From Microgenomates group bacterium (GTDB taxonomy: Bacteria; Patescibacteriota; Microgenomatia; PFEM01; JBNASD01), in the NCBI GenBank assembly GCA_049720225.1, contig JBNASD010000001.1:15162-79161 (forward strand): 64,000 bases of DNA, read 5' to 3'. The notes under the pieces are model-generated. The model saw nothing but the letters and a program-made list of their open reading frames with translations. It searched no databases and was not told the DNA's origin. Positions 1 to 64,000 of the stretch are shown here, piece after piece. A program made the position numbers and the translations under genes. The first letter of the stretch is position 1. Each line of letters opens with the position of its first letter.

Positions 1-1386
1 GGTTTAAAAGGAGAACCAAGTTTTTTGGCAAAACTTTCTAAAATTAATGGAAATTTAGCTAAAATTTCTAATTGGCAAGAAGCAGAGCCGATAGTTGAGG
101 AACTAAAAAAAGCGGATTATAAAGTTTTAGAAATAGAAAAGAAAGAAGTAATCCAAACCCCCCCTCCGCCTTTTACCACTTCTACCATGCAGCAAAAAGC
201 GGCACAAGTTTTGCGGTTTTCCGCCAAAAAAACAATGCAGATTGCCCAACAACTTTACGAAAAAGGATTAATTACTTATCACCGCACCGACTCCGTGGCA
301 TTAGCCAGTGAGGCAATTGATGTCATTCGTGATTTTATTGCCAAAAATTTTGGAAAGAATTTCCTTCCGGAGAACCCCCGGATTTTTAAAACCCGTTCCC
401 GGGTAGCCCAAGAGGCTCACGAGGCTATCCGGCCGACGTCGTTAGTTCCTGTAGGAAATAGCCAATTACCACTAGCCAATAAAGATGAGGAGAGATTGTA
501 TGAATTAATCTTTAAACGCGCGGTTGCCTCCCAAATGAGAGAAGCGATTTGGGACCAAACAAAAATAACGGTTGAGGGAAAGGAAGAGAAAAACATTTAT
601 ATTTTAGAAGCAGAGGGAAAAGTGATTAAATTTGCCGGTTGGTTGAAGATTTACAACAATACCCAACACGCAACCCATAACAGTTTAACTGAAAAACAAT
701 TACCAGCGGTTAACAAAGATGATGGTTTATTATTAATTAAAATTGACCCCCAACAAAAATTTACCCAACCACCTCCGCGTTATACCGAGGCAAGTTTAAT
801 AAAAACATTGGAAAAAATGGGAATCGGTCGGCCATCTACTTATGCCCCAATTGTTTCCACTATCCAGGAAAGACAATATGTAGAAAAAATTGAAGGAAAA
901 TTTCATCCTACAACATTGGGAATGACGGTAAATGATTTTTTGTTTGATTATTTTCCCGATATTATAGATTACGATTTTACCGCCAAAATGGAGGAGGATT
1001 TAGACGAAATTGCCAATGGCAAAAAACAATGGCAGGTGGTTTTAAGTAATTTTTACGGTCCGTTTTCTCAAAAATTAGAGGAAGTAATTAAGGGAGCGGA
1101 AAAAGTAAAAGTTCCCACCCAAATTACTGGCGAAAAATGTCCAAAATGTAAGGCAGATTTAGTGGTTCGGATTGGAAAATTTGGTAAATTTATTGCCTGT
1201 TCTCGTTTTCCGGAGTGTGATTACAAAACGCCTTATGTTCAAAAGGTAGCTGAGGTAAAATGTCCTTTATGTGGAGGAGAGGTGGTGGTTCGCCAAACGA
1301 AAAACAAAAAGCGATTTTACGGTTGTGTTAATTGGCCAAAATGTAATTGGGCTTCTTGGAGAAAACCAAAAAAAATTGACAGTTAA
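1..1386 (+). CDS. topA: DNA topoisomerase I, C-terminal part (5' end lies outside the window)
   Basis: The frame is open from nt 1, so the gene is truncated by the window edge. Translation shows Toprim/topo IA core motifs (PPPFTTSTMQQKA, ITYHRTDS). The C-terminal end carries two C4 zinc ribbons (CPKCKADL...CSRFPEC; CPLCGG...CVNWPKC). Confidence 0.85.
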   Translation, partial: GLKGEPSFLAKLSKINGNLAKISNWQEAEPIVEELKKADYKVLEIEKKEVIQTPPPPFTTSTMQQKAAQVLRFSAKKTMQIAQQLYEKGLITYHRTDSVALASEAIDVIRDFIAKNFGKNFLPENPRIFKTRSRVAQEAHEAIRPTSLVPVGNSQLPLANKDEERLYELIFKRAVASQMREAIWDQTKITVEGKEEKNIYILEAEGKVIKFAGWLKIYNNTQHATHNSLTEKQLPAVNKDDGLLLIKIDPQQKFTQPPPRYTEASLIKTLEKMGIGRPSTYAPIVSTIQERQYVEKIEGKFHPTTLGMTVNDFLFDYFPDIIDYDFTAKMEEDLDEIANGKKQWQVVLSNFYGPFSQKLEEVIKGAEKVKVPTQITGEKCPKCKADLVVRIGKFGKFIACSRFPECDYKTPYVQKVAEVKCPLCGGEVVVRQTKNKKRFYGCVNWPKCNWASWRKPKKIDS

Positions 1387-1414
1387 AAAATAATTTGTTA
1401 TTTTTTAGGGGAAA

Positions 1415-2002
1415 ATGATTTTATCCGATAAAGATATTTTAAAATACCTCAAAAAAGGAAGAATTAAAATTGAACCTTTTGATAAAAGTTGTCTTCAACC
1501 TTCAACCGTTGACCTTCATTTAGCGGATGAGGTAAGGGTTTTTGATAATTGGGAAGTAGGGGTAATTGATGTTTATAAAAAACAAGATGTTTCCCGGGTG
1601 GTAAAAATTAAAAAAGAAGGATTTATTCTTCATCCCGGGGAATTTATTTTGGGTTCCACGAAAGAAAAAATTACCTTAGGAGATGAAGTAGCGGGAAAGC
1701 TAGAAGGGCGAAGTTCGTTGGGGAGATTGGGTTTGGTGATTCACGCCACCGCCGGTTATGTTGATCCCGGTTTTTCTGGATGGTTAACTTTTGAGATTTC
1801 TAACATTTCTCGCTTGCCAATTAAGATTTATCCTGATTTAAGAATTGCCCAAATTTGTTTTTTTAAGATGTCTAGTCCGGTACTTAATCCTTATGGAAGT
1901 AAAAATTTAGGGTCCAAATATCAAGGTCAAAAAGGGCCGACTGCCTCCCGAGTTTGGTTAGATTTTCAAAAAAATAATGCAAGAAGGAAAATTAAAGGTT
2001 AA
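1415..2002 (+). CDS. dcd: dCTP deaminase (dUTPase superfamily)
   Basis: 195 aa. The N-terminus MILSDKDILKYL...IEPFD...QPSTVDLHL is typical of Dcd. It sits directly upstream of thyX and overlaps it. Confidence 0.75.
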   Translation: MILSDKDILKYLKKGRIKIEPFDKSCLQPSTVDLHLADEVRVFDNWEVGVIDVYKKQDVSRVVKIKKEGFILHPGEFILGSTKEKITLGDEVAGKLEGRSSLGRLGLVIHATAGYVDPGFSGWLTFEISNISRLPIKIYPDLRIAQICFFKMSSPVLNPYGSKNLGSKYQGQKGPTASRVWLDFQKNNARRKIKG

Positions 2003-2693
2003 ATTAATTGCTTATTCTCAAAACGCTGAACAAGTAGTGGCGGGGGCGATTAGACAATGTTATTCCTCAGTTGGGGCAGAAGAATTAGTCCAAAAAATTT
2101 CTTCGGGGGAGAAAAAGAGATTAATTAAAATGGTTTTAGCCTCTGGCCATACTTCTACTTTAGAACATGCTTCTTTTACTTTTGCAATTGAAGGAATTTC
2201 TCGTGCCTGTTCTCATCAATTGGTTCGTCACCGAATTGCTTCTTACTCCCAACAATCACAAAGATATGTTGATTTCTCTTCAAAAGGATTAACCTTTATT
2301 GTTCCACCAAGCATTAAAAATAACCCCCTTGTGTTAAAAGAGTTTAAAAAAATTTTAAAATTTACTGAAGCGGGTTATTTTTCTTTAAGAAAAAAGGGAA
2401 TTAATCCTGAAGATGCACGGTTTGTTCTTCCTCAGGCAGTGGAGACAAAAATAGTAGTGACAATGAATGCCCGTGAATTGCTTCATTTTTTTGAATTAAG
2501 ATTGTGTAAGCGCGCTCAATGGGAGATAAGAGAGTTGGCAAAAGCAATGCTTAAAGAGGTTAAAAAAATCGCCCCTACCATTTTTGCCATTGCCGGTCCG
2601 ACCTGCGAAACCCAAAAAATTTGTTGGGAAGGAAAATTTTCCTGCGGAAAATGGCAAAAAATTAAAGGAGGGCAATTAAAAGAAAGAATATGA
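1977..2693 (+). CDS. thyX: flavin-dependent thymidylate synthase ThyX
   Basis: Carries the ThyX signature RHRIASYSQQSQRY (RHRxxxxxxSxR). 238 aa; TGA stop. Confidence 0.85.
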   Translation: MQEGKLKVKLIAYSQNAEQVVAGAIRQCYSSVGAEELVQKISSGEKKRLIKMVLASGHTSTLEHASFTFAIEGISRACSHQLVRHRIASYSQQSQRYVDFSSKGLTFIVPPSIKNNPLVLKEFKKILKFTEAGYFSLRKKGINPEDARFVLPQAVETKIVVTMNARELLHFFELRLCKRAQWEIRELAKAMLKEVKKIAPTIFAIAGPTCETQKICWEGKFSCGKWQKIKGGQLKERI

Positions 2694-2694
2694 T

Positions 2695-3327
2695 ATGAGG
2701 GGAATTTTTATTACTTTTGAAGGTCCAGAGGGAGGCGGAAAAAGCCTTCAGATTGAGAAATTAAAAGAATATCTTCAAGAAACCGGAAGAGAGGTAGTAG
2801 TGGTAAGAGAACCAGGGCAAACTTCAATTGGAGAGCAAATTCGCCAAATTCTTCTTAATCCCAAAAATAAAGAAATGGAACCACGAGCAGAAACATTACT
2901 TTTTGAATCAGCGAGGGCACAATTGGTGGAAGAGGTAATTAAGCCAGCTTTAGCAGTAGGAAAAATTGTTTTGGCAGACCGCTTTTTTGATAGCACGACC
3001 GCCTATCAAGGATATGGACGGGGAATGAATCTAAAAGAGATTGATTGGCTTAATCGTTTTGCCACCGGGGGATTGGTTCCTGATTTAACAATTTTGTTAG
3101 ATGTTCCAGTGGAGGTAGGTTTAGAAAGAAGGAGAAAGTCAGGAAAGGAGGATAGATTAGATAAGGAAGGATTAGAGTTTCATCAAAGAGTAAGAGAGGG
3201 ATATTTAAAAATAGCAAAAAGTCAACCAGAAAGGTGGCGAGTAGTTAATGCTAGTCGTTCACCCGAAGAAATTTTTGAGGAGATTAAAGGGTTAGTAGAA
3301 GAAAAATTAAAAGAAATTCAAAAATGA
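2695..3327 (+). CDS. tmk: thymidylate kinase
   Basis: P-loop FITFEGPEGGGKS and a DRF/lid region. 210 aa. The ATG lies 1 nt after the thyX TGA stop. Confidence 0.85.
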   Translation: MRGIFITFEGPEGGGKSLQIEKLKEYLQETGREVVVVREPGQTSIGEQIRQILLNPKNKEMEPRAETLLFESARAQLVEEVIKPALAVGKIVLADRFFDSTTAYQGYGRGMNLKEIDWLNRFATGGLVPDLTILLDVPVEVGLERRRKSGKEDRLDKEGLEFHQRVREGYLKIAKSQPERWRVVNASRSPEEIFEEIKGLVEEKLKEIQK

Positions 3328-3578
3328 GCCTAAAAGAAATTTTTGAAAGAATTCAAAGGACGCGAACCACTTCGGGTAGGGATTCCAAAGAATGTCCATT
3401 TAATCCCGCAAAAAGGGGAAAACCAGAAGAAAGTTGTAGAAGGGGGGCGTGTAAGTTTTTTGATGATTGTCCATCAGGAAGAAATGCCTTAAAACCAGGT
3501 GAGGAGCCAAAACCAGGACCAATTAAAGATTCGAGAACGGGGAGAGTGGCTGATTTTGATAGACCTCCTCATATATAA
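3324..3578 (+). CDS. small Cys/Pro/Arg-rich hypothetical protein (possible Zn-ribbon), uncertain
   Basis: 84-aa ORF. Its ATG overlaps the tmk TGA (ATGA), which suggests translational coupling. It has four Cys (CPFNPAKRGKPEESCRRGACKFFDDC) and locally elevated GC. No recognisable family. Confidence 0.3.
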   Translation: MSLKEIFERIQRTRTTSGRDSKECPFNPAKRGKPEESCRRGACKFFDDCPSGRNALKPGEEPKPGPIKDSRTGRVADFDRPPHI

Positions 3579-3586
3579 TTAAAAAG

Positions 3587-4822
3587 ATGAAGGATAAAAT
3601 TTTTACTTTAATTACTCAAGAAGAAAACCTTCAAGAGGAAACAATTAATTTAATTCCTTCGGAAAATTATTGTTCAGTCGCGGTTAAAAAGACTTTAGGG
3701 TCGGTTTTAACCGATAAATATGCAGAAGGTTATCCGAAAAGGCGTTATTATCAGGGTAACAAGATTGTGGATGAAGTAGAAAATTTGGCAATTCAACGAG
3801 CTAAATCTCTTTTTGGTGTTCCTTATGTGAATGTTCAACCTTATTCTGGGTCTACCGCAAATATGGCGGTATATTTTACTTTGGCAAATCCTGGAGAAAA
3901 AGTGATGGGAATGGATTTAAAAGCGGGAGGACACCTAACCCACGGAGCGCCGGTGAATTTTTCCGGAAAATTTTATAAAGTAGTTAGTTACGGAGTAAAT
4001 AGTGATGGTTGGTTAGATTATGAGGAAATTGAAAATTTAGCTAAAAGACATCGTCCGAAAATTATTTGGTGCGGAGCGACTGCTTATCCTCGATTTTTTG
4101 ATTGGCAAAAATTTGCCAAAATTGCCGAAAAGGTGGGGGCGTGGTTGGTGGCGGATATCGCTCATTATGCGGGATTAATTGTTGGTGGGGTTTATCCTTC
4201 GCCTGTTTCTTTTGCTGATATTTTAACAACAACTACCCATAAAACTTTACGCGGGCCGCGGGGAGCAATGATCATGGTTACCAAAAAAGGCCTTAAAAAA
4301 GATAAAAATTTGGGAGAAAAAATAAACCGTTGGGTTTTTCCTGGTCTTCAGGGTGGTCCTCACGAAAACAATATTGCCGGTATTGCGGTGGCGTTAGCAG
4401 AAGCAAAGAAACCTTCTTTTAAAAAATATGCCCAACAGGTAATAAAAAACGCTCAGGTATTAGCGGAAGAATTAATAAAATTCGGATTTAAATTAGTTAC
4501 GGGAGGAACGGATAATCATTTACTTTTGATTGATTTGCGAAACAAAAAAATTAGCGGAAAAGAGACGGCGGTAATTTTAGAAAAAGTAGGAATTATTGTT
4601 AACGCCAATTCTATTCCCAATGATCCAGGCCCACCTTTAAAGCCATCAGGAATTCGCTTAGGAACGCCAGCGGTGACCACCAGAGGAATGAAAGAAAAAG
4701 AGATGAAGCTGATTGCTAATTTCATTTATCGGGCGATAGAGTTTAAAGAAGATGAAAAAGAACTTCAAAAAATTAAAAATGAAGTTAAACGGTTAACTTC
4801 TCAATTTAGATTAAGATTTTAA
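3587..4822 (+). CDS. glyA: serine hydroxymethyltransferase
   Basis: 411 aa. Shows the PLP-lysine region TTTTHKTLRGPRG and the SHMT N-terminus INLIPSEN. Confidence 0.9.
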   Translation: MKDKIFTLITQEENLQEETINLIPSENYCSVAVKKTLGSVLTDKYAEGYPKRRYYQGNKIVDEVENLAIQRAKSLFGVPYVNVQPYSGSTANMAVYFTLANPGEKVMGMDLKAGGHLTHGAPVNFSGKFYKVVSYGVNSDGWLDYEEIENLAKRHRPKIIWCGATAYPRFFDWQKFAKIAEKVGAWLVADIAHYAGLIVGGVYPSPVSFADILTTTTHKTLRGPRGAMIMVTKKGLKKDKNLGEKINRWVFPGLQGGPHENNIAGIAVALAEAKKPSFKKYAQQVIKNAQVLAEELIKFGFKLVTGGTDNHLLLIDLRNKKISGKETAVILEKVGIIVNANSIPNDPGPPLKPSGIRLGTPAVTTRGMKEKEMKLIANFIYRAIEFKEDEKELQKIKNEVKRLTSQFRLRF

Positions 4823-4834
4823 ATCAAAAATAAA

Positions 4835-5659
4835 ATGGCGATAATTTTTGATGGCAAAAAATTAGCAGAAGAAAAAGAAAAAATTTTAGCCCAAAAAGTG
4901 GCAGAATTAAAGAAAAAAACAGGAATTACCCCTAAATTGACTGCTTTTTTAATTGGTGAAAATCCGGCTTCGATTTTATATTTAAAGAAAAAAAGCGAGG
5001 CGGGAAAAAGAGTAGGAATTGAAGTAGAAGTAGTAAAAATAAAAAAAATAACCTCCCTTATTAACTTAATTGAGGAAAAAAATAACGATTTCAAAACACA
5101 CGGAATTATGGTCCAATTACCATTACCAGAGGAATTTAAAAATTGGGAATTAAAAATTCTTGAATCAATTTCCCCAATAAAAGATGTTGATTGTTTAACA
5201 CCGGTTAATTTAGGTTTATTAGCAAGGGGACAACCGCGATTTTTACCGGCGACAGTAAAAGCGGTTTTGGAAATAATTAAAAATTCAAATTTTAAAGTTC
5301 TCGGTTCAAACATAGTAGTTGTGGGGGCATCAAATATTGTGGGAAAACCATTAGCGCTTTTACTTTCTAATTTAGGAGCAACGGTGACTCTTTGTCGCTC
5401 AAAAACCAAAAACTTAGCTAAATTTACTTGCCAAGCGGATTTTCTTATTTCAGCAACCGGTGTGCCAAATTTAATTAAAGCGGAGATGGTAAAAAGGGAA
5501 GCGATAGTAATTGATGTTGGCGCCCCCAAGGCAGATGTTGATTTTGAAAAAGTAAAAAAGATTGCTTCGTTTATTACGCCAGTTCCGGGTGGGGTAGGTC
5601 CCTTAACTGTGGTAAGTTTATTAGAAAATTTACTTATTGCCTTTGAACGAACTTCTTGA
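4835..5659 (+). CDS. folD: bifunctional methylene-THF dehydrogenase/cyclohydrolase
   Basis: 274 aa. Motifs: HGIMVQLPLP and the NAD(P)-binding VVVGASNIVGKPLALLL. Confidence 0.85.
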   Translation: MAIIFDGKKLAEEKEKILAQKVAELKKKTGITPKLTAFLIGENPASILYLKKKSEAGKRVGIEVEVVKIKKITSLINLIEEKNNDFKTHGIMVQLPLPEEFKNWELKILESISPIKDVDCLTPVNLGLLARGQPRFLPATVKAVLEIIKNSNFKVLGSNIVVVGASNIVGKPLALLLSNLGATVTLCRSKTKNLAKFTCQADFLISATGVPNLIKAEMVKREAIVIDVGAPKADVDFEKVKKIASFITPVPGGVGPLTVVSLLENLLIAFERTS

Positions 5660-5684
5660 TAAAATAAAAAAGTTAATTTTATTC

Positions 5685-5726
5685 CCGTTCGTGCTTTTCT
5701 CTCCCAATATGGGGGTCAACGAACGG
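5685..5726 (+). promoter_or_regulatory. inverted repeat in the rpsB leader (CCGTTCG...CGAACGG with a nested CCC-AATAT-GGG hairpin)
   Basis: A perfect 7-bp inverted repeat separated by 28 nt, in the 84-nt gap between folD and rpsB. It may be an S2 autoregulatory leader or a terminator/attenuator. Confidence 0.2.
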
Positions 5727-5743
5727 TAGCTTAAAAGAAAAGC

Positions 5744-6529
5744 ATGGTTAAAACTAAAAAAGCAAAAACAGAAGAAAAATTAGAAGAAAAAGCAGAAAAA
5801 ACTTCCTCTTCGGAAATTTCTCTTAAATCATTATTGGAAGCAGGTTGTCATTTTGGTCATCAGGTTCGTCGTTGGCATCCAGCAATGAAACCTTATTTAT
5901 TTGGCGTTCGGGGAGGGGTTCATATTTTTGATTTAGTAAAAACCAAAGAAGGATTAGAAAAAGCCTGTGAATTTATGAAAAAATCCGCTCAAGAAGGGAA
6001 AAGGATTGTTTTTGTGGGTACCAAAAGACAAGCAAAGGCGGTAATTACTGAAGAAGCCAAAAAAATTGGTGTTCCTTATGTGACCGAAAGATGGGTAGGA
6101 GGAACAATTACTAATTGGGAGCAGATTAAAAAAAGCATTGATAAATTAGTTAGAATGAAAGAGGAGCAAGATAAAGGAGAATATAAAAAATATACCAAAA
6201 AAGAGCAAATTCTTCTTAATCGAGAAATTCTTCGTCTAGAAAAGCTTTATGGAGGATTAGTAGGTTTAGAAGATAAACCAGAAATAATTTTTGTCGTTGA
6301 TGTGAGAAAGGAAGATACGGCAGTTGAGGAAGCAAAAAAGAAGGGAGTGACTATTGTTGCTTTGGTTGATTCTGATTCCAATCCTGAGGGAATTGATTAT
6401 GTCATTCCCGGAAATGATGATGCGGTTGGGTCAATAAGATTTATTGTCGGAAAAATCGCCGAAGCAGTTAAAGAAGGAAAAGAAATAAAAGAAAAGAAAG
6501 GAGAAAAAAATGAAAAAAGTAAGTCTTGA
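5744..6529 (+). CDS. rpsB: 30S ribosomal protein S2 (with ~20-aa Lys/Glu-rich N-terminal extension)
   Basis: The core [19 protein letters not shown]...IFDL is typical of S2. Confidence 0.9.
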
Positions 6530-6971
6530 ACAAATCAAAAAATTAAGAGAAAAAACTAAAGCCGGGGTAATGGATTGCCGGCAGGCACTGGAAGAATGTG
6601 ACGGTGATGAGAAAAAAGCCATCGAATGGCTAAGAAAAAAGGGACTTTCCTCCGCCTGTAAAAGAGAAGAAAGAGAAACCAAACAAGGAATTGTTGAGGC
6701 TTATGTTCATCCTGATAGCCGAATTGCGTCAGTGGTAGAATTAACTTGTGAAACCGATTTTGTGGCCCGGACCGATGAATTTAAAAAATTAGCCCATGAG
6801 TTGGCGCTCCAGGTGGCCGCGATGGCGCCGGAAAGCGTGGAGGAACTTTTAAAACAACCTTGGATTAGAGATCAAAAAATTTTGGTTGGTGATTTGATTA
6901 AAGAAACCATTGCCAAAGTAGGAGAAAATATTGTCGTTAAAAGAATTTATCGCTGTGAATTAGGAAAATGA
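6510..6971 (+). CDS. tsf: elongation factor Ts (short form, 153 aa)
   Basis: UBA-like N-terminus [21 protein letters not shown]; C-terminal [11 protein letters not shown]. It overlaps the rpsB end. Confidence 0.8.
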
Positions 6972-7522
6972 TTGATTTTTCCGATACCCGGCAAAAAATG
7001 GAAGAAGTTTTAAAGCTTCTTCGGGAAGATTTGTTGACTTTGCGGGCAGGAAGAGCAGAACCGGCGATGGTTGAGTATATTCAGGTAGAAGCTTATGAGA
7101 CAAAAATGCCTTTAAACCAATTAGCGACTATTACTTCGGCGGATGCGGGAACCCTACTTATTACTCCTTTTGATAAAAGTATTATTAAAAATATTTTAAA
7201 AGCGATTGAGGATCATAAAGAATTAGGCGCTTCAGCGATATTAGAGGGAGATTTAATTCGTTTAAAATTCCCTCCTTTAAGTGAGGAAAGAAGAAAAGAA
7301 TTGGTAAAACTTTTAAGTCAAAAGTTAGAAGGAGCAAGAATTATGATTCGGCAGGTGAGAGGTGATAAATTACGGGAAATTCGTCGAAAGGGAGAGGAAA
7401 AGGAAATTAACGAAGATGAAGAATTTCGGGCCACCCAACAATTACAAAAACTCACCGATGAGTTTAATCAGAAAATAGAGGAAATGGGAAAAGCAAAAGA
7501 AAAAGAGCTTTTAACCGTTTAA
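6968..7522 (+). CDS. frr: ribosome recycling factor
   Basis: 184 aa. Typical Frr pattern (LRAGRAEPAMVEYIQVEAYE...). Confidence 0.85.
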   Translation: MIDFSDTRQKMEEVLKLLREDLLTLRAGRAEPAMVEYIQVEAYETKMPLNQLATITSADAGTLLITPFDKSIIKNILKAIEDHKELGASAILEGDLIRLKFPPLSEERRKELVKLLSQKLEGARIMIRQVRGDKLREIRRKGEEKEINEDEEFRATQQLQKLTDEFNQKIEEMGKAKEKELLTV

Positions 7523-7535
7523 ATTTAATAATAAA

Positions 7536-8669
7536 ATGACCATTATTCTTTCCCTTTTAGTTTTATCAATTTTAATTTTAGCTCATGAATTTGGGCATTT
7601 TTTGGCAGCAAAAAAAGCGGGAATAAAGGTAGAAGAATTTGGTTTTGGTTATCCTCCGCGCTTGTTTGGAAAAAAAATAGGGGAGACGATTTATTCAATT
7701 AACGTCATTCCTTTTGGCGGTTTTGTCAAACTTTACGGAGAAGAGTTAGAAGAAAGAAAGAAAGAAAAATTTGCTTTTTGGGCAAAAAGTAAAAAAGCAA
7801 GAAGCGCAGTAATTTTAGCCGGTGTTTTTGCCAATTTTTTATTAGGAATCGCCATTTTTTCTCTTGTTTATTCTTTTACCGGTATTCCCCAAAAAACTAA
7901 TAAAGTAAAAATTGTGGGGATTTCTCCTGATTCTCCTGCCCAAAAAGGAGGATTAAAAGTAGATGATGTAATTTTGGCGGTTGATGATGAAAAAATTACT
8001 AACTTAACTGAATTTACAAAGTTAATCCAAGGAAAAAAGGGAAAAGAAGTTAAGTTACTAATAAAAAGAGAAAAAGATAATCCTTGTAAAGAAAAAGTTT
8101 TGGGAGGGGGAGGGTTTAGTTGCGAAAATGGAAATTTAGTTTTTTGGCTTATTCCTCGAGAAACACCGCCAGAGGGAGAAGGACCGTTGGGAGTGGTGGT
8201 AAGCGATGTGGAATTAGTTCGCTATTGGTGGGGAAAAACAATTGTCTTAGGAATTTGGGAAGGGTTAAAAGAAGCAATTGGTTGGGGAGGATTAATTCTT
8301 CTTTCTTTGAAAAAAATGCTAGGTGATTTATTTTTTAAAGGAATTGTTCCCCAAGATGTTGCTGGTCCAGTAGGGGTTTTTCAAGTTACCAGTCAAGTTG
8401 CCAAACAGGGGATTTTAAATCTTTTGCAATTTACCGGAATTTTATCGATTAATTTGGCAATTTTAAATGTTTTACCTTTTCCAGCGTTGGATGGGGGAAG
8501 ATTAATTTTTATTTTTTACGAACTAATTTTTCGTCGGCGCCCTTCGGCAAAAATAGAGCATTGGGTTAATTTTTTGGGAATGGTAGTTTTAATTTTCTTA
8601 ATTTTGGCAGTTACCGTAAAAGATATTCAACGATTAATCAACGGAAACTTTCCCTTTTCTTCTCCTTAG
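7536..8669 (+). CDS. rseP: RIP site-2 metalloprotease (M50, RseP-like) with PDZ domain
   Basis: HEFGH zinc motif at the N-terminus, multiple TM segments, a central PDZ-like segment and the LDGG motif near the C-terminus. Confidence 0.8.
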   Translation: MTIILSLLVLSILILAHEFGHFLAAKKAGIKVEEFGFGYPPRLFGKKIGETIYSINVIPFGGFVKLYGEELEERKKEKFAFWAKSKKARSAVILAGVFANFLLGIAIFSLVYSFTGIPQKTNKVKIVGISPDSPAQKGGLKVDDVILAVDDEKITNLTEFTKLIQGKKGKEVKLLIKREKDNPCKEKVLGGGGFSCENGNLVFWLIPRETPPEGEGPLGVVVSDVELVRYWWGKTIVLGIWEGLKEAIGWGGLILLSLKKMLGDLFFKGIVPQDVAGPVGVFQVTSQVAKQGILNLLQFTGILSINLAILNVLPFPALDGGRLIFIFYELIFRRRPSAKIEHWVNFLGMVVLIFLILAVTVKDIQRLINGNFPFSSP

Positions 8670-8718
8670 AAATTTTTATGATAAAATATTTTTATAACTT
8701 TATTTTTAAATACTTAAT

Positions 8719-9051
8719 ATGAAAAGTAAAAATTTGGAATTACAAAAAATTATTAAAGCTACCCAATTATTAAAAGGTAAACAAGTTATTATTTTTGGTT
8801 CTCAAGCTAAGGAAAAAGGAAAAAAGGGAAGCGATCTTGATCTTTGTATATTGATAAAAAAAGGAGAAGATCCTTTGAAATTTCAGCGCCAATTTCGTCT
8901 TAAATTATGGGAATTAGGCTATCAATGGATTTGGCCTTTAGATATTCATGTTTATCCTGAAGATTTTTTTAACGATAGACTTTCTCTTCAAGACCCGTTT
9001 ATAAAAGAGATTAAAAAAGGAGTAAAAATATATGACCAAAGTAATATTTAA
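8719..9051 (+). CDS. minimal nucleotidyltransferase (MNT/MntA-like antitoxin)
   Basis: 110 aa. NTase motif GSQAKEKGKKGSDLDLCILI (GS...DxD). Confidence 0.7.
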   Translation: MKSKNLELQKIIKATQLLKGKQVIIFGSQAKEKGKKGSDLDLCILIKKGEDPLKFQRQFRLKLWELGYQWIWPLDIHVYPEDFFNDRLSLQDPFIKEIKKGVKIYDQSNI

Positions 9052-9433
9052 AAAATTAGCAGAAGAATGGATTAAGGCAGCAGAACATGATTTAGATTGG
9101 GCAGAGGGAAGCTTAAAATTAAAAAAATTTGCCGGTGTTTGTTTTTTATCTCAGCAAGTAGTTGAAAAGTCGCTTAAGGCTTTTTTGTACTCTCATGGTG
9201 AAAATTTAAAAAAAATACACGACTTAGATAAACTTTTAATTTTAGCAATTAAGTATGCTCCTGAATTAGAAAGATTTAAAATAGCAACCGCTACTCTTTC
9301 TAGTTATTATTTACAAACCCGCTATCCCGATATTGGTAATATTGAGATTTTTAATAAAAAAAAATTAGCTGAAGAAGCTTTTGGTTGGGCAAAAGAAATT
9401 TTTAATATTATTAAAAATAAAATTAAAAAATAA
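9032..9433 (+). CDS. HEPN domain protein (HepT-like toxin partner)
   Basis: 133 aa. HEPN (PF05168-type) C-terminal ...LSSYYLQTRYPD. It overlaps the MNT gene by 20 nt, and its TAA is immediately followed by the proS ATG. Confidence 0.7.
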   Translation: MTKVIFKKLAEEWIKAAEHDLDWAEGSLKLKKFAGVCFLSQQVVEKSLKAFLYSHGENLKKIHDLDKLLILAIKYAPELERFKIATATLSSYYLQTRYPDIGNIEIFNKKKLAEEAFGWAKEIFNIIKNKIKK

Positions 9434-11128
9434 ATGCGCGTCTCTTGGCTTTTTGGAAAAACGACTAAAAGTGTTCCGGCGGATGCCAAAATTCCTTCCC
9501 ATAAATTTTTATGGCAGGGAGGATTTATTCGTCGTTTTTCCACCGGTAGGTGGGGAATTTTACCTTTAGGAATGAGGGTATGGGAAAAGGTTTACCGAAT
9601 TATTGATGAGGAAATGAAGGCGATTGGGTGCCAAAAAATTGTTGTTCCTACCTTACACCCAATTGAGATTTGGCGGGCAACCAATCGTGATCAAGCTTTT
9701 GGGGAAGAGATGTTAGTAATCAAAGATCATCATGGGGCTACTTTTGCTTTAGGAGCGACCGCCGAAGGGATGATGGTTGAATTGGTAAAAATGTTTGCTC
9801 CTTCTTATAAAGACTTACCGATTTTAGTTTATCAATTTTCCCAAAAGTTTCGTGATGATAAGCGTCCTCGGGGAGGAATAATGCGGGTAAGAGAATTTAT
9901 GATGAAAGATGCTTATAGCTTTGCTCGGTCTGAGAAAGAGGCTTTGGAGATTTATTGGCGATTTTATGAAGCTTATTTACGAATTGCTAAAAAATTGGAT
10001 TTACCAGTAATTCCGGTAGAAGCGGATTCAGGAGCAATTGGTGGGAGTTTATCTCATGAGTTTCAAATTGAATCAAAATATGGAGATCAAACCTTTTTTG
10101 TTTGTGATTCTTGTGGTTATGCGGCCAATGCAGAAAAAGCGGAGTTTAAGCGAGTACCGATAAATCCCGAAGAAGAAGAAAAACCATTTAAAATCATTCC
10201 CCAACCAGAATGGGTGTATACAATGGAGGATAATGTCAAACATTATGGTGAGCCTTTATGGCGATACTTAAAAAATGTTGTTTATAAGGATGAAAAAGGA
10301 AGGATTATAATTGCTTCTTTAAGGGGAGACCAGAATGTTAGCGAAACAAAATTAAAAAGAGCCGTGGGGGCTAGCCAATTAACCCCGGCTACCGAAGAAG
10401 ATTTAGCAAAAATTGGCACTAAGCACGGTTATGTTCACTCGTGGGGACATAAGGGAGTAACTTATATTGGCGATTTAGGTTTACCGATGGTTAAAAATTA
10501 TATCGGTGGACAAAAAGAAGAAACAACCGATTCAATTAATGTGAATTATGGGCGGGATTTTAAATATGAAGTTTTGGCGGATATTGTCGAGGCAAAAGAT
10601 GGCGATCCTTGTGCTCGTTGTCAAAATGGAAAATTACAACAAAAAACTGGTTTTGAGTGGGGTCATTGTTTTAAGTTAGATCATGTTTATTCTAAACCCC
10701 AAGAGGGATATTTTACCGATAAAAACGGGAATCCAAAACTTTTTTGGATGGGTTCATATGGAATAGGAATGGAAAGAACCATTGCCTGTCTTGTAGAAAC
10801 TCACCATGATTCGCGGGGAATTATTTGGCCTTCAACAGTCGCTCCTTATCAAGTTTATCTTATTTATCTTAAAAGCGAGCAAAAAAAAGTTAAACAAAAA
10901 GCAGAGGAGGTTTATGAGCAATTAATTAAAGAAGGAGTAGAAGTTTTATATGATGATCGGGAAGACGTTTCTGCTGGAGAAAAATTTGCCGATGCGGATT
11001 TAATTGGTTGTCCAGTAAGATTGGTTGTTTCGGAAAAAACTAAAGATAAAATTGAATGGAAAGGAAGAAAAGAAAAACACCCCTTACTTTTAAGTGAAAA
11101 AGAATTAATTAAAAAACTTAAATCTTAA
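9434..11128 (+). CDS. proS: prolyl-tRNA synthetase (bacterial type, reduced editing insertion)
   Basis: 564 aa. Class II motifs and an N-terminus MRVSWLFGKT...PADAKIPSHKFLWQGGFIRR like bacterial ProRS. Confidence 0.9.
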   Translation: MRVSWLFGKTTKSVPADAKIPSHKFLWQGGFIRRFSTGRWGILPLGMRVWEKVYRIIDEEMKAIGCQKIVVPTLHPIEIWRATNRDQAFGEEMLVIKDHHGATFALGATAEGMMVELVKMFAPSYKDLPILVYQFSQKFRDDKRPRGGIMRVREFMMKDAYSFARSEKEALEIYWRFYEAYLRIAKKLDLPVIPVEADSGAIGGSLSHEFQIESKYGDQTFFVCDSCGYAANAEKAEFKRVPINPEEEEKPFKIIPQPEWVYTMEDNVKHYGEPLWRYLKNVVYKDEKGRIIIASLRGDQNVSETKLKRAVGASQLTPATEEDLAKIGTKHGYVHSWGHKGVTYIGDLGLPMVKNYIGGQKEETTDSINVNYGRDFKYEVLADIVEAKDGDPCARCQNGKLQQKTGFEWGHCFKLDHVYSKPQEGYFTDKNGNPKLFWMGSYGIGMERTIACLVETHHDSRGIIWPSTVAPYQVYLIYLKSEQKKVKQKAEEVYEQLIKEGVEVLYDDREDVSAGEKFADADLIGCPVRLVVSEKTKDKIEWKGRKEKHPLLLSEKELIKKLKS

Positions 11129-11151
11129 TTTTTTTCTTTGACACTTTTTGC

Positions 11152-11172
11152 CACCTGTCCAAAATTGTCAAT
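11152..11172. repeat. 21-bp direct repeat copy 1 (CACCTGTCCAAAATTGTCAAT)
   Basis: Matches 11672..11692 at 18/21 positions. The two copies bracket the pseudogene, and a TAATTAA is adjacent to each copy. Confidence 0.6.
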
Positions 11173-11621
11173 TAATTAATATCGAAAAATTCTTTAAATG
11201 GTTTATCATTTTCTATTTTGGAGACGACAAAAATTCTGACATACTTATCTATTCCTAACAAACTTCTTAAAAATTCAATTTCCTTTTCGCAAGGATATGC
11301 GTGAAGAAAAAGACTTTGGTGGAGAGGAAAAAATCCTAATTTTCGAAGATAAAACTGAAAAATTTTTCTCTGAAAATTAAACTTTTTTTGGAATATCGTA
11401 ACTTATTAAATACCATTTGCCGTTCCAAAATGAAGGTTTGGTAATTTTTAATTCATCTAAAGCAAATTTGAGAATTTTTTCTTTACCTTTTTGGGTAATT
11501 TTTACAATTTGATATTTGCCCTCATTTTTAATTTCTATTAACTTTTGGTTTTCTAATCTTAATAAAGTTCTTTTAAGATAGGGGATATTGAATCTTTTGA
11601 AAGCAGATTTTTCTTCTTCAT
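11172..11621 (-). pseudogene. frameshifted gene for a winged-HTH + Cas2-like (ferredoxin-fold) putative regulator
   Basis: Minus-strand frame A gives ...SAFKRFNIPYLKRTLLRLENQKLIEIKNEGKYQIVKITQKGKEKILKFALDELKITKPSFWNGKWYLISYDIPKKV*. Frame A+1 continues ...QRKIFQFYLRKLGFFPLHQSLFLHAYPCEKEIEFLRSLLGIDKYVRIFVVSKIENDKPFKEFFDIN*. The frames switch at a 7-nt homopolymer (11383..11389). The only ATG (11621..11619) is in yet another frame. The YDIP...R...L...G...Q.S.F pattern resembles Cas2/VapD-fold domains. Confidence 0.45.
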
Positions 11622-11671
11622 TAAAAATTTTTTTTAAACCCCTTTGGAAGGTTAGGAGCGACTAATTAAGA

Positions 11672-11692
11672 CACCTGTCTAATTTTGTCAAT
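11672..11692. repeat. 21-bp direct repeat copy 2 (CACCTGTCTAATTTTGTCAAT)
   Basis: See copy 1. It lies just upstream (on the minus strand) of the pseudogene start, so it could be an operator. Confidence 0.6.
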
Positions 11693-11772
11693 GAAGGTTA
11701 AGGGGAAATTAGTTTTATTTTATTTTTGAAATTAATTGACTTTTTATGGTTTTTTAAGATATCCTTTTTTAA

Positions 11773-12747
11773 ATGAAAAAAGATAAACCCAAGGTAGTAG
11801 TAATTGGTGGGGGAACAGGAACTTATACCGTTTTAACAGGCTTGCGCGATTACCCAATTGATTTAACCGCAATTGTTTCAATGTTCGATTCCGGTGGTTC
11901 CTCAGGTAGACTAAGAGATGAGTTTGGGGTTTTACCACCGGGCGATGTTCGCCAGGCATTATTGGCTTTGTCCTCTTTGCCATTAGAAAAAATAAGTTTA
12001 CGCCAACTTTTTGAATATCGCTTCGAAAACGGAATTGGTTTAAAAGGACACTCTTTTGGTAATCTTTTATTAACCGCTTTAACTGATATTACTGGCCGAA
12101 TTGATTTAGCCATTGCCGAGGCGGAAAGAATTTTGGATGTAAAAGGAAAAGTATTGCCTGTTTCTTTAATTGACTCTAATTTATGTGCTCGTTTGGAAGA
12201 TGGAACGATTATTAAAGGAGAAAGCAATATCGATATCCGCCGAGTAAGGCCAGAACTAAAAATTCTTGATGTTTTTTTGGATCCGCCGGCGCGGATTTTT
12301 TCCTTAGCCAGAAAAGCCATTCTTCAGGCGGATTTAATTGTTTTGGGTCCGGGTGATCTTTATACTTCTTTAATTCCTAATTTATTAGTAGAGGGAGTTT
12401 CCCAAGCAATTTTTCGTTCTAAAGGGGAGGTAATTTATGTTTGTAATTTAATGACTAAACATGGGGAAACAGATGGATTTGCGGTTTCTGATTTTATTAA
12501 GGAGGTAAAAAGATATTTAGGAAAAGGAGGGAAAAAATTAAAAAAAGTATTAGTAAATAGTTGGTGGAAAATTCCCCCCAAAATTTTGCGGCGATACCAC
12601 CAAGAAAAGTCTTATCCAGTAAAATATGACCAAGAAAATTGTCAGAGGTTGGGATTAGAAATTATTAGTCTTCCTTTAGCGAGCGCCGGTAATCTTTTTC
12701 GTCATGATCCCCAAAAATTAGCTCGGGCAATTATTGATTTGTTATAA
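11773..12747 (+). CDS. YvcK/CofD-like (UPF0052, gluconeogenesis factor family)
   Basis: 324 aa. N-terminus KVVVIGGGTGTYTVLTGLRDY...FDSGGSSGRLR is typical of the YvcK/CofD family. Confidence 0.75.
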   Translation: MKKDKPKVVVIGGGTGTYTVLTGLRDYPIDLTAIVSMFDSGGSSGRLRDEFGVLPPGDVRQALLALSSLPLEKISLRQLFEYRFENGIGLKGHSFGNLLLTALTDITGRIDLAIAEAERILDVKGKVLPVSLIDSNLCARLEDGTIIKGESNIDIRRVRPELKILDVFLDPPARIFSLARKAILQADLIVLGPGDLYTSLIPNLLVEGVSQAIFRSKGEVIYVCNLMTKHGETDGFAVSDFIKEVKRYLGKGGKKLKKVLVNSWWKIPPKILRRYHQEKSYPVKYDQENCQRLGLEIISLPLASAGNLFRHDPQKLARAIIDLL

Positions 12748-12752
12748 TCTTT

Positions 12753-13607
12753 TTGATGAAAAAAATTATCACCCATATTAATCCTGATTTAGATGCGGTT
12801 ACCGGTGTTTGGTTAATTAAAAAATTTTTGCCCGAATGGGAAGATGCCGGGATTGATTTTATTTCAGCGACACCTACTGGGGAAAAAATGCCGGATGTCG
12901 ATAAAGATCCTCAAGTTTTGTACATTGATGTGGGGCGAGGAAAATTAGATCATCACCAAACAAAAAAATATCTTTCTGCGACTAAACTTTGTTGGCAATA
13001 TATTTTAAAAAAAAGAAAAAGTCAGCCATTATCTTCTTTAGATTTAAAAGCGGGAGAAAAATTAGTAGAAATCGTTACCCAAGTCGATAATGCTTATGAT
13101 ATTCATTGGCAAGAAAGTCAAGAATTTCGCTATTGTTTTTATTTCCACAACATTATTGATGGTTTAAGAGGATTAAGTTGGAGTGATAGGGAGGTAGTTG
13201 ACTTTTCCTTTTGTGCGCTGGAGGCAATTTTTCTTCAAATTAAAAATAAAATTAAAGCTCAAGAAGAAATTGAAAAAGGAGAAGAATTTGAAACTTGTTG
13301 GGGAAAAGCGTTGGCGGTAGAATCTTCTAATAAACAAGTGATTTGGGAAGGGGAAGTAAAAGGATACGTTTTAGTAGTAAAAAAAGATCCAGAAAGCGGA
13401 AAGGTACAAATTTATGCCCGTCCTGATTCGAAAGTAGACCTTACCCAGATTTATCAAAAAATTAAAAAAATCGATCCTGATTCTGATTGGTTTTTACATT
13501 CTAGTAAAAGATTACTTCTTAATCATTCTTCGGTCAATCCCAATATGCGGCCAACAAAATTAACTTCGGAGCAAATTATTAGGTTGTTAAAAAAACAAAA
13601 AATTTAA
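12753..13607 (+). CDS. DHH-family phosphoesterase-like protein
   Basis: 284 aa. HINPDLDAVTG and a DHH motif (GKLDHHQTK). Confidence 0.5.
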   Translation: MMKKIITHINPDLDAVTGVWLIKKFLPEWEDAGIDFISATPTGEKMPDVDKDPQVLYIDVGRGKLDHHQTKKYLSATKLCWQYILKKRKSQPLSSLDLKAGEKLVEIVTQVDNAYDIHWQESQEFRYCFYFHNIIDGLRGLSWSDREVVDFSFCALEAIFLQIKNKIKAQEEIEKGEEFETCWGKALAVESSNKQVIWEGEVKGYVLVVKKDPESGKVQIYARPDSKVDLTQIYQKIKKIDPDSDWFLHSSKRLLLNHSSVNPNMRPTKLTSEQIIRLLKKQKI

Positions 13608-13637
13608 GTTATAATATATATTTGCTATTTATTATAT

Positions 13638-13847
13638 TTGAGTTTTTGGGGAGGGGGTGGATTTAAACAAATGGCAACCGTTGTTAGGAAAAAACCAGGA
13701 GATACAATTGATTCTTTAATTGCCAATTTTCGGCGAAAAGTTTTGGCAGATAATATTTTGTTAGAGCTTAAAAAGAGAGAATTTTATAAACCGCCTTCCG
13801 TTCAACGGAAAGAAAGGTTAGCCGCCTTAAAAAGAAAAAGGCGTTAA
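13638..13847 (+). CDS. rpsU: 30S ribosomal protein S21 (true start probably ATG at 13671, MATVVRKKPGD)
   Basis: KPGDTIDSLIANFRRKV...ERLAALKRKRR is typical of S21. A strong GGAGGGGG Shine-Dalgarno lies upstream of 13671. Confidence 0.8.
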   Translation: MSFWGGGGFKQMATVVRKKPGDTIDSLIANFRRKVLADNILLELKKREFYKPPSVQRKERLAALKRKRR

Positions 13848-14297
13848 ATGCTTGAAGAAAAAATTCGTCAAGATTTAGCTTCGGCTTTAAAAAAAGGAGA
13901 GACGCTTAAAGTTTCTACCTTAAGATTTTTGTTGGCGGAAATTAAAAACGAAGTGATGGCAAAACAAAGAGAATTAACAGATGAGGAAATTGTTGCTATT
14001 ATTCGCCGTCAGATTAAAAAAAGAGAAGAATCGATAACCGCTTTTCAACAGGGAGCTCGCGATGATTTAGTAAGGAAAGAAAAAGAAGAAATAAACATTT
14101 TGAGTAAATATCTTCCTCAGCAGCTGTCTTCTGAAGAATTAGAAAAAATTATTAAGCAGGCAATTGCGGAAATAAATGCTAAAAACCCAGCGGATTTTGG
14201 GAGAGTAATGGGAGCGGTAATGGGAAAGGTTAGGGGACAAGCAGATGGATCATTGGTCTCAGAGATGGTAAAAAAAGAACTAGAGGGAAATCGTTGA
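13848..14297 (+). CDS. GatB/YqeY domain protein
   Basis: 149 aa. The YqeY pattern (LKKGETLKVSTLRFLLAEIKN...) is commonly found next to rpsU. Confidence 0.75.
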   Translation: MLEEKIRQDLASALKKGETLKVSTLRFLLAEIKNEVMAKQRELTDEEIVAIIRRQIKKREESITAFQQGARDDLVRKEKEEINILSKYLPQQLSSEELEKIIKQAIAEINAKNPADFGRVMGAVMGKVRGQADGSLVSEMVKKELEGNR

Positions 14298-14358
14298 AAG
14301 TGGAAAATTGTAAATTGAAAATTTTTACTTGATATATTTTATTACTATTAAGTTATAA

Positions 14359-14706
14359 TTGACAGAATCAATGTTTTCCATTAATTTAATATTTGTAGAT
14401 CAAAAAACAATTTGGGATTTAAACAAAAAATATCGTCAGGTAGATAAGCCGACAACAGTTTTGAGTTTTTATTATGGTTTTGAGGAGTTTCCTAAAAAAG
14501 GGGCAGGCAAAAATAAAAATAATCAAGAGGTAGTTATCGGGGAAGTTTTTATTTGTCCTCAAGAGGCAAAAAAACAAAAATTAGCGATTAAAGATTTAGT
14601 TATCCATGGAATCAACAACCTTTTATCTCAAATACAGACCGAAAAAAATATCCGAATTAGATTTAACCGAAGTTCGGGAAACTCTTCAAAAGATTGCCAA
14701 AAGTAA
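14359..14706 (+). CDS. YbeY-like N-terminal fragment lacking the HxxxHxxxxxH zinc triad; overlaps dnaX by 100 nt
   Basis: DKPTTVLSFYYG matches the YbeY core (DxPTDVLSF). Where HGxLHLxGYDH is expected, the frame reads IHGINNLLSQIQ and runs into the dnaX start. Confidence 0.35.
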   Translation: MTESMFSINLIFVDQKTIWDLNKKYRQVDKPTTVLSFYYGFEEFPKKGAGKNKNNQEVVIGEVFICPQEAKKQKLAIKDLVIHGINNLLSQIQTEKNIRIRFNRSSGNSSKDCQK

Positions 14707-16084
14707 AAAAATCCCCCATGCTTTGTTGTTTACCGGACCTAAGGGAACAGGAAAAACTTCTACCGCGAGAATTTTGGCTAAATTAATTAATTGTCTTCAA
14801 CCTAAGGAAGACGAGCCCTGCAATCAATGTTCTGCTTGTGAAGAAATAAACAGTGGAGCCAGTTTAGATTTAATTGAAATTGATGCCGCTTCTAATCGAG
14901 GTATTGATGATATTCGTGATTTAAAGGAAAAAATTAAGCTCTCTCCTGTAAATTTGAAATATAAAGTTTATATTATTGATGAAGTTCATATGTTGACAAC
15001 CGAAGCGTTTAATGCCTTACTTAAAACGTTAGAAGAACCACCTTCTCATGCGGTTTTTATTCTCTGTACCACCGAACCAGAAAAAATTCCGGAAACCATT
15101 GTTTCTCGTTGTTTAAAAATAAATTTTCGGAAAGCAAAACCAGAGGAAATAATTAATGCTTTAAAAAGGGCAGTAAAAGGAGAAAAAATTAAAGTAGAAA
15201 AAGGAGTATTAGAGGCAATTGCTTCCTCTGTTGATGGTAGTTTTCGTGATGCCCATAAAATTTTAGAACAATTAGCTTTAGAAGGAAAGGAAATTACTTT
15301 AAAAGAAACAAAGAGAGTTTTAGAACAAACAGAAGATCTATCACCGGAAAAATTGTTAACTTTTATTATTGAAGGAGAGACGAAAAAAGCCCTTCAAGAA
15401 ATAGAAAGAGTAGTAAGCGTTGGGGGAGATATTAACCATTATCTTTTAAGAATGCTTTATTTATTAAGAAGTGGATTGTTAGCGCGAGTAGGAATTGAGG
15501 AAGAAGAAAAAGAGGTATTAAAGCGATTAAATTCTTCACAAATTAAAAGTCTTATTAATTTATTTACCGAAGTAGCCGGGGAAATTCGTTATTCTCCCAT
15601 TCCTCAATTACCGTTAGAAGTAGCGGTAGTGGAGTGGATTGAAAAAGAAAAAAATAAACAAAAAGAGAAAAAAGTTAACCAATTGCCAGAAGAGGACGAA
15701 AAAGATTCTTTTAAAGATTCTCAGAATAAAGATCAACGTCATCCTTTAAGATTAATTGAGACAAAATGGAGTGAAATTTTAACTAAAATAAAACCTAAAA
15801 ATCATTCAGTGGAGGCTCTTTTAAAAGCTGCTCGACCCCACGATTATCGTAATGAATATCTTATTTTAGAAGTTTTTTATAAATTTCATAAAGAACGGTT
15901 AGAAACAGAAAAATGCCGCCGGATAGTCGAGGAAACGATAGAAGAGGTAGTGGGAATACCAGTGAGATTAAGATGTATTTTGGGGGAGAAAAAAGAAATG
16001 AAAAAAGAAATTCCTCAAGAAGAAGTAAATGAAGAAGAAGTAATAAATTTGGCTCAAGAAATTTTTGGTGGTAAAATAGTTTAA
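14606..16084 (+). CDS. dnaX: DNA polymerase III subunit gamma/tau
   Basis: YLKYRPKK, Walker A GPKGTGKTS, DEVHML. 492 aa. Confidence 0.9.
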   Translation: MESTTFYLKYRPKKISELDLTEVRETLQKIAKSKKIPHALLFTGPKGTGKTSTARILAKLINCLQPKEDEPCNQCSACEEINSGASLDLIEIDAASNRGIDDIRDLKEKIKLSPVNLKYKVYIIDEVHMLTTEAFNALLKTLEEPPSHAVFILCTTEPEKIPETIVSRCLKINFRKAKPEEIINALKRAVKGEKIKVEKGVLEAIASSVDGSFRDAHKILEQLALEGKEITLKETKRVLEQTEDLSPEKLLTFIIEGETKKALQEIERVVSVGGDINHYLLRMLYLLRSGLLARVGIEEEEKEVLKRLNSSQIKSLINLFTEVAGEIRYSPIPQLPLEVAVVEWIEKEKNKQKEKKVNQLPEEDEKDSFKDSQNKDQRHPLRLIETKWSEILTKIKPKNHSVEALLKAARPHDYRNEYLILEVFYKFHKERLETEKCRRIVEETIEEVVGIPVRLRCILGEKKEMKKEIPQEEVNEEEVINLAQEIFGGKIV

Positions 16085-16113
16085 ATTATAAAATTAATTA
16101 AAAGGAGGAAAAA

Positions 16114-16395
16114 ATGTTTGATAAATTTCGTCAACAATTAGGTCAATTGGGGGAATTAAAAAAACTTCGCGATCAGGCAATGGCTTTAAAAAGACAATTA
16201 GCCGCCGAAGAAGTGGTGGTTGAGGAGGAAGGAGTAAAAGTGGTAATTACTGGCGACCAACAAATTAAACAATTAGAAATAAAAGGAATTAGTAATCAGG
16301 CTCTCATTGACGTTTTAAATAAAGCAATCAAAAAATCCCAAGAGCTAGCGGCAAAAAAACTTCAAGAGATAGGGGGAGGATTATTAGGAGGATAA
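16114..16395 (+). CDS. ybaB: nucleoid-associated protein YbaB/EbfC
   Basis: 93 aa, typical YbaB. Conserved dnaX-ybaB-recR order. Confidence 0.85.
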   Translation: MFDKFRQQLGQLGELKKLRDQAMALKRQLAAEEVVVEEEGVKVVITGDQQIKQLEIKGISNQALIDVLNKAIKKSQELAAKKLQEIGGGLLGG

Positions 16396-16437
16396 AAAAT
16401 TTAAAAAGCTTCTTTTAAAATCAATTACTTCTTCGTT

Positions 16438-17073
16438 TTGTTTAAAAATGATAAAATTAATTTTATGATTTTACCCAAAGCCATTCGAAAGTTAATGGAG
16501 TCTTTTGAAAAATTGCCGGGAATTGGACCAAAAACTGCCGCTCGATTAACTTTTTATTTACTTCATCTTCCCCAAAAGCAATTAGAAGAATTTGCCCAAT
16601 CTCTTTTGGATTTAAAGAAAAATACTGTTTTATGTTCAATTTGCTATAATGTTTCTGAGACTGATCCTTGTCCAATTTGTAGTGATGTTAATCGGGACAA
16701 AGGAACAATTTGTGTCGTTGAACAACCATTAGATGTTTTAGCAATTGAGAAAGCAGGGAAGTATAAAGGGGTTTATCATGTTTTACATGGGGTAATTAAT
16801 CCGTTAGAGAATATTGGGCCAGACGAGCTTTATATTAATCAATTGTTAGAGCGGTTACGAGTTGATGGGTTACGGGTTAAAGAAGTAATTTTGGCAACTA
16901 ATCCAACGATGGAAGGAGAAGCAACGGCGATGTATCTTAAAAATCAATTTAAAATTTTAAATTTAAAATTTAAAATTACCCGGCTGGGCCAAGGTTTACC
17001 AACAGGAGGGGATTTAGAATATGCCGATGAAATGACTTTATCGCAAGCGCTTGAAGGAAGGAGGGAATATTAA
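16438..17073 (+). CDS. recR: recombination protein RecR
   Basis: HhH LPGIGPKTAARL, the C4 zinc finger CSICYNVSETDPCPIC and a Toprim domain. The true start may be the ATG at ~16465. Confidence 0.9.
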   Translation: MFKNDKINFMILPKAIRKLMESFEKLPGIGPKTAARLTFYLLHLPQKQLEEFAQSLLDLKKNTVLCSICYNVSETDPCPICSDVNRDKGTICVVEQPLDVLAIEKAGKYKGVYHVLHGVINPLENIGPDELYINQLLERLRVDGLRVKEVILATNPTMEGEATAMYLKNQFKILNLKFKITRLGQGLPTGGDLEYADEMTLSQALEGRREY

Positions 17074-17552
17074 TGAAAGCGCAAAGCGCAAAGCTCAAAG
17101 CTCAAAACTTAAAAAAATTTATTCCGCCACCACCGCCACCATTTGAAACTTTACAACAACCAAAAAACCCAATTGAGGAGCCCTTTTTCCCTTCTTCAGC
17201 AGTTTCCTCACCCGAGGCAGATAGTCAAGCGCAAAAATTAGCCGAAATGAAAAAAGCAGATGAGGAGAAAAGTCGGCAGTTAGCCAAAAAAATTATTGAA
17301 GAATTAGAGCAAGAAATTGCCAAATGGCGAAAAATTAGGGAAGAGCAACTAAAAGCGCGTCGCCAGCCACCAGAGCAACAAGGCAGTCAAGAAAAAATGG
17401 AGGGAGAAGAAAAACAAAATCAATTACCCCCTCTTCAAGAACCAACGACTAAACCTAAACGAGGATTATTTTTTGGTTTTTGGGGTCGGCGAATCAAATC
17501 CGCCCAACAACAATCCCAACCAGAAAAGGTAGGAAGGAGGGTGGGAGGATAA
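17073..17552 (+). CDS. hypothetical Pro/Gln-rich low-complexity protein
   Basis: 159 aa. Its ATG overlaps the recR TAA (TAATG). It starts with a 7-mer x4 repeat (AAAGCGC/AAAGCTC) encoding KAQSAKLKAQ, then a PPPPPP run and a coiled-coil-like middle. Confidence 0.4.
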   Translation: MKAQSAKLKAQNLKKFIPPPPPPFETLQQPKNPIEEPFFPSSAVSSPEADSQAQKLAEMKKADEEKSRQLAKKIIEELEQEIAKWRKIREEQLKARRQPPEQQGSQEKMEGEEKQNQLPPLQEPTTKPKRGLFFGFWGRRIKSAQQQSQPEKVGRRVGG

Positions 17553-18415
17553 TGGAATTTTCAGAAGACGATTTATCGCCATCTTCTTTGATAGTTGACC
17601 CTAATTCTATACCAAGGCAGGGGAGTGGACAATTACTTGAAGAAAGATGTAGAGAAAATGAAATAGGAGAATACATTCCTGTATGTTATGATTTAGAAAA
17701 ATATTTTAAACTTCTTAGGGAAAGTAAAACTTATAAAAAAATTTTAGAAAAAAGAAAAAGTTCATTAAGAGAAAAAAGTAAAGAAGAAGGAAGTTTAGTA
17801 TCAGATGAAGAGATAGAAGCTGCCTTTTGGCAAACAGAAGAATTTAAACAGTTTTTTTGGGATTTTAATGAATACGTGATTCATTTAGGATACGATGAAG
17901 GTTTATATCCTCCTGAATTTAGAGAACTTTTGGAAAAATATATTGAAGCAGTTCATGACTGCTTCAATGCTGCTCAAAGTGGGAATCCTGATTTATTAAA
18001 AGAAAAAGATCTAGAAAGAAGTAGACTTCATGATGAAACAGCAAGAGCTTTGTTAAAAAGCGGAAGATTTCCTGATGAAGTTTGTCAAATAATTGAAAAA
18101 GCTTTCGGAGAAACTAATCCTTTAACTGCTAACAATATTAAAGAGTTTTTAGCAAGAATATTAGTAAGAGCATTTTTGGTAGATATGGGAGAGGATTACA
18201 TAGAATCAGCTCGCCAATCTGACCTTCTTAGAAAACTTAGGGTAATAGAAAATGAATGGGCAAGAAGGGAACTTGAAGCTGAATTTTTTGAAATGATGAA
18301 ATCTTTAGAAAAATTTCCACCAGAGGAAATAAAATTAATTCGTGAAAAATTTTGCCAAGCAAATAATAATAAAGTAACTTGGAGAAAAAGAGAAGAATTT
18401 TCAAAACCTAAATGA
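17552..18415 (+). CDS. hypothetical acidic cytoplasmic protein (287 aa)
   Basis: ATG overlaps the upstream TAA (TAATG) and a strong AGGAAGGAGGGTGGGAGG Shine-Dalgarno precedes it. Arg codons are ~18 AGA/AGG versus 2 CGN, unlike the neighbouring cysS/recR (mixed). No family recognised. Confidence 0.5.
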   Translation: MEFSEDDLSPSSLIVDPNSIPRQGSGQLLEERCRENEIGEYIPVCYDLEKYFKLLRESKTYKKILEKRKSSLREKSKEEGSLVSDEEIEAAFWQTEEFKQFFWDFNEYVIHLGYDEGLYPPEFRELLEKYIEAVHDCFNAAQSGNPDLLKEKDLERSRLHDETARALLKSGRFPDEVCQIIEKAFGETNPLTANNIKEFLARILVRAFLVDMGEDYIESARQSDLLRKLRVIENEWARRELEAEFFEMMKSLEKFPPEEIKLIREKFCQANNNKVTWRKREEFSKPK

Positions 18416-18430
18416 TAATAAAATTAAATA

Positions 18431-19837
18431 ATGATTAAACTTTACAACACCCTAACCCAAAAAAAAGAAATCTTTAAGCCAATTAAAAAAGGGGAAGTGG
18501 GAATTTATTCCTGTGGACCAACAGTTTATTGGAATCAGCATATTGGTCATATGTATGCTTATACCCAGTGGGATGTTTTGGTGCGCTTTTTAAGATGGAT
18601 GGGATATAAAGTGAAATGGGTGATGAATATTACTGACGTTGGTCATTTAACCTCCGATGCCGATACTGGAGAAGATAAAATGGAAAAGGGAGCTAAAAGG
18701 GAGGGATTAACTGTTTGGCAGTTAGCGGAGAAATATATTGCTCAATTTTTGGAAAGCTTAGAATTGTTAAATATTTCTCGTCCTGACGTTTTATGTCGAG
18801 CAACAGAGCATATTTCCCAACAGATTGAATTAATTAAAAAAATCGAAAAACGTGGTTTTACTTACAAGACGAAAATTGGTTTAGTTTTTGATACCTCAAA
18901 ATTTCCTGATTATCCAAAATTTGCTCGGTTAAATTTAAAAAAACAACTTCCTGGAGCTCGTTTAGAGGTAGATCCGGAGAAAAAATCTCCTTGGGATTTT
19001 TATTTATGGATTTATGGGCGACCAAACCATATTATGCAGTGGGATTCCCCATGGGGAAGGGGATTTCCTGGTTGGCATATTGAATGCACGGCGATGTCAA
19101 CTTATTATTTAGGAGAAAAATTTGATATTCATACTGGCGGAAAAGAACATATTCCTATTCATCATACTAATGAAATTGCTCAAGGATACGGGGCCTTTGG
19201 TCGGCAAACGGCTAATTTTTGGCTTCATAATGATTGGTTAAGATTAAAAGGGGAAAAGATGAGTAAAAGTAAAGGGAATATTTATACAATTCAAGATTTG
19301 GTTAAAAAAGGTTTTCACCCATTAGCTTTTCGTTATTTAGTATTAACTTCTCATTACCGAGGTGGATTAGATTTTGATTGGGAGAATTTAAAAGGAGCCC
19401 AAACAGCTTATTTTAGACTGATTGATTTTGTAAAAAGTTGGCAAGAAAAAAGTGAAAAAGAAAGCAAGAAAGAAGTTAAGAAAGAGAAAATAAAAAATGA
19501 ACACTTTAGAAAAAAATTTATTACTAAATTAAGTGATGATTTAAATATCCCCGAAGGGTTAGCAGTAGTTTGGGAATTAGTAAAAGCAGATCTACCAGAA
19601 AAAAATAAATTAGAATTAATTATTGATTTTGATAAAGTTTTAGGATTAAATTTAATTAAGGAAGCAAAAAAAGAAATTGCTATACCCTTAAAGATTAAGA
19701 AATTATTAGAAAAACGGGAAAAGTTTCGCCAAGAAAAAAAATGGAAAGAGGCAGATTTAATTCGCAAACAAATAGAAAAAGAAGGCTGGCGGGTAGAAGA
19801 TACCCCTGAGGGGGTAAAAATTAAAAAACTTGGTTAA
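18431..19837 (+). CDS. cysS: cysteinyl-tRNA synthetase
   Basis: Class I HIGH (NQHIGHMYA) and KMSKS motifs. 468 aa. Confidence 0.9.
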   Translation: MIKLYNTLTQKKEIFKPIKKGEVGIYSCGPTVYWNQHIGHMYAYTQWDVLVRFLRWMGYKVKWVMNITDVGHLTSDADTGEDKMEKGAKREGLTVWQLAEKYIAQFLESLELLNISRPDVLCRATEHISQQIELIKKIEKRGFTYKTKIGLVFDTSKFPDYPKFARLNLKKQLPGARLEVDPEKKSPWDFYLWIYGRPNHIMQWDSPWGRGFPGWHIECTAMSTYYLGEKFDIHTGGKEHIPIHHTNEIAQGYGAFGRQTANFWLHNDWLRLKGEKMSKSKGNIYTIQDLVKKGFHPLAFRYLVLTSHYRGGLDFDWENLKGAQTAYFRLIDFVKSWQEKSEKESKKEVKKEKIKNEHFRKKFITKLSDDLNIPEGLAVVWELVKADLPEKNKLELIIDFDKVLGLNLIKEAKKEIAIPLKIKKLLEKREKFRQEKKWKEADLIRKQIEKEGWRVEDTPEGVKIKKLG

Positions 19838-19867
19838 TTTTTAAAAAGGTGATAAGATTAATTTAAG

Positions 19868-20521
19868 GTGAATAAAAAAGGTAAGTTAAATATTCTTTTG
19901 ATTTTGACTTTAGGGATAACCTTTTTATCTTTTACCGCGATAATTTTTTTGGTCATTCTTTTCAATATTAGTAGCGCTCAATATCTGAAACAGCTAAAAA
20001 AACAAGAGCCACAACTTCCCAACCAAGAAACGGTAAAACCAAGTGAAGTGTTAAATAAAAAATCGTTTTATTCCGGAAAAAAGATTATTTTAAGAGGAAA
20101 AGTAATTCAAGAATCGGTAGTCTGCGAGAAAAAAGAATGTCCCAATGATGATCCCTGTTGTGGTTGTCCTTCAGAAAGAGATTTATTGATAATTGATTCA
20201 GATGCCCTTTTAACTTCAAAAACCAAAGAGGCTTTAAAACTATTAGGTAAAGATAGTGAGAGTTTTTGCCAACGAGAGAAAGGAAGTTGTCGTTATTTGT
20301 GTTCTGGATGGAATAGTGGAGCTCTCTATGATGTTTATGGTGAATTTTGGGCAGAAGCGCCTCCGCCAGGTTGGAATAAATCGCTAGAATATTATTTTAC
20401 GGTTGAGGGAAAAAATTTGGTAAAAACACAAAATTTTGGAGAGAGAGTTAATGTTTTGATTGAAGAAGTGAAAGGAATATTTAAAAACCTACGAACTAGT
20501 GGTTATTATGTTTTGCCATAA
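19868..20521 (+). CDS. hypothetical secreted/membrane-anchored Cys-rich protein
   Basis: N-terminal TM/signal anchor, then 11 Cys (CEKKECPNDDPCCGCP...CQREKGSCRYLCSGW). 217 aa. Confidence 0.5.
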   Translation: MNKKGKLNILLILTLGITFLSFTAIIFLVILFNISSAQYLKQLKKQEPQLPNQETVKPSEVLNKKSFYSGKKIILRGKVIQESVVCEKKECPNDDPCCGCPSERDLLIIDSDALLTSKTKEALKLLGKDSESFCQREKGSCRYLCSGWNSGALYDVYGEFWAEAPPPGWNKSLEYYFTVEGKNLVKTQNFGERVNVLIEEVKGIFKNLRTSGYYVLP

Positions 20522-20526
20522 AAATA

Positions 20527-21363
20527 ATGAGTAATCTTTCTGTGGGGATTGTTGGTTTACCCAATAGCGGAAAAAGCACCCTCTTTAATACCTTACTAAA
20601 AAGACAGGTTGCTCAGGTAGGAAATTATCCTTTTACTACTATTGAACCTAACGTTGGAATAGTGGAAGTTCCTGATGATAATTTAATTGCTTTAATGGAT
20701 TTGATTAACCCGGAAAAAGTAATTCCGGCGACGGTAAAATTTATTGATATTGCTGGTTTAGTAAAAAATGCTCATCAAGGAGAAGGCTTAGGAAATCAAT
20801 TTTTAGCTAAAATTCGGGAAGTTGATGCGATTGTTCATATTATCCGGGGATTTGAAAATCCCGATATTCCTCATTTTTACGGCTCAATTGATCCTTTACG
20901 AGATAAAGAAATCGTTGATTTAGAGCTAGAATTAGCAGGGATAAAAAAACCAACGATTTATGTTTTAAATTGTTCTTTAAAAGAAGGGCAAAAATTTAAT
21001 TTTCCTGGATGGTTAACGATTGATGCCCAAACAGGAGAGGGAATTGATGAATTAATTAAAAATGCTTATAATGTTTTGGGTTTAATTACTTTTTATACGA
21101 TTAAAGGAGGAAAAGAAATTACCGCCTGGGCAATTAAAAAAGGAACCACCGCTTTAGAAGCGGCAGGAAAAGTTCATAGCGATATGGCGAAGGGATTTAT
21201 TAAAGCGGAGGTAATTGGAATAGAAGAACTTTTAGAAATTGGTCAGCAAGAGAAGGGAAAAGGGGTATGGACAAAAGCTAAAAGTTTAGGTAAAATAAGA
21301 CTTGAAGGTCGCGATTATCAAGTCAAAAACGGCGAGGTAATCGAATTTAAATTTAATATTTAA
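20527..21363 (+). CDS. ychF: ribosome-binding ATPase YchF (short form with reduced helical insertion)
   Basis: G1 GLPNSGKST, NYPFTTIEPN, a C-terminal TGS domain. 278 aa against ~360 typical. Confidence 0.85.
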   Translation: MSNLSVGIVGLPNSGKSTLFNTLLKRQVAQVGNYPFTTIEPNVGIVEVPDDNLIALMDLINPEKVIPATVKFIDIAGLVKNAHQGEGLGNQFLAKIREVDAIVHIIRGFENPDIPHFYGSIDPLRDKEIVDLELELAGIKKPTIYVLNCSLKEGQKFNFPGWLTIDAQTGEGIDELIKNAYNVLGLITFYTIKGGKEITAWAIKKGTTALEAAGKVHSDMAKGFIKAEVIGIEELLEIGQQEKGKGVWTKAKSLGKIRLEGRDYQVKNGEVIEFKFNI

Positions 21364-21372
21364 AAGGAAAAA

Positions 21373-21684
21373 ATGCGAGATTACGAGTTAACTTTGTTAA
21401 TTGATCCTGATTTAGGGCCAGACAAACAAAAAACTTTTCTTCAGAAAATAAAAAAAATAATTGAAGAATTAAAGGGAAAAGTTGAGAAGACTAAAGAGTG
21501 GGGAAAAAGAATTTTAGCTTACCCCATTAAGAAGAAAGAAATGGGGTATTATTTTTTATGGGAAATAAATTTTGATCCAACAGGCTTGAAAAAATTAGAA
21601 GAAAAACTTAAACTAGAAGAATATCTTTTACGTTATTTAATTGTCAGAAAACAAAAAGAGAAGAAAGGAGGAAATAAAAAATAA
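21373..21684 (+). CDS. rpsF: 30S ribosomal protein S6
   Basis: MRDYELTLLIDPDL is typical of S6. Confidence 0.85.
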   Translation: MRDYELTLLIDPDLGPDKQKTFLQKIKKIIEELKGKVEKTKEWGKRILAYPIKKKEMGYYFLWEINFDPTGLKKLEEKLKLEEYLLRYLIVRKQKEKKGGNKK

Positions 21685-21685
21685 C

Positions 21686-22237
21686 ATGGCAACTCGTTCT
21701 TTAAACAAAGTTCAACTTATCGGGAATTTAACCCGAGATCCAGAATTAAGATACACTCCCCAAGGAACACCTGTTTGTACCTTTGGGTTAGCCACCAACC
21801 GTCAATGGGTGACGGAAAAAGGAGAAAGAAAGGAGGAGACAGAGTTTCATCAGATTGTGGCGTGGAATAAATTAGCCGAGCTTTGCGCTCAGCTTCTGTT
21901 TAAAGGAAGAAAAGTTTATGTTGAAGGAAGACTACAAACACGGCGCTGGACTGGTCCTGACGGAAGTGAAAGGCAACGCCAAGAGGTAGTCATTAGCGAT
22001 ATGATGATACTTGATAGTCGTCGGGCGCCGGGAGAGGAAAAGGTAGAAGAAAAATTGGAGGAAGTTTTACCTCAAGAAGGAGAGGTTCCTCCCGAAGAGC
22101 TTCCTCCAGTGGAAGAAATGTCACCAGCTGAAAGTGAGGGAAAAACTACCGATAAGGCTTCAGAAGGAGAAGTTTCTGGTGGAGAAGAAAATAAACAAGA
22201 GGAAGAAAAAGTAAGTCCTGATGATATTCCTTTTTAA
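21686..22237 (+). CDS. ssb: single-stranded DNA-binding protein
   Basis: OB fold (NKVQLIGNLTRDPELRYT); an acidic tail ending DDIPF. I place the start at the ATG at 21686; the listed ORF begins earlier, at 21641. Confidence 0.85.
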   Translation: MATRSLNKVQLIGNLTRDPELRYTPQGTPVCTFGLATNRQWVTEKGERKEETEFHQIVAWNKLAELCAQLLFKGRKVYVEGRLQTRRWTGPDGSERQRQEVVISDMMILDSRRAPGEEKVEEKLEEVLPQEGEVPPEELPPVEEMSPAESEGKTTDKASEGEVSGGEENKQEEEKVSPDDIPF

Positions 22238-22256
22238 ATTTTAAAAATTTTAAAAA

Positions 22257-22490
22257 ATGGTAAAGACCAAAAAGAAAATTAAAAAAGATAAAGGTTGTTT
22301 ATTTTGTCAAGAGAATTTAATTCCGGATTACAAAGAGCCGGAAATATTACAGCAGTTTATTTCCGAAAGGGGAAAAATTATTCCTCGAAGTCGGACGGGA
22401 ATTTGTGCCAAACACCAGCGGAAACTAACCCGAGAAATTAAGCGCGCCAGATATTTGGCGCTTCTTCCTTTTGTTACTCAAATTAGGTAA
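22257..22490 (+). CDS. rpsR: 30S ribosomal protein S18
   Basis: Typical S18 core; conserved rpsF-ssb-rpsR order. Confidence 0.85.
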
Positions 22491-22502
22491 AATTTTTAAG
22501 TA

Positions 22503-23726
22503 ATGAAAATAAGCCTGCACCAAATAAGAAAGTTTTCCTTAATTTTGCTTTTGGTTTTAATTTCCGGTGCTAGTGGATGGTGGTTGGCAAAAAATGAAGA
22601 AAAGCTTTTTTTAATAAGAAAAAACCCCTCAAAAGAAATAAAAGAAACATTTAATAATCCGCGAAATTTAGATTTTTCTTTGTTTTGGCAAGTTTGGGAT
22701 CAATTAGAAAAATCTTATATTGATAAAAAAGCTTTGGATTCTCAAAAGATGTTTTTGGGGGCAATAAAAGGAATGGTTGAGGCAGTAGGAGACCCCTATA
22801 CCTTTTTTCTTTCCCCTGAAGAAAACAAAGAAAATAAAGATGATCTAAGTGGAGAGTTTGAGGGAATTGGGGTTCAATTAGGATATAAGGACCATCAATT
22901 AGCGGTAATTGCTCCCTTAAAAGGAACACCAGCAGAGAAGGCGGGAATAAAAGCAGGCGATTTAATTTTAAAAATTGGCGATCAGGATGCCAGTGAGGTA
23001 ACTCTTTATCAAGCAGTAAAAATGATTCGCGGTCCTAAAGGAACCAAAATAAAACTTACTCTTCTTCGTCCTTCAGAAACGGAACCCTATGAAGTGGTAA
23101 TTGAGAGAGATAAAATTTTAGTTCCCAGTGTTGAATTAGAGTTTGTTAAAAAAGAAGGAAAGGAAATTGCTTATTTAAAATTAAGTCGGTTTGGCGAAAA
23201 AACAGAAGAAGAATGGCAAAAGGCGGTAGACCAAATAGTTAATCATCAGCCAAGAGTAGAAGGATTAATTTTGGATTTAAGGAATAATCCCGGCGGTTAT
23301 CTTACTGGTTCGATTTTTATCGCTTCGGAATTTTTAAAGAAGGGGGTAATTGTTCAACAGGAGTCAGGAAAGGGAGTAAAAGAAACTTATTCGGTTAATC
23401 GAAAGGGAAGGTTAACAGAAATTAAAATGGTGGTTTTGGTAAATGAGGGGAGCGCTTCTGCTTCAGAAATTGTTGCGGGGGCTTTAAAAGATTATCAGCG
23501 AGCGAAAATAATTGGCGAGAAAACTTTTGGTAAAGGAACAATTCAAGAAGCGCAAGATTTTCCCGATGGTTCTGGTCTTCATGTAACTACCGCCCGTTGG
23601 CTTTTGCCTAGCGGCAATTCAATTGAGAAAAATGGGATTACTCCAGATATCATAATAGAAGACGATTCGGATACTCCAATTGATGAACCTCTTGAAAAAG
23701 CAAAAGAGGTAGTATTAAAATTTTAA
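22503..23726 (+). CDS. ctpA: carboxyl-terminal processing protease (S41) with PDZ
   Basis: N-terminal TM; PDZ domain (GIKAGDLILKIGDQ); S41 catalytic region GSASASEIVAGAL. Confidence 0.85.
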   Translation: MKISLHQIRKFSLILLLVLISGASGWWLAKNEEKLFLIRKNPSKEIKETFNNPRNLDFSLFWQVWDQLEKSYIDKKALDSQKMFLGAIKGMVEAVGDPYTFFLSPEENKENKDDLSGEFEGIGVQLGYKDHQLAVIAPLKGTPAEKAGIKAGDLILKIGDQDASEVTLYQAVKMIRGPKGTKIKLTLLRPSETEPYEVVIERDKILVPSVELEFVKKEGKEIAYLKLSRFGEKTEEEWQKAVDQIVNHQPRVEGLILDLRNNPGGYLTGSIFIASEFLKKGVIVQQESGKGVKETYSVNRKGRLTEIKMVVLVNEGSASASEIVAGALKDYQRAKIIGEKTFGKGTIQEAQDFPDGSGLHVTTARWLLPSGNSIEKNGITPDIIIEDDSDTPIDEPLEKAKEVVLKF

Positions 23727-23732
23727 AAGAAA

Positions 23733-24902
23733 ATGAAAACAGTCAAAAAATTTTTAATCGGAATTGCTATTGGTTTGGTAATTCTTGCCTCTCTTTTAGG
23801 GGGAGCAATTTCAGATCGGCTATTTGGTTATCGAATTTTAGACCGCTTTTTTCCTCGTCCTTCTTCTGAAGGGAAAGAAATTGTAAAACAGAGATTATTA
23901 ACTGAAGAATCGGTAGTAATTGAGGTGGCGGAGAAGGTTTCTCCCAGTGTAGTAACCGTCGGAATTACCAAAACGCAAAAAGTTTTGGATTTATTTGAAT
24001 GGGATCCATTTATGGACCCTTTTGGTTTTTTCCGCTCTCCAAAAACTAAAGAAGAAAAAATTCAGCAAGATATTGGCAGTGGATTTATTATTTCTTCTGA
24101 TGGTTTGGTAGTTACTAATAAGCATGTTGTAGCTGATACTCAAGCTAAGTACCGAGTAATTACTAAGGATGATAAAGAATATGAAGTTAAAAAAATTTAT
24201 CGTGATCCAGTTAACGATTTAGCAATTCTTAAAATTGAAGCGACAGGATTAAAACCAGTAGAGTTAGGCGATTCGGACAATCTTAAAGTAGGGCAATTTG
24301 TAATAGCGATTGGAACAGCCTTAGGTCAATTTCGTCATACCGTTACCACCGGGGTAATTTCTGGATTAGGAAGAGGAATTACCGCCGGTTCTCCCTTTGA
24401 AGGATATGTTGAAAGATTAGATAACGTGATTCAAACAGACGCGGCCATTAATCCAGGAAACTCTGGTGGTCCACTTTTAAATTCTGCCGGTCAGGTAATT
24501 GGAGTAAATGTCGCCGTGGCCGCCGAAGGACAAAATATTGGCTTTGCTTTACCGATTAATTTAGTTAAAGAAACAATTAAAACCTTTGAAGAAACAGGCC
24601 GATTTGAAAGACCATTTTTAGGGGTTCGCTATCGAATGATTTCTCAGGATTTAGCTTTATTAAATGATGTTCCCCAAGGAGCTTATGTAGTGGAAGTAGT
24701 TGATAATTCGCCGGCTGACAAAGCAGGAATTAAAGAGGGAGATATTATCACTAAACTTGATGGTCAACCGGTAAGGGAAAAAGACGGGGGATTGGCAAAA
24801 TTAATTAATCAAAAAAAGGTAGGGGAGAGGGTAAAAATTACCATTTGGCGAGACGAAAAAGAAAAAGAACTAGAAGTAGTTTTAGCCGAGATGAGTGAGT
24901 AA
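23733..24902 (+). CDS. htrA: HtrA/DegP-family trypsin-like serine protease with one PDZ
   Basis: TNKHVV, GNSGGPL, C-terminal PDZ. 389 aa. Confidence 0.85.
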   Translation: MKTVKKFLIGIAIGLVILASLLGGAISDRLFGYRILDRFFPRPSSEGKEIVKQRLLTEESVVIEVAEKVSPSVVTVGITKTQKVLDLFEWDPFMDPFGFFRSPKTKEEKIQQDIGSGFIISSDGLVVTNKHVVADTQAKYRVITKDDKEYEVKKIYRDPVNDLAILKIEATGLKPVELGDSDNLKVGQFVIAIGTALGQFRHTVTTGVISGLGRGITAGSPFEGYVERLDNVIQTDAAINPGNSGGPLLNSAGQVIGVNVAVAAEGQNIGFALPINLVKETIKTFEETGRFERPFLGVRYRMISQDLALLNDVPQGAYVVEVVDNSPADKAGIKEGDIITKLDGQPVREKDGGLAKLINQKKVGERVKITIWRDEKEKELEVVLAEMSE

Positions 24903-24906
24903 AAGA

Positions 24907-25590
24907 TTAGCCTACGATTTTCTCCAAACTTCCATTCAAAATATTTTCCAAATCATACCAGGATTTTTTCAGTCGATGATCGGTTACCCGATTTTGGGGG
25001 AAATTATAAGTACGAATTTTTTCTGCCCTCATTCCTCGGCCAATAGCCGAGCGATAACCAGCAATCGTTTGTTCTTTTTTAAGCTCTTCTGCTTCCCAAA
25101 TTTTACTTCGTAAAAGCTGTAAGGCTAATTCTCGATTTTGAAATTGTGATCTTTCTTGTTGACAAACAACCGTAATTCCCGTTGGTTTATGAGTTAATCT
25201 TACAGCGGAATTAACCTTTTGAACGTTTTGTCCTCCCTGAGAAGAGGCGCGGAAAAATTGCCAATCCAAATCGGCGGGATTAATTTTAATTTCTTCTTCT
25301 TTAATTTCCGGTAAAACAACAACCGTTGCGGTTGAAGTGTGAATTCGGCCATATCTTTCCGTTTTGGGAACTCGTTGAACTCGGTGGACTCCTGATTCGT
25401 TTTTTAGTTTTTGATAAATATCAGGAGGACCGCTGATTTTTAAAATTCCACCACTTAAAATTTCTGCCTTCCATCCCTGTTTTTCGGCAAAGCGATAATA
25501 CATTCTTAACAAATCATCGGCCCAAATTTTGGCTTCTTCACCACCGACACCAGGACGAATTTCAATGATGACAAAGCGAGAATTATTCAT
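24907..25590 (-). CDS. class I peptide chain release factor, RF1-like (PxT = PKT, GGQ), lacking N-terminal domain 1
   Basis: 227 aa. It aligns to E. coli RF1 from about residue 105 to the end (EIRPGVGGEEA..., GVHRVQRVPKTE, SSQGGQNVQK, RTYNFPQNRVTDHR). There is no room for an N-terminus, because rpmE ends 10 nt upstream. Confidence 0.75.
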   Translation of the reverse strand: MNNSRFVIIEIRPGVGGEEAKIWADDLLRMYYRFAEKQGWKAEILSGGILKISGPPDIYQKLKNESGVHRVQRVPKTERYGRIHTSTATVVVLPEIKEEEIKINPADLDWQFFRASSQGGQNVQKVNSAVRLTHKPTGITVVCQQERSQFQNRELALQLLRSKIWEAEELKKEQTIAGYRSAIGRGMRAEKIRTYNFPQNRVTDHRLKKSWYDLENILNGSLEKIVG

Positions 25591-25600
25591 AATTTATTTT

Positions 25601-25918
25601 TTATTCTTTAGAAGGTTTTTTGATTCTTCTTTTAAGCATTTCTTTGAGGCTAAGCGGTTTTTCTTCTTTGATTTCTGCTTTTCGGCGATCTTTTTTCTTT
25701 TGGTAGGGTTTAGCTTTAGCTAAGGCGACTTTCTTTTGGAATTTTTCCACTCTTCCTTGGGTATCAACAAATTTCATTTTACCAGTAAAAAAGGGGTGAC
25801 AATGAGAACAAACCTCAACGTTAATTTCTGGCAGAGTAGAACCCACGGTAAAAGTATTTCCACAAGTACAAGTTACTTTGGCTTCGGGATACCATTTTGG
25901 ATGAATATTTGGTTTCAT
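25601..25918 (-). CDS. rpmE: 50S ribosomal protein L31 with ~40-aa Lys-rich C-terminal extension
   Basis: [23 protein letters not shown]...[11 protein letters not shown] is the L31 core. The tail [23 protein letters not shown]... is extra. Confidence 0.85.
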
Positions 25919-25931
25919 AAAATTAATTTTA

Positions 25932-27194
25932 TCATAAGTTAAAATATTTTAAAAGAGAAGATTGGGGAATAGTTTCTTGGGTTTTATTTTGGAGATTTTT
26001 AATAGTTACTTTCTTAGATTTTACTTCATCAGGGCCGATAATAAGAACAAAGAGAATGCCTTGTTTATCCGCATATTTTAACTGTTTTTCTAATTTTTCT
26101 GGTTGAAGGTATATTTCCGTAGGAACTTTTGCCTGGCGAAGAAAACGAGCAATTTTTAAAGAATTTCGATATAAGGATTCATCAAAAACAGTAACTAAAA
26201 CTTTAGTAGGAAGGGGATTAATTTTTGGCCATTTACCAAATTTTTCTAAAACTTGCTGAATTACTTTATCCCCAGCGGCAAAACCAACACCGGGAATTCG
26301 TGGCCCCCCAATAACTTCTACTAAGTTGTCATATCTTCCTCCTCCCAATATTGCTCGAAATTCTCCTTTTCGGTCGCGAGCTTCAAAAACAGTTCCCGTA
26401 TAATAATCTAGTCCTCTCACAATTAAGGGATCAAACTCTACATATTTTTCCACTCCTAAATCTTTTAAAGTAGAAAAAATTGCGGTTAATTCTTCTGATT
26501 CACCGGCAAAATCTTTATCCTTAAGAATTTTTTTAAGATCGGCAATTTGCAGTTTATCAAGACCAATTTCTTTTAACCAGGCCTCCCATTCTTCTTCTTT
26601 CATTTTTTCTTTTTTATCGATTGCTTTAAAGATTTGAGGAATTTTTGATTTAGGAATTTCGATTAAATCAAGTTTTTTTTCCATTAATTGCCGATGGTTC
26701 ACTTTTATTACTACTTGAGAGGGAGTTAACCCCACCTCTTTTAAAAATTCCACCGCTAAGGCAATAACTTCTGCATCCGCTTCTGGCGATTCCCACCCTA
26801 ACAAATCAACATCCCATTGATAAAATTCCCTGGTTCTTCCTTTTTGGGGTTTTTCGTAACGCCAGCGCGGACCAATAGAAAACCAACGAATTGGTCGAGG
26901 AAGTGTTTCTTGTTTTTGGGCTACCATTCGCGCCAAAGTGGGGGTTAATTCTGGTCTTAAGGCTAATTTTTCACCACTTTTGGTTTTGACTATAAAAGTT
27001 TGTTCTTTAACTAATTCCTCCCCAGATTTTGCGGCATATAAAGCAAAAGATTCTAAACAAGGACCTTCATATTCTTGGTACCCAAAAAGGCGAGAAACAG
27101 AACGCATTTTTTCAAAAAGCCACCGGCGGGTAGCCATTTGCGGAGGATAAAAATCTTCAAACCCACGGACTAAGGAAAATTTTAATTTTTTCAT
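25932..27194 (-). CDS. hisS: histidyl-tRNA synthetase
   Basis: Class II motifs ([19 protein letters not shown]; GGGRYD). 420 aa. Confidence 0.9.
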
Positions 27195-27234
27195 TTTTAT
27201 TGATTATAAAATTTACCCCTTTAAGTGTCAATTT

Positions 27235-28053
27235 TTATTCGGCAGGGGAAGGGGTAGGAGAGGGAGAGGAAGAAGGCTTTTCTAAACCGATTGCTTTTCC
27301 AGGAATAACATGAATAATTTTAGCAGTAATAGTTTTTTCTCCATTTTCTTTTGGAATTCCTACAACCACAATTCGATCGCCTATTTGCAAGTCAGAATAA
27401 TTTATTGATTGAACACGAGTGGTAATTTTTTTAGTAATTTTCGTTTCGTCGGTAACGGTTACTAAATAGACTTCGTTTTTCGCTAAAGTTTTTAAGGTAA
27501 TTAATTTTTCTTCTGTTGATAAATCAGTAATTTTTCCCATCACCGCCGTTCTGGTATGAAGTTTTGGTTTATTAATTACCACAATTCTTTTTGCTTCTAA
27601 AATGCCTTCTTCATTAAGATAACCCATGGCAATTATCCAATTTCCCACCTTAAGATCAGTTAATTTTAAATTTTCCCTTTTTAACCCAACAATTTTTGTT
27701 TCCTCGGTAACTTTTACTTCTAAAAGGCGGTTATTCTTAATTTTTAAAGTAATAGTCGAAAGTTCTTCATTAATTTGAACAATTTCTCCTTGATAACCCC
27801 GTGCCTTTCTTATTAATTGAATTCTTTCTTGGACTCTTTCTTTTACTACTTCTCTAATTTGGTTTATTTTTTCTTTAATTTCCGGTCGAACTTTTGGTGA
27901 GGGAGTAGCGTTTTCTTGAAGTTGTTGTTCGAGAGTAACTCTTTCTTGTTGGCGATTTTGAACTGGAGAAGGGAAAGGAACCGCCAAAATTACGTTATTA
28001 CTAACGAAAAATAATAAAGTTAAATTGGTTAAAAAGAAAAGAGTTTTTTTCAT
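27235..28053 (-). CDS. hypothetical secreted protein with internal tandem beta-rich repeats and S/P/T tail
   Basis: Signal peptide; two ~60-aa repeats (ETKIVGL...WIIAMG / ETKITKK...RIVVVGI); C-terminal KPSSSPSPTPSPAE. Confidence 0.5.
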   Translation of the reverse strand: MKKTLFFLTNLTLLFFVSNNVILAVPFPSPVQNRQQERVTLEQQLQENATPSPKVRPEIKEKINQIREVVKERVQERIQLIRKARGYQGEIVQINEELSTITLKIKNNRLLEVKVTEETKIVGLKRENLKLTDLKVGNWIIAMGYLNEEGILEAKRIVVINKPKLHTRTAVMGKITDLSTEEKLITLKTLAKNEVYLVTVTDETKITKKITTRVQSINYSDLQIGDRIVVVGIPKENGEKTITAKIIHVIPGKAIGLEKPSSSPSPTPSPAE

Positions 28054-28544
28054 ATTTCTGCGCTTGTATAAATAACATTTAAACTTTTGCTTATTTCGTT
28101 TCCGGCTTCATCGTAAGTAGAAATAGTAATTTCGTTATTTCCTCCTATTAAAGTAATTTCCGTGGAGAAATTTCCTTCTTCATCAGCTTCAACGATTTTT
28201 TCTCCTTCTTCGTAAAGGACGACCACTGTTGCCAGAGGAAAGGCCTTTCCTGTGACTTGAATTTTTTCTTTATTAAAAACTTCATTTTCTTCGGGAGAAA
28301 GAATGGTTAAAAGAGGCGCTCCTGCTTCTTCTTTATTAGCAGGAGTAGGCGAGGGAGAAACCTCTTGGGTGACTTTTATTTCTTCTTGAGTTTTAGGGGC
28401 AATTTTTTGGGTAATTTTTTTAATATTCCAGACGCCAAAAGTAAGGACTAATCCTAAAAAAATACCAAGGATGATTGCCAGAAGATTTTCTTTACGCATT
28501 TTTACTCTTCTTTTTATTTTAGGAGAAGAAAAAATTCTTGTCAA
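28050..28544 (-). CDS. hypothetical membrane-anchored protein with Ig-like domain
   Basis: N-terminal TM, an SPSPTP linker, a bacterial Ig-like beta region. It overlaps the downstream gene by 4 nt. Confidence 0.45.
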   Translation of the reverse strand: MTRIFSSPKIKRRVKMRKENLLAIILGIFLGLVLTFGVWNIKKITQKIAPKTQEEIKVTQEVSPSPTPANKEEAGAPLLTILSPEENEVFNKEKIQVTGKAFPLATVVVLYEEGEKIVEADEEGNFSTEITLIGGNNEITISTYDEAGNEISKSLNVIYTSAEI

Positions 28545-28576
28545 GGAGAAAATTATTTGCTAAACTTTAATTCAAG

Positions 28577-29233
28577 ATGGAGATTCAGTTTTTTGGTCAT
28601 TCTTGTTTTCGATTAAAATTTAAAAAAGAAATTGTGGTAACTGATCCTTTTGATTCCCAAGTGACTGGTTTAAAGTTACCAAAAATTAACGCCGATATTG
28701 TTACCGTTTCTCACCAACACCAAGATCACAATAATTTTTCCGCAATTTTAGGAACTCCTCAACGACCAGAACCATTTTTAATTTCCGGTCCAGGCGAATA
28801 TGAAATAGGAGAGATAAGAATTATTGGCATTTCTTCATTTCATGATAAAAAGAAGGGAAAAGAAAGAGGAAAAAATACTATCTATCTTTTTGAAAGTGAA
28901 GGTTTAAGATTAGTCCATTTAGGGGATTTAGGGGAAAAATTGACTGAAGAACAACTTGAAGAACTAGAAGGAAGTGATATTGTTTTTGTGCCAGTAGGAG
29001 GAAAATACACTTTAAGTCCCCAAGAAGCCAAAGAAGTAATTACTCAGATTAATCCCAGTATTGTTATTCCTATGCACTATGCTTTACCAGGAATGAAATT
29101 TGATTTAGAAAAGGTAGAAGATTTTTTGGAAATAATGGGAATAGAAAAACCCTCCTTTCTTCCTAAATTGATTATTAAAGGAGAAAATTTGCCCGAAGAA
29201 AGAGAGGTGATTGTTTTAAATGCCAGAGGTTAA
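28577..29233 (+). CDS. MBL-fold metallo-hydrolase
   Basis: HxHxDH motif (VSHQHQDH). 218 aa. Confidence 0.75.
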   Translation: MEIQFFGHSCFRLKFKKEIVVTDPFDSQVTGLKLPKINADIVTVSHQHQDHNNFSAILGTPQRPEPFLISGPGEYEIGEIRIIGISSFHDKKKGKERGKNTIYLFESEGLRLVHLGDLGEKLTEEQLEELEGSDIVFVPVGGKYTLSPQEAKEVITQINPSIVIPMHYALPGMKFDLEKVEDFLEIMGIEKPSFLPKLIIKGENLPEEREVIVLNARG

Positions 29234-30542
29234 AATTCCTCCGCATTCTGACGAGGCAGAAGCGTCGGTTTTAGGGGCAATTTTGATTGATAAAGATGCG
29301 ATTGTCGCAGTAGCGGAGTTTCTAAGACCCGAGCATTTTTATAATCAACAAAACGGCTTAATTTATGAAGCCATTCTTCATCTTTACGAAGAGAGAAAAC
29401 CAATTGATTTGGTGACTTTAAAAGATGAGCTTAAAAAAAGAAAAATCCTTTCTAAAGTTGGCGGTTCTTCTTATTTAGCAGAGTTAGTTAATCAAGTTCC
29501 CACTGCTGCCCATGTTGAAGAATATGGATTAATAATTAAGGATAATTACACTAAAAGAGAGTTAATTTCTGCGGCTGCCCGAATTACCGAAGAGGCTTTT
29601 GATGAAGGAAAAGAAGCCCGTAAGGTTTTAGATGATGCTGAGCAGGCAATTTTTGCTTTATCACAAAAACATTTAAAAGAAGGATTTTTGCCGGTTAAAG
29701 AGATTCTAGCAGAAAGTTTTGATCGTTTAGATGAACTTCATAAAACCGCGGGGGGATTAAGGGGGGTTCCTACCGGATTTAAGGATTTAGATGATACTTT
29801 GGCAGGAATGCAGGATTCTAACCTTTTAATTTTGGCTGCCCGTCCGGGTTTGGGAAAAACTGCTTTTGCCCTAGAAATTGCTCGTCATGTAGCGGTAAAA
29901 GAAAAATTACCCGTTGGTTTTTTCTCTTTAGAAATGAGTAAAGAAGAGTTAGTAGACAGACTTTTGGTTTCTCAGGCGGATATTGATGCTTGGAAGTTAA
30001 AAACTGGTCGTTTAAGCGAGGATGATTTTACGCGATTGTCGGAAGCGATGGGAATTTTGGCGGAGGCGCCACTATTTATTGACGATACTCCCGCTTTAAC
30101 TATTTTAGAGATGAGAACTAAGGCTCGTCGGTTAATGGCGGAACATGGGTTGAGGTTATTAATTGTTGATTATTTACAATTAATGAAAAGTGTAAGACAA
30201 TTGGAAAATCGCGTTCAGGAAGTTTCGGAAATTTCGATGGGATTAAAAAATTTAGCTCGGGAGTTAAAAATTCCTGTTTTGGCAATTTCTCAACTTTCTC
30301 GAGAGGTGGAAAAAAGAGGAAAAAAACGACCTCAACTGGCAGATTTAAGAGAGTCCGGATCAATTGAACAAGATGCGGATGTAGTGATGTTTTTATGGCG
30401 GGAAGACGATGATGATTTAGAAAACGTAGAATTAGAGGTTGCCAAACACCGTAATGGACCATTAAGAAGGATAAAACTTCGCTTCCGCGGTGATCGGATT
30501 AAATTTTATGGAGTAGAGACAAAAAGGAGTGAGGAAGAATAG
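29220..30542 (+). CDS. dnaB: replicative DNA helicase DnaB
   Basis: DnaB N-terminal domain (EASVLGAIL); Walker A ARPGLGKT; RecA fold. TAG stop at 30540..30542. Confidence 0.9.
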   Translation: MPEVKIPPHSDEAEASVLGAILIDKDAIVAVAEFLRPEHFYNQQNGLIYEAILHLYEERKPIDLVTLKDELKKRKILSKVGGSSYLAELVNQVPTAAHVEEYGLIIKDNYTKRELISAAARITEEAFDEGKEARKVLDDAEQAIFALSQKHLKEGFLPVKEILAESFDRLDELHKTAGGLRGVPTGFKDLDDTLAGMQDSNLLILAARPGLGKTAFALEIARHVAVKEKLPVGFFSLEMSKEELVDRLLVSQADIDAWKLKTGRLSEDDFTRLSEAMGILAEAPLFIDDTPALTILEMRTKARRLMAEHGLRLLIVDYLQLMKSVRQLENRVQEVSEISMGLKNLARELKIPVLAISQLSREVEKRGKKRPQLADLRESGSIEQDADVVMFLWREDDDDLENVELEVAKHRNGPLRRIKLRFRGDRIKFYGVETKRSEEE

Positions 30543-30628
30543 TGCCGCGGGAGGGAGTCGAACCCTCACGGCCTTTAAAGACCACGGGTTTTTGAGACCC
30601 GCCTGTCTGCCAATTCCAGCACCGCGGC
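30543..30628 (-). tRNA. tRNA-Leu (anticodon CAA), type II with long variable arm; CCA not encoded
   Basis: Manually folded. Acceptor GCCGCGG/CCGCGGC, D-loop with GG, anticodon stem CGGGT/ACCCG with loop CTCAAAA, a variable-arm hairpin, T-arm GAGGG-TTCGACT-CCCTC, discriminator A. Confidence 0.8.
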
Positions 30629-30664
30629 AGATTATTCTTTTTGATATTTTACTATAATTAATAT

Positions 30665-31114
30665 CTATTTTAAAAGAAGAACCAAAAGAATAATAACGAT
30701 TTGAGGAAGAATTCCCACTAAAAATTTCGCTTTTCGATGGAAATAGTGTGAATGAAGAATTTCAATTTGGGAAAAAGGGAAGATTCGCCAATTTAAAAAT
30801 AAAACAGGAAATTCTAATAAATCAGGTAAAATACTAAAAAAAATCCCTAGCCAAAGCCAGGGATTTAAAGGAAGGTTTTTTTGAAAGATAAACCAACAAA
30901 TAATTAAAGCAACTGCCAAATCAAATCCTCCCAAAAGAAAATTAATAATTTTCGATCTTTTTTTAAAACCAATTCCTAAATCCCAATGGGGAATCCAGTC
31001 TAAGAAAAAATGAAAAATAAAAAGAAGGGGAGAGGTAAGCCAGGGATTTAAAGGGGGATTACTAATTTTTGAGGCCACTAACCCGCCTACTAAAGAATGA
31101 GTGACTACCAGCAT
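30665..31114 (-). CDS. hypothetical polytopic membrane protein (possibly DUF457-like membrane-bound hydrolase)
   Basis: 149 aa, very hydrophobic, with an N-terminal THSLVG motif. Confidence 0.35.
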   Translation of the reverse strand: MLVVTHSLVGGLVASKISNPPLNPWLTSPLLFIFHFFLDWIPHWDLGIGFKKRSKIINFLLGGFDLAVALIICWFIFQKNLPLNPWLWLGIFFSILPDLLEFPVLFLNWRIFPFSQIEILHSHYFHRKAKFLVGILPQIVIILLVLLLK

Positions 31115-31151
31115 AGAAATAAAGTATAAAACGTGATATGATTAATGTCAA

Positions 31152-31898
31152 ATGTTGCCGGTTTTATTGCAAATAGGCGGAATTAACCTTTATACTTTTG
31201 GGTTTTTTTTAGGAATTGGTTTTTTCTTTACCTCTTTTTTAGTTTGGCGTCGATTAAAACAGTTAGGTTTAAAAGAAGAAGAAGTTATTGACGGAATTAT
31301 TTTTTCCTCCTTTTTGGGAATAATTTTTAGTCGGTTAATTTTTATTCTTGAGCATTTTTCTTTTTATAAATTTTCTTTTCGGTATTGGGTTTTGATTTTC
31401 CGTTATCCCGGATTTTCTCTTTTAGGTGGATTAATAGGAATTTTTTTAGGAACTTTTTTATTTTGCCGATGGAAAAAATGGGATTTTTGGCGAGTTGTTG
31501 ATGAAGTGATTTTTGGTCTTTTTCCAATCTTAATTTTTTCTCATGTTGGGGCTTTTTTTGATGGAAGTGGGGCGGGGAAGCCAACCACTTTACCTTGGGG
31601 AGTATTTTTTCCCGAAAGTTTAGTCCGTCAACACCCAGTTTCTTTATATTCCGCTTTATTTTTTCTTTTTTTGTGGATTTTTTTCCTAAAAATTGAAAAT
31701 CATTGGCGATTTTGGTCATGGTATCCCAGTCAGGCACCCGGATTTATTTTTTTAATTTTTTTGATATTTTCGGGAATTTTTAATTTGGGGGTTGCATTTT
31801 TAAAAGATATTGAAGTATACTCCTTAATAGGAGAAGTTTTAGCTAATTTATTAATTGTAATTTTTTCAGGAGGTATATTATGGAAAAAAAGAAAGTAA
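31152..31898 (+). CDS. lgt: prolipoprotein diacylglyceryl transferase-like membrane protein
   Basis: Multi-TM. Lgt-like N-terminus (IGGINLYTFGFFLGIGF) and HPVSLYSALFF (H-P...LYE-like). Confidence 0.5.
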   Translation: MLPVLLQIGGINLYTFGFFLGIGFFFTSFLVWRRLKQLGLKEEEVIDGIIFSSFLGIIFSRLIFILEHFSFYKFSFRYWVLIFRYPGFSLLGGLIGIFLGTFLFCRWKKWDFWRVVDEVIFGLFPILIFSHVGAFFDGSGAGKPTTLPWGVFFPESLVRQHPVSLYSALFFLFLWIFFLKIENHWRFWSWYPSQAPGFIFLIFLIFSGIFNLGVAFLKDIEVYSLIGEVLANLLIVIFSGGILWKKRK

Positions 31899-32293
31899 GA
31901 AATCAAACCAAAAAATTATCTTCTCCTCCTCGGGTGAAATTTCCCTTAAGTTTATTAAAACCAATTGCTGAATTTCTCAAAAAAGAGAGTGAAGATTTAG
32001 AAAAAAAGCAGAAAGAATTAAAAAAAGCAGATCCTTTTAGTGATGTTGATCGGGTAATAGATAACGCCGCTTCTGATACGGAAGCAACGGAACAATTTGT
32101 TCATCAACAGAAAAGTGCCTTGCAGGCAGAAATTAACCGGCGATTGATTCAGATAAGAAAGGCGCTAACCAGAATTAAGATCGGCAAATATGGAATCTGC
32201 GAAAAATGTGGCCAAATGATTGATACTGATCGATTAATGATCATGCCCGAAGCAACTTTATGTGCCTCTTGTGCTAAGAAAAAAGAAGAGTGA
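31880..32293 (+). CDS. DksA/TraR-family C4 zinc-finger protein
   Basis: A coiled-coil, then CEKCGQMIDTDRLMIMPEATLCASC. Confidence 0.65.
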   Translation: MEKKKVRNQTKKLSSPPRVKFPLSLLKPIAEFLKKESEDLEKKQKELKKADPFSDVDRVIDNAASDTEATEQFVHQQKSALQAEINRRLIQIRKALTRIKIGKYGICEKCGQMIDTDRLMIMPEATLCASCAKKKEE

Positions 32294-33027
32294 AATCTCC
32301 AAAAGTTCTTTATCAAGATGAGGAAATAATTATTTTAAATAAACCTGCTGGTTGGGTAGTTAATCGAGCACAAACGGTAAAACAAAAAACAATTCAAGAC
32401 TGGCTGGAGGAGAATTTTTCTTTTCCCATTTTTAAAGAAAAAATTTTTCGTAGTGGAGTGGTTCATCGTTTGGATAAAGAAACTTCCGGAATTTTATTAA
32501 TTGCCAAAACCCCATTTTCTTTTTTAGAACTTCAAAAGCAATTTAAGGAAAGAAAAGTAAAAAAGAAATATTTTGCTTTAGTTCACGGATTAGTAATTCC
32601 CAAAGAAGGAAGTGTGAAAGCGCCAATTAGTCGTAGTCCTTTTGATAGAAAGAAATTTGGTGTTTTTTTGGGGGGAAGAGAAGCGGAAACAAATTTTAAA
32701 GTGTTAGATTATTTTAAAGATGAAAAAAATAATTATTTTACTTTTTTGGAAGTAGAGCCAAAAACCGGAAGGACTCATCAAATTAGAGTTCATCTTAAAT
32801 ATTTAGGGTATCCAATTGTCAGCGATTCTTTTTATGCAGGAAGAAAAACCGTTCGGGAGGATAGAAAGTGGTGTAGTCGGCTTTTTTTGCAAGCTTATTT
32901 TTTAAGTTTTGTTCATCCAACCCAAAAGAATAAAATAGAAATAAAACTTCCTTTAGAAAGCGAGCTTAAAGAAATTCTTAAAAAATTACAAAAAATAAAT
33001 GAGAGGGAAATTGAAAACCAAAAATAA
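32290..33027 (+). CDS. RluA-family pseudouridine synthase
   Basis: Catalytic VHRLDKETSGILLIAKT; a C-terminal HQIRVH. Confidence 0.8.
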   Translation: MKSPKVLYQDEEIIILNKPAGWVVNRAQTVKQKTIQDWLEENFSFPIFKEKIFRSGVVHRLDKETSGILLIAKTPFSFLELQKQFKERKVKKKYFALVHGLVIPKEGSVKAPISRSPFDRKKFGVFLGGREAETNFKVLDYFKDEKNNYFTFLEVEPKTGRTHQIRVHLKYLGYPIVSDSFYAGRKTVREDRKWCSRLFLQAYFLSFVHPTQKNKIEIKLPLESELKEILKKLQKINEREIENQK

Positions 33028-33952
33028 AAAAATTAAGTTGATTTTTTGGATTTTAATTTTCTTTTTATTATTTTTTATAGGGTGGGGGAGGAAAATAGTA
33101 AGTAAGATTTACCAAAGTCCGATTTTTAAAAACGAAAAGGTAAATCTTATTTTCTTTGATTATAATAATTTATTTTTATTTTCCTTAAATCCCCAAGAGG
33201 AGGAATTAAAAATATTTACCTTTCCTGGCGATCTTTATTTAGAAACAGTATATGGATATGGAAAATATAAAATTAATTCTCTTTTTGATTTAGACAGTTT
33301 AGAGAAAAAGGAGGGGAGACTTTTTTTAGAGACGATTAAGGAAAATTTATTTTTTCCCTTCGATGGCTACTTAATTTCTGAAGAAAAGATTGATTTTTCA
33401 AATAAAAACTCAATTATTAAAAGCCTTTTTCAATTACTTAAGAATAAAAAACAAGGGAATTTATCAAGGGTGGAAATTTTTTGGCTTTGGTTAAAAATTA
33501 AAGGTTTTCGGCAGGATAAAATTTATGTTCAGGGGGAAAAGGAAAAAGTTTTAAAAAAAGTTTTGATTTCTAGTAAAGAGGAAGGTTGGGAACTAGACGA
33601 AGATAATTTTTTAAAAATAATAGGAAACTCCTTTTCTTACCCGCAAATTATTAAAGAAAGCTTTTCTTTGGCAATTTTTAACGGTACTTCTTATCAGAGA
33701 CTGGGAGAAAGAGTAGCCAAAAGGATAGAAGTTCTAGGGGGAAGAGTAGTGGAGATAGATAATTATCAGGAAAATTTGGAAGATATTTGCTTATTAATTA
33801 CCACTAAGGAGAAGAAAGAAAGTTTTACTGCAAAAAAAGTTAGTAGTTTTTTTGATTGTCGTTGGCAGGAAGCAAAAGAGGAAAATCGGCGGTGGGATTT
33901 GACGTTAGTGATTGGAAAAAAATACTGGCAAAAACTTAAGGAAAAATGGTAA
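32999..33952 (+). CDS. LytR-CpsA-Psr (LCP)-like protein with LytR_C domain
   Basis: N-terminal TM; the C-terminal LAIFNGTSYQRLGERVAKRIEVLGGRVVEIDN resembles the LytR C-terminal domain. Confidence 0.5.
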   Translation: MRGKLKTKNKKIKLIFWILIFFLLFFIGWGRKIVSKIYQSPIFKNEKVNLIFFDYNNLFLFSLNPQEEELKIFTFPGDLYLETVYGYGKYKINSLFDLDSLEKKEGRLFLETIKENLFFPFDGYLISEEKIDFSNKNSIIKSLFQLLKNKKQGNLSRVEIFWLWLKIKGFRQDKIYVQGEKEKVLKKVLISSKEEGWELDEDNFLKIIGNSFSYPQIIKESFSLAIFNGTSYQRLGERVAKRIEVLGGRVVEIDNYQENLEDICLLITTKEKKESFTAKKVSSFFDCRWQEAKEENRRWDLTLVIGKKYWQKLKEKW

Positions 33953-33961
33953 AATAAAAAT

Positions 33962-34708
33962 ATGTCAGGACATTCTCATTGGGCTACCATCAAAAGACAA
34001 AAAGAAGCGGCTGATAAGCAACGTGGGCAAATTTTTTCTAAATTAGCCCGAATGATTACCGTAGCGGCTAAAGAAGGAACCGATCCGGAGACAAATTTTA
34101 AGCTTCGGTTAGCGATTGAAAAAGCGAAACAGGCCAATATGCCTAAAGAAAATATTTTGCGGGCAATTGAGCGAGGTGGAGGAGGAAAACAAGGTGGAGA
34201 TTGGCAAGAGATAATTTTTGAAGGATATGGACCAGAAGGAATAGGCGTAATGGTAGAAGTGGTAACTGATAATAAAAACAGAACCACCGCGGAAATTAAA
34301 AATCTTTTTGAAAATGCAGGGGGAAGCTTAGCTTCACCCGGAGCGGTTTCTTTTATGTTTAAAAAGGAGGGATTAATTACGGTTGAGAAAGGGGAGAATC
34401 CCGAAGAGCAAATTTTAAATATTATGGATTTAGGAGTAAATGAAGTGGAAGAGGTAAAAGATGTAATTGAAGTTTATACTTCTCCGGAAAATCTTGAAGA
34501 AATAAAAGAAAAACTTCTTCAGGCGGGATATAAAGTAAAAGATCGAGAAATAATTTGGCAACCAATTACGCCGGTACCTATTAACGATCAAGATAAAGCA
34601 AAAAAAATCTTAAATTTTATGGAAAGACTACAAAATCATGATGATGTACAAAAAGTTTACGCCAATTTTGATATTTCCAACGAAATTCTTTCCTCTTTAA
34701 TGAACTAA
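33962..34708 (+). CDS. yebC: YebC/PmpR-family transcriptional regulator
   Basis: MSGHSHWATIKRQKEAADKQRG is a typical start. Confidence 0.9.
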   Translation: MSGHSHWATIKRQKEAADKQRGQIFSKLARMITVAAKEGTDPETNFKLRLAIEKAKQANMPKENILRAIERGGGGKQGGDWQEIIFEGYGPEGIGVMVEVVTDNKNRTTAEIKNLFENAGGSLASPGAVSFMFKKEGLITVEKGENPEEQILNIMDLGVNEVEEVKDVIEVYTSPENLEEIKEKLLQAGYKVKDREIIWQPITPVPINDQDKAKKILNFMERLQNHDDVQKVYANFDISNEILSSLMN

Positions 34709-34714
34709 AAAATA

Positions 34715-35494
34715 ATGTTTAAATTAACTAAAAGAAAAAAATTTGTAATTACCTCTGGTTTACTTTCGTTTGGTTTCCTTTTAATGATTTTAGGGGAAAT
34801 TCTTCCTAAGGAAATAATGATTGGAATAATGATGGTTGTCTCTTATTTTCTTTCTGCTTGGGCACTTTCTGAAGGGTTAAATGGAATAAAATGGTTTACC
34901 GTCTTAATTCTTCCTGTTCTTTTTACTGGAGGAATTGGTTTATTTTATTTTTTTCTTTCTTCTTCCTTTTTGACGCGCCTGTTGGTGGTTTTTTTTTACG
35001 GAATTGGGGTTTATATTCTTTTGCTGGTGGGAAATATTTTTTCGGTAGCTGCGATTAGAACAATTCAGCTTCTTCGCTCTGCTCAGGTGGTGGGTTTTCT
35101 TTTTACTCTTGTTATTGCCTTTCTTTTCTATAGTTCGCTTTTTTCTTTTAAATTTCCTTATTGGATTAATTTTTTTGTCTCTTTTTTAATTGCTTTTCTT
35201 TTAGTAATTCCAGGATTATGGAGTGTAAATTTAGAAGAAAAAATTTCTTTAAGAGTTTTAATTTATAGTTTGATTATTTCCCTAATTCAGGGAGAAATTG
35301 CTTTAGCTTTTTCTTTTTGGCCAACAATTTCTTCAGTAACCGCTTTAGCCTTAATTTCTTCTCTTTACCTTAATTTAGGTTTAGGACAGCATTACTTAAA
35401 TGAAAGACTTTTTAAAAAAGTAATTAAAGAATATCTTGCAGAGACAATTTTTGTTTTTTTAATTATTTTTTTAACTACTTTTTGGTCAGGATAA
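34715..35494 (+). CDS. hypothetical polytopic membrane protein
   Basis: 259 aa; ~7 predicted TM helices. Confidence 0.5.
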   Translation: MFKLTKRKKFVITSGLLSFGFLLMILGEILPKEIMIGIMMVVSYFLSAWALSEGLNGIKWFTVLILPVLFTGGIGLFYFFLSSSFLTRLLVVFFYGIGVYILLLVGNIFSVAAIRTIQLLRSAQVVGFLFTLVIAFLFYSSLFSFKFPYWINFFVSFLIAFLLVIPGLWSVNLEEKISLRVLIYSLIISLIQGEIALAFSFWPTISSVTALALISSLYLNLGLGQHYLNERLFKKVIKEYLAETIFVFLIIFLTTFWSG

Positions 35495-36355
35495 TTTTTA
35501 AAGAAGGGTTAAGGTGGGGAAGAGGGGAGGGGTTTCCAATAATATCCTATAATTATTTAATAACCCTATAGTATTATATTTTCACAAAAAATTTTCTTTA
35601 TTTTCACAAAATAGCACTAAAAATTTTTATTTGCCAATAATATAGTTTGATATACTTGACTTTGTGGATAACTTTAGAGGGGAGTTAACTTAAAAATAAA
35701 ATTTAATTTTTTAACAAATTATTCTCTTCCTTTAAATTGAAATAAGAATTAATAAAGATAATAATTTCCCTTTCCCTTTTCTTAGATAGCTCTCTTTAGC
35801 AATGACGCACAATATATCTTTTGCGACATTTTTAAGCAGAGTGAGGAAGAGGGGTTTAAATTTTTAAGTTTTAAAAATTATAAAAATAAAAATTTGAGTT
35901 TTATTTTTAACTAAAACCTTTTAAAAGTTTCCTTAATTCTCTTTAATAAACTATTAAGGTTTTTTCATTTTTTAGATTTCTTATAACTTCTCCCGGCTAA
36001 ATTAAAAAAATTAAAAACGAAAAATGGAGCTGTTGTCTTAAAACAGATGGTTCTTTTAAAATACCAAAATATATCCTTTTTTTAAAAAAGCCGTTTTTGG
36101 GGCTTTAGCGGGTTGGTTGAATTTGCAATAAAAACAAAAAAATATCGCTTCGGAGAAAAAGTTTCTTTTTTAATCAAGATTTTCTCTTTTTCCTTCAATC
36201 TAGATCAAAATAATTCCTGCTTAAGAGAAGTGCTTTATATTAATAGTTTTAAATAAAAATAAGCCCTAAAAAAATAAATAATCCCTAAAAAATAATCAAT
36301 CGCATATAAGAGATATAAAACAAAAATTTTTTAAAATTTATGATGTCGCACAATA

Positions 36356-36384
36356 TTGACAAGCAAATTTTAGGGGTTTATAAT
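36356..36384 (+). promoter_or_regulatory. perfect sigma70-consensus promoter TTGACA-N17-TATAAT for the recombinase gene
   Basis: TTGACA 36356..36361, a 17-nt spacer, TATAAT 36379..36384, then 7 nt to the ATG at 36392. There is no Shine-Dalgarno, so the mRNA is probably leaderless. Confidence 0.5.
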
Positions 36385-36391
36385 TAAATTT

Positions 36392-37348
36392 ATGTCTCAA
36401 CTTAAAGAAAAAACAAAATGGGAAAAATTAATCGACAATTTTTTAGAGGATTTACAAATTTCTCGTCACTACTCTCCCCTAACAATTCGCAATTATTATC
36501 ATTATCTTTCGCGGTTTTCTTTATGGATTAAAAAAAATTTTCCTAAAGTTGAACCAGAGACACTTACTTTAGAAATATTGAAAAAATACCGATTGTTTTT
36601 AGCCAGATTTATCGCACCAAATGGCTCTCCCCTTTCTAGTAGCACTCAAGCTTATCATGTGATAGCTTTACGGTCATTTTTAAAGTGGTTAATTAAGAAC
36701 GATGTTAAGACCTTATCTCCAGAAAAAATTGATGTTCCTAAGATGGGGGGAAGAAGTTTAAAATTTTTGACTACCGAGCAGGTGGAAAGATTACTCTCCC
36801 AACCAAATATTTCTAATTTTCGGGGATTAAGAGATAAGGCAATTTTAGAGGTTCTTTTCTCAACGGGATTACGAGTTTCTGAATTAGTAAAGCTAAATCG
36901 CGACCAAATAGATTTAAAAAGAAGAGAATTTGGGGTAATTGGAAAAGGAGGGAAAGCGCGGGTTGTTTTTCTTTCTCCGCGGGCAGTGAAATGGCTTAAA
37001 AAATATCTAGAGAGTCGATCAGATTCGTGGTCTCCTCTTTTTATTCGGACTTCAGGAAAAGGAATTGCTAAATTTTCCACCGCTGAAGGAGAAAAAATGA
37101 GACTTTCTGTTCGTTCAGTCCAGCGAATTGTGGAAAAATATGTTAAAAAAGCGCGGCTACCAATAAAAATTACCCCTCATGGTTTACGACATAGTTTTGC
37201 TACTGATCTTTTAATGGCGGGAGCAGATCTTCGAAGCGTTCAGGAACTTTTGGGACACAAAAATATTGTCACGACTCAAATTTATACTCATGTGACCAAT
37301 CGGCAGTTAAAGCAAATTTATGATACTTTTCATGGAAAGGGAAAATAA
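36392..37348 (+). CDS. tyrosine site-specific recombinase, XerC/XerD-like
   Basis: 318 aa. N-terminal core-binding domain; catalytic R (GLRVSEL), HGLRHSFAT, LLGH, and the Tyr in TQIYTHV. Confidence 0.85.
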   Translation: MSQLKEKTKWEKLIDNFLEDLQISRHYSPLTIRNYYHYLSRFSLWIKKNFPKVEPETLTLEILKKYRLFLARFIAPNGSPLSSSTQAYHVIALRSFLKWLIKNDVKTLSPEKIDVPKMGGRSLKFLTTEQVERLLSQPNISNFRGLRDKAILEVLFSTGLRVSELVKLNRDQIDLKRREFGVIGKGGKARVVFLSPRAVKWLKKYLESRSDSWSPLFIRTSGKGIAKFSTAEGEKMRLSVRSVQRIVEKYVKKARLPIKITPHGLRHSFATDLLMAGADLRSVQELLGHKNIVTTQIYTHVTNRQLKQIYDTFHGKGK

Positions 37349-37349
37349 A

Positions 37350-39911
37350 TTATTTTTTAAGGCAAGCTACCGCCGCTACTGTATCTTGAGGTTTGGAAAA
37401 ACGCATTAAGATTACTCCTTGGGTATCTCGTCCTAACTGGGGAATATTTTTTAATGGTAGTTTAATTACCTGAGCTTTCTTACTGGTGATAATTACTTGA
37501 TCAACTTCTTCGGTAACTAATTGACAACAGACAACTTTTCCTGTCTTTTCATTAATATTAGCAACTTTTACCCCAATTCCTCCTCTTTTTTGAAGTGGGT
37601 ATTCATTTAAAGAAGTTCTTTTTCCTCTTCCCTTTTCGGTAACCACAAGGATATCTTGGAAATATTTTTTTCGCTTATCTTCGGGTAAGGTTGGGGTAGA
37701 AATTACCTCCATTCCCACTAAATGATCTCCTTCTTTTAAATGAATCCCGGTTACTCCCTGGGTATCTCTTTTGGTTGGTTTAACATCAGTTTCTTTAAAC
37801 TTAATTGATTTTCCATTTTGGGAAACTAAGAAAATTAAATTATTACCAGTAGTAGGTTTTACCCAACGGAGATTATCATTATTTCTTAATTTTACGGCAA
37901 TTATTCCTGACCGGCGAATGTTAGCAAACTCTTCAAGTGGGGTTTTTTTAACTAATCCCTTTTCGGTAGCCATTAACAAATATTTAATTTCCTTTTCTTC
38001 TTTTTGAAGAGGAAGAATTGTTTGGATTTTTTCTTCTGGTTCAATGTTTATTAAATTAATTACCGCTTGTCCTTTTGATTGTCTTGATCCTTCAGGAATT
38101 TCCCAGGCGCGAGTAGAAAAAACTCTTCCTTTGTTGGTAAAAAACAAAATATAGTCATGAGTTTTGCAAGAAAGAAGATAAAGAATTTCGTCTTCTTCTT
38201 TAGTGGTCATTCCACTTACTCCTTTTCCGCCTCTTCTTTGAATTCGGTAGGTGGCCACAGGAAGACGTTTTACATAGCCGCTTTTAGTGACTAAAATTAA
38301 ACAATCCTCATTAGGAATTAAATCTTCTTCCGAAATATCTTCTGCTTCTTGTTGATAAATTTTGGTTTTTCTTTCATCTTGATATTTTTTCTTTAATTCC
38401 ACAAACTCATTTTTCATTACTTCTAGTACTTTTTGGGGGTATTGAAGAATAGCAGTTAATTCTTTAATTTTTTTCATTACCTCTTCGTATTCTTCTTCAA
38501 TTTTTTTCCTTTCCAAGGCGGCTAGTCTTCTTAATTGCATATCTAAAATTGCTTGAGCTTGAATTTCGGTAAGATTGAATTTTTCCATTAAATTTACTTT
38601 GGCAATTTCGGCAGTTTGGGATTTTTTAATGGTTTCAATTACCGCATCGAGATTGTCGAGGGCAATTTTTAATCCCTCTAAAATATGAGCTCTTCTTTTT
38701 GCTTCCTCTAAATCAAATTTAGTTCGGCGAATAATTACTTTTTGTCGATGATTAATAAATTCCCAAAGAATTTGTTTTAAACTTAAAGTCTGAGGAACAC
38801 CATCAACTAATGCCACCATATTAAAAGGAAAAGAAGTTCTTAATTCGGTATGATGATAAAGATTATTAAGGATTGCTTTTGGTCGGGAATTCTTTTTTAA
38901 TTCTAAAACTATTCTTAAACCATGACGATCCGATTCGTCTCTAATTTCGGAGATTCCATTTATTTTTTTATCCCTTACTAATGAAGCGATTTTTGCAATT
39001 AATTGAGCTTTATTAACCTGATAAGGAATTTCACTAATGACAATTCTATATTTTCCTCCTTTTGTTTCTTCAATTTCTGCTTTTCCTTGAACAATAACTT
39101 TTCCTCTTCCTGTCGTATAGGCTTCTAAAAGACTTTTTCGATTATAAATGATTCCTCCAGTAGGAAAATCCGGTCCTTTGATAAATTTCATTAACTGTTC
39201 GGTAGTTGCTTCAGTTTCAAATTTTGCTTGGAGAGCTTTTTTCATTAATTCTTCATCGTTGAGTTCTATCTTTTTTATTTCTTGGTTTTCTTGGGGGGAG
39301 ATAATTTTTCCACTTTCTATTAAATAAATAAGGGCATCCATTACTTCTCCCAAATTGTGAGGAGGAATTTTAGTAGCCATTCCTACCGCAATTCCTTCAG
39401 AACCCATTAAAAGAAGATTGGGAATTTTTGAAGGAAGAAAAACTGGTTCTTTTAAAGTAGCATCAAAGTTATCAATGAAATCAACTGTTTCTTTTTGAAT
39501 ATCAGCCAAGAGTTCCTGAGTGATTGGTGCTAATCTTACTTCGGTATAACGCATTGCTGCTGGAGGATCGCCATCAACCGAACCAAAATTCCCCTGCCCG
39601 TCAATTAAAGGATAACGCATTGAAAAATCTTGCGCTAAACGAACCAAAGCATCATAAATTGCCATATCTCCATGGGGATGGTATTTTCCCATTACTTCTC
39701 CTACAACTTTTGCGCTTTTAGTATATTTTGCTGGATAACTTAGACCCATCTGGTACATCGTATAAAGAATTCGTCGATGAACTGGTTTAAGTCCATCTCT
39801 CACATCTGGTAAAGCACGAGCGACAATTACGCTCATCGCGTAATCTAAATAAGACTTTTTTAATTCTTCGGTTATTTCAACAATTTTAATTTTTCCTAAA
39901 TTTTTATCCAT
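37350..39911 (-). CDS. gyrA: DNA gyrase subunit A
   Basis: 853 aa. [26 protein letters not shown] and C-terminal beta-pinwheel repeats. Confidence 0.95.
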
Positions 39912-39965
39912 TGTTTATTTAATTAAACTACTGATTTAATTAATTAAACAAAAAAATTTAATTAA

Positions 39966-42529
<2,564 letters not shown>

Positions 42530-42572
42530 CCCATTGACATTTTATCATAAATTAATGAATAATTAATTTAAA

Positions 42573-44279
42573 ATGACACCTGCCCGGAATATTGCCGATA
42601 TTTTAGCGGAAAAGGGAGTATTAACTAAAAAAGATCTTGAAAAAGTTAAACTTGAGGAGATAAATACGGGAAAGCCGGTTAAAGAAATTCTTAAAGAATT
42701 TCATCTTGCAGATGAAGAACAAATTGCTCAAGCAGAAGGAGAATTGTGGAAAGTTCCTTATGTGAATTTAGCGGAAACTCCCTTTTCTCCTCAAGCTTTA
42801 AATTTTTTATCTCAAGCGGTAGCGGAAGAATATAATGTAATTCCTTTTCAATTTGACTCTTCAACTAATGAACTTGCTGTCGCTTTAGAAAATCCCCTAG
42901 ATTTAGATTTAATTAAATTTTTAGAAAAAAAGACAGGAACAAAAATAAAACCTCACATTGCTTCCCCTACCCAAATTAAAGAAGCGATTGAATCTCATTA
43001 TGGTCAAAGCTTGGTAGCAGAAATTAAGGCCACTTTGGGAGAAACTAAAGTTACTCCTCAACAACCTCAACCTACTTATATTCCACGACCGGGAGAGGTT
43101 TTGAGGGAAGAAAAAATTGCCCGAGTAGTTAATATTATTTTAGAATTTGCGGTAAAATCGAGAGCGTCTGATATTCATATTGAACCTCAAGAAGAAAATA
43201 CTCGGGTAAGATATCGAATTGACGGCATTCTTCATGAGAAATTGGTTTTACCTAAATATCTTCATGATGCGGTTGTTTCCCGGGTAAAAATTCTTTCGGG
43301 AATGAGAATTGATGAAAAAAGGGTACCTCAGGATGGTCGATTTAGCTTTAAAGCAGAGGATCAGGAAATTGATTTGCGGGTTTCTTCTTTGCCGACTGTC
43401 CATGGAGAGAAGATTGTGATGAGGTTACTTAAAAAAACTGGTCAGGTTCCTGATTTGCCAGAATTAGGCTTAAGAGGAAGGGCCTTAAAAGATTTACAAG
43501 AAGCAATTTTAAGACCTCACGGAATTATTATTGTTTGCGGACCTACCGGTTCAGGAAAGACGACTACCCTATATTCAGTTCTTTCGCGAATTAATACTCC
43601 CCGCGTAAATATTATTACTTTGGAAGATCCCGTGGAATACGAAATTCCCGGCGTTAATCAAGTTCAAGTTAATCCGGCGGCGGGTTTAACTTTTGCTTCG
43701 GGAATGCGCTCTTTTTTGCGGCAAGATCCTAACATTATTATGGTAGGAGAAATTAGAGATCGAGAAACTACGGAATTAGCGGTTCAGGCTTCTTTAACTG
43801 GACATTTGGTTTTTTCTACTCTTCACACTAACAATGCTGCTCAGGCAATTCCTCGCCTTTTGGATTTAGGAGCAGAACCATTTTTACTTGCTTCCTCAGT
43901 TACCTGTTTAGTGGCTCAGCGAATTTGTCGAAGAATTTGTCCAGATTGTAAGGAAGAATATTCTCCTCCACCAGAAGTAATTGAAGATATTAAAAAAGTC
44001 TTAGGAAAACTTTTTCCTCCTCAAAAAGAAACAAAACTTTATCGGGGTAAAAAATGCGCTACCTGTAACAACACAGGTTATTTAGGAAGGATAGGAATTT
44101 TTGAAGTATTGCCAATTAGTGAAAAAATTGCTAGACTGATTTTAGAAAGAGCGTCTGCCCGAGAGATTGAAAAACAGGCAAGAGAAGAAGGGATGGTTAC
44201 TATGAAGCAAGATGGATATTTAAAAGTTTTAGAGGGGATTACTACTATTGAAGAAGTTTTAAGGGTAGCGCAAGAGTAA
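42573..44279 (+). CDS. pilB: type IV pilus assembly ATPase PilB/GspE
   Basis: N-terminal GSPII_E_N domain, Walker A GPTGSGKTTT, tetracysteine CRRICPDCK...CATCNNTG. Confidence 0.9.
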   Translation: MTPARNIADILAEKGVLTKKDLEKVKLEEINTGKPVKEILKEFHLADEEQIAQAEGELWKVPYVNLAETPFSPQALNFLSQAVAEEYNVIPFQFDSSTNELAVALENPLDLDLIKFLEKKTGTKIKPHIASPTQIKEAIESHYGQSLVAEIKATLGETKVTPQQPQPTYIPRPGEVLREEKIARVVNIILEFAVKSRASDIHIEPQEENTRVRYRIDGILHEKLVLPKYLHDAVVSRVKILSGMRIDEKRVPQDGRFSFKAEDQEIDLRVSSLPTVHGEKIVMRLLKKTGQVPDLPELGLRGRALKDLQEAILRPHGIIIVCGPTGSGKTTTLYSVLSRINTPRVNIITLEDPVEYEIPGVNQVQVNPAAGLTFASGMRSFLRQDPNIIMVGEIRDRETTELAVQASLTGHLVFSTLHTNNAAQAIPRLLDLGAEPFLLASSVTCLVAQRICRRICPDCKEEYSPPPEVIEDIKKVLGKLFPPQKETKLYRGKKCATCNNTGYLGRIGIFEVLPISEKIARLILERASAREIEKQAREEGMVTMKQDGYLKVLEGITTIEEVLRVAQE

Positions 44280-44281
44280 AA

Positions 44282-45337
44282 ATGAAAATAGAAGAATTAC
44301 TAGAAATAACCATCAATAAAAAAGCGTCTGATCTTCATTTAATTGTTGGCTTGCCTCCTACTGTAAGGGTAAATGGAGAATTATTTTCTATACCGGGAAA
44401 GGAGACTTTAACGGAAAGTTTAGTAAAGGATCTGATTTTTAGCATTTTAAGCGAAGAACAAAAAGAAATTCTTTTAGTTAATAAAGAACTGGACTTTTCT
44501 TTTGATTATCAAGGGAGAGGAAGGTTTAGAGTTAACGCTTATCATCAAAAAGGAACATTAGCGGCGGCGTTTCGTCTTTTGCCCCCCACCATTCCTTCCA
44601 TTAAAGAAGTAAATCTTCCGGATATTTGTTATTCTTTTGCCGAACTAAAACAAGGATTTATTTTAGTTACTGGACCCACGGGTCATGGAAAATCAACTAC
44701 TCTTGCAGCCACCATTGAGGAAATTAATAAAAATAGACCGGTGCATATAGTCACTATTGAGGATCCTATCGAATATGTTTTTTGTCCCAAGAAAGCAATT
44801 ATTTCTCAGAGAGAGATTCGGACTGATACCCATTCCTGGCAAATTGCCTTACGGTCTTGTTTGCGTGAGGATCCAGACGTGGTAATGATTGGCGAAATGA
44901 GAGATTACGAAACGATTGCCTCTGCCTTAACTATTGCCGAAACGGGTCATTTGGTTTTTGCTACCCTTCACACTAATTCTGCGGCTCAAACGGTGGATAG
45001 AATTATTGATGTTTTTCCTGAAGAACAACAGACTCAAGTAAGGATGCAACTTTCTAATACTTTAGAAGCAATTCTTTCTCAAAGACTCTTGCCTTGTCTA
45101 GATGGAGGAAGAATTCCTGCTTTTGAAATCTTAACCGCTACACCAGCGGTAAGGACCGCTATTCGTGAAGGAAAAACCCATCTTATTGATAATATTATTC
45201 AAACTTCAGTAGAGTTAGGAATGAGAACTTTAGAAATGGATCTAGCTTGGTTAGTTAAACAGGGAAAAATTGATTTAGAAACCGCAAAAGCGTATGCCTT
45301 AAAGCCAGAAGAACTAATACGGTTAGTTAGGAAATAA
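44282..45337 (+). CDS. pilT: twitching-motility retraction ATPase PilT
   Basis: 351 aa. GPTGHGKSTT; the TIEDPIEY, AIRE-like region. Confidence 0.9.
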   Translation: MKIEELLEITINKKASDLHLIVGLPPTVRVNGELFSIPGKETLTESLVKDLIFSILSEEQKEILLVNKELDFSFDYQGRGRFRVNAYHQKGTLAAAFRLLPPTIPSIKEVNLPDICYSFAELKQGFILVTGPTGHGKSTTLAATIEEINKNRPVHIVTIEDPIEYVFCPKKAIISQREIRTDTHSWQIALRSCLREDPDVVMIGEMRDYETIASALTIAETGHLVFATLHTNSAAQTVDRIIDVFPEEQQTQVRMQLSNTLEAILSQRLLPCLDGGRIPAFEILTATPAVRTAIREGKTHLIDNIIQTSVELGMRTLEMDLAWLVKQGKIDLETAKAYALKPEELIRLVRK

Positions 45338-45339
45338 AA

Positions 45340-46545
45340 ATGGAAAAATTTGATTACAAAGCTAAAGATGAAAGTGGAAAAACAATTCAGGGAGTAGTTG
45401 AAGCGTCGTCAGAGAAAGAAGCAGTTAAAATTCTCCGCGCTCGTAAGCTTCTGGTAATTTCTTTAAAACAAAAAAAAATAAATGCTATCGAAGAACTTCG
45501 TGAAAGAGCTTTTTCAAGAATCAGTTTAAACGATAAAGTTAATTTTACGCGTCAATTTTCAACAATGATTACTGCCGGTCTTCATATTACCGAGGCGTTG
45601 GAAATTTTAGAACTTCAATCCCCTCCAGGATTAAGAAGAGTGGTTAGAGAAGTATTAAAAGATATTGAAGGAGGAAAGAGTTTGTCCCAAGCAATAGAAA
45701 AACATCCAGAAGCATTTGATACTCTTTATGTGTCTTTGGTAAAAGCAGGAGAAACCGCTGGAGTTTTGGAAAAGGTTTTGTCTCGCTTAGCAGATAATAT
45801 GGAGAAACAAAAAGAATTTCAGGGGAAGGTAAAGGGAGCAATGATATATCCAGCGATTGTAATTTTTGGAATGATTATAGTGGCGGGAATTATGGTAATT
45901 TTTGTTTTACCAAAAATGATGACTATTTATGAAGAATTTCAGGCACAACTTCCTACTTCGACAAAAATCCTTTTAGCCATTTCTAAATTCGCTACTAAAT
46001 TTTGGTGGTTAATGTTAGCTTTTGTTTTTGGCGGAATAATTGGATTAAGAATTCTTTTTCGAAGCCCAGAATTCAAAAAAGAATTTGATCGATTTTTGTT
46101 TCGAATACCAATTATTGGTAATTTAAGACAGAAGTCGGTTTTAACAGAATTTACCCGTACTTTAGGATTATTAACTAACGCAGGAATTTTAATTGTTGAT
46201 GCTTTACATGTTGCTTCCCGATCTTTGGGAAGTAAATTTTACCAAGAGGCAGTTTTAAAAGCAGCAGATCAAGTGGAAAGAGGAGTACCTTTAGCAACTG
46301 CCTTAGCAGAAATAGGTATTTTCCCCCCCATTTTGCCGCAAATGATTTCCGTAGGAGAAGAAACAGGAAAAATCGATGAGGTTTTGTTTAAAATTTCTCA
46401 TTATTTTGAGCAAGAAACCGAAGCGGCAATTAAAGCCTTGACAAGCGCCATGGAGCCAATTATTATGATTATATTAGGAATTGGAGTGGCATTCTTAATG
46501 ATTTCAGTAATAATGCCAATTTATAACTTAACCTCGCAATTCTAA
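45340..46545 (+). CDS. pilC: type IV pilus platform protein PilC/GspF
   Basis: 401 aa, two GspF repeats, 3 TM. Confidence 0.9.
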   Translation: MEKFDYKAKDESGKTIQGVVEASSEKEAVKILRARKLLVISLKQKKINAIEELRERAFSRISLNDKVNFTRQFSTMITAGLHITEALEILELQSPPGLRRVVREVLKDIEGGKSLSQAIEKHPEAFDTLYVSLVKAGETAGVLEKVLSRLADNMEKQKEFQGKVKGAMIYPAIVIFGMIIVAGIMVIFVLPKMMTIYEEFQAQLPTSTKILLAISKFATKFWWLMLAFVFGGIIGLRILFRSPEFKKEFDRFLFRIPIIGNLRQKSVLTEFTRTLGLLTNAGILIVDALHVASRSLGSKFYQEAVLKAADQVERGVPLATALAEIGIFPPILPQMISVGEETGKIDEVLFKISHYFEQETEAAIKALTSAMEPIIMIILGIGVAFLMISVIMPIYNLTSQF

Positions 46546-46627
46546 ATTAGGCCTTGACAAAGAAGATTTAAAAATTATAAAAAGATTTATAAGAAAAAAT
46601 GATAAAGAAAGGAGGTGAGAAAAAAGA

Positions 46628-47188
46628 ATGAAAAAAGTAAAAGGTTTTACCATGATTGAGTTGTTGATTGTAATTGCGGTTTTAGGAATTTTAGCAGTAG
46701 CTGTTTTAGCAGCTATTAATCCTATAGAACAAATAAATCGAAGTAGAGATACTGGGAGTCGTTCTGATGCGGAACAACTTATAGGGGCTATTGACCGCTT
46801 CTACACCGCTAATGGTTATTATCCTTGGGTTGATAGTGCCGATAACCCTGATTATGATCAACCATGGAGAAAAGTAGATATGACTTGGGTAGATAATTTA
46901 GGAAATTCTGTACTTACCAAACTTTCTGATCCTACTCAAGGAACAGCAGAAATTAAAGAATCGTTTGTGGATAGAATTACTGATTCAGAATATAATTCAC
47001 TTTATATTTATAACAACGGTCAACAGGGAGGAAGTACTTATGTCTGTTTTATGCCAAAATCTGCTAACTTTTTGAATGAGGCCAACAGGAGAGCGGGACA
47101 AAATTGTGCTGGATTGCCACCCGATTTACAAACAGCAGGGTGTGACAATATTTGCCCGGGCGGAAAGTGCTTTTCATGTTTGCCATAA
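46628..47188 (+). CDS. prepilin-type pilin (186 aa)
   Basis: Class III signal KGFTMIELLIVIAVLGILA (G/F cleavage, Glu+5). Six Cys at the C-terminus. Confidence 0.8.
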   Translation: MKKVKGFTMIELLIVIAVLGILAVAVLAAINPIEQINRSRDTGSRSDAEQLIGAIDRFYTANGYYPWVDSADNPDYDQPWRKVDMTWVDNLGNSVLTKLSDPTQGTAEIKESFVDRITDSEYNSLYIYNNGQQGGSTYVCFMPKSANFLNEANRRAGQNCAGLPPDLQTAGCDNICPGGKCFSCLP

Positions 47189-47247
47189 AATCTGGAAAAG
47201 AATAAAGGCGAGAAAGAAGACTTAGTTGAATAATTAATAATCAAAGA

Positions 47248-48030
47248 ATGACTTTCTCTTTACCATTAGTATTGTGTGTCTTGGGGCTTTGTGTAGGAAG
47301 TTTTGTTAATTGCTTAGTTTGGCGGCTACATCAGGGATTATCGCCAATTGGGGGGAGGTCGATTTGTCCGTCTTGTAAAAAACAGATTCGTTGGTATGAT
47401 AATATTCCGTTGGTTTCTTTTGTGTTGCTTAAAGGGCGGTGTCGAGATTGTCATTCGCCTATCCCCTATCATTATCCGTTAGTGGAATTATCTGGTGGAA
47501 TTTTAACTTTAATAGTTTTTTATTCTCAAGGAATTTTTCTGAAGGAGAATTTTTTGTTTTTAATTTTCAATTTATTAATTACTTACCTTCTTTTGGCAAT
47601 TTTTCTTTCTGACTTGCTTTATATGACTATCCCTGACCAAATAGTTTTCTCAGGAATAATAATTTCTTTAGTTTTTTTATTTTTAACATATCCCCTTTCA
47701 GAAATTTTTAAGTTTTTAATTTCTGGTTTTGTTTTTGCTGGATTTTTTTATTTATTGCGTTTATTTACCAAAGGCAAAGGAATGGGTTTAGGGGATGTAA
47801 AATTAGCTGGATTAATGGGTTTAGTTTTAGGTTGGCCAAAAATTTTGGTTGCTTTTTATTTTGCCTTCTTGACAGGAGCAATCGTTGGTGTCATACTGAT
47901 TTTATTAAGAAAAAAAAGGTGGGGTGAACATATTCCATTTGGGCCATTTCTAAGTGGAGCAACTTTTATTAATTTAATTTGGGGAAATGAAATATTAAAA
48001 TGGGCAGAAAAAATTTTGGGCTTACTTTAA
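47248..48030 (+). CDS. pilD: prepilin peptidase PilD (A24) with N-terminal Zn-binding CxxC...CxxC
   Basis: CPSCKKQ...CRDCHSPI; multi-TM; the DxxxGxGD region (GMGLGDVKLAG). Confidence 0.85.
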   Translation: MTFSLPLVLCVLGLCVGSFVNCLVWRLHQGLSPIGGRSICPSCKKQIRWYDNIPLVSFVLLKGRCRDCHSPIPYHYPLVELSGGILTLIVFYSQGIFLKENFLFLIFNLLITYLLLAIFLSDLLYMTIPDQIVFSGIIISLVFLFLTYPLSEIFKFLISGFVFAGFFYLLRLFTKGKGMGLGDVKLAGLMGLVLGWPKILVAFYFAFLTGAIVGVILILLRKKRWGEHIPFGPFLSGATFINLIWGNEILKWAEKILGLL

Positions 48031-48797
48031 TAGAACTATTAATAGTACTCGCTACGTTAGCAATTTTAATTACGTTATCTTTTTTTACTTTTAAAACCCA
48101 AATGGCCAAAGGTAGAGATGGTCGACGAAAGGCGGATTTAAATAAACTTCAGAAAGCATTAGAAGATTATATGAATGACCATGGCTGTTATCCTAATCCT
48201 GAGGAAATTACTACCAACAATATTATTTGTGGCGGATCGTTCTCTCCTTATTTAACTCAACTCCCTTGTGATCCGATTAATAATTCTTACTATAATTTTT
48301 TTTATTCCTATGATCAGAGAGAAGATTGTAAAACGTGGTATAAAATTTACGCAAAGTTTGAATACGACAAAGATTTAATTATCGAAAAAGTTGGTTGTAA
48401 AAATGGATGTGGACCGGTTAAAAATTATAATTATTGGGTTTCTAGTCCTAATATGACTGAAGTTAATCAGATTGCCGAAGCAGAAGATTGGTGGCCAAAA
48501 GAAATAGCCGTTAAAAATACGTTAGTAACACCGTCTTCTTCTATTTCGCCTTCCTTAACTCCATCTTTTACAGCAACGCCTACTTTATTTTCGACTCCCT
48601 CTCTTATTCTTACTCCTCCTTTAATTTGTGATTCTGGCTATTACTCTTATTGCCAAAACGGAGATTGTATATATTATGGAACAATGCCCCCCCTTCACTG
48701 TAATATTTATTATTGCTGTATAGGAGAAAATAATTGTAATTGTGCTCAGGGGGCGTGTAGAAATGAATTTGGTCAACCGATAAATAATTGCTATTAA
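48000..48797 (+). CDS. prepilin-type pilin with S/T/P-rich linker and Cys-rich C-terminal module (candidate tip adhesin)
   Basis: GLTLIELLIVLATLAIL signal; a pilin core YKIYAKFEYDKD; a TLVTPSSSISPSLTPSFTATPTLFSTPSLILTPP linker; then ICDSGYYSYCQNGDCIYYGT...CCIGENNCNCAQGACRNEF...NNCY. It overlaps the pilD 3' end by 31 nt. Confidence 0.7.
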   Translation: MGRKNFGLTLIELLIVLATLAILITLSFFTFKTQMAKGRDGRRKADLNKLQKALEDYMNDHGCYPNPEEITTNNIICGGSFSPYLTQLPCDPINNSYYNFFYSYDQREDCKTWYKIYAKFEYDKDLIIEKVGCKNGCGPVKNYNYWVSSPNMTEVNQIAEAEDWWPKEIAVKNTLVTPSSSISPSLTPSFTATPTLFSTPSLILTPPLICDSGYYSYCQNGDCIYYGTMPPLHCNIYYCCIGENNCNCAQGACRNEFGQPINNCY

Positions 48798-48812
48798 TAA
48801 ATAAATAAAAAT

Positions 48813-49259
48813 ATGGAAAATAATCAAGATAAAGGCTTTACTTTAATTGAACTTTTGGTGGTAATTACAATTTTAGGAATTTTAGCGGTGATTGGTTTGG
48901 GAAGTTTTTCTTCTTCACAAATGAAAGGACGAGATGCTCAAAGAAAAAACGATCTTTCCCAAATTCAAAAAGCCTTAGAAATGTATTACAATGATAATGG
49001 ATCTTATCCTTTAACCAATCAAATGCAAACACTTTTAAACACCGGTGGGTCATGGACAGCCGCCGGAGGAAGTACTATTTATATGAAAACTGTACCTAAA
49101 GGACCAAAAGGAGATGTTTATTGTTATGAAAGTGATGGAAGTTATTATAGACTTTATGCTAAACTGGAAAATGTGAGAGATCCAAAAATTATTACACCGC
49201 AAAGTAGTATATGCGCTAGTTATAATTACGGAGTTTCCAGTAGTAACATAACGCCATGA
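48813..49259 (+). CDS. prepilin-type pilin paralog A
   Basis: [19 protein letters not shown]; shared core [27 protein letters not shown]; Cys pair. Confidence 0.8.
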
Positions 49260-49332
49260 ATAAAAAATTTTTAACCAAAAAAGGTTTTACTTTAATTGAA
49301 CTTTTAGTGGTGATTTCTATTATTGGGATTTT
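49256..49332 (+). repeat. 77-nt direct repeat (pilin 5' end), second copy at 49756..49832, 76/77 identical
   Basis: Direct comparison: ATGAATAAAAAATTTTTAAC[C/A]AAAAAAGGTTTTACTTTAATTGAACTTTTAGTGGTGATTTCTATTATTGGGATTTT. Confidence 0.9.
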
Positions 49333-49735
49333 AACCGCTTTAATTATGGTTAATTTTAATGCTGCTCGAGAAAGAGCAAGAGATGCTCAAAGAAAATCGG
49401 ATTTGGATCAAATTAAAAAGGCATTGAGGATGTATTATAATGATTTCGGAGTTTACCCTCAGAATGATTCAAGTAATAAAATTAGAGGATGTAATCCGTT
49501 AGTGACTTTTAATTGGGGAACTCCATTTACCTGTGGCGGGATGAGTTATATGAAAATTCTTCCTCAAGATCCTAGTGAGGGAAGAACTTATAAATATCTT
49601 CAAACATCTTCGGGTAATGATTTTTGCTTATGGACTACATTAGAAAACAAATCAGATGGTGATATTAATAAATCTAAAAACCGCTGTTTAAATTGTTCTG
49701 TAGGAACATATGATTACGTGGTATGTGCAGATTAA
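49256..49735 (+). CDS. prepilin-type pilin paralog B
   Basis: [26 protein letters not shown]. The ATG overlaps the upstream TGA (ATGA). Core [27 protein letters not shown]. Confidence 0.8.
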
Positions 49736-49755
49736 TTTTAAAAAAAATTTAAAAG

Positions 49756-50193
49756 ATGAATAAAAAATTTTTAACAAAAAAAGGTTTTACTTTAATTGAA
49801 CTTTTAGTGGTGATTTCTATTATTGGGATTTTGGCTTCATTAGCTTTAGCGAGTTACAGCAGTGCTCAAAAACAAGCCCGTGATGCCCAAAGAAAAAGTG
49901 ATTTAAATCAATATAGAATTGCTTTAGAAAATTATGCGGTAGCTAATAATGGCCTTTATCCAATTTTGACTTATCCTAATCCGATAGGAAATATTTGCCC
50001 CTCCCCTCTTAGCGGTAAATTTATTAGTAGTTGTATTGATGATCCTTTGTCAGATAGAAACTATTATTACGGCTCAAACGGGACAATATATATTCTTTAT
50101 GCTAATTTAGAAAAAGGAGGTTATTGGTATATTTGTTCTAATGGAAAATCAGGAGAGGTTTCTTCCTCTCCAAATTTAAATCTTTGCCAATGA
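49756..50193 (+). CDS. prepilin-type pilin paralog C
   Basis: The first 77 nt are identical to paralog B except for 1 nt. Core [19 protein letters not shown]. Confidence 0.8.
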   Translation: MNKKFLTKKGFTLIELLVVISIIGILASLALASYSSAQKQARDAQRKSDLNQYRIALENYAVANNGLYPILTYPNPIGNICPSPLSGKFISSCIDDPLSDRNYYYGSNGTIYILYANLEKGGYWYICSNGKSGEVSSSPNLNLCQ

Positions 50194-50606
50194 AAAAAAA
50201 AGGTTTTACTTTAATTGAACTTTTAGTTTCGCTATCGATTATTGCTATTTTAATAGGGTTAGCATTGGTTTCTTATCAAGGTGCTCAAAGATCTTCTCGG
50301 GATGGGAGAAGAAAAGCAGATTTAGAGCAAATTCGTAGCGCTTTGGAAATGTGTCGAACTGATACCGGAAGTTATCCTTCGGGAACCTTAGTTTCCGGTA
50401 ATAATATAACTTGCGGATCGGTGACTTATCTTACTATTCCTTCTGACCCTCTTTCTGACCGTCAATATGTCTATACTAATATAGATAGAACTTCCTATAC
50501 CCTCTGTGCTGCTTTAGAAAATGGAGCAGGAACAGTTACTGGATGTGGTTCGTGTGCTAAACCCAATAGTTCTGTTGTTTGTAATTATAAAGTGACTAAT
50601 CCTTAA
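50190..50606 (+). CDS. prepilin-type pilin paralog D
   Basis: [21 protein letters not shown]. The ATG overlaps the upstream TGA (ATGA). Core RDGRRKADLEQIRSALEM. I place the start at this ATG; the listed ORF begins at 50184 with a TTG. Confidence 0.8.
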   Translation: MKKKGFTLIELLVSLSIIAILIGLALVSYQGAQRSSRDGRRKADLEQIRSALEMCRTDTGSYPSGTLVSGNNITCGSVTYLTIPSDPLSDRQYVYTNIDRTSYTLCAALENGAGTVTGCGSCAKPNSSVVCNYKVTNP

Positions 50607-50610
50607 ATGA

Positions 50611-51111
50611 ATGAAAAAAAATCTTTTTTTAAATTTTGGGTTTACTTTAATTGAACTTCTTGTTGTTATTTCTCTTATCGGAATTCTTTTTGGGTTTGGA
50701 GTGGCTCAGTATGTTCAATTTAATCGTCGCCAGGTAGTTGAACAAACCGCTTTAGATTTAAAAAATAATCTTCGTTTAGCGCAAACCCAAGCTTTAGGAG
50801 GAAATAAACCAGTAGGTTGTTCTTTTTTACTTGGATATAAAGTAGTTTTTTTTCAAGGAAGCGTTGAAAATAATACTCCCGATGGTTATCTTATTAAAGC
50901 AATTTGTTCAGAAGGAGAAATAGGAGAAAAAAGATTTACTTTTCCTTTGGTGGTAAGATTTTCTCCCCTCCCCTCCCCTCCTTCGGTAGTTTTTAAAGTT
51001 TTGGGACATGGAACCGATTTAGAAAATGAATTGGAAATTAAATTAAAAGGGTTTAATAACGATTCTTATATTAAAACGGTTATTATTACTTCATCAGGAG
51101 AAATTAGATAA
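50611..51111 (+). CDS. minor pilin (GspH/FimT-like pseudopilin)
   Basis: [18 protein letters not shown]; 166 aa. Confidence 0.65.
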   Translation: MKKNLFLNFGFTLIELLVVISLIGILFGFGVAQYVQFNRRQVVEQTALDLKNNLRLAQTQALGGNKPVGCSFLLGYKVVFFQGSVENNTPDGYLIKAICSEGEIGEKRFTFPLVVRFSPLPSPPSVVFKVLGHGTDLENELEIKLKGFNNDSYIKTVIITSSGEIR

Positions 51112-51489
51112 ATGAAGGATAAAAAGGGACAAGCATTGTTTGAAGTAGTAATTGCTATTGGGGTAATTTTGATTTTGGTGGTTGCTTTAATTATTACTGC
51201 TACTTATTCTTTAAGGAATGCGGAATTCTCTCGAAGTCAAATGCTAGCAACGAAATATGCGCAGGAAGCAATAGAAAAGATTCGTTTGTTTAGAGATAAT
51301 AATCCTTGGAATACATTTATTCTTCAGTGTAACTCTTTTGACTTAGGAATGAATTTACCTTCAAATTTTTCTTTAACAAGGCAATGTTTTTGTCTTTCTG
51401 ATATTTGTGAGGTTAAGATTGTTATTAATTGGCAAGACAGTAAAGGAAATCATAAATCAGAATTAACCACTAAAATTACGAAAAAATGA
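51112..51489 (+). CDS. minor pseudopilin (GspI/PilV-like)
   Basis: KGQALFEVVIAIGV, i.e. G/Q with Glu+5. 125 aa. Confidence 0.55.
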   Translation: MKDKKGQALFEVVIAIGVILILVVALIITATYSLRNAEFSRSQMLATKYAQEAIEKIRLFRDNNPWNTFILQCNSFDLGMNLPSNFSLTRQCFCLSDICEVKIVINWQDSKGNHKSELTTKITKK

Positions 51490-51995
51490 AAAAAAACGGC
51501 TTTACTTTATTAGAAATGATGATTGTGATTACTATTTTAGCCTTAATTGCGGTTGTGGGAAGTGGTTCTTTTTTCTCTATTTTACGAGGATCAACTAAGA
51601 CTAAAAATCTTTCTTTAGTAAAACAAAATGGTGATTACGCCTTATCAGTAATGGAAAGAATGATTAGAAATGCTCGGAGTTTAAAAGCTCCAACAACTAG
51701 CGGGCCGACCGATTCAATTTTAATTGTTAATCCCGACGGTGGGGAAACTCTTTTTAAATGTGATTCAACTACTGATCCACCAACTATCTCTTCAGGAAGT
51801 GCTTCTTTAATTAGCAATGAAGTAAAAGTCAGTTCTGATTGTAATACCTTTTTTAATGTGGTATTGGGAAGAAAAGAATTAGAATCAACCCGAATAGATA
51901 TTTCTTTTACTTTAGTCCCCAATAAAGAAATAGAGCGGCCTGAAGAAAAAGCAGAAATTAACTTTAAAACTTCAGTGACAATGAGAAATTATTGA
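51486..51995 (+). CDS. minor pilin
   Basis: KNGFTLLEMMIVITILALIA; 169 aa. Confidence 0.7.
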   Translation: MKKNGFTLLEMMIVITILALIAVVGSGSFFSILRGSTKTKNLSLVKQNGDYALSVMERMIRNARSLKAPTTSGPTDSILIVNPDGGETLFKCDSTTDPPTISSGSASLISNEVKVSSDCNTFFNVVLGRKELESTRIDISFTLVPNKEIERPEEKAEINFKTSVTMRNY

Positions 51996-52033
51996 CAAGG
52001 TTATTTAATGATTGTTATGATTAAGATAATTGA

Positions 52034-52861
52034 ATGAAAAATAGAGGGCAAAGTTTAATAATTATCCTTTTAATTGCCGCCGTTGGTTTAACGATTGGTT
52101 TAGCGGTAATTTCTCGTTCTGTAACCGATATAAATATTTCCCAACAAGAGGAGGAGTCAGCTCGTGTTTTCTCCGTTGCTGAGGCAGGAATAGAGGAAGC
52201 GATTAGAGCTGGCGATGTTCCTTCTGGAGGGATTACTATCGGAGAGATAACAGCGACAGTAGAGAAACAATCATTAGGAGGAGGTCAAGAATTTGTTTTT
52301 CCTGGTGAATATGAAGCGGGTGATATTCAAACTCTTTGGTTAATTGGCCATGATGAACAAGAGAATTTAAACGAAAATATAAGGTATAATGGTTCTAGTC
52401 TTATTTTTTATTGGGGTAAAGAAGGACAAAGTGCCGACCAAAATACCACCCCTGCTTTAGAAGTGACTTTAATTTATAAAGATGGAAATACCTTCAAAAT
52501 TAAAAGAGGGGTTTATGATCCTAATTCTTCGCGAAGAGCAAGCAATCATTTTGATGCGCCCGATACTGGTACACCTCCTTATGTGGTTGATGGAAAAAAA
52601 TTTCAATTTAAAAAGGAAAACTTTGGACTGGTAACAGGAACTATTCCTTATTTAGTAAGGTTTCGTTTGATTTATAATAATGAACCACAAATAATAGGTG
52701 TTAAGGGAACCACCAATCTTCCTCAACAAGGAATTTGTTTTATTTCTACCGCTACCTCTCCCAATGGAATTACTCGTCGAGTAAAGCAATGTAATCTTTA
52801 TAAGTCACCTCCAGGAATTTTTGATTATGTTTTATATTCTGAAGAAAATTTAGCAAAATAA
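52034..52861 (+). CDS. large minor pilin lacking Glu+5 (PilX/GspK-like)
   Basis: NRGQSLIIILLIAAVGLTIGLAV signal-like N-terminus with no Glu at +5. 275 aa. Confidence 0.5.
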   Translation: MKNRGQSLIIILLIAAVGLTIGLAVISRSVTDINISQQEEESARVFSVAEAGIEEAIRAGDVPSGGITIGEITATVEKQSLGGGQEFVFPGEYEAGDIQTLWLIGHDEQENLNENIRYNGSSLIFYWGKEGQSADQNTTPALEVTLIYKDGNTFKIKRGVYDPNSSRRASNHFDAPDTGTPPYVVDGKKFQFKKENFGLVTGTIPYLVRFRLIYNNEPQIIGVKGTTNLPQQGICFISTATSPNGITRRVKQCNLYKSPPGIFDYVLYSEENLAK

Positions 52862-52870
52862 CCTGCCCAT

Positions 52871-53884
52871 ATGGAAATTTTTGGTTTAGATATTGGTTCC
52901 CATACCATTAAACTTGTCCAACTAACTAAAAAACAAGATAAATATGAGCTTATTGCTTTTCATTCTGCTGAAACTCCTCCTCGGGGATTAAATTCTGATG
53001 CAGAAAGTGATTTAAATAATTTAGCAGAAATCATTAAAAAAATTCATCAAGAAGCAAAAGTAAAAACCAAAAATGTAGTTAGCGCTCTTTCCCAAGATCA
53101 GGTTTATACTCGATTGATTAATCTTCCTCCTCTTTCGGAAAGCGAATTAGAATCTGCCTTAAAATGGGAGGCAGAACAGTATGTCCCCCTTCCATTAGAA
53201 GAAGTAATTTTGTCTCATCAGGTAGTAGGAAAGAAGATTGAAGAAGGAAAGGAAAAAATTGAAGTAATTCTTGCGGCTGCTCCCACTAGATTGGTAGAAA
53301 AATTGATTAAAGTTCTCAAAACCGCCGGATTAACTCCTGTAAGTTTAGAAATGGAGATTGCTGCTGCCGCTCGAAGTGTTGTTTATCCTGAAATTAAAAG
53401 AGCAATGTTGATTGATCTAGGAGCAAAAGCTACTGATTTAGCAATTATTGAAGAAGGAAAAATTGCCTTAGTTCATTCTTTACCTACCGGCGGAGAAGCT
53501 TTAACGAGAGCCTTAGAATTTGAATTAGGATTAGAAACTATACAAGCAGAAGCTTACAAAAAGGCTTATGGGTTAGAAAAAGAAAAGCTAGAAGGAAAAA
53601 TTAGCGAAGCGATTACCCCGGTTTTAGAAAAAATTACTAATGAAATAGAAAAAACAATTAATTTTTATCAAAGTCAACAAAAAACAATTGATCAAATTAT
53701 TTTAATAGGAGGAACCGCTAATTTGCCAGAAATAAGTAGTTTTATGGCTAAAAAAATTGGTTTAGAAGTTCAAGTAGGTAATCCTTTTGCCCGAATAATT
53801 AATAGTAATCTAGCCGCTAAAATTTCCTCTGAAATGTTTCCCTTATATGCAGTGGCGATTGGTTTAGCAATGAAAGAAATTTAA
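52871..53884 (+). CDS. pilM: type IV pilus assembly protein PilM (actin-like ATPase fold)
   Basis: MEIFGLDIGSHTIKLVQL; 337 aa. Confidence 0.85.
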   Translation: MEIFGLDIGSHTIKLVQLTKKQDKYELIAFHSAETPPRGLNSDAESDLNNLAEIIKKIHQEAKVKTKNVVSALSQDQVYTRLINLPPLSESELESALKWEAEQYVPLPLEEVILSHQVVGKKIEEGKEKIEVILAAAPTRLVEKLIKVLKTAGLTPVSLEMEIAAAARSVVYPEIKRAMLIDLGAKATDLAIIEEGKIALVHSLPTGGEALTRALEFELGLETIQAEAYKKAYGLEKEKLEGKISEAITPVLEKITNEIEKTINFYQSQQKTIDQIILIGGTANLPEISSFMAKKIGLEVQVGNPFARIINSNLAAKISSEMFPLYAVAIGLAMKEI

Positions 53885-53894
53885 CTTTAAAAAG

Positions 53895-54440
53895 ATGGAA
53901 AACATTGATTTTCTTCAGGAATTTAAAAAAAAAGAAAAAATAAAGGAAAAATACTCTCCCTTTATTAAAAAAGGATTTTTGTTTTTTGCTTTTCTTTATT
54001 TATTAACTGTTTTTACAGTTTTCTTTTTCTTTCTTTATTATAACCAAGAAAGCAAAAAAGTTTCTTTCTTAATAGAAGAGAAAAAGAATAGAATTAAACA
54101 ATTAGAAAAAAGGGAATCACTTCAAGTTTTAATTAAACAAAGAATCTCTTTTTTGAGCAAAATAATTAATTCCCGGAAAATAGATTTTGTAAATAAAGTT
54201 GCCTATTTAGCTTCTTTAGAAGAAAAAAATAATATTATTTTTAAAAAAATAGAATTTAAAGAGAATGGAGTGGTTTTAGTAAGTGGTACTACGTCGGACG
54301 TAAAAATTTTTAGAAATTTTTTAAAAAATTTAGAAAATGACTCCTATTTTGATCAAATTGATGTTGACTCTATAAAACGCGGAAAAGATGGAAGTTATGA
54401 CTTTAGTCTTTCGCTTGGAAAAAATGAAGAAAAAAAATAG
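53895..54440 (+). CDS. PilN-like bitopic membrane protein
   Basis: Short cytoplasmic N-terminus, one TM, a coiled-coil periplasmic part. Placed after pilM. Confidence 0.55.
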   Translation: MENIDFLQEFKKKEKIKEKYSPFIKKGFLFFAFLYLLTVFTVFFFFLYYNQESKKVSFLIEEKKNRIKQLEKRESLQVLIKQRISFLSKIINSRKIDFVNKVAYLASLEEKNNIIFKKIEFKENGVVLVSGTTSDVKIFRNFLKNLENDSYFDQIDVDSIKRGKDGSYDFSLSLGKNEEKK

Positions 54441-55128
54441 TCCTAACAATATTCAAGAAATAATTAAAAAATACAGCTTTCTTTTAATCGTCTTTTTGAT
54501 GGTTTTTTCTTTTTTATTTCTAATAAAACCTAAAATAACTCAAATATTAGAAATCAGGAAAAAAATAGAAAATGATAAAAAAACTTTGAAATTTTTGACA
54601 GAAAAAACTTTTCTTTTAGAAAGCTTAAATGAGGCGGATTTAATAAGTAGGTCAGAAAAGATTTTAAAGGTTTTACCAGAAGAAATTAATTTACCTTTAG
54701 TTTTAGGTAATATAAGAGCGATTGCTAATAATGAAGGAGTTAATATTAGCAGAATTAATGTTAATTTAACTTCCGATAAAAAAGAGGAATTAAAGGTAAT
54801 AGGTTTTGATTTAACCATTCAAGGAAATAAAGAAGGAATAAAGAACTTTTTGAAAGAAATAGAAGAAAGCGCCCCCTTAATGGATATTAAATCGTTGAGA
54901 ATAGAAGTAGTTGATAAAAACGAGGAGGTAAATTTAAAATTAGACACTTATTATTTAACACTCCCTAAAACGTTAGGAAAAATTGATGCGCCGGTGGTTC
55001 TTTTAACAGAACAGGAAGAAAAACTTTATCAAGATCTTTCTCGTTTTAGCCAAAAATTCTTTATGGGGGAAGGAGGTTTTGAAATTACCTCCGACCAAAT
55101 AGGAAAAGAAAATCCCTTTTCTTTTTAA
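54388..55128 (+). CDS. PilO-like bitopic membrane protein
   Basis: One TM, coiled coil, C-terminal ferredoxin-like region. Assigned mainly on position. Confidence 0.5.
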   Translation: MEVMTLVFRLEKMKKKNSPNNIQEIIKKYSFLLIVFLMVFSFLFLIKPKITQILEIRKKIENDKKTLKFLTEKTFLLESLNEADLISRSEKILKVLPEEINLPLVLGNIRAIANNEGVNISRINVNLTSDKKEELKVIGFDLTIQGNKEGIKNFLKEIEESAPLMDIKSLRIEVVDKNEEVNLKLDTYYLTLPKTLGKIDAPVVLLTEQEEKLYQDLSRFSQKFFMGEGGFEITSDQIGKENPFSF

Positions 55129-55349
55129 GAGCCTTCCTGAATTTTAATTTCTATTAATCTTTTTTTGTTTTTAATTTTTAATAGCTGTTGAAGCGCTTTG
55201 ATAGTTTTCCCTTTTTTCCCAATAATAGTGCCTATGTCTTTTTTGTTTGCCTTTACTAAAATTTGACCATTTTTTTCTTCTTCAATTTGAATATCTTGAG
55301 GATAATCTACAAATAAAGAAATTAATTTTTTAAGAGTATCTTTCATCAA
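55125..55349 (-). CDS. KH-domain RNA-binding protein (YlqC/UPF0109-like)
   Basis: GTIIGKKGKTIKALQQLL is the KH GxxG motif. It lies downstream of rpsP, as is common. Confidence 0.75.
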   Translation of the reverse strand: MMKDTLKKLISLFVDYPQDIQIEEEKNGQILVKANKKDIGTIIGKKGKTIKALQQLLKIKNKKRLIEIKIQEGS

Positions 55350-55566
55350 TAATTTTTTTAACCGCAGGGGTTAATTGAGCTCCTTGTTTAAGCCAGTAAT
55401 CTAATTTTTCTTTATCTAATTTAAATAAAGGAGGAGATACGGATTTATCATACCAACCAATAATATCTTTATAATTTCCATTTCTTTTACTTCGAGCTTC
55501 ATTAACGATAATGCGATATTTTCTGGCTCCTTTTTTTCCGGTTTGAGAAAATTTAATTTTTAGCAT
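55330..55566 (-). CDS. rpsP: 30S ribosomal protein S16
   Basis: MLKIKFSQTGKKGARKYRIIVNEARSKRNG is typical of S16. Confidence 0.9.
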   Translation of the reverse strand: MLKIKFSQTGKKGARKYRIIVNEARSKRNGNYKDIIGWYDKSVSPPLFKLDKEKLDYWLKQGAQLTPAVKKIIDERYS

Positions 55567-55575
55567 TGTTTAATT

Positions 55576-56310
55576 TTATATTTTTGAAGGCAATTTTTCA
55601 AGAGCCTCTTTAGCGGCATTTTCCTCTGCTTCTTGCTTGCTTTTTCCTTTCCCTGAGGCGATTTTTTTATTTTTAAGGAAAACCCCTACCGTAAAAGTTT
55701 TGTTATGATCAGGTCCACTGGTTGCTAACAATCGGTAAGAAGGAGTAATTTTAAATTTTGCTTGGCTGATTTCTTGAAAAATGCTTTTAGGATCCTTAAT
55801 CTCTCCATTTTTAAGAATTTCTTTTAAGATTGGGTGGAAATTTTTAATAATAAAACTTTCTGTAATTTTGATTCCTTGATCAAGAAATAAGGCGCCGATT
55901 AGCGCTTCAAAGCAATTTGCCAAAAGAGAGTTGTTTTCTCTTCCTCCCCCCTTCTCCTCTCCCCTACTTAAAATAAGATAATTTCCTAAATTAAACTTTT
56001 TAGCTATTTTGGCTAAAGCTTCTGTTTTGACGAGATTAGAACGAAGATCGGTTAGAAATCCTTCAGAAAATTGAGGTAATGTTTTAAATAGCCATTTAGA
56101 AATAATAAAAGACAAAACTGAATCACCAAGAAATTCTAATCTTTCATTAGAGGATAAAGAAAGATTTTTATTTTCGTTAAGATAAGAACGATGGGTAAAA
56201 GCCTCTTGATAGAGTTGGGGATTTTTTATTTTAATTTTTAAATTTTTTTCTAAAAGGTCAAGATTCATCTGTTTTTTTAATTCTTTTAAAAATTGTTCCC
56301 AAAACTCCAT
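55576..56310 (-). CDS. rnc: ribonuclease III
   Basis: ERLEFLGDSVL signature and a C-terminal dsRBD. Confidence 0.9.
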   Translation of the reverse strand: MEFWEQFLKELKKQMNLDLLEKNLKIKIKNPQLYQEAFTHRSYLNENKNLSLSSNERLEFLGDSVLSFIISKWLFKTLPQFSEGFLTDLRSNLVKTEALAKIAKKFNLGNYLILSRGEEKGGGRENNSLLANCFEALIGALFLDQGIKITESFIIKNFHPILKEILKNGEIKDPKSIFQEISQAKFKITPSYRLLATSGPDHNKTFTVGVFLKNKKIASGKGKSKQEAEENAAKEALEKLPSKI

Positions 56311-56635
56311 TTACAAACGCAAAGCTTCTTTCGCTTCCGTAAGTTTTTGCTAATTCTATTGCTTCGTCAATAATAACCTTAGGAGGTTCTTTGGGTTGGA
56401 TTACTAACTCAAAAACGGCTAAGCGAAGAATGGCCAAATCCACTTTGTTTATTTGATTAACTGGCCATTGAGGAGCAGCTTCGGCAATAATTTGATCAAT
56501 TTCTTTAATATTTTTTAAAATTTCTTCAACTAAGGGGTCTGAAGTTTTTTCAATTTGGTTCTGAAAACTCCAAGCAAACAAATCGCGAATAATTTTTTCT
56601 CTTCTTTTATGTCTAGGGTCTTGGGGAGTTTTCAT
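56258..56635 (-). CDS. nusB: transcription antitermination factor NusB (probable start MKTPQDPRHKRREK at 56635)
   Basis: RHKRREKIIRDLFAW...AILRLAVFEL resembles NusB. Confidence 0.7.
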   Translation of the reverse strand: MKTPQDPRHKRREKIIRDLFAWSFQNQIEKTSDPLVEEILKNIKEIDQIIAEAAPQWPVNQINKVDLAILRLAVFELVIQPKEPPKVIIDEAIELAKTYGSERSFAFVNGVLGTIFKRIKKTDES

Positions 56636-56792
56636 TTTTAGGATAAGTGCCGCAATTAGGACAAACAAAATGAGGTTTTTTTAATTGACCACATTCCGGA
56701 CAAGTTACTAAATTGGGAAGGGTTATTTTGTGAGTAGCCCTTCTTTTTCCTTGTCTTCGGCTGGAAATTTTTCTTTTAGGAAGTGGAGGCAT
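56613..56792 (-). CDS. rpmF: 50S ribosomal protein L32 (not in supplied ORF track)
   Basis: Manual translation: MPPLPKRKISSRRQGKRRATHKITLPNLVTCPECGQLKKPHFVCPNCGTYPKNENSPRP*. That is the L32 signature plus a CxxC...CxxC zinc ribbon. It overlaps the nusB start by 23 nt. Confidence 0.8.
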   Translation of the reverse strand: MPPLPKRKISSRRQGKRRATHKITLPNLVTCPECGQLKKPHFVCPNCGTYPKNENSPRP

Positions 56793-56803
56793 TTTAATTC
56801 ATT

Positions 56804-58897
56804 TTAATTAGGTTTAACGTCCTTGATTATATATTTTTTTAATTTTTCTTGCAAGAGGGGATAATTTTTTAAAAAAGGAAAAATTTCCTCGCTTGCTTTT
56901 TTAGTTAGTTCAATTAATCTTAGATCAGAAAAGTCAGCTACTTTTAAATCCCAAAATCCGTGCTGACGAGTGCCATAAATTTCTCCCGGACCTCTCATTT
57001 TTAAATCTATTTCTGCTAATTCCATACCGATATTAGTTTTTTCTAATGCTTTTAATCTTTTTAAACTTTGATTATTCCAATAATCGGTAAAAAGTAAGCA
57101 ATAAGAAGGTTTATCTCCTCTTCCTACCCTTCCCCTCAATTGATGAAGCTGAGCAAGGCCAAATCTTTCTGCCCCCTCTATCATCATAATGGTGGCGTTA
57201 GGAATATCAATCCCTACTTCTACTACCGGAGTGGCTACTAAAATATCTAATTGATGATTTTTAAATTTATTTAATACTTCCTCCTTTTCTTTGCTTTTCA
57301 TTTTTCCGTGAAGCAAACCTAATTTTAAATCTGGAAATACCTCCTTTTTTAATCTTTCATATTCGGTAGTCGCCGCCTTAACCGTTTGTAAAGTTTCTAC
57401 TTCTGACTCCTCTATTAATGGGCAAATAATAAATACCTGAGAAGCATTTTGTTTAATTTGTTGACTAATCCATCGGTAAGCGGATTCTCTTTTTTGCGGA
57501 GGAATTACCCATGTTTTAACTGGTTTTCTTCCAGGAGGCATTTCATCTAAAACCGAAAGATCTAAATCTCCATATAAAGTTAAAGCAACGGTTCTTGGAA
57601 TAGGAGTGGCGGTCATTGTTAAAACGTGGGGTGTTCCTCCCTTATTAATTAATTTGCTTCTTTGCTCTACTCCAAACCGATGTTGTTCATCAATAATAAC
57701 TAATCCTAAATTTTCAAAGTCTTTTTTTCTGTAAATTAGGGCGTGGGTACCGATAATTAAATCTGCTTCTTCTTCTGATTTACTTTCTTTAGTTAAAAGA
57801 GCGAGTTTTATTTTATAAGGAGAAAAAAGACTTTTTAAATTTTTGAAATGTTGATTGGCTAAAATTTCCGTTGGGGCCATGAGGACCGAGCGGTAACCAT
57901 TTAAAAAATTAGCAAAAATAGCCACGGCAGCGACTACCGTTTTTCCGCTACCAACATCTCCTTGAAGAAGACGGTTCATCGGTTTTTCTTTTTCCATATC
58001 GGTTAAAATTTCTTGAATTACTCTTTTTTGGGCATTCGTTAAAGAAAAAGGGAGATTGTTTATAAATTCATTAATTTTTTCTTGATCGATAGTGAGTTTT
58101 TTTGCTAATTTTTGCCTTTGCCATTCTTTTTTGCGATAACAAACAGAAAGTTGAAGAAGAAAAAGCTCTTCAAAAGCAAACCGGTATTTTGCTAATTGAG
58201 CCATTTTTTTGTCTTGGGGAAAATGGATTTGAAAAAGGGCATTTTTAAAGTCCATTAAATTATATTTTTTAATGATTAAAGGAGGTAAAAATTCTTGAAG
58301 TTGATGGTTGAGGTTTTTTAAAATAAAAGCAATTCTTGCTCTTAACCATTTTGAGGTAATTCCTGAGGTTTCATGGTAAACAGGAACCAACCGACCAGTG
58401 TGAATAGTTTCTGTTTTTTTTCTAATTTCGTATTCTGGAGAAATTAAAGCAATTTTTTTTCCCCAGTAATCAGCTTTTCCGGAAACACTTATTGGCGTTC
58501 CCGGCTTTAAAATTTTTATTAAGTAGGGTTGATTAAACCAAATTATTTGAATCTCCCCACTTCTATCTTTTAAAACTGCTTTTTGGATTTTTTTTCCGGT
58601 TGAGGTATATTCGTTTTTAATTTCTTTTATTATTCCCCCCACGGTAACAATTTCTCCTGGTTGAATTAAATTAATGGGAGAAACCAAGGAATAATCAATA
58701 TAGCGGAAGGGAAAATGGTACAAAAGATCTTCTACTGTGGAAATTTCTAGTTTTTTTAATCTTTTTCCATAAGTTTTTCCAATAAGGTAAATTTCTTCTA
58801 TGGGTGTGCTTAAGTTCATTTGATTAATATCCATAAAACAGGAATAAAAGAAGTTAAAATTAAAGCTAAGGAAGCAACCACCGTAATAATTAGCCAA
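56804..58897 (-). CDS. recG: ATP-dependent DNA helicase RecG
   Basis: Wedge/OB domain, then SF2 motifs (GDVGSGKT, DEQHRFG, TATPIPRT, a QLRGRVGRG-like motif). The true start is probably internal (MDINQMN...). Confidence 0.9.
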   Translation of the reverse strand: MANYYGGCFLSFNFNFFYSCFMDINQMNLSTPIEEIYLIGKTYGKRLKKLEISTVEDLLYHFPFRYIDYSLVSPINLIQPGEIVTVGGIIKEIKNEYTSTGKKIQKAVLKDRSGEIQIIWFNQPYLIKILKPGTPISVSGKADYWGKKIALISPEYEIRKKTETIHTGRLVPVYHETSGITSKWLRARIAFILKNLNHQLQEFLPPLIIKKYNLMDFKNALFQIHFPQDKKMAQLAKYRFAFEELFLLQLSVCYRKKEWQRQKLAKKLTIDQEKINEFINNLPFSLTNAQKRVIQEILTDMEKEKPMNRLLQGDVGSGKTVVAAVAIFANFLNGYRSVLMAPTEILANQHFKNLKSLFSPYKIKLALLTKESKSEEEADLIIGTHALIYRKKDFENLGLVIIDEQHRFGVEQRSKLINKGGTPHVLTMTATPIPRTVALTLYGDLDLSVLDEMPPGRKPVKTWVIPPQKRESAYRWISQQIKQNASQVFIICPLIEESEVETLQTVKAATTEYERLKKEVFPDLKLGLLHGKMKSKEKEEVLNKFKNHQLDILVATPVVEVGIDIPNATIMMIEGAERFGLAQLHQLRGRVGRGDKPSYCLLFTDYWNNQSLKRLKALEKTNIGMELAEIDLKMRGPGEIYGTRQHGFWDLKVADFSDLRLIELTKKASEEIFPFLKNYPLLQEKLKKYIIKDVKPN

Positions 58898-58983
58898 ACT
58901 TTTCTTTGTTTTTTGCTAATTTTCATTGATTTTATTTTAATCTTTCAATTTTCTTTTTTCAATTGATTTGTTAAAATTAAAAT

Positions 58984-61584
58984 ATGGGTTTTCTTAAAAA
59001 TTGGAGGTGGCGGCAAAATTCCCCTTTTAAACACTCAAGAATTATTTTCTATTTAGGAGTTTTTTCGCTTTTTTTAGTTGGTTTTTTAATTTTTTTTACC
59101 CTTTTCCTTTTTGCCTGGTATAGTAAAGATCTTCCCTCTCCTGATAAAGTAGTGAGAAAAGAAGGATTTGCCACCAAAATTTATGATCGAGAAGGTAATC
59201 TTTTGTATGATGTTTTTAAGGAACAAAGAAGAATTCCTATTTCTTGGGAAGAAATTCCCGAGCATCTTAAAAATGCCACTATCGCTATTGAAGATAAAAA
59301 TTTTTATCAACATCGGGGGTTTGATGTTAAAGGAATTTTGCGAGCTATTCGGAATATAATTATTTATCGACGTCTTCAGGGAGGTTCTACTCTTACTCAA
59401 CAATTAGTTAAAAATACCTTATTAACTCCCCAAAGAACTTTAACTAGAAAAATTAAAGAATTTATTTTAGCAGTTCAAATAGAAAGTAAATATACGAAAG
59501 ATCAAATTCTTTTGATGTATCTTAATGAAGCGCCTTACGGAGGGACCGCTTGGGGAGTGGGAGCAGCCGCGGAAATTTATTTTGGAAAAAAAGTAAAAGA
59601 TTTAAATTTGGTGGAATCGGCAATTTTAGCAGGTTTGCCTCAACGACCTTCTTTTTATTCTCCTTTTAGTGGTAATGATAATGCCTACATCGGAAGAACT
59701 CACCAGGTATTAAGAAGAATGAGAGAAGATGGATATATTACCCCCCAACAGGAGGAGGAAGCAAAAAAACAACTAGAGGAAATAAAATTTTCTAGTCCGG
59801 GAGTCGCTTTTAAAGCACCTCATTTTGTGATGTATGTTAAAAAACAACTTGAAGAAAAATATGGTCAGGAGATAGTAGAAAAAGGAGGGTTAAGAGTAAC
59901 TACTAGTTTAGATTTAAAAATTCAAGAAGAAGCAGAGAAAATTGTAAAAGAAGAAATCGCGAAAGTGGAAGAAAAATATCACATCACTAATGGCGCTGCG
60001 GTAGTGGTTAATCCTCAAACTGGGGAAATTTTAGCAATGGTGGGTTCTAAAGATTACAATGATCCTAATTATGACGGAAAAGTAAATGTCACTTTATCCC
60101 TTCGTCAACCTGGCTCCGCTATTAAACCAGTAACGTACGTTACCGCTTTCAAAAAAGGTTATACCCCTGCTACCTTATTAATGGATACTCCTACCGTTTT
60201 TAAAATTCCCGGTCAACCAGATTACAAACCAGTCAATTATGATGGGAAATTTCATGGACCAATGCAAGTTCGTTACGCGTTAGGGAATTCGATTAATATT
60301 CCGGCAATTAAAATGTTGGCTATCGTGGGGATAAAAGAAATGCTTAAAACTGCTTATGAAATGGGAATTACTAGTTTAGAACCAAATGAAGAAAATTTAA
60401 AAAGACTAGGTTTATCAGTTACTTTAGGAGGAGGAGAAGTAAGGCTTTTAGAAATCACCACCGCTTATTCTGCTTTTGCTAACGGCGGTTTAAAGGTAGA
60501 GCCGGTAAGCATTTTAAAGGTGACAGACAGTAAAGGAAAAGTTTTAGAAGAAATTAAACCAGGACCAAAAAAAAGAGTTTTGAAAGAATCAGAGGCATTT
60601 TTGATTTCTCATATTTTGGCTGATAATTCAGCGAGATTGATTACGTTTGGATCGCAGAGTGCACTAGTAATCCCTGGAAGAACGGTAGCCGTAAAAACGG
60701 GAACAACTAATGATCGACGGGATAATTGGGCTATTGGTTGGACACCGCAAGTAGTAGTAGGAGTTTGGGTGGGAAACAATGACAATTCACCGATGAAAGG
60801 TTTGGTCTCGGGAGTTAGTGGTGCTGCTCCCATTTGGCGAAGAATTATTCAATATGCTTTAAAAGGTAAACCTAATTTAGAATTCATTCCTCCTTCTGAC
60901 ATTGTTACCACTGAAGTAGATGTTGTTTCGGGTTATCGAGCTCATGATGGTTTTCCTTCTCGGACAGAGTATTTTATTAAAGGAACGGAACCAACAGGAG
61001 AAGATCCGGTTCATGTAAAGCTTAAACTTTGTCGCGGTCAGGAAAAATTAGCCACTCCCGCCCAAATTGCCCGGGGTGATTATGAAGAAAGGGAATATTT
61101 TATTTTTAAAGAAGAAGATCCGGTAAGTACAGATGGAGTGAATCGTTGGCAGGAAGGAATTAATCAATGGTTAGCTACCCAAGGAGATTCTCGGTATCAT
61201 CCACCAACTGAATATTGTGGTGACACTGGAGAAATGGTAGTGAGGATTTTAAAACCAAGCAACGAAAGTCAAATAAACAATAATGAAGTAGAAGTAGAGA
61301 TAGAAGTCGCCAGTATTAATCGGGTAACTAAAATTCAGATTTTTGTTGACGATAATCTAAAAGAAGAATTAACATCTCGCCCGTACAAGAGGATTTTAGT
61401 TATTGCCGATGGTCCTCATAAAATAAAAATAAAAGCCTTCGATGAAAAAGGAAATTCAGCAGAAAGTGAAATAAAAATTGGAGTAAATGTTCCTTGGAAT
61501 TGGTCTCCTTCTCCCTCCCCTACTCCTACTTTATTCTTTTCACCAACACCGACAATTAATTTTACTTCCCCTACTCCTTCTTAA
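58984..61584 (+). CDS. class A penicillin-binding protein (PBP1A: glycosyltransferase + transpeptidase) with C-terminal Ig-like extension and S/P/T tail
   Basis: GT51 motifs (EDKNFYQHRGFD; GGSTLTQQL); TPase SAIKP, SIN, KTGT. The C-terminus ends WNWSPSPSPTPTLFFSPTPTINFTSPTPS. Confidence 0.9.
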   Translation: MGFLKNWRWRQNSPFKHSRIIFYLGVFSLFLVGFLIFFTLFLFAWYSKDLPSPDKVVRKEGFATKIYDREGNLLYDVFKEQRRIPISWEEIPEHLKNATIAIEDKNFYQHRGFDVKGILRAIRNIIIYRRLQGGSTLTQQLVKNTLLTPQRTLTRKIKEFILAVQIESKYTKDQILLMYLNEAPYGGTAWGVGAAAEIYFGKKVKDLNLVESAILAGLPQRPSFYSPFSGNDNAYIGRTHQVLRRMREDGYITPQQEEEAKKQLEEIKFSSPGVAFKAPHFVMYVKKQLEEKYGQEIVEKGGLRVTTSLDLKIQEEAEKIVKEEIAKVEEKYHITNGAAVVVNPQTGEILAMVGSKDYNDPNYDGKVNVTLSLRQPGSAIKPVTYVTAFKKGYTPATLLMDTPTVFKIPGQPDYKPVNYDGKFHGPMQVRYALGNSINIPAIKMLAIVGIKEMLKTAYEMGITSLEPNEENLKRLGLSVTLGGGEVRLLEITTAYSAFANGGLKVEPVSILKVTDSKGKVLEEIKPGPKKRVLKESEAFLISHILADNSARLITFGSQSALVIPGRTVAVKTGTTNDRRDNWAIGWTPQVVVGVWVGNNDNSPMKGLVSGVSGAAPIWRRIIQYALKGKPNLEFIPPSDIVTTEVDVVSGYRAHDGFPSRTEYFIKGTEPTGEDPVHVKLKLCRGQEKLATPAQIARGDYEEREYFIFKEEDPVSTDGVNRWQEGINQWLATQGDSRYHPPTEYCGDTGEMVVRILKPSNESQINNNEVEVEIEVASINRVTKIQIFVDDNLKEELTSRPYKRILVIADGPHKIKIKAFDEKGNSAESEIKIGVNVPWNWSPSPSPTPTLFFSPTPTINFTSPTPS

Positions 61585-61636
61585 ATTTATCTTTAACTTG
61601 ACAAAAAAGATATAATAAAATTTAAAGAAGATCAAA

Positions 61637-61963
61637 ATGACTCGTTCTCTTGAAAGAAGAATTCCTTAGCCGGAAGGGGTAAAAGTTACTGAAGGTGGGT
61701 GGCAAAGAGGTCCTTCTTTTGAAAATTTTTTAAAAAGACAGGGAATAGAAATCGATTCCTCTCTTTCTCCCTTAGAGAAAAGATTATTAGAAAGATTTTA
61801 TTGTTATCGTCAAAGAGTGGCTGCTGGAGTTATAGAACCAGATAAAGCGGCAAGACGTTTTGAAAGGTTGGTAAATAAAGCAATAAAAAATCCTGAAGAA
61901 GTAGAAGAATTTTATAAAAAAAATGAATCCTTGATTACTCTTATTAGAGATAACGTTAGATAA
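61637..61963 (+). pseudogene. 108-codon ORF interrupted by an in-frame TAG at codon 11 (61667..61669); hypothetical
   Basis: ATG at 61637: MTRSLERRIP-TAG-PEGVKVTEGGWQRGPSFENFLKRQGIEIDSSLSPLEKRLLERFYCYRQRVAAGVIEPDKAARRFERLVNKAIKNPEEVEEFYKKNESLITLIRDNVR*. There is no in-frame ATG after the TAG for 45 codons, though the coding-like composition continues. Confidence 0.35.
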
Positions 61964-61965
61964 AA

Positions 61966-63987
61966 TTAATTTTTAAGAACAATTCCTAATTTTTCTTTAA
62001 GTTGACTAATAATTTTTTCTCTAATAACTTTTATTTCTTCATCACTTAAATTCCTTTCTTCACTTTGATAAGTGATTCTAAAAGTTCGAGTATTTTTGAA
62101 ATAATCGATTAATTCTACAGTTTTAATTATTGGACTTACTTGTTTAATTAATTGGATTACCGTTTCGACATTAATTTTTTTGTCAAAAACAAAGGCTAAA
62201 TCTTCGATTACAGGAGGAAAATTACTTAAAGGAGTGTATTTTTTAATTGGATTATGAAATTTAACCAATTTTTCAAGATTAATTTCTAATATAGTTACCG
62301 ATTCCTCTAAAGAAAACTTTTCTAAAATTTCTGGTTTTATTTCTCCTAAAATCCCTATTAATTCATTATTTAATAAAATTTCCGCTCCTCTATTGGAAGA
62401 AATTAACTGAGAATAAAAACCAGATTTTAAGGAGAGATTTTTAAATACCATTTTTTCTATTCCCATTTCTTTAACAATATTTTCCAAAATTCCTTTAAGA
62501 TAAAAGAAATCGCTTTTGTTAATAGCTATTGTTAAGGTAGAGATTTCTTGAGGTAATTTATTTTTTCCTTGAGGAAGATAAATATTAGCAATTTCAAAAA
62601 TCTTTATTTCCTGGTAAATTTTATTTTTTCTAATTACTTCTAACAGTGAAGGGATAAGGGAAATTCTTAAATATTCCCATTCTTCTGATAAAGGATTAGC
62701 TACTTTTAGACAATTTTTAGGAAGAATACTTAAATTTTCTAACCACTTTTTACTTATCATTGAATAGTTAACTGTTTCCGTAAATCCCCAATATTTAAGC
62801 ATTTCTTTAATTTTTTCTTCCCAATAGAAAAGATTATTTTTTGGTCTTAAAGGAATTTCTCCTTGGGGAAGAATGGAAGGAAGACGATGATACCCATAAA
62901 TTCGGGCAATTTCTTCAATTAAATCTTCAGGGATATTAATATCTCCTAATCGCCAATGAGGAGGAATTGCTTCCAGATAATTAGAAAAGGTTTTTACTTT
63001 AAATCCTAAATTTTTAAGGATTTCTTCTCCCTTTTTAAGAGAAAAAGAAATTCCCATTACTTGATTAAGTTTTTCTTGGGTAAGTTTTATTTTAGGAAAT
63101 TGAGGGGGATGAGGATAAATGTCAATTAATTTACTGGCTACTTTTGCCTGACAGTTTTTTTCAAAAAGAAGAATTGCCCTTTTCATCGCTAAAATCACTC
63201 CCTCCGGATCAACTCCCTTTTCAAATCTTTGCGCCGCTTCTGTGCGAAAACTTAATTTTTGGCAAGTTTGCCTAATTCTTGCTGGATCATAGGTTTGAAT
63301 AAAAAGTAATACTCTTTTGGTGCTTTTATCAACCGCTGAATTTTCTCCTCCCATAATACCGCAAAGATCAATTATTCTTCTTTTTCCATCTTCAATGATA
63401 ATTGCCCCCTGAGGTAAAATTCTTTTTTGGCCATCTAAAGTAATAATTTCCTCTCCTTCCTTAGCTTCTCTTAAAATCATTTTTGCCCGCAGAATTTTAT
63501 CGTAATCAAAAGTATGCATTGGTTGTCCTAATTCCAGCATTAAATAGTTAGAAATATCAACTACATTATTTAAGGCTCTGATTCCTGATTTTTCTAATCT
63601 TTCTTGAATAATTTTTGGTGAAGGACCAATTTTTACTTCATCAAAAATTAAAGCAGTAAATCGTGGACAAAGACTCTCTTTAGTAATGGTAACATCTAAA
63701 GGAAGACTTTTTTCAACTAAAGGAATTTCTTTTATTTCTATTGGTTTTAGTTCTGCTTTTATTTTAAATTGGGGTAGAATTGCTGATAATTCACGAGCAA
63801 TACCATAAACCGAAAGGCAGTCAGAACGGTTGGTAGTGATTTCGATTTCATAAATATAATCATCCTTTTGGGGGATGATTTTTTCTACTGATTGACTACA
63901 CAAAGAAAGATAATCCGCAATTTGTTTATAATTAGCGGTTGTTTTTAAATATTCCTTAAGCCAAGAATAGGGTACTAAGATATTCAT
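61966..63987 (-). CDS. pheT: phenylalanyl-tRNA synthetase beta subunit
   Basis: 673 aa. B3/4 and B5 domains and a C-terminal FDX-ACB-like region (MNILVPYSWLKEYL start). Confidence 0.9.
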   Translation of the reverse strand: MNILVPYSWLKEYLKTTANYKQIADYLSLCSQSVEKIIPQKDDYIYEIEITTNRSDCLSVYGIARELSAILPQFKIKAELKPIEIKEIPLVEKSLPLDVTITKESLCPRFTALIFDEVKIGPSPKIIQERLEKSGIRALNNVVDISNYLMLELGQPMHTFDYDKILRAKMILREAKEGEEIITLDGQKRILPQGAIIIEDGKRRIIDLCGIMGGENSAVDKSTKRVLLFIQTYDPARIRQTCQKLSFRTEAAQRFEKGVDPEGVILAMKRAILLFEKNCQAKVASKLIDIYPHPPQFPKIKLTQEKLNQVMGISFSLKKGEEILKNLGFKVKTFSNYLEAIPPHWRLGDINIPEDLIEEIARIYGYHRLPSILPQGEIPLRPKNNLFYWEEKIKEMLKYWGFTETVNYSMISKKWLENLSILPKNCLKVANPLSEEWEYLRISLIPSLLEVIRKNKIYQEIKIFEIANIYLPQGKNKLPQEISTLTIAINKSDFFYLKGILENIVKEMGIEKMVFKNLSLKSGFYSQLISSNRGAEILLNNELIGILGEIKPEILEKFSLEESVTILEINLEKLVKFHNPIKKYTPLSNFPPVIEDLAFVFDKKINVETVIQLIKQVSPIIKTVELIDYFKNTRTFRITYQSEERNLSDEEIKVIREKIISQLKEKLGIVLKN

Positions 63988-64000
63988 TTTAAAATTGTTC

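What the first reader, a model, noticed from the sequence alone, without database searches (positions are those of the whole stretch)
48813..50606. Tandem array of four paralogous major-pilin genes with recombination-prone identical 5' ends
Four consecutive 140-160-aa pilins share the RD(A/G)QRK(S/N/A)DL.QI..AL core and a (Y/L)(Y/W)(A/T).LEN C-terminal motif with Cys pairs, but their variable middles diverge strongly. Paralogs B and C share a 77-nt stretch (49256..49332 and 49756..49832) that is 76/77 identical. Two junctions are ATGA overlaps. This architecture (conserved 5' cassette plus variable body) is what antigenic or phase variation by gene conversion looks like. Alternatively it allows a mosaic pilus fibre built from several subunits.
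Basis: seen in the sequence. Interest (0 to 1): 0.5.

Follow-up and report, generated by a model that had tools for sequence, protein, structure and literature searches.

The report
Conserved multi-pilin array, not variation cassette
Four neighbouring pilus-subunit genes in an uncultured Microgenomates bacterium are old, individually conserved members of an ordinary type IV pilus operon, and their shared 5' end is a small recombination patch in a part of the protein that is cut off or buried, so it cannot change the pilus surface.

Summary
Four complete tandem prepilin genes lie at 48813-50606. There are two ATGA overlaps, and B and C share a 76/77-nt 5' stretch that is far beyond chance. The array sits inside a full type IV pilus operon: pilB-pilT-pilC-pilin P0-pilD-Z-A-B-C-D-four minor pilins-pilMNO.

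The antigenic or phase variation reading is not supported. All copies are full-length genes with a start codon, leader and constant region, so there are no silent cassettes. No G4 motif or 3' recombination repeats lie nearby. The same Z-A-B-C-D order recurs in eight other genomes, with clean one-to-one orthology: orthologs are 45-73% identical and paralogs 35-44%. Rough dN/dS is 0.2-0.3 on the "variable" bodies. Near-identical strains of relatives from different samples show no shuffling.

The B/C identity is a short gene-conversion tract covering the leader plus the first 16 mature residues. That part is cleaved off or buried in the fibre core. Similar homogenisation of the B and C 5' ends appears in two of seven relatives.

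"Major pilin" is unproven. The only strong ribosome-binding site among the pilin genes belongs to the separate pilin P0 (46628-47188).

Verdict: a fixed multi-subunit pilin set, a new member of a known kind, of modest interest.

The parts
42573..44279 (+). pilB-like assembly ATPase
   Evidence: Pfam T2SSE 439.7 bits plus MshEN. A sigma70-like site (11/12) lies at 42534-42563, but the scan as a whole is not above shuffles.
44282..45337 (+). pilT-like retraction ATPase
   Evidence: Pfam T2SSE 150 bits, 351 aa. It is 70-82% identical to the second ATPase in related loci.
45340..46545 (+). pilC platform protein
   Evidence: Pfam T2SSF, two stretches, 208.6 bits.
46628..47188 (+). Pilin P0, a separate, non-GspG-like prepilin and the best candidate for the main fibre subunit
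   Evidence: N_methyl 33.7 bits. It follows an 82-nt spacer. AAGGAGGTGA lies 8 nt upstream of the ATG, and only 7 of 64 ORFs in the window have a strong SD. The SD is present in all six relatives that include P0, as GGGGGTGA in two of them. A sigma70-like site (11/12) lies at 46438-46466. Orthologs are 47-61% identical in the loci and up to 71% in the protein database.
47248..48030 (+). pilD prepilin peptidase
   Evidence: Pfam A24_N_bact plus Peptidase_A24. It overlaps Z by 31 nt.
48000..48797 (+).
   Evidence: N_methyl 24.1 bits and T2SSG 20.5 bits, just under the cut-off. It has the RDGRRKADL core and forms an orthologous clade. The L015 ortholog lacks the C-terminal module.
48813..49259 (+). 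Pilin A (148 aa)
   Evidence: N_methyl 38 bits and T2SSG 35.7 bits. Orthologs are 50-69% identical in eight genomes. There is no SD.
49256..49735 (+). Pilin B (159 aa)
49256..49332 (+). 5' tract of B that is 76/77 identical to 49756-49832 in C: leader [10 protein letters not shown] plus the first 16 mature residues
   Evidence: The sequence is C-type: 50/51 matches to L006 C' against 42/51 to L006 B'.
49756..50193 (+). Pilin C (145 aa)
   Evidence: N_methyl 33.3 bits; T2SSG only 14.1 bits, below the cut-off. Orthologs are 50-65% identical. A strong SD, AAGGAGGTGA, lies upstream in 6 of 7 relatives but not here.
49756..49832 (+). 5' tract of C, the partner of 49256-49332
50190..50606 (+). Pilin D (138 aa, ATG at 50190)
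   Evidence: N_methyl 36 bits and T2SSG 21.4 bits. A sub-threshold ComP_DUS hit (19.3 bits) covers the whole domain. Orthologs are 45-69% identical.
50611..51111 (+). E, a GspH/FimU-like minor pilin
   Evidence: N_methyl. The best NCBIfam hit is GspH at 44.7 bits, below the cut-off.
51112..51489 (+). F, a GspI/ComGE-like minor pilin
   Evidence: N-terminus GQALFEVV. Weak ComGE hit. Conserved in this position in relatives.
51486..51995 (+). G, a GspJ-like minor pilin
   Evidence: N_methyl 31.2 bits. Weak GspJ hit.
52034..52861 (+). H, a large terminal pilin-like protein without Glu5, in the GspK/PilX position
   Evidence: N-terminus MKNRGQSLIIILLIAAVGL. No Pfam or NCBIfam hit. Orthologs are 42-58% identical. 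Assigning it to the K position is an inference from gene order and the missing E5.
52871..55128 (+). pilM, pilN and pilO alignment proteins
   Evidence: PilM_2 183.8 bits, PilN 23.9 bits, PilO 28.8 bits.

Best explanation
The four genes, together with a fifth paralog Z just upstream, are a fixed and vertically inherited set of GspG-like type IV pilins. They lie inside one complete, retractile (PilT-containing) type IV pilus operon of a Microgenomates (CPR/Patescibacteria) bacterium.

Proposed mechanism:
- Each gene encodes a complete prepilin with a leader ending in Gly, Phe+1, Glu+5 and a hydrophobic alpha1N.
- The genes are probably co-transcribed and partly translationally coupled (ATGA overlaps).
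- The products would be processed by the PilD encoded in the same operon.
- They would be polymerised by the single PilB/PilC/PilMNO machine, primed by the four H-I-J-K-like minor pilins E-H.

My preferred reading, which is inferred and not shown: the separate pilin P0 (46628-47188) builds the bulk of the fibre. P0 is the only pilin gene here with a strong ribosome-binding site and its own spacer. Z and A-D would then be non-redundant accessory subunits, comparable to the 'non-core minor' pilins. They would be incorporated at lower abundance and give the fibre distinct binding properties.

The near-identical 5' ends of B and C are a by-product of tandem paralogy. They reflect a recent short gene-conversion patch, apparently with a C-type sequence copied into B. 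The patch spans the leader peptide and the first 16 mature residues. That part is cleaved off or buried in the fibre core, so the event does not change the exposed surface and is not a variation mechanism.
For: Shown:
- Pilin signatures and the pilin fold, and the complete machinery in the operon.
- Tight gene spacing, with no terminator-like site on the + strand inside the array.
- The same order pilB-T-C-P0-pilD-Z-A-B-C-D-E-F-G-H-pilM in eight other distinct genomes whose PilB is 68-80% identical.
- An NJ tree of the paralogs from five genomes gives five clean orthologous clades. Paralog identity is the same within and between genomes: 53.6 vs 53.1% in the N part and 30.8 vs 30.0% in the globular part.
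- Rough dN/dS is 0.04-0.17 for the N part and 0.21-0.31 for the globular part.
- Strain pairs of relatives from different samples are 99.3-100% identical across the array, with no rearrangement.
- The B/C tract statistics and the C-type donor.
- B/C leader homogenisation also occurs in L006 (93%) and L016 (100%) but not in five other genomes (40-63%). No other paralog pair shows it.
- SD AAGGAGGTGA precedes P0 here and in all six relatives that include it. A, B, D, E and Z lack a canonical SD almost everywhere.

From the literature:
- Multi-pilin T4P loci with accessory and minor pilins are documented in cultured Saccharibacteria (PMC11623550).
- A pilin family and the T4P machinery are enriched across CPR (PMC6744442).
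Against: - No expression or proteomic data exist for this organism, so the major versus accessory assignment rests only on SD strength and operon position.
- In 6 of 7 relatives, C also carries the strong SD, so C may be a second abundant subunit. That fits a co-major or two-filament model better.
- The A-D position corresponds to gspG in the gspG-H-I-J-K order, which is the major subunit slot.
- Population data for this exact organism could not be obtained. The exact B and C proteins were not found by the contig look-up.
- dS is near saturation, so dN/dS values are rough.
Confidence: 0.7

Rival explanations
1. Heteropolymeric fibre. A-D, or at least C with some of the others, are co-major subunits that co-polymerise stochastically into one mosaic filament, as PilE1 and PilE2 do in Streptococcus sanguinis.
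For: - They are tandem full-length pilins in one operon with translational coupling.
- The array occupies the gspG-like slot ahead of the H-I-J-K-like minor pilins.
- C has a strong SD in 6 of 7 relatives.
- All share near-identical alpha1N residues, so they could pack into one core.
- There is a solved precedent, 8pfb (PMC10628169).
Against: [quoted passage not shown] Here the globular domains are only about 30% identical, with different lengths and Cys patterns. That makes equivalent packing less obvious.
- A, B and D lack an SD while P0 has the strongest one.
- No abundance data exist.
Confidence: 0.2
2. Alternative filaments. One machine assembles two or more different homopolymeric pili, for example a P0 fibre and a C or A-D fibre, used for different tasks. 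Precedents are the wide and narrow pili of Thermus thermophilus (PilA4/PilA5) and the thick and thin pili of strain TM7x.
For: - Two pilin genes, P0 and C, carry the strong SD in most relatives.
- TM7x makes two distinct T4P (PMC11623550).
- Separate cryo-EM structures of the Thermus pilins PilA4 and PilA5 are in the PDB (6xxd, 6xxe).
Against: - TM7x uses two sets of machinery genes. Only one set is visible in this window.
- In this window C has lost its SD.
- Nothing distinguishes conditional expression: there is no internal terminator, and the promoter scan is not above shuffles.
Confidence: 0.08
3. Programmed antigenic or phase variation. The conserved 5' ends act as recombination handles so that variable bodies are swapped or switched on and off within a population.
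For: - There is a real, statistically strong recombination tract between B and C.
- 5' homogenisation recurs in 2 of 7 relatives.
- There is an A9 run at the start of D.
- A small SNP cluster lies in the C' tail between two strains of a relative.
Against: - There are no silent or truncated cassettes; all copies keep their start codon, leader and constant region. This is the opposite of pilS.
- The converted segment is cleaved off or buried.
- There is no nucleotide-level homology downstream that could resolve a swap of variable regions.
- No G4 motif lies within 13 kb. No inverted repeats of note were found.
- One-to-one orthology and fixed order hold across all nine genomes.
- Selection is purifying.
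- Strain pairs show no shuffling.
- The poly-A run is not conserved in relatives.
Confidence: 0.02

Closest known systems
Type IV pilus locus 1 of Nanosynbacter lyticus TM7x (Saccharibacteria, CPR) (PMC11623550)
   Same: A CPR T4aP-like operon with pilB, pilT, pilC, pilD and pilMNO plus several pilin genes in one locus. Some of its pilins show sequence homology to T2SS pseudopilins. There is no secretin. The pilins are poorly conserved outside their lineage.
   Different: - TM7x locus 1 has 5 predicted pilins; this operon has 10, five of them GspG-like paralogs in tandem.
- No clear one-to-one orthology to the Saccharibacteria pilins was found; in L002 only the N-terminal regions match.
- Roles in TM7x were tested genetically. 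Here nothing is tested.
Streptococcus sanguinis heteropolymeric T4P (PilE1/PilE2; PDB 8pfb; PMC10628169)
   Same: A monoderm-type T4P whose operon carries tandem paralogous full-length pilin genes that are used together rather than alternately. It also contains modular minor pilins with grafted C-terminal domains, as Z does here.
   Different: [quoted passage not shown] A-D are only about 30% identical in their globular parts and have been separately conserved for a long time.
Non-core minor pilins of Neisseria (PilV, PilX, ComP) and Pseudomonas aeruginosa PilE
   Different: In Neisseria those genes are scattered (established knowledge, not tested here), not in a five-gene tandem array. No sequence-level family membership was found. 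Low abundance is not shown here.
GspG/PulG/EpsG major pseudopilin of the type II secretion system
   Different: - All score below the GspG equivalog cut-off: 42-67 bits against 88.85.
- The operon has PilT, PilM, PilN and PilO, and no secretin or GspC in the window. It is a pilus, not a T2SS.
Neisseria pilE/pilS pilin antigenic variation (PMC6796969)
   Same: Several pilin-related sequences in one genome, with RecA-type gene conversion between them as the mechanism of sequence exchange.
   Different: - pilS copies lack the promoter, RBS and 5' constant region, and recombination replaces the 3' variable regions using the cys1/cys2 and Sma/Cla homologies and an upstream G4.
- Here all copies are complete. 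The only converted tract is the 5' constant part. No 3' homology blocks or G4 are present.

Membership tests
Type IV pilin (class III signal peptide / prepilin) | Short basic leader ending in Gly, then Phe/Met +1, Glu +5 and about 20 hydrophobic residues (N_methyl motif) | tested here: met
   PF07963 scores 31-38 bits for A-D against a cut-off of 21.2. TIGR02532 is above its cut-off. The sequences read ...KG|FTLIELLVV....
Type IV pilin (class III signal peptide / prepilin) | Lollipop fold: a long N-terminal helix packed on an antiparallel beta-sheet | tested here: met
   [not shown]
Type IV pilin (class III signal peptide / prepilin) | Cognate prepilin peptidase and assembly machinery encoded nearby | tested here: met
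   PilD (Peptidase_A24), PilB and PilT (T2SSE), PilC (T2SSF) and PilM/N/O are in the same operon.
Major pilin (the main structural subunit of the fibre) | By far the most abundant pilin in the filament and the highest expression among the pilin genes | not testable with these tools
   The only proxy is SD strength. The strong SD is at P0, not at A-D, in this window. It is at P0 and C in most relatives. No transcriptome or proteome was found.
GspG (T2SS major pseudopilin, TIGR01710 equivalog) | Score at or above the curated equivalog cut-off (88.85 bits) | tested here: not met
   A 65.2, B 66.8, C 42.5 and D 43.4 bits. The Pfam T2SSG domain is above its cut-off in A, B and D but not in C.
GspG (T2SS major pseudopilin, TIGR01710 equivalog) | T2SS context: secretin GspD, GspC, and no retraction ATPase | tested here: not met
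   The operon has PilT and PilMNO. Nothing secretin-like is in the operon or adjacent genes. The rest of the genome was not seen.
Neisseria-type pilE/pilS antigenic variation | One expressed locus plus silent copies lacking promoter, RBS and the 5' constant coding region | tested here: not met
   All five GspG-like genes have an ATG, leader and constant region and are intact ORFs. The definition is from PMC6796969.
Neisseria-type pilE/pilS antigenic variation | Conserved DNA blocks flanking the variable regions (cys1/cys2, Sma/Cla repeat) and an upstream G4-forming sequence | tested here: not met
   No nucleotide-level repeats were found beyond the 5' end. The only G4 motif in the window is at 35506.
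Neisseria-type pilE/pilS antigenic variation | High-frequency sequence variation of the exposed region within populations or between close strains | tested here: inconclusive
   Not testable for this organism, because the exact proteins were absent from the contig look-up. In relatives, strain pairs from different samples are 99.3-100% identical over the array. One cluster of 9 SNPs, giving 3 aa changes, lies in the C' tail.
Heteropolymeric T4P of the S. sanguinis type | Tandem full-length pilin paralogs in the pil operon | tested here: met
Heteropolymeric T4P of the S. sanguinis type | Co-major subunits nearly identical in sequence and present in comparable amounts in one fibre | tested here: not met
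   The sequence part was tested. [quoted passage not shown] Abundance is not testable here.
Invertible-element or slipped-strand phase variation | Inverted repeats flanking a promoter or gene segment with a site-specific recombinase, or a conserved homopolymer or short-repeat tract in the 5' coding region | tested here: not met
   The longest inverted repeat is 42 nt at 71%. The A9 tract at the start of D is one of 5 A/T runs of at least 9 in the window and is absent from orthologs. No search for recombinase genes was made.

The most novel reading that the evidence does not exclude
This Microgenomates clade may build its pilus or pili from an unusually large fixed repertoire of up to six distinct structural pilins: P0, Z, A, B, C and D. 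Each has been conserved for a long time. In addition, recurrent exchange of the 5' end between B and C only, together with gain or loss of the strong ribosome-binding site in front of C, could act as an evolutionary dial that resets the stoichiometry of subunits in the fibre. This would be a slow, lineage-level form of pilus remodelling, not within-population antigenic variation.
Probability: 0.12. Interest if true: 0.5.

Novelty: new member of a known kind. Interest (0 to 1): 0.25.

Why it matters
Type IV pili are thought to be central to how ultrasmall CPR bacteria attach to and live on their hosts. Only Saccharibacteria have been studied experimentally.

This work shows that a Microgenomates clade keeps ten prepilin-like genes in one operon, five of them GspG-like paralogs in a fixed order. 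That gives a defined set of candidates for host-recognition subunits. It also removes a tempting but wrong analogy to gonococcal antigenic variation.

The practical lesson for genome scans is simple. Conserved 5' ends among pilin paralogs are the universal pilin constant region and are not evidence of a cassette system. A recombination tract confined to that region cannot vary the pilus surface.

Tried and rejected
- Exact-sequence look-ups of B and C to find the source population and sister strains found nothing on record. Within-population variation of this organism therefore could not be tested, and I used strain pairs of relatives instead.
- The genome-contig scan with PilC gave only 5 loci. 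The closest one (L001) ends at the start of Z. The useful loci came from look-ups of B homologs.
- The promoter and terminator scan gave 54 promoter-like sites against 43.1 +/- 5.7 in shuffles and no + strand terminator in the array. It is not informative beyond 'probably one operon'.
- A literature search for Microgenomates pilin metaproteomics returned zero papers. The Patescibacteria-methanogen metatranscriptome paper mentions highly expressed pilins but not of this lineage. The 2026 'Pam pilus' preprint concerns a different, donor-strand-exchange pilus.
- dN/dS: dS is 1.4-2.0 and many pairs are saturated, so the values are only rough upper bounds.
- An assembly artefact for the 77-nt identity was considered and judged unlikely. 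The tract is shorter than a read, both genes keep intact frames, and similar but imperfect B/C homogenisation appears in independent assemblies (L006-8, L016). Read-level confirmation is still missing.
- Phase variation through the A9 tract at the start of D was considered and rejected, because Lys-rich leaders in a 34% GC genome give such runs and the orthologs lack it.
- GAST composition (25-37%) did not discriminate among the pilins.
Full report
OBSERVATION

- A, 48813-49259 (148 aa)
- B, 49256-49735 (159 aa)
- C, 49756-50193 (145 aa)
- D, 50190-50606 (138 aa from its ATG)

The A/B and C/D junctions are ATGA overlaps.

B and C share nt 1-77 with one synonymous difference. Identity begins exactly at the ATG and ends after codon 26. 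This is not simply protein constraint. In the identical downstream block [10 protein letters not shown], five of ten codons differ synonymously. In codons 1-26, 23 of 25 identical-aa codons are the same, against 17 of 38 later (Fisher p = 1.3e-4). Simulated independent codon choice for the same 26-aa peptide gives about 14 differences and never 1 or fewer in 200,000 trials.

- Only B and C are near-identical at the 5' end.
- The motifs hold approximately.
- A fifth paralog with the same core lies immediately upstream (Z, 48000-48797).
- 'Major pilin' was assumed, not observed.

WHAT IT IS

All four proteins carry the prepilin N-methylation motif above threshold. They also carry a T2SSG-type domain, above threshold in A, B and D and below it in C. 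All score below the curated GspG equivalog cut-off.

The surroundings form a complete type IV pilus operon:
- pilB, pilT and pilC
- a separate pilin P0 (46628-47188)
- pilD
- Z, A, B, C, D
- four further prepilin-like genes E-H that look like the GspH/I/J/K or FimU-PilVWX priming set
- pilM, pilN and pilO

No other pilin-like ORF is present in the window. Protein B is 100% identical to an NCBI protein from a 'Microgenomates group bacterium' MAG contig of 466,595 bp. The window is 34% GC.

COMPARATIVE EVIDENCE

B has more than 6,400 database homologs, with full-length orthologs at 58-79% identity. I fetched the genomic context of eight of them. They gave eight further distinct genomes, plus near-identical strain copies, whose PilB is 68-80% identical to the window's.

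- All of them show the same order ...pilD-Z-A-B-C-D-E-F-G-H-pilM... as far as each contig reaches.
- Reciprocal BLAST gives clean one-to-one orthology: A 50-69%, B 61-73%, C 50-65% and D 45-69%, against 35-44% between paralogs.
- An NJ tree of the paralogs from five genomes resolves five orthologous clades.
- Paralogs are no more similar within a genome than between genomes: 53.6 vs 53.1% in the N part and 30.8 vs 30.0% in the globular part. There is therefore no general concerted evolution.
- The 'variable middles' are conserved within each orthologous group, with family-specific C-termini such as ...DYVVCAD in B and ...CNYKVTNP in D.
- Rough dN/dS is 0.21-0.31 in the globular parts and 0.04-0.17 in the N parts. 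dS is near saturation, so the true ratios are probably lower.
- More distant CPR lineages have fewer copies in the same slot: two in a Pacebacteria MAG and one or two in a Kerfeldbacteria MAG. The five-gene array is therefore a lineage-specific but old expansion.

POPULATION-LEVEL CHECK

The exact B and C proteins were not found by the contig look-up, so this organism's own population could not be examined.

In relatives, contigs from different samples are nearly identical. L006/L007/L008 are 99.3-99.7% identical, L009/L010 99.8% and L011/L012 100% across the array. There is no rearrangement and no exchange of gene bodies, and more SNPs fall in the flanking recG than in the pilins. The only local feature is a 9-SNP cluster that changes three residues in the C-terminal tail of C'.

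THE B/C 5' TRACT

Anchoring all genes on the Gly codon of the cleavage site gives these within-genome B-C leader identities:
- 87% in the window, 93% in L006 and 100% in L016
- 40-63% in five other genomes
- 37% on average between genomes

No other paralog pair shows this. The homogenised leaders differ between the three genomes: [10 protein letters not shown] here, ...AKSKIQ(K/N)LG in L006 and M(D/N)KKIINKKFKTG in L016. The exchange therefore seems to be recurrent, or continuing, and specific to the adjacent pair B/C.

The window's shared alpha1N sequence matches C' of its closest relative L006 at 50 of 51 nt, but B' at only 42 of 51. This suggests that a C-type sequence was copied into B.

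The key functional point is location. The tract covers the leader, which PilD removes, and the first 16 mature residues. Those residues form the hydrophobic alpha1N that packs in the filament core (PMC10628169). Exchange there cannot alter the exposed surface.

WHY IT IS NOT A VARIATION SYSTEM

In the gonococcal paradigm, the silent pilS copies lack the promoter, ribosome-binding site and 5' constant region. Recombination replaces the semivariable and hypervariable 3' parts, using conserved cys1/cys2 and Sma/Cla blocks and an upstream G4 (PMC6796969).

Here the opposite holds:
- Every copy is complete.
- The only shared DNA is the 5' constant part.
- There are no downstream homology blocks.
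- The only G4 motif in the window is 13 kb away.
- No significant inverted repeats were found.
- The A9 run at the start of D is what a Lys-rich leader gives in an AT-rich genome, and it is not conserved.

Together with fixed order, one-to-one orthology and purifying selection, this puts the variation hypothesis at a few per cent.

HOW IT MOST LIKELY WORKS

Shown:
- The genes are complete prepilins.
- They are tightly packed (gaps of -4 to +20 nt), with no + strand terminator-like site inside the array.
- They sit between pilD and the priming minor pilins.

Inferred: they are co-transcribed, processed by PilD and polymerised by the single PilB/PilC/PilMNO machine, with PilT retraction.

Which subunit is the major one is not shown. 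Shine-Dalgarno sequences are rare in this genome; 7 of 64 ORFs have a strong one. The best one, AAGGAGGTGA, precedes P0, which also has its own 82-nt spacer. This SD is present in all six relatives that include P0. A, B, D, E and Z essentially lack one. C carries the same strong SD in 6 of 7 relatives. It has lost it in this window and in L006, two of the three genomes with homogenised B/C 5' ends.

COMPARISON WITH THE KNOWN

- Multi-pilin T4P loci are already described in CPR bacteria. TM7x locus 1 has the same machinery plus five pilins, some with sequence homology to T2SS pseudopilins (PMC11623550).
- A pilin family and T4P components are among the CPR-enriched protein families (PMC6744442).
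- Tandem co-used pilin paralogs are known from S. sanguinis (PMC10628169).
- Short gene-conversion tracts between tandem paralogs are commonplace.

What is new here is modest: a ten-pilin operon with a five-paralog GspG-like array, conserved in order across a Microgenomates clade, and a recurrent B/C-specific 5' homogenisation.

VERDICT

This is a new member of a known kind, with interest about 0.25.

Noticed in passing
[not shown]
   Followed up: partly
window 46590-47188; relatives L011, L013-L017: Shine-Dalgarno sequences are rare in this genome (7 of 64 ORFs strong). Yet AAGGAGGTGA precedes pilin P0 here and in all six relatives that include it, and precedes C in 6 of 7 relatives. The window and L006 have lost it before C.
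   Followed up: yes
L006 701-720 and 1221-1240 (also L007, L008): A GC-rich palindrome, CTGCCTTGCCGGC(A/C)GGCAGG, lies within the annotated leader regions of both B' and C' in this lineage and nowhere else in the 17 fetched loci. It could be a small repeated hairpin element carried along by the B/C 5' exchange. It also makes the called start codons there doubtful.
   Followed up: partly
L014 9724-10788, L015 9856-11772, L016 9861-10925: In three relatives, a polyprenyl synthetase gene (plus lytB in L015) on the opposite strand is inserted between minor pilin G and H (in L015 the contig ends before H), splitting the pilus operon. The window has no such insertion.
   Followed up: no
window 50193-50201, 50614, 51489: A9 and A8 runs lie right after the start codons of D, E and G, in their Lys-rich leaders. 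They could be slippage-prone, but they are not conserved in orthologs, and there are 5 A/T runs of at least 9 in the window.
   Followed up: partly
L006 1626-1692 vs L007: A cluster of 9 SNPs in 67 nt lies at the C'/D' junction between two otherwise 99.3% identical strains. It changes three residues in the C-terminal tail of C'. No donor sequence was found elsewhere in the locus.
   Followed up: partly
window 35506-35532: This is the only canonical G-quadruplex motif in the 64-kb, 34% GC window (GGGTTAAGGTGGGGAAGAGGGGAGGGG). It is unrelated to the pilin array.
   Followed up: no
window 48813-49259 and 50190-50606: A and D give sub-threshold hits to the ComP_DUS domain (20.9 and 19.3 bits, cut-off 27.3), which marks the Neisseria DNA-binding minor pilin. 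In D the hit spans the whole domain. This is a weak hint of a DNA-binding accessory pilin.
   Followed up: no
window 53895-55128: The called pilN and pilO ORFs overlap by 53 nt, so the pilO start may be misplaced. Related loci show similar overlaps of 23-50 nt, though some do not overlap.
   Followed up: no
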